Shown: in pieces, positions 1 through 64,000 of the stretch
How the letters are laid out: each line of letters starts with the position of its first letter
Position numbering within the stretch: the stretch's first letter is position 1
NCBI GenBank assembly: GCA_964016885.1
Contig: OZ024759.1
Span: 27,404,001-27,468,000 of the forward strand
Direction: 5' to 3'
DNA: 64,000 nt
From: Eledone cirrhosa
Lineage: Eukaryota
Translations under genes and position numbers: made by a program
The notes under the pieces: model-generated
What the model saw: only the letters and a program-made list of their open reading frames with translations
Database searches by the model: none
What the model was told of the DNA's origin: nothing

Positions 1-126
1 TTTGAAGAAAAAAAAAAGTTTGGTTTCGAAATTTTTCAATTGTAAATAAACAAAATTGACAAAAATAAACAGTACTTGAGAGAAAAAGTCAATAATAGTT
101 AACTGGCCTATTTTATAGTAGTAGTA

Positions 127-164
<38 letters not shown>

Positions 165-165
<1 letters not shown>

Positions 166-497
166 GTTACTGATTTAGGCACAAGGCCAGTAAATTTGGG
201 GGGAAGGGAAAATCGATTAAATCGACCCCTAGTGTGTTACTGCTATTTTATTTTATCGACCCCATAAGGATGAAAGGCAAAGCTAACCTCGGCGTAAAGG
301 GCCGTAACTCTCTGCTACAAAGCATGTTGTCCAGCACTTAACCGATACTGCCAATCTATAATAATAATAATCTCTGATTTGAGCACAAGGCCAACATTTT
401 TAGAGGGAAGGAAGATGGCAATCAATTAAATCAACCCCAGTGCATTACTGCTACTTTATTTTATTGAACCCCTGTAAGGAGGAAAGGTAAAGCTACA
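165..497 (-). mobile_element. Two copies of tRNA-derived SINE family A
   Basis: Core CTTTGCCTTTCATCCTTAyGGGGTCGATAAAATAAAGTACCAG with tail GCCTTGTGCCTAAA...(ATT)n on the minus strand. About 20 copies in the window, e.g. 12350-12512(+), 16821-16970, 37738-37930(+), 48836-48977, 50355-50540, 51056-51240, 54040-54252, 55377-55553, 58836-59145. Confidence 0.8.
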
Positions 498-1039
498 ATA
501 ATAATAATAAATGTCTTTTGACTGGGCTCAAATAGGATTAAAAGCAGGATCGAACCATGAAAAGCAGAGTTGACCCTTGAAAAGCAGAATTGACCCACGA
601 AATGCAGGGTTGACCTAAGCAAAATTTGAACTAAAAATACAGAAAGTTCACAAATACTCTAAGGTATTTCCTCTGGCAACTCACTGGCATTTCTTTGTCC
701 AGACATGCATCACCCCTTCTCTTGTCTACATACATCACACACATATCACGTACCTCTCTTCTCTACACATACATCACCTCACTCTCCTCTTCACACACAC
801 AGACACATACATTACATCCCTCTCCTCTCTTCTGTCTCTCTCTCACACACACACAAGCAAAAATACACTACACACAAACACACACTCACACAAGCAAACA
901 TACACGCAAACAAACACACACACACACAAACTCAATACAACTACTAATAACTTTGTGGAAAATGTTGTTGGAATGTAATTTTTTTTTTAATTCCCTCTTA
1001 AGGACGCTTTTAAGGTCCAGTTAAGCAGTTGTCCAGATT

Positions 1040-1440
1040 TGGGGACATATTAAAAGATTAAACATTAACAAATAATTTACTAATTCATTTCCTAACATAT
1101 TTTTGTTGTGGTTGTTGTTGTTGTTGGCATTATCATTATCAAGAATGGCCCGTGTGAATGGGCCTACCCTGAACGTGTGCCTATAGTATTGAAGGACAAC
1201 TGGGTGAAGGCTCTTGCCCTTGTGGTCAGGGTGACCATGGCTTTTGTGGGCTTTCTCCATGAGTAACCCTTGGAGTTTCCTCACCTTTGGGGAATTTGTC
1301 ATATTTGTTTTGTCTTTTTTTAAATGTTTATTTTCTTCATCTCCCTTATAAATTCTATTCTACACAAAAAAACCCACTCTGTACCATCCTGTACCGTCTT
1401 TAATGTCTCCTTAATGTGAGCCCTGTGTGGCTAATAAAGA
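1040..1440 (+). mobile_element. Degraded LINE 3' end (L1/Tx1-like, tentative)
   Basis: Ends GAGCCCTGTGTGGCTAATAAAGAA; related sequence on the minus strand at 51255-51610. Confidence 0.4.
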
Positions 1441-1587
1441 AACCATTATCATCATTATTATTATCGTTATTAATATTATCATTATCATTATATGATAGTT
1501 TTTGTAAACAAGGGGCTTCCATAATAAAGTTTATAAACAAACAAAAACAAAAACAAAACTTTAGAAATATTTACAAGTCCTTATTAG

Positions 1588-1806
1588 GGACCTAGTGTGG
1601 CATGTAATTGAGTGTAGGGGGTTTAGGGGTTGACTTATTATAGACCTAGTGTGGGAGTTAGGGGATGAGTTATTAGAGACCTAGTGTGGGGGTTAGGGGA
1701 TAAGTTATTGACTAATGTAGGAGGTTAGGGGATAAGTTATAAACTAGTGTAGGGGGTTAGGGGTGAATTATTATAGACCTAGTTTAGGGGGTGAAGGGAT
1801 GAGTTA
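1588..1806. repeat. ~33-bp minisatellite rich in TTAGGGG
   Basis: GACCTAGTGTGGGrGTTAGGGGATrAGTTATT, about 6 copies, downstream of the exon 7b stop. Confidence 0.8.
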
Positions 1807-1892
1807 GAAAAACAAAAGGAAAGATTAGGGCAAAGAATCATTATAAGGTAGAAAAAAGAGGGAAATTTGTTGGTTTGATTTTTTTTTTTCTG

Positions 1893-2006
1893 TTAGTGTA
1901 CAGGTGTTGTAATCAGCGGCATTGTAGCTTCATCCAGGTGAGAATTCAGAGGATTTGTCATGATTGGAACCAAAAGATCATCCATATTTGGTAGAACAAG
2001 TAACCT
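1893..2006 (-). CDS. TEX2: TEX2-like terminal exon 7b (distal, alternative)
   Basis: ttttcag|RLLVLPNMDDLLVPIMTNPLNSHLDEATMPLITTPVH*; 114 nt, phase 0; conserved PNMDD motif. Confidence 0.85.
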   Translation of the reverse strand, partial: RLLVLPNMDDLLVPIMTNPLNSHLDEATMPLITTPVH

Positions 2007-2204
2007 CTGAAAATACAGAAAAATATTGAATCATTATAGAAGTCGAAATATTTCTAGCAGACGAGCAAAGTGGAAGAGGAGGAAAAAATATGTAGAAACT
2101 CTACATTTATAGCTTAGAAACATAAACGTTGTCAGGGGGAAATGAAAACCAACATAACTCCAATTTTAAGTCTTTGATCATTTTGAATTCTTAGAAGCAT
2201 CCTG

Positions 2205-2584
2205 TGAAACCCCCAATGTACACTGTAAAATGGTTGTGTAGGTGTCATGACAAAAAGCCCCCAGTCCACACTGTAAAGTGGTGGTAGTGGTGTCATGACA
2301 AAAAGCACCCAGCCTAAACTGTAAAGTGGTGGTGTAGGTGTCATGACAAAAAGTATCCAGCCTACACTGTAAAGTGGTCGTGTAGGTGTGTCAAAACAAA
2401 AAGCACCCAGTACTTGCTCTAAATGAGGTTGGTGCTAGGAAGGGCATCCAGCTGTAGAAACCAAGCCAGAATCGGTTCTGTATGAGCAGGAGATGGTCAC
2501 CTGACCCGGCATTGTTCACAACAGGATAACTCGTCTAACCCATGCCAGTGTGGAAAAATGGATGTTAAACGGTGGTGATGATGG
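2205..2584 (+). mobile_element. RTE-tailed repeat with ~47-bp internal tandem units
   Basis: AAAAGCACCCAGTCCACACTGTAAAGTGG units, then GGAAGGGCATCCAGCTGTAGAAA...AACCCATGC...GTTAAACG(ATG)n. Many copies, e.g. 13985-14190(-), 21790-22036, 47645-47920(-), 49685-49890(-), 52365-52690(-). Confidence 0.75.
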
Positions 2585-2750
2585 TTTCATAGCAACAAGA
2601 AGCTGTCCATCGTTCCCATACTCCTGTAGAACCTTCCACATCAAGTCCTGTAGAATGCAGTCGTATGGCTTTTCGAGGTCTATGAAGCAGGCACACACCT
2701 CTTGGCAATACTCCCACGATTTATCAAAGACCAGTGTGAATATTTAGTCG
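2585..2750 (-). mobile_element. RTE reverse-transcriptase fragment
   Basis: KSWEY...CACFIDLEKPYD...MWKVLQEYG..GQLL (RT motif FIDLEKAYD). Confidence 0.75.
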
Positions 2751-2998
2751 GCTTATAAAATGAATATATAAATGTCAGCCCCTACCAATATAAACAGATA
2801 CAACTAACACATGTAGGAAAATTACCAACATATACATTTGAAATCAGTGAGCACTCCAGTTTGACCTTGGCTGTAAAACTAAAGAACATGTATAATAAAT
2901 AAAGTAAAAAGACATGCAAAATTGGTAATGAAATCAACAACAATAAATAGATATAGATTAAAAATAATGTTTATAATGTAAAACAAAACAATTAACAT

Positions 2999-3319
2999 AT
3001 ATACTTGAGTATAAGCCAACCCCAGAAAATCATGCCTGAGAAATGGACAAAAATTTAAACCTTATTTACAAGAATTTGAAGTTGGGTTAAAATCGTCAAA
3101 ATATTGACTTCAAATATAAATTGACCCCAGAATTTCATGTGTGAGGAATGGACAAATACCTAAACCTTATTTACAGAGAATTTGAAGTTGGTGAAAATCG
3201 TCAAAAATATTGACCACCACCACCCACCCCATATAAGACACCCCCCCCCCCCAACTTCTACCATCGATTTTCTTTTGGTCACACAAATATTCCTCGGCTT
3301 ATATTGAAATATATACGGT
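2999..3319. mobile_element. pogo/Tigger-like MITE remnant
   Basis: Ends ATATACTTGAGTATAAGCC ... GGCTTATATTGAAATATATACGGTA, with an internal ~120-bp duplication. Confidence 0.55.
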
Positions 3320-3564
3320 AAGTGTGGAATACAATTTGCATGCAACACTAAACACGATTAATTCAATAGAGATACAGACTCAAGCAGTTTATGGTGACTC
3401 ATTCTTTGTGGAAAACTGTAAGTTTGCCTGAAGTGAAACAGCAGTAATAAATTGATTATAGATCGTGCCTGATTGTAGATGTAGCCGGCCCATTTGACAC
3501 GAGAGTACAAGAAAAGGAGAGGGAGAAAATTAACTGACACCAGGATTTAAAGTGGGAGTTAAAA

Positions 3565-3845
3565 AGGATTTGGAACTGCCATGAGATCAAGGTCATCCTG
3601 ATTGTCATAGGCGCACTAGGTACTATTTAAAAGAGTTTCCAAGGATGGTTAAAGAAGATTGTCCAGCTCCACTTTTTGGAACACTTCAAAAGGCATGCTA
3701 GCTGGGAACAGCAAGAACCCTCCGATACGTCCTGAATGTCTGAGGCTGCAGGTAGCAGCTTGATATTCATTTCAACAAACTTTCCAGTTAACTAACATCA
3801 ATGACTGAGACTCAAAGAACAATAATAATAATAATAATAATAATA
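3565..3845 (+). mobile_element. R4/Dong-like RLE non-LTR element 3' end with (TAA)n tail
   Basis: IKVILIVIGALGT...LQKAC*LGTARTLRYVL followed by (AAT)n. Confidence 0.65.
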
Positions 3846-4061
3846 TGGCTTCTGATTTAGGCACAAGGCCAGCAATTTTGGGAGAGGGAGGGGGGAGTCA
3901 ATTAAATTTAATCTCGGCAGGATTAGGACGCATGACCCTCACAGGTATAAGTGGGTGAAGAAGGAGAAGATGCTTCTACTATATATCAGACAATCTTTTC
4001 CCATATGCACAAAGGAAATTCAATCAGCAATTTTATTTAGCAGAGCAGCAAACTGGGTTAA

Positions 4062-4270
4062 CCCTTTAACATTTATATTACTCTATATATATTATTATAT
4101 GTTCACAGTAAAGGGTTTACCTCACATAATATCGAATCTAGGAGATTTTAATATTATTCATTTTGAGAACAATACCTTTAACATCAGTATGAGTGGCAGG
4201 TTACGGCCAGTTTGAACAGAAAGAGTTGAGAGAATTCTGGCTAGATACAGCCGGTATAAATGCTAAAGGG
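4062..4270. mobile_element. piggyBac-type MITE
   Basis: TTAA|CCCTTTAACATTTA...TAAATGCTAAAGGG|TTAA. Confidence 0.85.
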
Positions 4271-4549
4271 TTAATGAGTGATTGTTTAGCCCAGGGTCAG
4301 CCGTGATTGAGCAAGCCTATGACCAAATATTAAAGACATGCTGAATCTGTGGCTGTACAACCGGATACAGTCAGTTTAAATGCTAAAGAATTAAAGAATA
4401 GTAAAATGTCATGCTCAAAGACAAAACAACAAAATACTTGCAGAAGGATGCTAACTCACAAACAGAAAAGCCAGTCCACCCCACACAACAACTTACTGAA
4501 AAATGAAAGGCAAAAAGGGTCCTATTTCTTTCCTTCTTCTTCTTCTTAA

Positions 4550-4745
4550 CCCTTTAGCATTTACATTACTCTATATTTTTACAGTAATGGGTTTATCTTA
4601 CATAATATCGAATCTACGAGATTTTGATGTTATCTATTTTGAGAACAATACCTTAATATAGATATGAATGGCCAGTTACGACCGGTTTAAATAGAAAGAG
4701 GTGAGAGAATTCTGGCCGGATACGGCCGGTTTAAATGCTAAAGGG
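4550..4745. mobile_element. piggyBac-type MITE (reference copy, 196 bp)
   Basis: Perfect 14-bp TIR CCCTTTAGCATTTA with TTAA TSDs. Other copies: 6211-6527, 7145-7352, 16515-16684, 19023-19252, 19964-20325, 20358-20556, 20561-20712, 37122-37329, 47188-47412, 51678-51898, 51931-52138, 53487-53692. Confidence 0.9.
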
Positions 4746-4825
4746 TTAAATTCTTTGAGTTTATAAATCAATGTTTTTGATATTAATACTGAAATTACAA
4801 CTAAATAGTCTCTAGGAATAGTAAA

Positions 4826-5135
4826 TTCTTCTTCTTCTTGGCCCACCTATTTCTGGGAGAGTTATGGGAAGCAGAGTCTTCAAACACTCCTTCCAGTGGG
4901 TCCTGTCAGAAACAACTAACTTCTTTACTTGTTACAAGCACTGGATGTTTTGATAGCCTCTTTCAAAGCATCTCTCCAGAAGCGTTCGTTCCAGGGATAG
5001 GTTTTGGCCCAAGTTCCAGGTTTTCAGATCATCCCTGATTACCTCTTCCCAGGTCTTATGTGGGCACCCCACTTCCTCATCTACCAGGGGCCACAATCTT
5101 GGTACATCGATGTATCCACTCACAAAGAGATGAGT
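4826..5135 (-). mobile_element. RTE-like LINE 3' end with (GAA)n tail
   Basis: G.PHKTWEEVIRDDL; tail ...CCCAGAAATAGGTGGGC(GAA)n; further copies at 6972-7095 and 10205-10400. Confidence 0.6.
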
Positions 5136-5774
5136 CTTAAGTGATGTCACAACCACTACATTATAATAAAGTCTTAAGATATGTCACAACCACTACATTA
5201 TCAGTTATATGATTAACCACCACCAAGTAAAAAAAAACAAGATTTGTTCTTCCTCTTCAACCTGACAAAAAATGAACAAAGTGTGGGTGTGGTGGTGGTG
5301 GTGGTGTGGGGGTGGGGGATAACCACCCCACCACACACACACACATACAACGAAAACTAACAAGATTTTTTCTCTTAAATTAAGGATATACAAAATGAAT
5401 TAAATAAAAAAAGTGCAGAACACGTTTCGTGCAACAACAACAGTCTACATCAAGTGTAACAGCAAAATAAGTCATGCATGAAACACGAAACTACTGATCC
5501 ATGAAATAAAGAAAAAAACACAAATAAAAGTGTGTGAAAGAGAAGAAAAAAAAAGACAGGCTGGCTGGCAACTAAATATCTGTGCATTGACTATAACATT
5601 CCGATAATAATAATAATATTATACATATTATACATATTATATATGGTTTGTGTGTAATATAGAATGCTGACCAGCGAGAAAACTGTCCTGACGAACACAA
5701 AGAGAGCCTGGGCAGACAATTGAGAACCAATTAAAAAATATTATGTGGCGTTTATTTAATTGTAGTCAATTGTG

Positions 5775-5888
5775 TCAGACCTCAGTGCCGCCAGGTGGAC
5801 AGACTGTGGAAGGTACAGCATCATCGGGAAGTCCTGGCAGCAACATAGGGATTACCAAGTCATCCATATTGGGCAGCACAAATATTCG
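5775..5888 (-). CDS. TEX2: TEX2-like terminal exon 7a (proximal)
   Basis: tttcttag|RIFVLPNMDDLVIPMLLPGLPDDAVPSTVCPPGGTEV*; 114 nt, phase 0; AATAAA on the minus strand at 5751-5756. Confidence 0.88.
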   Translation of the reverse strand, partial: RIFVLPNMDDLVIPMLLPGLPDDAVPSTVCPPGGTEV

Positions 5889-6605
5889 CTAAGAAATATA
5901 AAAAAAAAAAACAAAAAAAAAAACACAACAAATAAATAAGAATTTAAAAAAAAAAGTCTGTAATTTTTTTTTTGTGTGTGTTGTGTAGTTATAAATTCTC
6001 AGCTGAAATATAGAAGATATATATCATATATACAAACATAGTTATTCTTTTAATTGGTTTTTGATAAAGAAATGTAAGATAAACTTAAGGTAAAATAGAT
6101 ATCAAGGAAGAAGCTATAAGACATAATAGTCTCTAGTTGAAGCCATTAAAAAATAGATATCAAGGAAGAAGTTATAAGACTCAATCCAGTCTCCAGTTGA
6201 AGTCATTTAACCCTTTAATATTTAAATTATGCTATATATATATATATAATATATATATCATCATTTTCATTTCATTTCATTTTACGTCCGCTTTTTCCCT
6301 GCTTGCAAGGGAGGGACATATATACAATAGTATATATACAATAGTATATATATACTATTGTATTCTTGAAGTAAAGGCTTTATCTCACATAATATTGAAT
6401 TTATGAGATTCTGAAATTATTTATTTTGAGAACAGTACCTTAACATCAGTACGAACGGCTGGTTATAGCCAGTTTGAACAGAAAGAGGTGAGAGAATTCT
6501 GGCTGGATACAGCCAGTTCAAATGCTTTAGGAAATAAAATATATATATTTTTTAATGTTATTAACAAAGAAACAATATAAAGAAAGGTTTGTTTCATATT
6601 TTTAC

Positions 6606-6726
6606 CTGGAATTCAATGGTTAGTTTCTTCTCAATCCATTCAGTGACATGTGTGACTGTCACTTCTCTTTCTCCAACCTTAGGTTTAGCCACAAGAGTCA
6701 GTTGTGGATTATCACGAAAGCCATAC
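6606..6726 (-). CDS. TEX2: TEX2-like coding exon 6
   Basis: ttcag|(W)YGFRDNPQLTLVAKPKVGEREVTVTHVTEWIEKKLTIEFQ|GTAAA; 121 nt, phase 2/0. Confidence 0.95.
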
Positions 6727-7962
6727 CTGAAGCAGAAAATAATATTACACATGTTCAAAATTAAAAAAAATATTTTCCATGCTTTAGTCTTAGAAAGAAT
6801 AGTAGCACACACACACACATTAGTGTGAAAATGGAAGTGAGAAAGAGATATAAAGAAAGAATTAACCCCAGTACTGGACTGGTACATTTTTTATCAACCT
6901 CGAAAGGATGAAAGGCAAAGTTGATTTGCTGTATTCATAGCCAAAACATATAACTTTCTATCGTGTAACCATCTTCTTCTTCGCCCACTTATTCCTGAGA
7001 GGGTTGAGAGGGCAGAATCCTCAAACACTCCTTCCAGCGAGTCCTGTCAGAAGCAGCCATCTCCAACTGATCCCGTTGGATCCCTAAGTGTGACCAGCCA
7101 ACACAATGGAATACAATGAAAACAGAAAATCGCTGTTCCATTAACTCTTTAGCATTTACTATTGTATATATACTCAATATATACTATTGTATTTTCACAG
7201 TAAAGGCTTCACCTCACATAATATTGAATCTATGAGATTTTGATATTATCTATTTTGAGAACAATACCTTAACATCAATATGAGTCACCAGTTACAGCTG
7301 GTTTGAACAGAAAGAGGTAAGAGAATTCTGGCTGGATACGGCCAGTTTAAATTTCAGCAGTGAATCTGAGTCAGCTTGAGGACTTAAATTTTATCATTGT
7401 TACTCAACATGGTTAATAAATGATTAACTATTAGAAATATCTCATTCTAACTTGTTTACTGAATGTCATTAATTATTAATCATCATCTGTTATAGGAAGC
7501 AGTCACACCAGACTTCTTGTCAACAACCGAAATGAATAATTTTTTTTTTTTATAACCTGTACTATATGTGTGTGTGTGGGAGGGGAGGGGGGTATATATC
7601 TGTTATTCCATCTTGTCTTTTTTTGTGGTATATAGTAGGAAATGATTACAATAAGATATATTTGAAAAAAATGCTTATTTTACACAAACACATATATATA
7701 AGTGTTGTAGTTTGTTTGAAGCATTGTGGAATAAGAAATACAAATTCAAATAAGTTTAAATATTTGGAAGCCCTACAATGCATGCAAGATTAAAAGTGCC
7801 AAGGTAATAGGAGTTATAGAGAATAAAGGATTGAGAAAAGAGTGATGATGATGATGATGTTAATGATGAACCCTCTCCCTTCGCTCCACGATACAGAGAA
7901 ATAAATGGTTAATCTCCCCACACACTCCGCCCCAGCTGTGATAAAACAGTGAAAGTACTTAC

Positions 7963-8193
7963 CACAGTCTATCTGTAGGTGGTGGTGGCACATTTATAGT
8001 AAGTACACCGTTTAGACAGTGCACCTCAACAGTAAGAATAAGTGGTGTATTTGATACACCTTCCATTGCCTTCTTTATATATTTGTACTCAGTGGCTTGC
8101 TGGAAATACTTGGACTGGGTGATCATATCAATGTATCGCAGTATCTTGCGGCTCGCACCACTGCCACTACCTCCAATTTGTGGAACTCCGCTG
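7963..8193 (-). CDS. TEX2: TEX2-like coding exon 5
   Basis: tttgcag|...SRKILRYIDMITQSKYFQQATEYKYIKKAMEGVSNTPLILTVEV...INVPPPPTDRL TG|GTAAG; 231 nt, phase 2/2. Confidence 0.95.
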
Positions 8194-8705
8194 CTGCAAA
8201 GAAGGAAAAACATCTGCTGTTAAGTTTATAGGTTTATGGCCTTCAAGTCCACACTGTAAAGTGGTCGTGTAGGTGACATGACAAAAAACACCCAGGCCAC
8301 ACTGTAAAGTGATTGTGTGGGTATCACGACAAAAAGCACCCAGGCCACACTACTGAAAAGTGGTCTTGTAGATGACATGACAAAAAGCATTTAGGGTGGA
8401 TGGCTGTTGACTCTGAGGAATTCATCCACTCTTTTTAACAGCTCTATTTTTTTTTTTGCTGCTAGGGTTCCACTTATCTTTCTCACTAGACCAGGGTCTG
8501 GTGGAGGAGCTGGTTTAGTGGCCAGCCAATCAACCATGAAGCAGGTTGTACTGGGTTACATGGTACCAGTAGCAGACAGAAGCCTGACCTGATATTGACC
8601 ATGAAGTAGAGGTTGTACTAGGTTACATGATACCAGTAGCAGACGGAAGCCTGACCTGACCATACTACCTACACTCACACTGAGAGACATACAGATATAT
8701 CTTAC

Positions 8706-8789
8706 CTGTCTTCTATACCATTATCATCTGGTTCTTCATCTGTTGAAGACTCAGCACTATCTTCCTCATTGGAATCAGTCACTGCAGAA
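8706..8789 (-). CDS. TEX2: TEX2-like coding exon 4 (acidic linker)
   Basis: cttgtag|(R)SAVTDSNEEDSAESSTDEEPDDNGIED AG|GTAAG; 84 nt, phase 2/2; the EDSAESS-DEE motif matches TEX2. Confidence 0.9.
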
Positions 8790-8856
8790 CTACAAGAAAG
8801 AAATGAAGTAAATACTTTAAGTTGGCTTTTAGGAATCAATGTTAAATAAAGTAAAA

Positions 8857-9650
8857 GCAGTGCAGTGCAGTGCAGTGCAGTGCAGTGCAGTGCAGTGCAG
8901 TATAGTGTAGTATAGTGTAGTGTAGTGTAGTGTAGTGTAGTGTAGTGTAGTGTAGTGTAGTATCGTATAGTGTAGTGTAGTGTAGTGTAGTGTAGTGTAG
9001 TGTAGTGTAGTGTAGTGTAGTATCATATAGTATAGTATAGCATAGTATAGTATAGTGTAGTGTAGTATAGTATAGTGTAGTGTAGTATAGTATAGTGTAG
9101 TGTAGTATAGTGTAGTAGAGTGTAGTGTAGTATAGTGTAGTATCATATAGTATAGTATAGCATAGTATAGTATAGTGTAGTGTAGTATAGTATAGTGTAG
9201 TGTAGTATAGTATAGTGTAGTGTAGTATAGTGTAGTAGAGTGTAGTGTAGTATAGTGTAGTAAAGTATAGTGTAGTGTAGTATAGTGTAGTAGAGTATAG
9301 TATAGAGTAGTATAGTATAGTGTAGTATAGTATAGTGTAGTACATTATAGTACAGTGTAGTATAGTATAGTGTAGTACATTATAGTACAGTGTAGTATAG
9401 TATAGTACATTAAAGTACAGTGTGTTGTAGTATAGTATGGAGTAGTATAGCACAGGATAGTATAGTACAGTGTACAATATAGTATAGTAGTGTATTACAG
9501 TACAGTATAGTGTATTACAGCAGAGTATAGTATAATGTACAGTACAGTATAGTGTATTACAGTAGAGTATAATATAGTGTATAATATAGTGTACAGTACA
9601 GTATAGTACAATGTAGCAAAGTATAGTACAATGTAGTACAGTATAGTATA
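8857..9650. repeat. Pentanucleotide microsatellite (CAGTG/TAGTG/TAGTA)n
   Basis: Direct inspection; gives rise to the spurious Y/T/L/H ORFs. Confidence 0.95.
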
Positions 9651-9679
9651 TAGTCAAATTCAAAATATATTATACAAAC

Positions 9680-9903
9680 CGTTTGCTTGAAAGAACTGGA
9701 GATTTTTCAAGTGACTTTTTCTTAAGTTTCATAAGATTAACCTTAGTAGAAATAGTCATCTTGAAGCCGCCAGTATACATCGTCTGTAGGTCAACCCAGA
9801 AACCACGTTCATCCAGATAGGGTTTAGAGGACTTCTGAAGAATCGGGATTGAAGTACCTAAATCAATGTCAGTTATTTTCAGCTCTTCAATGAAATATGG
9901 TAC
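9680..9903 (-). CDS. TEX2: TEX2-like coding exon 3 (SMP domain)
   Basis: tttccag|VPYFIEELKITDIDLG...DERGFWVDL...TKVNLMKL...CG|GTTTG; 224 nt, phase 0/2. Confidence 0.95.
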
Positions 9904-10469
9904 CTGGAAATTGGAAACAAAAAACATCAAATGGAAATATTATTTGTTACCTCAAACATTCATAAAATAAATATGGATAAAAACAAAACAGTTTATGAAT
10001 TATTAAGATAAAGGTTTCAGGAGAAAAAAATATAAATAAATAAAAATAAAATAAAATAGAAAATTAGATTAAATAAATAAATATGTGTGGCTTGGAGATC
10101 AGAGAGTTGCTCCAGGTAGAGCTGCTACTTCTCTGAATTAAGAGATCACAGCTCCAATACTATAGGTATGTGGTTAGAATGTCTCAGGAAAGAATCGCTG
10201 GACAGATTTTATGGAGAAAACCAGCTGGCAGGAGACCCAGGGGTAGACTTCGAGCAAGATAGTTGGATAACATCCATGAGCTCGGCTGGTCTCGCTTGGG
10301 AATCCAGCCGGATCAGTTGGGGCTTGAGTGCTTGAGGACTCTGCTCCCACAACCCTCTCAGGAATAAGTGGGAGAAGAAGGAGAACAATAATAATAATGA
10401 TGATTTAAGAAGAAAAAGAAGAAAAAGGAGGAGGAGGAGAAGAAGAAGGAAAAAAAAAACATTGCTCAC

Positions 10470-11468
10470 ATGAATTTTGCTTAGTTTTTTCTGTAACTTT
10501 TCCATCACTTTTTCAGTCCAGGATTTATCTTGTAAGAAATCCCATAAACAACGTCCGATTAAAGCATTTATCCAAAGAAGCTGTGGTTCGCTAAAGTCTA
10601 GTATGGTACACGGAAGATCAGGGGAAGGAACTTCCCGAGAGGTTGGACTGCTCGGTGTACTCGATGCCGACACTGAGGAAGATTCTCTTCGTGATCGAAC
10701 TGTTGTGCTTGAGTTTGATTTGACTTCATCAAAACTAGCCGGCATTAATTTGGCCATGTATTGAGAAAACTTCTTCAAGTTAGTCTGTTGAAAATCCTCC
10801 GATTTTGGAGATAAACTGGCAGTGGATTCAACGGGAGTGGTTGCAGCAGAGGAATTCATGGAATCCATAGAATTGTGGCGCTTGTGTCTCTGAAACCCAT
10901 CAGCTAAACCGATATTCGTATCAGAGTCACTACGCTTATGATGTGAAGGTACTTTTAAAGCATTACGAATTTCTTGGATGTGATTACCCAAAGGCAAGCC
11001 TAAAGAGGCAGCATGGAATCTCTTGTACCATTCTTCTTTCTCTCTCCCTGTGCGAGCAAATAAATAAAGAATTGTAGGAGAAAGTGAGTCTGCAGAAATT
11101 ACTTCAAAACCCATGTCAAGGCTGGGGGAGGACATAGTGTCTTTCAATGGCTTCTTTTGCAAAGACGGAGCAGGTTTACAAGCACTGTTTTTTGTCAAGT
11201 CTATACATATTGGGTATTTTTTACTCCAGAGGCGTTTCTTAACAAGTCCTGCAGGGAGGAGAAACACTCGACAATCATTCAAATCAAAATGGCGCTGGTT
11301 GATGAATGTGGGGTTAGAGAGGTTTTCATCGAACATAGCACGTTTTGGTACATTGGTTTTGGGAGAGGAAAGACGTAAGGTAACCCCTTCAAGGCGAATA
11401 TATACAGAGCTGGTTTTATTAATGTGATAGTTATCGGGATCATAGTAGAACAGTTCATTCATCCAGCC
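10470..11468 (-). CDS. TEX2: TEX2-like coding exon 2 (PH-like domain and start of SMP domain)
   Basis: ttttcaag|GWMNELFYYDPDNYH...RLEGVTLRLS...KKRLWSKKYPICI...LFARTGREKEEW...WINALIGR...KLSKIH|GTGAG; 999 nt, phase 0/0; motifs typical of TEX2. Confidence 0.95.
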
Positions 11469-11516
11469 CTTGAAAATATAAATAAGAAAAAATTATATGA
11501 GAATAAAGTTGAAGAA

Positions 11517-11932
11517 TAGCAACAAGATATACCGTGATAGCAACAAGATATACCACAGTTAGCAACAAGATATATCATAGTTAAGCAACAAGATATACCA
11601 TAGTTAGCGACAAGATATACCATAGTTAGCAACAACATATACGACGGTTAGCAACAAGATATACCGTGATAGCAACAAGATATGCCACAGTTAGCAACAA
11701 GATATGCCACAGTTAGCAATAAGGTATACCATAGTTAGCAATAAGATATACCATGGTTAGCAATAACATATACCATGGTTAGCAACAAGATATACCACAG
11801 TTAGCAACAAGATATACCATGGTTAGCAACAAGATATACCATGGTTAGCAACAAGATATACCATGGTTAGCAACAAGATATACCATGGTTAACAACAAAA
11901 TGTACCATGATAGCAACAAAATATATATCATG
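11517..11932. repeat. 22-bp minisatellite AGCAACAAGATATACCATGGTT
   Basis: About 19 tandem copies; the same unit recurs at 18211-18298. Confidence 0.95.
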
Positions 11933-11937
11933 ACAAA

Positions 11938-39279: not shown

Positions 39280-41239
39280 TGCATGCTAGTGTGTGTGCAT
39301 TTATTTACTTTTAGACTTGGCCATTTTACATAAAGCCATAAAAGCGCTACTTGTGATATGTACACACGTAAAATCCATATACATTGTATATCTTACACAC
39401 AGGCAGGAGCCTCCCTCTAATACCTCCCTCTAATACCTTCTCAGGCTAGCCAACACACTGGCAGCATTGCCGTGGGTGATAGCGAAGCTAAGTCACTGGA
39501 ATAGCCAAGCACCCACACAGGCATCACTTTATGGGGTCAGAAACATTAAGACTCTTTTCCTATTTTTTAAAACATTAAACTAATATTTTTCTTCACTGTA
39601 CTGTGTTGTTTGCTTTGTTATTTCTGTTTACTTATTACATACATCGCTTTATACCTCGATAAGGTGAGCCGCCAATGATTACAAGAACTTCGTTGTCAGC
39701 GGCACACCTCACTCCGACAGACACAAAATATCTCGAACACCACAGGCTGGAAGAAAATAATTTGCCGATAATTATGTATTTTTAGTCCCACATTCAGTTT
39801 AAAATTTAGGTTAAACGTAATCATAAATTGATTATTTATTTAGTTTTGTTGTTGTTGTATTTTTGACACTACCAGCAGCTGTCAGTACATTTACATATAA
39901 ATAACTTTCTTTTGAATCTGTTGAAAACTTTTCCTAACATTCTTTTTGAAAACAAAACAATTGTTAATTTCGTTGGGTAAAACATATTTTTCAAATACAA
40001 AATGCATAATTTCTGGTGGTAAGAAATACCACTTTTCAGGGTAGGTTGACAGGGTGCTTTTTGTTATGGCAACAGCACTACTTACCTTACAGGGTTGACG
40101 ATGTATTTTTTTTTCTCATGGTACCAGCCCTACCACTTTACAGAGTGGGCTGGGTGCATTATATCATGGCACCGACACATGTCCAGGGAGGAGTCTTGTA
40201 CTCTGTCCTTGAAAGCCATTGAAACCTGGTATAAACCATCAACCTAATAAGCCTCAAGGCTTGAGACAGACTTTAGACTTTGCTTGGAGAGAGAATCCGT
40301 TTGTTGTCAGCAGAGCTAGTATCTCCTTGAACTTTTCCCACTCTGTTCTTATTCTCCCAAATAGGCTTCTTTTTAGGTCTGCTATTAACTACTTTTATGG
40401 AACCATCCTTAGACTGGAAAGTCAACATAGCGAAAAAACAACACAAAAACCTGTTCAAATCCCACCGAGGTCAACTTTGCCTTTCAACCATTCGAAGTCG
40501 ATAAAAAAAAGTACCTACCGTATACTGGGGTCAATTCTTCCTCTCTCTCTCTCTATATATATATATGTGTATGTATATATGTATATATATATATATGTAT
40601 GTATGTATGAATGTATATATGTATGTATGTATGTAACTACTGGTAACATGTATCCCAGTACAACCTGTCTCATGGTCGGGTCGTTGGCGACTAAACTGGC
40701 AACCCCACCAAGGTTTCTTGGTGAGAAGGGTGACTTTGGACATCCTGCAGGACTAAAAACAAAACCTGTCAAAGGGCAAAGGAGCTCTTAAGACTCAATA
40801 GCCATCCAAAATCACCGGGAGAGATGACCCCTTAGCCTTTGTTAAGGCAGAATTCTAGAAGGAAAACTCTGATATAACACCTGCAACCCTGATGGTATCC
40901 AATGATGTTGACTTGTTATTCTTTTTGGTAAATATCATCTTGGTTAAGAGAGTGGGACTGGCTTTGTGCAGTGCCTTTGCTCACTATAAAAGCTTCACGG
41001 TACAGGCATTGCTTTATGTCTGGAGATCTCTCTGCACTTGTCGTTACATGGTACCATGGGCCCAGCACTATGTGTCAATAATTGTCACAAGTGTAGTGTT
41101 TGTACCAGAGTTTTCAAGTCGTTGGCTGGACTAAAAAGTCACACTCGTTCAGCGCATCGGTAGGGGTTCTCCTACATGAATATAAAGTAGTGGCCGTACT
41201 CGAAAACGAGTTGGCAGCCACCATGTATGTATGTATGTA

Positions 41240-42270
41240 TGTTCTTCTGGTTTTATAATTTCACAAATTTTTGCAATAGAGAGAGTCGGTTTCTAACATA
41301 AACACAAGACTCTTTCATTGGAATTTACACATCAACTAGGTAGATATGTATGCATGTCTGCATGCATGCATGTGTAGATATGGATGTTATTATATGTGTG
41401 GATGTGTATGTTTTGAGTTGTATGTGTGCATGTGTATATGCTTAGTATCTGTACATGTGTATATGCAGTTATTAGATGCAAAATTTTTGGAATGTTTTAC
41501 TTATTTTTACTGTTCCATTAATGGATTGTACTTGTAATTTCCTAACTAGTTGTGTTTTTTCTGTTCCTGTGAAGCCCAGCTTCTCAAGATTTGTATTGAG
41601 GCAGTTACTAACATATCCCAGTGCCCCAATAATCACAGGTATACATCTGAAGGTGTAATCAGGGTGGAGTATCTGCAGATTTCTCATTAGTTCTGCATAA
41701 ATATTCTCCTTTTCGCTAATCTTTGATATTATATTGGCATCTGCTGGACAGCTAACTTCCACTACTGTGCATGCTTTCTTTTCCCTGTCCCATATCATAT
41801 CTGGTCTGTTATGCCTGCATTTTATTGGGGTTTTTACTGAAACATTCCACCACTACTCTTTCATATTATGTATATGTAAGTCTTCCACATTGCTGTAGCT
41901 TTTAATGTGTTTATTATCAGGGCTATCTTTTCTACGGATTGTATTGTACAGTGTTTTGGCCACTACATCATGCCTCATAGGTAGATAGTACCGCGATGAC
42001 ATCTTTGGACAGCTGCTTATGACATGGGTGACATCTTCGATGTTAATTCTGCAGAGTCTAGTTTGCACTTGTTATCACATCTAGGTGTTTTGCCTGCATC
42101 CCTATCTCTTTTGTGAATCAGGTATTTTGTGTTTATTTCCTGTTCTTGGATTGCAAAAGCGTATCCTTCAAAGTGGGAGACAATATAGTGGTTGTTGGTC
42201 CAAGATAGACTACTTTCTTTATCTATATTACTCTCACTCTGGAGCTTCCTGGCAACGTCTCCATGCATGA
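41240..42270 (-). mobile_element. R4/Dong-like RLE non-LTR element 3' portion
   Basis: EGYAFAIQEQEINTK, zinc knuckle RLC....EDVTHVISSC, RPD..WD....CTVVEVSCP, IPVIIGALG; frameshifted. Confidence 0.85.
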
Positions 42271-42697
42271 TTTTTTGTCTGTCTGTCTGTCTGTCTGTGT
42301 GTGTAAATATATATATATATATACAAAGAAAATGAAAACAAGGCAGAAATTTCTGTGATGTTATAAAATTATTTAAATGGTTTTAAAAGTGTTTTTTTAT
42401 TGTACAATATAATTCATATTTATAGAAAACATGTAGATTTTCTTTCAAAAAATGGGTGATGAAAAAATAACTTCTTTCATTTATGTGATAAAAGAATATT
42501 TGAATATACATATGGCTTTTTTCAATGGATTCAGTTTTCACTATGAATATTATAAATAAGCTAAATTATTTGTTATGATATATCATATATATATATATAT
42601 GAAACATCATATATACACACACACATATATATATATAGAAGATCCCGTTAAGGGTGAAAGCAGCGATTCTTTGCTTAAACTTTAATCTGTTATTTTA

Positions 42698-42729
<32 letters not shown>

Positions 42730-42949
42730 CATACACACACACACACACATACATATATGTATATAAATACACACATGCACACATATATATGTACATACAC
42801 ACACGCACACACATATATATATAGAGAGAGAGAGAAATGACTTCTACAGGACTAGAACTGTTTCATTTGTATCATCATCATTATCAACGTTTAAACAGTG
42901 AGGATGATGGTGATGTTATAAATGAAACAGTTCTAGTCCTGTAGAAGTC

Positions 42950-42988
<39 letters not shown>

Positions 42989-43342
42989 TATATATATATA
43001 TATATATACATAGATATATATATATAGATAGATAGATATATAGATATATAGATATATAGATATATATATAGAGAGAGAATGATACATTTATCACAACATT
43101 TATAGGCTTATTGATACACAGGTAAGATAGACAGATTGATTGACAGAAAGATCAATAGGCAGGTATAATCAATAGATAGATAGATGGAAAGGCAGGTGGA
43201 TGGATATGTACCCCCCCTGCCCCTTACATGTACACACACACACACATACACACATGTATATACACATATGCATACACACACATATATATATACATATACC
43301 ACACATACACACACACACATACATACACACACACATATATAC

Positions 43343-43399
<57 letters not shown>

Positions 43400-43432
43400 G
43401 ATATATATATATACATATGTATATATATATAG

Positions 43433-43472
<40 letters not shown>

Positions 43473-43635
43473 GCCAAATCAGTTCCTGGATGAACAAGGC
43501 ATGGTCAGCCGACCAGACACTGCCCACAACAGGACAACCCGTCTAACCCATGCTAGCGTGGAAGAATGGACGTAAAACAGTGATGATGATGATGATGATG
43601 TATATCTATATCCACGCTAGCAGGGGTTATATCAT

Positions 43636-43704
<69 letters not shown>

Positions 43705-45554
43705 GTAAACGGAATAGAAAATGCTGACAAATTGTTCACAGTTGAAAAATGGTTTAATTAGGAATAAAAGAGTATTAGTGATTGTATGGATTAGTATTCA
43801 GTTGTGGTTTTAAGTTTTTAAGTTTTTACCGGTTGCGCATTTCTAAATGCTTTTCAAAAATAATTTTGAGATAGAGTGTCCGTGCTGTTTGCTCTGATCT
43901 GAGCAAACAGCACGGACACTCTATCTCAAAATTATTTTTGAAAAGCATTTAGAAATGCGCAACCGGTAAAAACTTAAAAACTTAAAACCACAACTGAATA
44001 CTAATCCATACAATCACTAATACTCTTTTATTCCTAATTAAACCATTTTTCAACTGTGAACAATTTGTCAGCATTTTCTATTCCGTTTACCAATATATAA
44101 TAACTTGTGTGTTACACCTCTATTCTTTTAACTATATATATATGTATATCTATATATATATATATATATATATATAAATGATATAACCCCTGCTAGCGTG
44201 GAAGATAGACGTGGAAGATAAACGATGATGATGATGATGATGATGATGAAATGAGGGTTTAAAATAATATACAATTTTTAAAAACAGCAGTGTAGATGTG
44301 TTTCTTCGAGGTTGATTGTATGACATTACAAAACTACCATCAATTAGTCATTTGTCTGTACATTTATACATCTCCCCTTTGAAACAATTGTAAAAACAAT
44401 AATTTCACTAAAACCTCATTTTGTTCTTCTCCTTTGTTCATCATTTTACATCCGTATTTTCCCCTGCTTGCACCATAAACTCAGTCACCCAAAACCTCAT
44501 CATCACTTTCTCTTCCCCAGCAGCTTCCCATCCTCCCACATGAGAAATGTAGACTCACTAAGAGAACCTTTATATACATGAATAGCAGCCCATGACTGCT
44601 CTGAACAGGCATGGGGCGGACGGAGGCTTGATAGCCCGAAGTGTATGCAACCAGTCCAGGAGAGCAACCACTCCGAATAAATTGGTGCGGGACGGAGAAG
44701 CCACCCAAAGTCCAGTAAGACAATTCCCTAGTGTTGGTGGCACAAATAAAAGCACCCAGTCCATGCTATAAAATGGTGGTGATGGAACTGGCATTCAGCC
44801 ATTAAAAACCATGCCAAAGTAATGGGGTGGAGAGGGCCAGTAAGACAACCTCTCTAGAGCTGGTGGCATGAATAAAAGCACCCAGTCCATGCTGTAAAGT
44901 GGTGCTGGTGATAGAAAGGGCATCCAACCAGTATATTATTAATGCCAAATTATGAGAACAAAATACAAATAATATTATATAACACATAGATCAGGTGACT
45001 ATGTCTAGTAGAAACCAAGCCAAAATCAGTTCTGTATGAGCAGGACATGGTCACCTGACCTGGCATTGCCTACAACAGGACAACCCATCTAACCCATGCT
45101 AGCGTGGAGAAATGGACGTAAAACAGTAATGATGATGATGATGATGATTACCATCCCTGATATACCGAAAACTAAGACAATCTGATGGATATCAGTGTCA
45201 AGTATGGACAGAGATTGTTTCTTTGTTCGGTTTATGTGTGTGTGTGTGTGTGTCAAATGTGAGACGGAATGAGGCAATCACACACAAACAGACACACACA
45301 CAAACACATAGGTAAAATCCCGACCGCGGCACCAAGTGGTTTCCAGCTTGTGTGTTCAGCTTGCCTTTACAAAGGGTATAGGAGTTTCTGCAGTGTTTGT
45401 TACCCTGTAAAAATTTCTACACCTTTGCAATGGCAAGCTGAATACACAAACCGAACCTGTTTAGTGATGCGGAAGGGATTTACATATCTCTTTACCCACT
45501 CTGCATGTCCCCATGCATTGAATACTTCCATGGTCTCACAGGTCTCACCAATGC

Positions 45555-45606
<52 letters not shown>

Positions 45607-45760
45607 ACCATCACTGGGTCCTCTCCGGGTTTTGATCTCTGTATTAATTATTACTACATATACAGGGTCATACATTTTCCTATTACCCACTCTACTACCC
45701 TAAGTATTGAGTACTCTGGTGCATTATGGTTCATCTGGTTCCTTACAACAACTCCTTCGT

Positions 45761-45792
<32 letters not shown>

Positions 45793-46458
45793 TAAACAAA
45801 TAATGAATAAACAATTCCTTATATTAAACAAAAAAATTCATTATTTAACGATCGTTTCTAGGATATATATGTGTTAGAGTTGGCATGCATATTCAACAGA
45901 TCTATGTACAAAATTATACAAAATTATACAAACTATCAAGATTAAATATACATACATAATTTTGTATAATTTTGTACATAGATCTGTTGAATATGCATGC
46001 CAACTCTAACACATATATATCCTAGAAACGATCGTTAAATAATGAATTTTTTTGTTTAATATAAGCAATTGTTTATTCATTATTTGTTTAATATTTTATC
46101 TTGACTCTGTATACCGTTTATCTTTCACCGAAAGTGATTTTTCATTACATTTCTTCTTTCCATGATATCCGGAATACATTGAGTTCTTCATACGGATTGG
46201 ACACTACCGTAAACTCTTGGTAGATTTATCTACATATATATATATATATATATATATATAACCCTCTCTTGGTTTTGATCTTTGTATTAATTATTACTAT
46301 ATATATATATAAGTGTATGTGTATATATATATATATATATGTACGTACATACAATCATATACATATATCTACATATATACAAGTGTAAATGTAAAAATGT
46401 TTGTTCATCCACTATTTTATTTTGGATGAACGGTATGGTGTCATCGTTTGTGTGACTG

Positions 46459-46518
<60 letters not shown>

Positions 46519-46589
46519 TGTTGAAGCTTGCTTGAAGCATTGTGGAATATGAGATATGGTTGATTAAAAAGAACCATTTTCATGTATAC

Positions 46590-46669
<80 letters not shown>

Positions 46670-46728
46670 ATATATATTTATACGTATGTATATGTATATT
46701 TATATATATATATATATATATACATATG

Positions 46729-46798
<70 letters not shown>

Positions 46799-46911
46799 TA
46801 TGTGTATGTATACATACACATAAGTATGCATGTACACACACACACACACACATGTATATATATATATATATACAGACACATAAGTATATGTGTAAATGTA
46901 AAACTGTTTGT

Positions 46912-47099
46912 TTAAGCCTCAATCTCATAGTCAATGACCGGTACAGTGTCATCGTCCGTGTGTCGTCGTATGGCGGAAATAATGTCCTGAGCTGCGGCTT
47001 TCTTCTCCGCTGTCAGACGCTTCAGTTTCGGTGAGAAACAGAAGACAAGTGATAACACACTGAACAGAACCAGCATTCCACTTCCAAAGAGATTGGATA
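46912..47099 (-). CDS. SLC49A3: SLC49A3-like exon 10 (terminal)
   Basis: cttgcag|(I)[32 protein letters not shown]...DYEIEA*; the joined CDS is 1455 nt with no frameshift. Confidence 0.9.
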
Positions 47100-47427
47100 C
47101 TGCAAGAAAATTAGATAGAGCTTTATATACAAACATTATACATACATACTTCCGGTTATTAAAACAATGATGCAATAAATTAATTAACCCTTTAGCATTT
47201 AAACCAACCATATCTGACCAGAATTCTCTCACCTCTTTAGGTTCAAACTGGCCGTAACAAGCCACTCATACTGATGTTAGGTATTGTGTCTCAAAATAAA
47301 TAATATCAAAATCTCATAGATTTGATATTATGTAAGATAATTAAGTGAGGTAAAGCCTTTACTGTGAAAATCCAATAGTATATATATATAGAGTAATGTA
47401 AATGGTAAGGGGTTAAAGCACTCAATA

Positions 47428-47500
<73 letters not shown>

Positions 47501-48196
47501 CAGCATTTTTTTACTAAATAAATTTTAGCCTGACAGTGGGGTTTAGAACCCAAGTAAAAAAATGCAGTGAAAGGTATTTCTAATTTCAAACTCACTTGCT
47601 GTATCTAAACAGACTTATATATATATATATATATACACACACATCATCATCATCGTTTAACGTCTACCTTCCAATCTAGCATGGGTTAGACGGGAATTGT
47701 CCCATTTGAGGTAAGATTGGTTGGGTGTCCGTGTCTCACTCGTATAGGATTATCTGGCAGGTTTTCTACGGCTGGATGCCCTTCCAAACACCAACCACAT
47801 TTATAGTGTGGACTGGGAGCTTTTTACCATGTTGCCTACACGACCACATTACAGTGTAGACTGTGTTCCTCCTCCCCTTTTTTTGTCATGACACCTACAT
47901 GACCTCATTATTTTGGACTATATATAAATACACACACACATTATATACATATATATCATAAATCCATGATATTATGACCTTAAGTTCAACATCATTACCA
48001 CTAGGCCACGTGGCTTCACTAGTTAAAATTAGTCAATGAAAGAAATGAAGTCTACGAGAAGATGAAGGGAGCTAACTGGTGGAGGGTCTGATTAAGGAAT
48101 ATAAAAAGGAAATATATGAATTTACAGAAGAGTGCCACTGTGTGGTGTGTCACTAAATAGATATAAAAAAAAAAAAAAGACGTCTTTGTTACTCAC

Positions 48197-48321
48197 TTGT
48201 AAAATCTAAACTTTGATTTGATAGGCTGTTGGTATTACAGGTACTGTTAAGTGCCTGCCATGGTGACATTGGTTTAGCTAGGAGCTGCATAACCACAATG
48301 AAGATCACTCCCAAAAATTGT
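48197..48321 (-). CDS. SLC49A3: SLC49A3-like exon 9
   Basis: tttttag|(G)QFLGVIFIVVMQLLAKP...SLDFT A|GTGAG; 125 nt, phase 2/1. Confidence 0.9.
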
Positions 48322-49370
48322 CTAAAAAATAAATGTGATTTTTGTAGATAAGCCGACTTCTCAATGATGATGATATATATATGTATATGTATGTGTATAT
48401 ATATATATAGAGAGAGAAATTAAATGTTAAAGAAGACAATACCAAATTCTTGAACAAATATATTTAATGGCTTACAATTGATTCACAAATCATATCAGAA
48501 TCCAGTACATAACAATTATCGATTATATAATCGATAAAAGAAATGATAATATAAGGAAAGCTTGATATGATCTCATCTTCAGAGCAGAAAATAAAATAAA
48601 TATAAAATTCAAAAATACATGTCACTGAAAATAGGGACTACAATAAATATAAAACACGAAGCATACCAGTCAACATTCGAAGGATGGAAGCAGAAGTTAA
48701 CCGTTTAAAGAGATGGTGAAGATATGAAACAAGAAACAAAGTGGTGTATATAGCAAGGGGCATAAATATGACGGAAGGGAGATAATTAATAGAATTACAA
48801 AGGAAATATTTACATAGCATGACCATCACATATGATAATTGTTTCTACTTTAGGCACAAGGCCAGCAATTATCCAGTACATTACTGGTACTTTATTTTAT
48901 CGACCCCGTAAGGATGAAAGGTAAAGTTAACCTTGGCGGGATTTGAACTCAGACCGTAAAGGGACGTAACTATGCTAGATTGTTTTTATCTATCATTTTC
49001 TTTCCCTGTAATTCATAAAATACATTTTTTTAAATCTTTCCTCCATTATCTTCATATACATCAATTCCTCTAATTTTTTAAATCTTAAATGATTCCTCCT
49101 AAATTAACCCTCCTGATTTATTTTGCATGCTATTTCTTTTCACACCTATATTCATTTTTTTATTCTACGGTTAATAGTAATACTAACACCTATGGCCCTT
49201 TTAAAAAAAATATTTCCTTTGTAATTCTATTAATTATCTCCCTTTCATCATATTTATGCCCCTTGCTATATAAACCTCCTTGTTTCCTGTGATACATAAC
49301 AACAACAACAACACAAGCAATAAATTAAGAGGTGTAAAAAGAACAACAATAAAAAGAGACATCAACTTAC

Positions 49371-49528
49371 CCTGCTATCATCAACAGACCGGAACTTGTT
49401 GCCTCGGCAACAGGATACGTACACTCCACAGCTGCTTCCATGCATGACGGATACAAGGAGAACCCAAACAAACCAAACAGGGAAATACTTGCCACTATCA
49501 GAGCATTCTGGTCTTCATATCTACTGAC
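49371..49528 (-). CDS. SLC49A3: SLC49A3-like exon 8
   Basis: cacag|VSRYEDQNALIVASISLFGLFGFSLYPSCMEAAVECTYPVAEATSSGLLMIA GG|GTAAG; 158 nt. Confidence 0.93.
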
Positions 49529-49929
49529 CTGTGATATGTATATAATTGATTGATTAATTAATTCATTAAAGACAATAGAAATAGAATTATCATATTTGCT
49601 GGCTTATTGGACGTATAAGACGCCCCTTGGTTTTACAAGGACATTTTTAGAAAAAAGAATTTTAGTACATTTCTTCATAGACACATCATCATCCTTATCA
49701 TTTAATGTCCACTTTCCACGCTAGCATGGGTTATACGCGTTATCCCATTTGAAGCAAGTTGGGTCAGGTGACCGTGTCTTGCTCACACACAACTGTTTCT
49801 GGCTAGATTTCTACAGCTGAATACCCTTCCTATTGCCAACCACATTTACAGTGTGTGCTGGGTGCTTTTTGTCATGATACCTACACAACAACTTTACACC
49901 CACAACAACAACAACACTGGGCATTTTTT

Positions 49930-50225
49930 TTATTCCATGGACATGCTTACAAAATCAGAAAACAGTACAGCACCCTTGACTTTCAGAAACATTTTTTCAT
50001 GCTCAGAGTTGCTGAAGTATGGAACAAACTACCTGCATCAGTTGTTAACTGTCAGTACACTGCATCCTTCAAAATCTCCATGCTTCCCAATATTTGCCAA
50101 CACTATACCTTATATTCCCCCTCTACACACTGTTCACTTTCCTGACATTTGTACATTAGTCTATGTACTATACATGCACCTTTGACGAGTAGTAGTGCAC
50201 CTGAGCACTGTACACAATAATTTTC
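49930..50225 (+). mobile_element. CR1-clade LINE 3' end
   Basis: HGHAYKIRKQ...HFFMLRVAEVWNKLPASVV; tail GTGCACCTGAGCACTGTACACAAT; also at 29056-29255, 54253-54580(-), 60752-60800. Confidence 0.8.
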
Positions 50226-50863
50226 ATTATTATTATTTTTATAAATTCATTAAAAATTATTTCATTCGTTTTTTTCAGAAACTTTTATATAAATTCAACA
50301 TCATTTTGCTTATATAAATTATATTCTATTATTGTATTAGTAATAATAATAATAATTGTTTCTACTTTTGGCACAAGGCCAGCAATTACTCCAGTGTATT
50401 ACTGGTACTTTATTTTATCGACCCCATAAGGATGAAAGGCAAAGTGAACCTCGGCGAGATTTGAACTCAGACGATAAAGGGACGTAACTCTGCTGCAAAG
50501 CATGGCGTCAGACCCTCTACCGACACTGCCAATCCACCACCAAGTAATACTAATAATACTAATAAAGTAATACTAATAGTACAGTAATACTAATACAGTA
50601 ATACTAATAATAATACAAAGTACATTGTATTGTATTACTGTATAAGTAATACTAATAGTAATACAATTACGTTACTGATTACATAAGACAGTGTAACGCA
50701 GTCTTCGTTCAATTTGTCTGTATATTGTCAATTACGATTTTATTTAATATATCATATCTACATGCATATATATTTGTGTATAATATCAATATGCACACTA
50801 CACATGCTAGCAGAATATAATTACACTGCTAGTAAAATATAATGAAAACAGCCTTTCACTTAC

Positions 50864-51016
50864 CAGTGAAAACATTATACTGAACAGAGTTGTGATACAT
50901 GCACATGTCTTGATGATGAGTTCAAAACGTTTAGTGTAGTCGATGAGAAGGCCAGCCAGACCTGCACCAATAATACCAGATCCAATGAACACAGCGCCAC
51001 AAATGCCAGAGAAATA
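50864..51016 (-). CDS. SLC49A3: SLC49A3-like exon 7
   Basis: tattag|YFSGICGAVFIGSGIIGAGLAGLLIDYTKRF...MFSL|GTAAG; 153 nt. Confidence 0.92.
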
Positions 51017-52193
51017 CTAATAAATATAGAGAAAATAATAATAATAATAATAATAATTGTTTCTACTTTTGGCACAAGGCCAGCAATTACCCAGTGTATT
51101 ACTGGTACTTTATTTTATCGACCCCGTAAGGATGAAAGGCAAAGTTAACCTCAGCGGGATTTGAACTCAGAATGGAAAGGGCTGTAACTCTTTGCGTCAA
51201 AGCATGGCGTCCAACCCTCTACCGATACTGCCAATCCACCATAATAATGGTTTCATTTATTAGCTGCAAGGGCCGACATATAGGGGACAATACAACAGAT
51301 GGGGACAGTGGGAGGGTTTTACACAAAAATCGAGTAAAAAATAGGAAAACAATAACAATAAACAAGAAAAATACAACGATAGGGGGGATAACCACCCAGG
51401 GTTGACTCAGGCATCCCACCAATCCTGAACCACCCGACGCTTCGAGGGCACCCCTCTCCTCTTCAAATTCACCAGCCTACAAGCACATGGTCAGAGTAGG
51501 CCCACTCACACAGGCCATTCGTGCCACATTCACCTACCTTTCAGCAAATGTACTGGGGGGGGGAACACTTCTCTCTCCACCTTCACCATCCTTTCTAAGT
51601 GAAATTTGAAAAGTTGATTTCTTATTTAGGCACATGATGATGATGATGATTCTGCCAATAACTAGCTGAATATTTAACCCTTTGGCATTTAAAACTGCTG
51701 TGTCTGGCCAGAATTCTCTCACCTCTTTTTGTTCAAAACAGCCATAACCGACCACTCATACTGACGTTAAGGTATTGTTCTCATAAAAAAATAATAATGT
51801 CATGAAAATCTCGTAGATTCAATATGAGATAATTTTGTAAGGTAAAGCCTTTACCATGAAAATACAATAGTATATATAGTAATGTGAATGCTAAAGGGTT
51901 AAAGTGTTGGATATTGCTATCGCCAGTTAACCCTTTAGCATTTAAACTGGTCATATCCAGCCAGAATTCTCTCACCTCTTTCTGTTCAAACCAGCTGTAA
52001 CAGGTCACTCATACTGATGTAAAGGTATTGTTCTCAAAACAAACAATATCAAAATCTCATAGATTCGATATTTTGTGAGATAAAGCCTTTACCACGAAAA
52101 TACAATAGTAAATATAGAATAATGTAAATGCTAAAGGTTTAATAAGAGGTAAAAGAGAAAGAAAAAGAAAGTAAAGATTATGGAGACACTTAC

Positions 52194-52310
52194 GTCAGTG
52201 TAACCTCTTGGACATAAAATTTGTTGAAATAATGTTGACAATGCAGTGAAGAGACCCAAACCAGCTCCAAAGTTCAGACACAACACCAAATAAGATTTAT
52301 TCTTCACCAG
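52194..52310 (-). CDS. SLC49A3: SLC49A3-like exon 6
   Basis: tttcag|LVKNKSYLVLCLNFGAGLGLFTALSTLFQQILCPRGYTD|GTAAG; 117 nt. Confidence 0.92.
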
Positions 52311-53003
52311 CTGAAATATATAAAAATATGGAATGAAATTTAGATTTATTTCAGAGACTTATCGTCATCATTATCATCATCATCACTGTTTAGTGTTCAT
52401 TTTTCCACACTAGCATGGGTTAGACGAGTTTGTCCTGTTGTGAGACAAGCCAGATCAGGTGACCTCGTCTTGCTAAGCCCTTCCTAATGCCAACCACATT
52501 TACAATGTGGACTGGGTGCTTTTTGTCATAGCACCTACATGACCATTTTACAGTGTGGTCTGGATGCTTTTTGTTGTGACACCTTACAGCATATACTGGG
52601 TGCTTTTTGTCAAGACACCTACATGACCACTTTACAGTGTTGGCCAGGTGCTTTTTGTTGTAACACCTACAGGACTACTTTACAGTGTTGGCTGGGGTAG
52701 TAAAGGGCTGCAAACTGAGGTACTGAGAGACACTGAACATCTGTACATCAGATTCCTTACTGAACTCATTGTTAATTCTCTCTTCAGTGACCAATGTCTT
52801 TTGAGTGAAACTTGGTGGATGGAAACTGTATGGAAGCCCATTGTACATATGTGTGTGTGGAGGTGAGAAAAGGGCAGAAGTGTGGAGAGGATTGAAAAGA
52901 GAAGGAAATAGAGTAGTGATGTAGCAATGCAGATAGAGTGCAGATGTAAAACAGATGTAAACTAGATGCAAAACAGAGGAGAAATAAAGATATATTGACA
53001 GAC

Positions 53004-53135
53004 CTGTTTAAGACCAACCGTAAATGGTTCTGATGGTTTCTCAGCACTTGATGTGGGGGGTGTTGGGGGCACAGACCGACAGATGAAAATTGACATTATT
53101 GCCCCCAATATTGCAGGAATTGTGTACATGTAAAG
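53004..53135 (-). CDS. SLC49A3: SLC49A3-like exon 5
   Basis: cttgaag|LYMYTIPAILGAIMSIFICRSVPPTPPTSSAEKPSEPFTVGLKQ|GTCTG; 132 nt; PPTPP motif. Confidence 0.92.
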
Positions 53136-53748
53136 CTTCAAGAAAAAATATAATTATATATTAGATTTTATGCATTTGTAACATCAAGAGAAAATAGAAT
53201 TACAGTAGTCCCCCGGTATTTGTGGGGGTTATATTCCTAGAGCACCCGCGAAGAGTGAAAAAATGCAAATTCTTTTTTATTTATTTATTTATTTATTGTT
53301 GTCTCTGTTTGCGCATGCGTTTGTGTGTATGTATTCTGTTTGGTGTGCATTTGTGTTTGAGACTGTGTGTGTTTATGTGTTTATATTCCGCCTTTGGTCA
53401 CAATATTAGGACAATATGACCCTCCCCAAATATAACAATATCTGTTTCAACACACAATTTCATTTAAACCTATTTATTGCAATAAATAGCATTTAAACCG
53501 GCTATGTCTGGCTAGAATTCTCTCACCTCTTTCTGTTTAAACCAACTGTAACCAGCTGCTCATACTGACGTTAAGGTATTGTTATCAAAATAAATAATAT
53601 CAAAATCTCATAGATTAGATACTATGTGTGATATTAAAGCCTTTACTGTGAAAATACAATAGTATATATAGAGTAATGTAAATGCTAAATGGTTAAATCT
53701 AGAAATTTAAGATGTATGAATAAAAAACAAACAAATGAATGACAATAC

Positions 53749-53825
53749 CAATAATGGGATTTGGCTTTCTTGTTTAACGAGCGCTGGAGAGATAAGATTT
53801 GCAACCATAATGCCAAGAGGATTTG
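53749..53825 (-). CDS. SLC49A3: SLC49A3-like exon 4
   Basis: ttttcag|(A)NPLGIMVANLISPALVKQESQIPLL|GTATT; 77 nt, phase 1/0. Confidence 0.92.
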
Positions 53826-54960
53826 CTGAAAATAGAAAGTGTTCAACGTTTAGTTTTGGGTATATTTCATGAACTAAACTATAAATAACAAAGATTTTGG
53901 AAGAACCAACTAGAAATAATTTTGGGATCAGAGAGACAAACAGACAAACTAACAGATAGGTACAAAGAGTGAGAGTATGTGTGTGTGTGTGTCAGAGTGT
54001 CAGTGACTGATAAAAAGTAAGAAAGAAAGAGACATAATAACGGTTTCTGATTTAGGTACAAGGCCAGCAATTTTGGGGCGAGGGGAAAGTCGATTAAATC
54101 GACCCCAGTGCATTACTGGTTCTTTTTTTTTCCGACCCTGTAAGGATGAAAGGCAAAGCTAACCTCAGTGTGATTTAAACTCAGAACATAAAGTGCTGTA
54201 ACTCAATGCCACAAAGCATGTTGTCTGACACTTTACCGATACTGCCAATCCATTTGTGTACAGTGCTCAGGTGCACTACAACTCATCAAAGGTGCATGTA
54301 TTGTACATCAGGTGTAGTGTTGGCGAATTTCGGGAAGTTTTGAAGGATGCAGTGTCCCGACAGCTAAAAACTGATGCAGGTAGTTTGTTCCATGCTTCAG
54401 CAACTTTGAGCATGAAAAAATGCTTCTAAAAGGCATGGGAGCTATACTGTTTTCTGATTTTGTAAGCATGTCCAAGGGTGTTAGACACATGGAATTCAAA
54501 AAGGTGCCCAAAGTTGTTGTTGGAAAGATGGTTAATAATCTTGTGGGTGTCTACCAAGTCTGTTACCAGGCGTTGGAGCTTTAATGTATCCATGCCCAGG
54601 GAAGCAAGGCGTTCATAGAGGAAGAATCGACCCCCAGTACTGGAATGGTACTTCTTTGTTTTTTACCTCGAATGGATGAAAGACAAAGTTGACCTTGGTG
54701 GGATTTGAACTCAGAGAGCAGACAGCCAGAACAAATACCATAAAGCATTCTATCCGATGTTCTCACGACCCTGCCAATTTACCGCCATATATATTTATCT
54801 ATATATAAAGTTCAGCGATTCTGTCACAACACGTAAAGAAAGAAGAGTAGTTTGACTACCTCATACTACTCCCGTCTCTTTACGTCTGCTGCCTGCATGA
54901 ATGTATGTCTATATAAAAGGAAGAGGAAGTGTGTTTGTGTTTGCACATTTATATTTATAT

Positions 54961-55265
54961 CATCATCATCATCCAGCGGCCTCAGCTGAAATGGACTCAA
55001 CAATTGATCTCCACGTGGGTCTGTCGTTCATTGCCGTTGCCAAGTCCTGGATTTCAATACCAGAATCTCTGGAGATGACATCGAGATAGGAGAGCTTGTG
55101 CATTCAGAACATAAGCTGGCGACATCTGACTTTGAGAGAGATATATGCCGGCCTCCCACGCATATCTGCTGTTGTACGTAAAAGGAGAGTAAGATTTGCT
55201 AGCCACTGCCATCGTGCCACCTATGAGGCTGTGTCCCCATTAGGGCTTTGGAAACCACAAGCAGT
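54961..55265 (-). mobile_element. RTE-X-like LINE 3' end with an inverted upstream segment
   Basis: Minus: SYLDVISRDSG...AMNDRPTWRSIV plus (GAT)n; plus: NISWRHLTLREIYAGLPRIS..VRKRRVRFASHC. Confidence 0.75.
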
Positions 55266-55596
55266 CACTAATATTTATATATTCATACATATAAATGTAT
55301 GCACACACACATATACACATATGCGTCAGCATATGGAAAAAATTCTAGTACATATATAAATAAAAACAAAAAAATAATTGTTTCTACTTTAGGCACAATT
55401 ACCCAGTACATTACTGGTACTTTATTTTATCGACCCCGTAAGGATGAAAGGCAAAGTTAACATCGGCGGGATTTGAACTCAGACGGTAAAGGGACGTAAC
55501 TATGCTGGAAAGCATGGCGTCCGACCCTCTACCGATACTGCCAATTCACCGCCCTACAAACAAAAAAATAATGAAAGAGAAAAAGGCTAACATTAC

Positions 55597-55810
55597 CCAT
55601 AGAAGCCAGCATATTGGCTGTGGCTCTTTGGTTATCCTTAAACCAAAGTGCGGCCATCTTTGTAGGAGATATCAAGATAAATGGCTGAGCACATGCTGCT
55701 AACGATTGACCAGTGATTAGTATTGGGAAACGGCAATTTGCTGGTATGTTCAGGCAACTGACCACTCTTAAAATAGAACCGATGCAGTTTAGCCAAGCAG
55801 AAAGAGTTAT
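55597..55810 (-). CDS. SLC49A3: SLC49A3-like exon 3
   Basis: ccag|ITLSAWLNCIGSILR...GQSLAACAQPFILISPTKMAALWFKDNQRATANMLASM G|GTAAT; 214 nt. Confidence 0.93.
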
Positions 55811-56106
55811 CTGGGGTGGAAAAAAAAAAAAAAAAAAAAAAATGAATAAATATAACAAAACAAATATCAACATTTAATGTCTTCTTTTCCTGCAAGCAAT
55901 GGTCGGATATACACATATACACATATGTACATATGTACTACACACACATATTCTTCACCTCATACACACAGAAACTCACAGGCACCACCACACACACATA
56001 AATAGACTCACCGCTCCACACACACACACACATAGACTCACTCCCCACCCCACCCCATACCTCACCTTACACACACACACATACACAGACACATACATCA
56101 TCATCA

Positions 56107-56375
56107 TTCAGAGAAGTTGCAGCTCTACCTGGAATAACTCCAATGATTCTTTCCTCAGACATTCTAACCCCCATCTCCCTAATATCAGAACTGTTATCTC
56201 TCAATTCAGAGAAGTAGCAGCTCTAACTGGAGTGACTCCAGTGATTCTTTCCTGAGACATTTTAACTGCATGCCCATAGTATCAGAACTGTTATCTCTCA
56301 ATTCAGAGAAGTAATAGCTCTAACGGTAGTGACTCCAGTGATTCTTTCCTGAGACATTTTAACCGCATGCCTATA
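56107..56375. repeat. ~97-bp tandem repeat, 3 copies
   Basis: TTCAGAGAAGTrGCAGCTCTA...GATTCTTTCCT.AGACATT. Confidence 0.85.
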
Positions 56376-56443
56376 GTATCGGTCACCACAACAAAGAAAC
56401 AAATGGTAAAGATATACAATACTATATTACAGTGGGTACTCAC

Positions 56444-56602
56444 ACTAGCTCTGAGACCAACGGTATCCAGAAGCCATGTTGCTCCAACACCAAACGGTAT
56501 TGTAGCAATAAGAAAGACTAATGATAACCAATTCACTTGTGACGTCGTAATATCAAAGTACTGTGTGGTCACATCAGCAACTGGAGAAAAGGTTATCCAT
56601 AT
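56444..56602 (-). CDS. SLC49A3: SLC49A3-like exon 2
   Basis: ttctag|IWITFSPVADVTTQYF...VNWLSLVFL...WLLDTVGLRAS|GTGAG; 159 nt. Confidence 0.92.
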
Positions 56603-57169
56603 CTAGAAATAGAAAAAATATATAAAATGTTTTTTTATATACACAGCAATAATGGTTTCTGATATAGGCACAAGACAAACAATTTTTTGGGAAGGGGAAT
56701 GTCGATTAAAACAACCCCAGTGCATTACTGGTACTTTATTTTAGCGAACCCATAATAATGAAAAGGAAAGCTAAACTCAACAATGTTTTCCTAAATAATG
56801 GTTTCTTGTTTAGGGACAAGACCAACAATTTTAAGGGGAGGGGGAAAATGTTGGTGCCATGATAAAAAGCACCCATGATAAAAAGTGGTAGATAAATTTT
56901 ATCTGGTTTATCAAAACAGAAATATCTTTAGAAGAAAGATGACATCAGCAACAAAAGAAATTACTATTTAAGCTGTGTATTCACAGCACAGGTATGAAGA
57001 TATATATATATATATATATATATATGTTTATCCTGGGTTCAATCGGGGGTAACCACAGTAAGCAAGGTACTCAATACATAGCAGAGTATGAATATTTAAT
57101 ATAGAAATGACTTCTACAGGGCTAGAACTGTTTCATTCAGGAGAAATATATATATAAGCACCAGTCTAT

Positions 57170-58226
57170 GCTGTCTTAGCCATGCTATTACCCAGCTTTA
57201 CCAATGTGTCAATGTGCCAGGAGATGCTCCTGGTGAAGGTGCTTGGTTGTTCTAGTGTCTTAGCCATGCTATCACCCAGCCTTACCAATGTGTCAATGTG
57301 CCAGATGCTCCTGATGAAGGTGCTTGGTTGTTCTAGTATCTTAGCCACGCTATCACCCAGCCTTACCAATGTGTCAGGAGATGCTCCTGGTGAAGGTGTG
57401 CTTGGTTGTTCCAGTGTCTTAGCCACGCTATCACCCAGCCTTACCAATGTGTCAGGAGATGCTCCTGGTGAAGGTGTGCTTGGTTGTTCTAGTGTCTTAG
57501 CCACGCTATCACCCAGCCTTACCAATGTGTCAAGAGATGCTCCAGGTGAAGGTGTGCTTGGTTGTTCTAGTGTCTTAGCCACGCTATCACCCAGCCTTAC
57601 CAATGTGTCAGGAGATGCTCCAGGTGAAGGTGTGCTTGGTTGTTCCAGTGTCTTAGCCACGCTATCATCCAGCCATACCAATGTGTCAGGAGATGCTCCA
57701 GGTGAAGGTGTGCTTGGTTGTTCCAGTGTCTTAGCCACGCTATCACCCAGCCTTACCAATGTGTCAATGTGCCAGATGCTCCTGATGAAGGTGCTTGGAT
57801 GTTCTAGTATCTTAGTCACGCTATCACCCAGCCTTACCAATGTGCCAGGAGATGCTCCTGGTGAAGGTGCTTGGTTGTTCTAGTGTCTTAGCCACGCTAT
57901 CACCCAGCCTTACCAATGTGCCAGGAGATGCTCCTGGTGAAGGTGCTTGGTTGTTCTAGTGTCTTAGCCATGCTATCACCCAGCCTTACCAATGTGTCAA
58001 TGTGCCAGATGCTCCTGATGAAGGTGCTTGGTTGTTCTAGTATCTTAGCCACGCTATCACCCAGCCTTACCAATGTGTCAATGTGCCAGGAGATGCTCCT
58101 GGTGAAGGTGCTTGGTTGTTCTAGTGTCTTAGTCTTGCTATCATCCAGCCTTACCAATGTGTCAGGAGATGCTCCAGGTGAAGGTGCTTGGTTGTTCCAG
58201 TGTCTTAGTCTTGCTATCATCCAGCC
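57170..58226. repeat. ~78-bp minisatellite, about 13 copies
   Basis: GTCTTAGCCACGCTATCACCCAGCCTTACCAATGTGTCAGGAGATGCTCC...; a second cluster at 59349-59815. Confidence 0.95.
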
Positions 58227-60173
58227 ATATATATATATATATATATATGGAGATACATATATATTTATCAGTTTCTCTGTGACATTGACTCACCAATCAA
58301 TTGTGTGTGTGCGTATTGTTACACACACACAGAAGCTTGACCGTCGGTCGAAACGAATTGGATATGGGTTGTTTGTGTTTGTGAAGTATCAAATTGTATA
58401 GTGGTAGGTGGGGTGGCTGGGGTAGGAGAGGATAGTGAGTAGGTGGGGGTGGCTGGGGTAGGAGAGTAGAGTGAGTAGGTGTGGGTGGGGTGCGCAATTA
58501 TTGGGTTAAAAAAACAAGGTTGAGGGCCACCACTATTCTAGATATTAGAATAGAACTCGGTTATGGCTACAAAACAAGAGGTGGGGAAGAAGCGGAAGTG
58601 GGAGAGAACGACCCTGCTACCCCACCGCATCACCCCCCCCCCCCCCATAGAAAGAGCTTCCACAGATAAAGATACATAGAATTATGAACTTGGTACTTTT
58701 ATAAATTTTATTGTTGGCAGGTAATTAATTTGGGTGTTATTATTATTATTATTCTAAACTTTGATCTTTCACCTTTGACTTCATTAACAGTAATTACTAG
58801 CCAAGTGGCAGCAGTTTACATACACAATAATAATAATTGTTTCTACTTTTGGCACAAGGCCAGCAATTACCCAGTGCATTACTGGTACTTTATTTTATCG
58901 ATCCCATAAGGATGAAAGGTAAAGTTAACCTCGGCGGGATTTGAACTCAGAATGGCAAGGGCCGTAACTCTATGCATCAAAGCATGGTGTCCGACCCTCT
59001 ACCGATACTGCCAATAATAATAATAATAATAATGGTTTCTTATATAGGCACAAGACCAGCAATTTTGGTGGAGGGGAAAGTCAATTAAATCAACCCCAGT
59101 GAGTGACTGGTACTTTATTTCATCAACCCCGTAAGGATGAAAATAAGAACATGAAGGGGCTCTCGTTGACATATTGGTAACGACAATAAAATATTGATTT
59201 GGAATTATAATAAACATGAAATACCAGTAATTATTGACAAACTATTTTTTTTTACTATTCAGTCTGTGGTGTTCTAGACTTTGTGGGTAGCTGGGTCGCT
59301 GACAACAAAGTTCTTTTCATTGTTGGCAGCTCATCTTACCAAGGTTATCAGGTGAAGGCGCTTGGTTGTGCCAGTGTTTTAGCCATGCTATCACCCAACC
59401 ATACCAATGTGTCAGGAGATGCTCCTGGTGAAGGTGCTTGGTTGTTCCAGTGTCTTAGCCATGCTATCACCCAGCCTTACCAATGTGTCAATGTGCCAGG
59501 AGATGCTCCTGGTGAAGGTGCTTGGTTGTTCTAGTGTCTTAGCCATGCTATCACCCAGCCTTACCAATGTGTCAATGTGCTAGGAAATGCTCCTAGTGAA
59601 GGTGCTTGGTTGTTCTAGTTTCTTAGCCATGCTATCACCCAGCCTTACCAATGTGTCAATGTGCCAGATGCTCCTGATGAAGGTGCTTGGATGTTCTAGT
59701 ATCTTAGCCACGTTATCACCCAGCCTTACCAATGTCAGATGCTCCAAGTGAAAGTGTGCTTGGTTGTTCCAGTGTCTTAGTCTTGCTATCACCCAGCCTT
59801 ACCAAAGTGTCAGGTGACACACACGTCATGGTGTCATGGAATAAACCCACTTGATACCAACAAGTCACCTACAACTGCCTATTCGTCGTGGTCCCTCGTC
59901 ATCTCCTCTGTCACATGTAGGAAATGGAAGTGGCATTCAGCCATTAAAAACCATGCCAAAGTATGGGGTGGAAAGGGCCCCTGAGTCCAGTAAGACAACC
60001 TCTCTAATGCTGGTGGCACGAATAAAAGCACCCAGTCCATGCTGTAAAGTGGTGTTGGTGGTAGGAAGAGCATCCAAACAGTATATTAATGCCAAAATTT
60101 AGGAGCACAACATACAAATACAATATATATCGAGTACTCTGGTTCCTTACCACACTTCCTTTGTTTTATATCT

Positions 60174-60551
60174 TCTATATATATAAAAGCGAGGATGTGT
60201 GTGTGTCTGTGCACAACTTTGAATACCTAAGGCTTTTACAATTACCAACCGAATTTGACCAAATTTCTTGTGCACGTTGCACAGGTCGCTAAGATGGTCA
60301 CATCACAAACATTTTTCAAATCGACCCACGTTGAGCAATAAAAAATCGATATCAAAATTATCGGTAACAAAATTGATGTAAGGGAGATAACCAACTTTAT
60401 TGACAATCCTTATAAAAAAGGGAGATAACCAAGTTTATTGACAAATATAAACATCAGATTCATTCGAAGATAAATCACTAATATTATCGTTTGTTTCTTG
60501 TTTATTCTTTGTTGCATTTCAAACCCCGGGCAACGCCGGGTAAATCTGCTA

Positions 60552-60552
<1 letters not shown>
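60174..60552 (+). mobile_element. Non-autonomous Helitron
   Basis: 5' TCTATATATATAAAAG; subterminal GC hairpin CCCGGGCAACGCCGGG; 3' CTAG|T. Confidence 0.8.
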
Positions 60553-60597
<45 letters not shown>

Positions 60598-61315
60598 AAA
60601 ATTAAGGCATGTGCCATATCACCCGTAAAATAAGCTCCAAGATTCTAATGAATAGGTCCGAGCATTTTATAATAACTAGAAATTGATTAACATATGAAAC
60701 AATCACAGGGGATAATATTTACAAGTGTGTAAGCACACATAGGTAGGTAACTTTGATGAGTTGTAGTGCACCTGAGCACTGTACACAATCATTTCATTAT
60801 TACTATAGCAACCGCCTTCCTAGATAAATAACTATTCAGTGTTTAGGAAATAGATTGATTTGATAAAGCAGTCAGATAATATTTCATTTGTCCTGTTAGT
60901 TCCAGTATCTATTTTTTACATACCTACTTTTGTTTTTATATGAAAGTGGTGAGGTGAAGGTGATGGTGGTTTGGTTGATAAAATATTTTCAGCTGATCAC
61001 ATAGCTTATGTTACAGTTTTGGAATTGAAGTGTATGTGTGTGTGTGGGGGGGGGGGGTCCCTTGACGTTTGTGGTATGTGATCGATTAACGCATTTGGTG
61101 GTTAATCAATGGAGGGGGGTGGGTCTCTCTCTCTCGCTTTGATCACATATTTTTGTATATTATATTTATAAGGTTCCTATAATAATTAATTATATTTATT
61201 ATAAGCGTCTATAATTATTATAAGCGTCTATAATTGTATTTATTATAAGCGTCTATATATTACTCTGTAAGAAGTATTCATTAAGGGGGATAAAAAAAAA
61301 ACCCTTTGGCCAAAA

Positions 61316-61480
61316 ATGACCATGGGATTTGCACAAGGCACAAGTCCGGGCAAGGTTGTTTGTGGAAGACCAGCAGTCACCATTGCATACCAGTCTCCCC
61401 TCTACATGCCATCGATGTTGTCCAAGGCCGACACAGATTTGTGAGTGGAATTTGGTAAATAGTGACAGCGCTGAAGCACT
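61316..61480 (+). mobile_element. Old SINE central domain (Deu/Nin-like, tentative)
   Basis: GGAAGACCAGCAGTC..TGCATACCAG.CTCCCCTCTAC..GCCA.CGATGTTGTCCAAGG. Confidence 0.5.
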
Positions 61481-62053
61481 TTCTTTGTATATTGGCGAAG
61501 GATATAAACATCACCGAGTAACCGGTGATTTATGAACAAAGTCTCTTGTCATATATTATTTTGCGTCGAGTTACATGGATACTCCAATGTCGCTTTCGTC
61601 GTCAGAAATACAATGTACCGAGACGAGTGTATTGGAATTCTCGGGCAATATAGAGTTAGGAAACTCCCAGGAGAGCTGGACAGCAGAAGATCTTCATAGG
61701 AGACCCCCACACACACAGCAGAAAATCTTCATAGAAGACCACCCCCTCCCTCCTCCAAAAAAACCCTCTCATGTTAGTGTTTCAGCCCTTACAACTAAAC
61801 ACTAACAAAAGACAGCAATATAAACCTTACAACCAAACACTAACATACGACGACAGTACATAGCTATAACAACCGTGGAATCATGGCTTACGACAAAGTA
61901 CGACCCCCCCTCTATAAAGACCCACTAAATGAGGGTTAAATAAATATAAATAATAGATCTGTCTACGACAGATATTCTTTAAAGTGTTATCAATAAGGAA
62001 TCAATCGATGTGTCAATATTATAAAGAAGAGAGATGGTTTTAAATGTACATCC

Positions 62054-62107
<54 letters not shown>

Positions 62108-63381
62108 ACTTAATTACATAAATATTCCATATTAAAGTATAAATTCAAAACGAAAGAAAACATTATAATTATGAAATCTTAATAAATATAATTATTTCTT
62201 TATAAACAATATAATACACCAAAAAATATACAATCAAAGCAAGAAAAAAACCTAATTAATTCTACAGTAAGTGTATCGATTTGTCACACACGACATGGGG
62301 GTGTCGGAACCTCCCTTTAAATATTGTATAAAGTTAGACTGTACACATGCAAACGTGTCTTGTGAAAGTTGGAATAAAAATAAACTATATCTACAAATAG
62401 AATTATTTCCAGGTTGCTGCTAGAATTACACGATCGATCGGGTTTATTAAAATATATTTCCATGCCTAATCAAATAGTTTCTTTTCTTTAAACACCACTT
62501 GACTGAAATGTCAATAAACAAAGGAAAATGAAATTACAGAAATATATTTATGGATGTATCCGCATTCAATGTTCAATCGGAGGTAACCACAGTAAGTAAG
62601 GTACTCAATACATAGAGTATAAATATTGAATATAGAAATGGCTTTTACAGGACTAGAACTGTTTCATTCGAAGGAAATCATCAGTATAATTCAAGTAAAA
62701 AAGATATATGTATATATATAGAGAGAGAAAGGACCATATCTCCGTGAGAAAACACAATATATTGTATATATTTCAAAGAAAAACATGTATTTTAGATGGA
62801 ATCAAAAAAGTTTCCTCTAGCGCTATTGAGCTGGTTGATTGAGAAGCACAGCGATCAAACATATTTGTTATGTTTTGATTATATATATATAAATATAAAT
62901 ATATATATATAAACCAACGATTTCGTTTGGTCCGGGCTAAATTGTTTAATACTCGCACATAATCCCGAACTTGCCAATAATAACTAGATGAGTGCGCTTT
63001 GAATCACGGACTGGCACTTCGGAAATGCAAGTCCTGTGAAATCATCGAGCGAATTGTAAGATTTAACGTACTAGCAAAAAATCAGTTTGTCTAGTTCGAT
63101 ACATTTTATATATATATATAAACAAAGAATGTGTGGTAAGATACCAGGTCGACCTTAGCGCACCACAGTGATCGATACTTAGGGTAGTAGAGTGGGTAAC
63201 AGGAAAAGAATGAGGACCCCGACGGTTGAGCTCCGGCCGTTTCGACAGCTAGATCCGATCTCAGTCCGAAACGGGCGAAGCTCAGCCGTCGGGGTCCTGA
63301 CTTTTATTTTATATACATATATATATATATATATACGTTGGGTGTTGAAATACAGGTAAAATAAATAAAATATTTACTAAC

Positions 63382-63513
63382 CACAGCATTAGAGAAATTA
63401 ATAACAGCAATGACTGACAGCATATACCATCGCCGCTTGTAAACTTTGTACTTGTCCATCGTAGGAATGATCACGTCTGTTGATATGACATTGCACGAGT
63501 TTGAATCAGCCAT
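63382..63513 (-). CDS. SLC49A3: SLC49A3/MFSD7-like MFS transporter exon 1
   Basis: MADSNSC...YKVYKRRWYMLSVIAVINFSNAV|GTTAG; the YKVYKRRW motif is typical of the FLVCR/SLC49 family; 132 nt. Confidence 0.88.
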
Positions 63514-63866
63514 TTTGGCAAGTCACATGACGGTACTTAGAGTACACCGCTGAGTGTATGGGTTGGGGGGTCGAGTGGGTGTGTACGCTGTTAGATTAAC
63601 CATTCTGCTTAAACACAGAGATCCGTTGGCCGGGGGTGCCCATCTTCCTGCCAACAAATTGTTTTTACCTCCTTCAGGGCTTCTTAAGTTAACTAGCACA
63701 GGGCCGCATTTCTCCGAAATCTGATACTGGGTGTAGTGTGTGTACTGAGGCGTAACTAGCGAAAATTGTGCCTCTGGCAAGCTGTGAAATTGAGCCCCCA
63801 CCCAATGAAATTGTGACCCTGGTCATCTAATTTCCAGCCCTATGGAGGCCTAATAATTCATATATA

Positions 63867-63930
63867 CAGGGTGGGCCAAAAGTCACTTCTTATTTTTTAA
63901 AATTCATAATCTTTTTTTATTATTAAAATA
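63867..63930 (+). mobile_element. Tc1/mariner TIR-like end
   Basis: TA-CAGGGTGGGCCAAAAGTCAC. Confidence 0.45.
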
Positions 63931-64000
63931 TGATAGTGTTGTTGTTGTTGATGGTGGTGGTGGAGGGAAGCTTAGTATATCGAACACCAATATTTAACTG

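Follow-up and report, generated by a model that had tools for sequence, protein, structure and literature searches.

Tandem C-terminal exons of TEX2 in an octopod: a stop-bearing cassette with a class I PDZ-type end that is skipped or spliced onto its duplicate

The C-terminal variants of ATP2B, the plasma-membrane calcium ATPases, depend on a cassette at splice site C that toggles a class I PDZ ligand, the consensus of which is S/T-x-V/I/L at a free C-terminus, and inclusion of this cassette removes the ligand and alters calmodulin regulation. In the accessible parts of a human catalogue of substitutions derived from tandem exon duplication, 77 of the 236 events are C-terminal, and its supplement places the variants of ATP2B1 and ATP2B2 among the C-terminal events of Bilateria age (PMC8373072). 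TEX2 does not occur in those parts of the catalogue's text and supplementary table, and the accessible portions of papers on TEX2, Nvj2 and C. elegans TEX-2 (bioRxiv 10.1101/2022.07.12.499833; PMC8523718) describe no C-terminal isoform or PDZ ligand, with splicing nowhere mentioned in what is available of the Tex2 preprint (bioRxiv 10.1101/2022.07.12.499833). A search of the literature on TEX2 with alternative splicing, with PDZ-binding motifs or contact sites, and with molluscs found no isoform paper among the accessible texts. The class of event is known already, as are isoforms in the automated annotations of relatives, and this limits the surprise of the locus described here.

The window is a stretch of 64,000 nucleotides from Eledone cirrhosa (contig OZ024759.1), in which TEX2 is encoded on the minus strand; the SMP exon matches O. 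bimaculoides at 99%, and the larger constitutive exons match O. sinensis TEX2 at 74-99%. The octopod protein has 1017 aa in translation with either an exon A or an exon B ending. Splice joints were taken from the contigs of X4 rather than from raw reads and aligned at 99% likeness, X4 being one spliced run from one sample whose RNA type was read from its spliced contigs. At 92% likeness the alignment was swamped by repeats and gave 1803 joints. The features of the locus are as follows.

14256..15570, minus strand: TEX2 coding exon 1, ATG at 15536, disordered N-terminus and predicted membrane hairpin
10470..11468, minus strand: coding exon, PH-like domain and then the start of the SMP domain (tblastn, X4 contig and model)
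9680..9903, minus strand: coding exon, SMP domain (tblastn with O. sinensis TEX2)
8706..8789, minus strand: coding exon, acidic insert within the SMP domain (tblastn with O. sinensis TEX2)
7963..8193, minus strand: coding exon, SMP domain (tblastn and X4 joint 7960/6723)
6606..6726, minus strand: last constitutive coding exon, ending ...LTIEFQ, with donor 6606 feeding A and B
5672..5888, minus strand: exon A, a 217-nt cassette, coding 5888-5775, 37 aa, GTEV end, stop TGA
3' part of exon A, minus strand: 103 nt of 3' UTR after the stop, then donor CTG/GTCAGC at 5672/5671
5760-5751, minus strand: poly(A)-signal-like ATTAAATAAA, overlapping ATTAAA/AATAAA, 15-24 nt after the A stop, use putative
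5473..5478, minus strand: TGCATG, about 190 nt downstream of the A donor, a weak lead
1893..2006, minus strand: coding part of exon B, 37 aa, TPVH end, stop TAA
436..1892, minus strand: shared 3' UTR, X4 records 1 and 2 reaching down to at least 436

Coding exon 1 was placed by tblastn with O. sinensis TEX2, and a spliced X4 contig has a piece at 15571-14255; exons 9680..9903 and 8706..8789 account for 303 unplaced letters of an X4 contig. AATAAA occurs at 465 and 460, in a repeat-rich stretch of the shared 3' UTR.

The coding stretches of exons A and B are each 114 nt including the stop, both in phase 0 and behind AG acceptors, with coordinates, lengths and translations exactly as a sequence-only reading of this DNA had given them. 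Pyrimidines make up 89% of the 27 nt before the acceptor of A and 67% of those before B, with 59-74% at five other TEX2 acceptors. Both exons are intact, and over the first 10 codons they share 8/10 residues but only 22/30 bases; 10 of the first 16 residues are identical in the same phase, and over all 38 codons the identities fall to 13 residues and 49/114 bases. With at least 8 homologous residues within one gene, the pair qualifies as a tandem exon duplication. The pattern PN[ML]DD occurs within the minus-strand TEX2 region of the window in exons A and B only, and one more match of the expression, at 14687, is unrelated sequence. No third copy turned up in the window, within 10 kb beyond its start or in two genome searches, where exon A (as a DNA query) and exon B (as a protein query) each hit one place. 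The equal length of 114 nt was considered as a sign of constraint and rejected as coincidence, because B-type peptides of relatives differ in length (32, 57, 24 and 34 aa); A has 37 aa in 4/4 coleoid sequences.

Both endings occur in other cephalopods: O. bimaculoides has an A form (P0003) and a B form (P0124), a decapodiform (squid/cuttlefish) Logan cluster has A forms (P0128/P0130) and B forms (P0006/P0129), and Argonauta has a B form. Since both are present in O. bimaculoides and in the squid/cuttlefish cluster, the duplication is, judged by these sequences, older than the octopus-squid split. The A peptide is identical to that of O. bimaculoides at 33/37 residues and to that of a decapodiform at 29/37, and the GTEV end is invariant. 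An exon tree built on 24 columns, with a bootstrap that had not converged, gives support of 96/95 to a coleoid A clade and 100/98 to a coleoid B clade, and the topology test rejects a species-specific origin, in which A and B would be sisters (p-AU 0.008). These clades, the forms in relatives and the X4 joints given below support the earlier proposal of a tandem duplication in which both exons are used and kept under selection. Analogous isoform pairs occur in Haliotis, Mytilus and the nemertean Lineus; the pairs swap after ...EFQ, with 99-100/100 upstream residues identical within each pair. The following RefSeq, GenBank and UniRef pairs are all automated predictions.

O. bimaculoides: XP_014777264.1 (B), UniRef A0A0L8GX32 (A)
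Haliotis rufescens: XP_046337217.2/XP_046337218.2
Mytilus edulis: XP_071129955.1/XP_071129956.1
Lineus longissimus: XP_064627119.1/XP_064627128.1

Each deeper arrangement tested has a p-AU of 0.33-0.43 on 22-24 columns; on this measure neither a single mollusc-wide duplication nor independent duplications are rejected, and the second exons outside the cephalopods may be orthologous to coleoid B. Among the sequences examined, scallops and oysters are B-like only and many snails and clams A-like only. A second form that is missing from the annotations does not show that the exon is missing. In six ecdysozoan/ambulacrarian groups (Tachypleus, scorpion, termite, Ptychodera, Amphiura and Apostichopus), the motif-bearing isoforms share one tail.

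Protein structure was read from a model of the O. bimaculoides orthologue P0003, whose residue numbering is used here. The model has helices at 304-319 and 324-363, a hairpin (304-363) that is the predicted membrane anchor. Pfam finds MMM1 above the cut-off and PH_SMPa below it, and Foldseek returns the SMP proteins Mmm1/Mdm12 as best PDB matches (E about 1e-6) and a kindlin PH domain (E 9e-4); P0003 has the membrane anchor, PH and SMP architecture of TEX2/Nvj2, given the predicted anchor. A helix at 929-948 and a strand at 953-956 lie across the point where the exon begins (residue 945), and residues 960-981 have pLDDT < 50. In this model the first ~15 residues of A or B very probably complete the final helix and strand of the SMP barrel; every functional protein would then need A or B, and the ~22 residues that follow very probably form a free tail.

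The X4 contigs contain two GT-AG joints, 6606>2006 (depth 23.2) and 5672>2006 (depth 12.8), which both hit the exact B acceptor. The long upstream contig stops exactly at 6606, and record 5, of 276 nt, consists of 29 + 217 (exon A) + 30 flanking letters, an exon with short flanks, which is what a unitig bounded by a branch point on either side should look like. The downstream contig begins at 2007, where the A-joined and skip forms converge, and its depth (35.6) roughly equals 23.2 + 12.8, which serves as no more than a check of consistency, depth being a poor measure. Contigs 5361-6227 and 1435-2248 of run X1 are DNA-like and cross both splice sites unbroken. Because X4 joins 5672 to 2006, exon A is a stop-bearing cassette spliced onto B and not simply a last exon, and exon B is translated when A is skipped and is 3' UTR when A is included; both forms thus share the 3' UTR of B, and the switch is one between inclusion and skipping of a cassette. 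In the sequence-only reading, A and B were alternative last exons between which alternative polyadenylation or splicing chose. The stop of A does end the protein, but the exon continues to the donor at 5672, and with its joint to 2006 the polyadenylation switch is not supported in the form proposed. Of the two junctions proposed in that reading, 6606>2006 is listed, and 6606>5888 is absent from the joint table, from which two repeat-sited joints were left out; a poly-T run precedes the A acceptor, and the joint very probably exists. One copy per protein is consistent with this set of joints, in which that of B is listed and A has a listed downstream and an inferred upstream joint, and with the presence of both forms in relatives. 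An in-frame internal donor in A (TTG/GTAATC at 5856), which would join 11 codons to B, was discarded, as the A contig reads through it. X4 also has depth at 5416-5679, 3' of the A donor, which could be a retained intron or repeats.

It is unlikely, if still worth weighing, that A acts chiefly as a genuine alternative last exon, with cleavage and polyadenylation ~20 nt after ATTAAATAAA and the A>B splice as minor read-through; a weaker version would make A a hybrid exon, both terminal and spliced. The hexamers of ATTAAATAAA are followed by CA and a U-rich stretch inside the UTR of A, the donor at 5672 (GTCAGC) departs from the consensus at +3, contig assembly would hide a poly(A) end because it drops short tips, and C-terminal swaps of tandem duplicates arise via alternative poly(A) in the accessible part of the human catalogue (PMC8373072). 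However, alternative last exons are recognised by an upstream exon without a used donor, and the only listed A-containing contig continues past the hexamers as far as 5672, where it is joined to B. The AATAAA match in A is also not rare, because the background on the minus strand is 1.23 per kb, and the sum of depths, poor measure as it is, leaves little room for an early-stopping A. The element may allow A to serve at times as a terminal exon. The TGCATG downstream of the A donor, presumably an Rbfox-type motif, has a background of 0.45 per kb, with ~0.14 expected in 300 nt.

There is only a slim chance that inclusion of A mainly serves as a switch of alternative splicing and nonsense-mediated decay (NMD) that lowers the TEX2 level, with little A-tailed protein made here. 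Between the stop of A and the last junction downstream of it (5672>2006) lie 103 nt, and the EJC mode of NMD is described as ancient, with junctions at least 50 nt downstream able to elicit decay (PMC6173133, accessible part); the A form has this geometry and, because 103 nt exceeds the 50-nt rule, could be an NMD substrate, and the A contig is the one of lower depth. Against this, bona fide 3' UTR introns in human samples are reported not to be predominantly NMD-sensitising (PMC13223760, accessible part), A is present at steady state, and the A-type is the sole form for many molluscs among the sequences examined. The conservation of the A peptide (33/37, 29/37) and its invariant GTEV would likewise be needless for a poison exon. 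A literature search found no study of NMD in molluscs.

Exon A ends in T-E-V followed by the stop, which matches the class I PDZ consensus, and the earlier claim that such a tail is found on one exon only stands. A class I motif is present in 15/31 A-type mollusc tails, 0/12 B-type tails and 9/166 non-mollusc tails, and shuffled A-type tails carry it in a mean of 1.6 cases (maximum 8 in 5000 shuffles); the A and B labels behind these counts were assigned by eye while the tail ends could be seen, and genera are not independent, so that Fisher p-values for them are inflated. In mollusc isoform pairs the motif is on only one member in 7/7, from 3 lineages. The remaining 16/31 A-type tails are without it, including all seven heterobranch snails (V/I-S-L, a class II-like end, in five of them), and the motif is absent from both isoforms of Lineus. 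Between octopus and decapodiform the A tail is identical at 17/22 residues, compared with 244/447 for the other listed low-confidence segments, and the disordered segment 812-839 (22/28) is as conserved as the A tail. The motif of A therefore stands, as a class I ligand should, in a disordered (pLDDT < 50) and conserved tail, at a frequency of 15/31 vs 1.6 expected. There is moderate reason to think that the A tail functions as a class I PDZ ligand and gives a second, C-terminal means of recruitment to contacts, with B as the tail-neutral default, a reading that is somewhat favoured. In the accessible account of human Tex2, recruitment is via the N-terminus (TMEM55) and regulation is in the PH domain, not at the C-terminal tip, which counts against C-terminal PDZ docking.

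The two tails could instead be functionally equivalent, or B a tolerated relic, with both exons kept for the SMP fold and the PDZ-like end partnerless, for which the odds appear poor. The B tail is without conservation past about residue 20 (peptides of 24-57 aa), 157/166 non-mollusc TEX2 sequences lack the motif, and the mollusc groups with one form only, among the sequences examined, imply that either tail may suffice; yet both copies have been retained since before the octopus-squid split, the motif on A (15 vs 1.6 expected) is far beyond composition, and gaps in annotation do not show exon loss. The A-B interval is repeat-rich and has many false joints, so that misassembly, an allelic duplicate, a fragment of a paralogue or a chimeric joint between contigs might be suspected, but such an artefact is largely refuted and most improbable: 8 of the first 30 bases differ between the copies, orthologues of both exist in other species, each has a single place in the genome, and both joints are GT-AG and on the exact B acceptor.

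The explanation that we consider likely is that TEX2 has two tandem SMP-completing exons, of which A is skipped or joined onto B, and that inclusion of A probably gives docking to a PDZ scaffold via T-E-V. The stop-bearing cassette is either skipped (6606>2006) or included and spliced to B (5672>2006), either exon would complete the SMP lipid-transfer domain, and the remaining ~22 residues would be free. Inclusion of A would then expose T-E-V, through which a PDZ scaffold may draw this transfer protein, anchored in the ER, to a membrane contact; skipping would leave the B tail as a neutral default. A more far-reaching version, which is doubtful, combines one duplication before the gastropod-bivalve-cephalopod split (perhaps shared with nemerteans) with PDZ retargeting and a short-lived or separately localised A mRNA. 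Such scaffolds might include PDZD8 at late endosomes or one at the plasma membrane of neurons, and the 3' UTR junction made by A would render its mRNA short-lived or separately localised. If this version were true, one splicing choice would set both the docking place of a tether and the lifetime of its message.

Work continues on what brings SMP lipid-transfer proteins to one membrane contact or another, and a PDZ-type tail that is both conserved and switchable offers a concrete test in the form of two 1017-aa proteins whose difference is confined to the last 37 residues. The A-onto-B splice geometry also provides a natural reporter of any exon-junction-based NMD in molluscs. As in ATP2B1 and ATP2B2, the tail of a membrane protein is changed by a duplicated C-terminal exon, but inclusion of A in TEX2 adds the motif and the duplicated part would complete a lipid-transfer barrel, whereas inclusion in ATP2B removes the ligand. 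With the human C-terminal class, as far as the accessible parts of the catalogue describe it, TEX2 shares tandem homologous exons and partly homologous swapped C-termini, in events that are typically ancient, and it differs in that the human events use alternative poly(A) and exon A of TEX2 is spliced onto exon B (PMC8373072).

The gene is octopod TEX2, and its coding exons on the minus strand of the window comprise six constitutive exons (980 codons in total) and two copies of the last coding exon, A and B.

Coding exons of TEX2 (window positions)
15536-14256, minus strand, constitutive exon
11468-10470, minus strand, constitutive exon
9903-9680, minus strand, constitutive exon
8789-8706, minus strand, constitutive exon
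8193-7963, minus strand, constitutive exon
6726-6606, minus strand, constitutive exon
5888-5775, minus strand, coding part of exon A (upstream copy, tail ending GTEV)
2006-1893, minus strand, coding part of exon B (downstream copy, tail ending TPVH)

The sequence-only reading had described A and B as 114-nt phase-0 exons, each preceded by an AG acceptor, and their positions and peptides were confirmed on the window sequence; the protein is 1017 aa long with either ending. Over the first 10 codons the copies share 8/10 residues and 22/30 bases, and the tails show no relatedness past about codon 16. Both exons are real, old and in use; a genome search returned a single locus for each, and no third copy was found in the window or in the 10 kb beyond. 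The spliced TEX2 contig begins with 290 letters that found no place within window positions 1-16000, so that one or more 5' UTR exons probably lie upstream of 15571. The exon starting at 8193 has a tandem CAG-CAG acceptor (8196-8190, minus strand), which may explain the 1002- and 1001-aa isoforms of O. sinensis, both with the A tail. Elsewhere in the window, short frames amid long AT microsatellites (21454-21759, 26719-27039 and 41475-42071) resemble, by eye, the ends of LINE reverse transcriptases and a fragment of a mariner-type transposase.

Exon A is a stop-bearing cassette spliced onto B rather than just an alternative last exon; the earlier view of A and B as alternative last exons holds in that both are used, but not in its layout, since A is joined to B (donor 5672 to acceptor 2006, 5672>2006). 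Four runs of one study, their kind unrecorded, were found for this locus, and the evidence comes from two of them, X1 and X4, judged as DNA or RNA from contig behavior. X1 behaves as a DNA-like run, its contigs 5361-6227 and 1435-2248 passing uninterrupted through the splice sites of both exons, and X4 as an RNA-like run, with a 3265-nt contig that joins the constitutive exons and ends precisely at 6606. With X4 contigs placed at 99% likeness, three of the nine listed joints are bounded by GT-AG on the minus strand (7960>6723; 6606>2006, one of the two junctions anticipated from sequence, depth 23.2; 5672>2006, depth 12.8), and the remaining six lie between repeats. The other anticipated junction, 6606>5888, is absent from these nine and is inferred from the upstream contig end at 6606, from relatives' proteins in which EFQ is joined to RIFV, and from a 276-nt X4 record containing exon A (5888-5672, 217 nt), 29 letters of the B side and, on the upstream side precisely at 5888, another 30 letters that found no placement. 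The downstream X4 contig starts at 2007, where both joined forms converge, and its depth of 35.6 is about the sum of both branches, which is a consistency check and not a measurement. Low X4 depth at 5416-5679, in the intron directly downstream of the A donor, may represent a retained intron, an extended UTR or a repeat.

From the joints and contig layout it follows that a transcript including A encodes the GTEV tail, with B left as 3' UTR, and one skipping A encodes the TPVH tail; the remaining 3' UTR is common to both forms and extends to at least 436. Alternative poly(A) choice as the main route is unlikely, and the element ATTAAATAAA within exon A (5760-5751, minus strand) could let A terminate the transcript by itself, contigs being blind to RNA ends. 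Splicing coupled to decay (AS-NMD) as the explanation is very unlikely. The A stop does lie 103 nt upstream of the last junction, beyond the 50 nt of the EJC rule described in PMC6173133; 3' UTR introns do not necessarily trigger decay according to PMC13223760, and a literature search found no study of NMD rules in molluscs.

Homologues were collected by searches with cluster look-ups (30 clusters opened), and the cephalopod comparison suggested from sequence bore out the pair, with both endings present in O. bimaculoides (P0003, A; P0124, B) and in a Logan cluster including Sepia pharaonis (P0128 and P0130, A; P0006 and P0129, B). Among the proteins found, Argonauta and a second decapodiform-like cluster had B only and O. 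sinensis A only. The window A peptide is identical to P0003 at 33/37 and to P0128 at 29/37 residues, and of the first 20 residues of B, 19 match Argonauta, 17 O. bimaculoides and 12 the decapodiform forms. Isoform pairs with the identical swap point are annotated in two Haliotis species, three Mytilus species and the nemertean Lineus. At the annotation level, not the genome level, a second tail was absent from the clusters opened for Aplysia, Biomphalaria, Bradybaena, Patella, Dreissena, Ostrea and Saccostrea, and from those for Tachypleus, scorpion, termite, Ptychodera, Amphiura and sea cucumbers. The sole tail found in scallops and oysters (P0028, P0031, P0032, P0036, P0280, P0281) groups with Mytilus X2 (98/79), which suggests that the A-type exon was lost or is unannotated there. 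Nucella (P0052/P0064) and Babylonia (P0094/P0104) each have two TEX2-like proteins on contigs of different length, one with a class I end (TAL, SPL) and one without, so that in neogastropods the two-tail split possibly arose via gene duplication.

In a tree of the exon endings (24 alignment columns), the coleoid A (96/95) and B (100/98) clades each contain octopods and decapodiforms, and a species-specific duplication was rejected (p-AU 0.008); the sequences therefore place the duplication before the octopus-squid split, about 270 million years ago. None of five deeper arrangements was rejected (p-AU 0.33-0.43), and a mollusc-wide or a repeated duplication is compatible with these tests.

P0003 was modeled with AlphaFold (56-row alignment, mean pLDDT 57), and the top hits to this model by structure are Mmm1 and Mdm12, both SMP proteins. 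In the model the exon starts at residue 945 within the last SMP helix (929-948) and contributes the final strand (953-956), with residues 960-981 of low confidence; one copy would thus be obligatory for the SMP fold, and the free tail alone would differ in kind. The A tail is identical at 17/22 positions between octopus and decapodiform, against 244/447 in seven other low-confidence segments, one of which is as conserved as the A tail. B tails vary from 24 to 57 aa among relatives, so that the equal 114-nt length is due to chance and was rejected as meaningful. All coleoid A tails found contain the cysteine of C-P-P-x-G-T-E-V (5805-5775, minus strand), conceivably a lipidation site close to the motif.

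The claim of a class I PDZ-type tail on one copy only agrees with the wider comparison, where the tail is well conserved on A. With each genus, gene copy or cluster counted as a single row, 15/31 A-type mollusc tails, 0/12 B-type tails and 9/166 distinct non-mollusc tails have a class I end (S/T-x-V/I/L), the last count omitting proteins below 400 aa, without PN[ML][DE][DE] or with tails below 20 aa; shuffled A tails gave a mean of 1.6 (maximum 8 in 5000 trials). The contrast in these counts is real, with p-values inflated by related rows and by A/B labels assigned by eye with the ends visible. The motif is on a single member in 7/7 mollusc isoform pairs and on neither member in Lineus, and all seven heterobranch snails lack a class I form. 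Scattered class I ends outside molluscs (P0158, Glandiceps; P0016, Strigamia), including the GTEV of the hemichordate Glandiceps, may reflect convergence or a deeper PDZ link. That the two tails are equivalent is, like decay, very unlikely, and an artefact is scarcely credible at all.

We consider it likely that regulated inclusion of A would add a C-terminal docking motif to the ER-anchored lipid-transfer protein, with the B ending, when A is skipped, as a tail-neutral default; the PDZ step by itself, with the A tail as putative docking ligand, is only slightly favored. Recruitment of TEX2 is known to go via its N-terminus and TMEM55 (bioRxiv 10.1101/2022.07.12.499833), and in the worm TEX-2 and PDZD-8 are redundant (PMC8523718), which makes PDZD8 an obvious candidate partner of the A tail.

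No paper dealing with C-terminal isoforms of TEX2 turned up in a literature search. C-terminal swaps from tandem exon duplication are an established class, with 77 human cases described in PMC8373072, whose supplementary table includes ATP2B1/2; TEX2 appears neither there nor in the text. The TEX2 exon pair is a further case of this class with a less usual layout, in that the human swaps are ascribed to alternative poly(A), whereas here the upstream copy is spliced onto the downstream copy.
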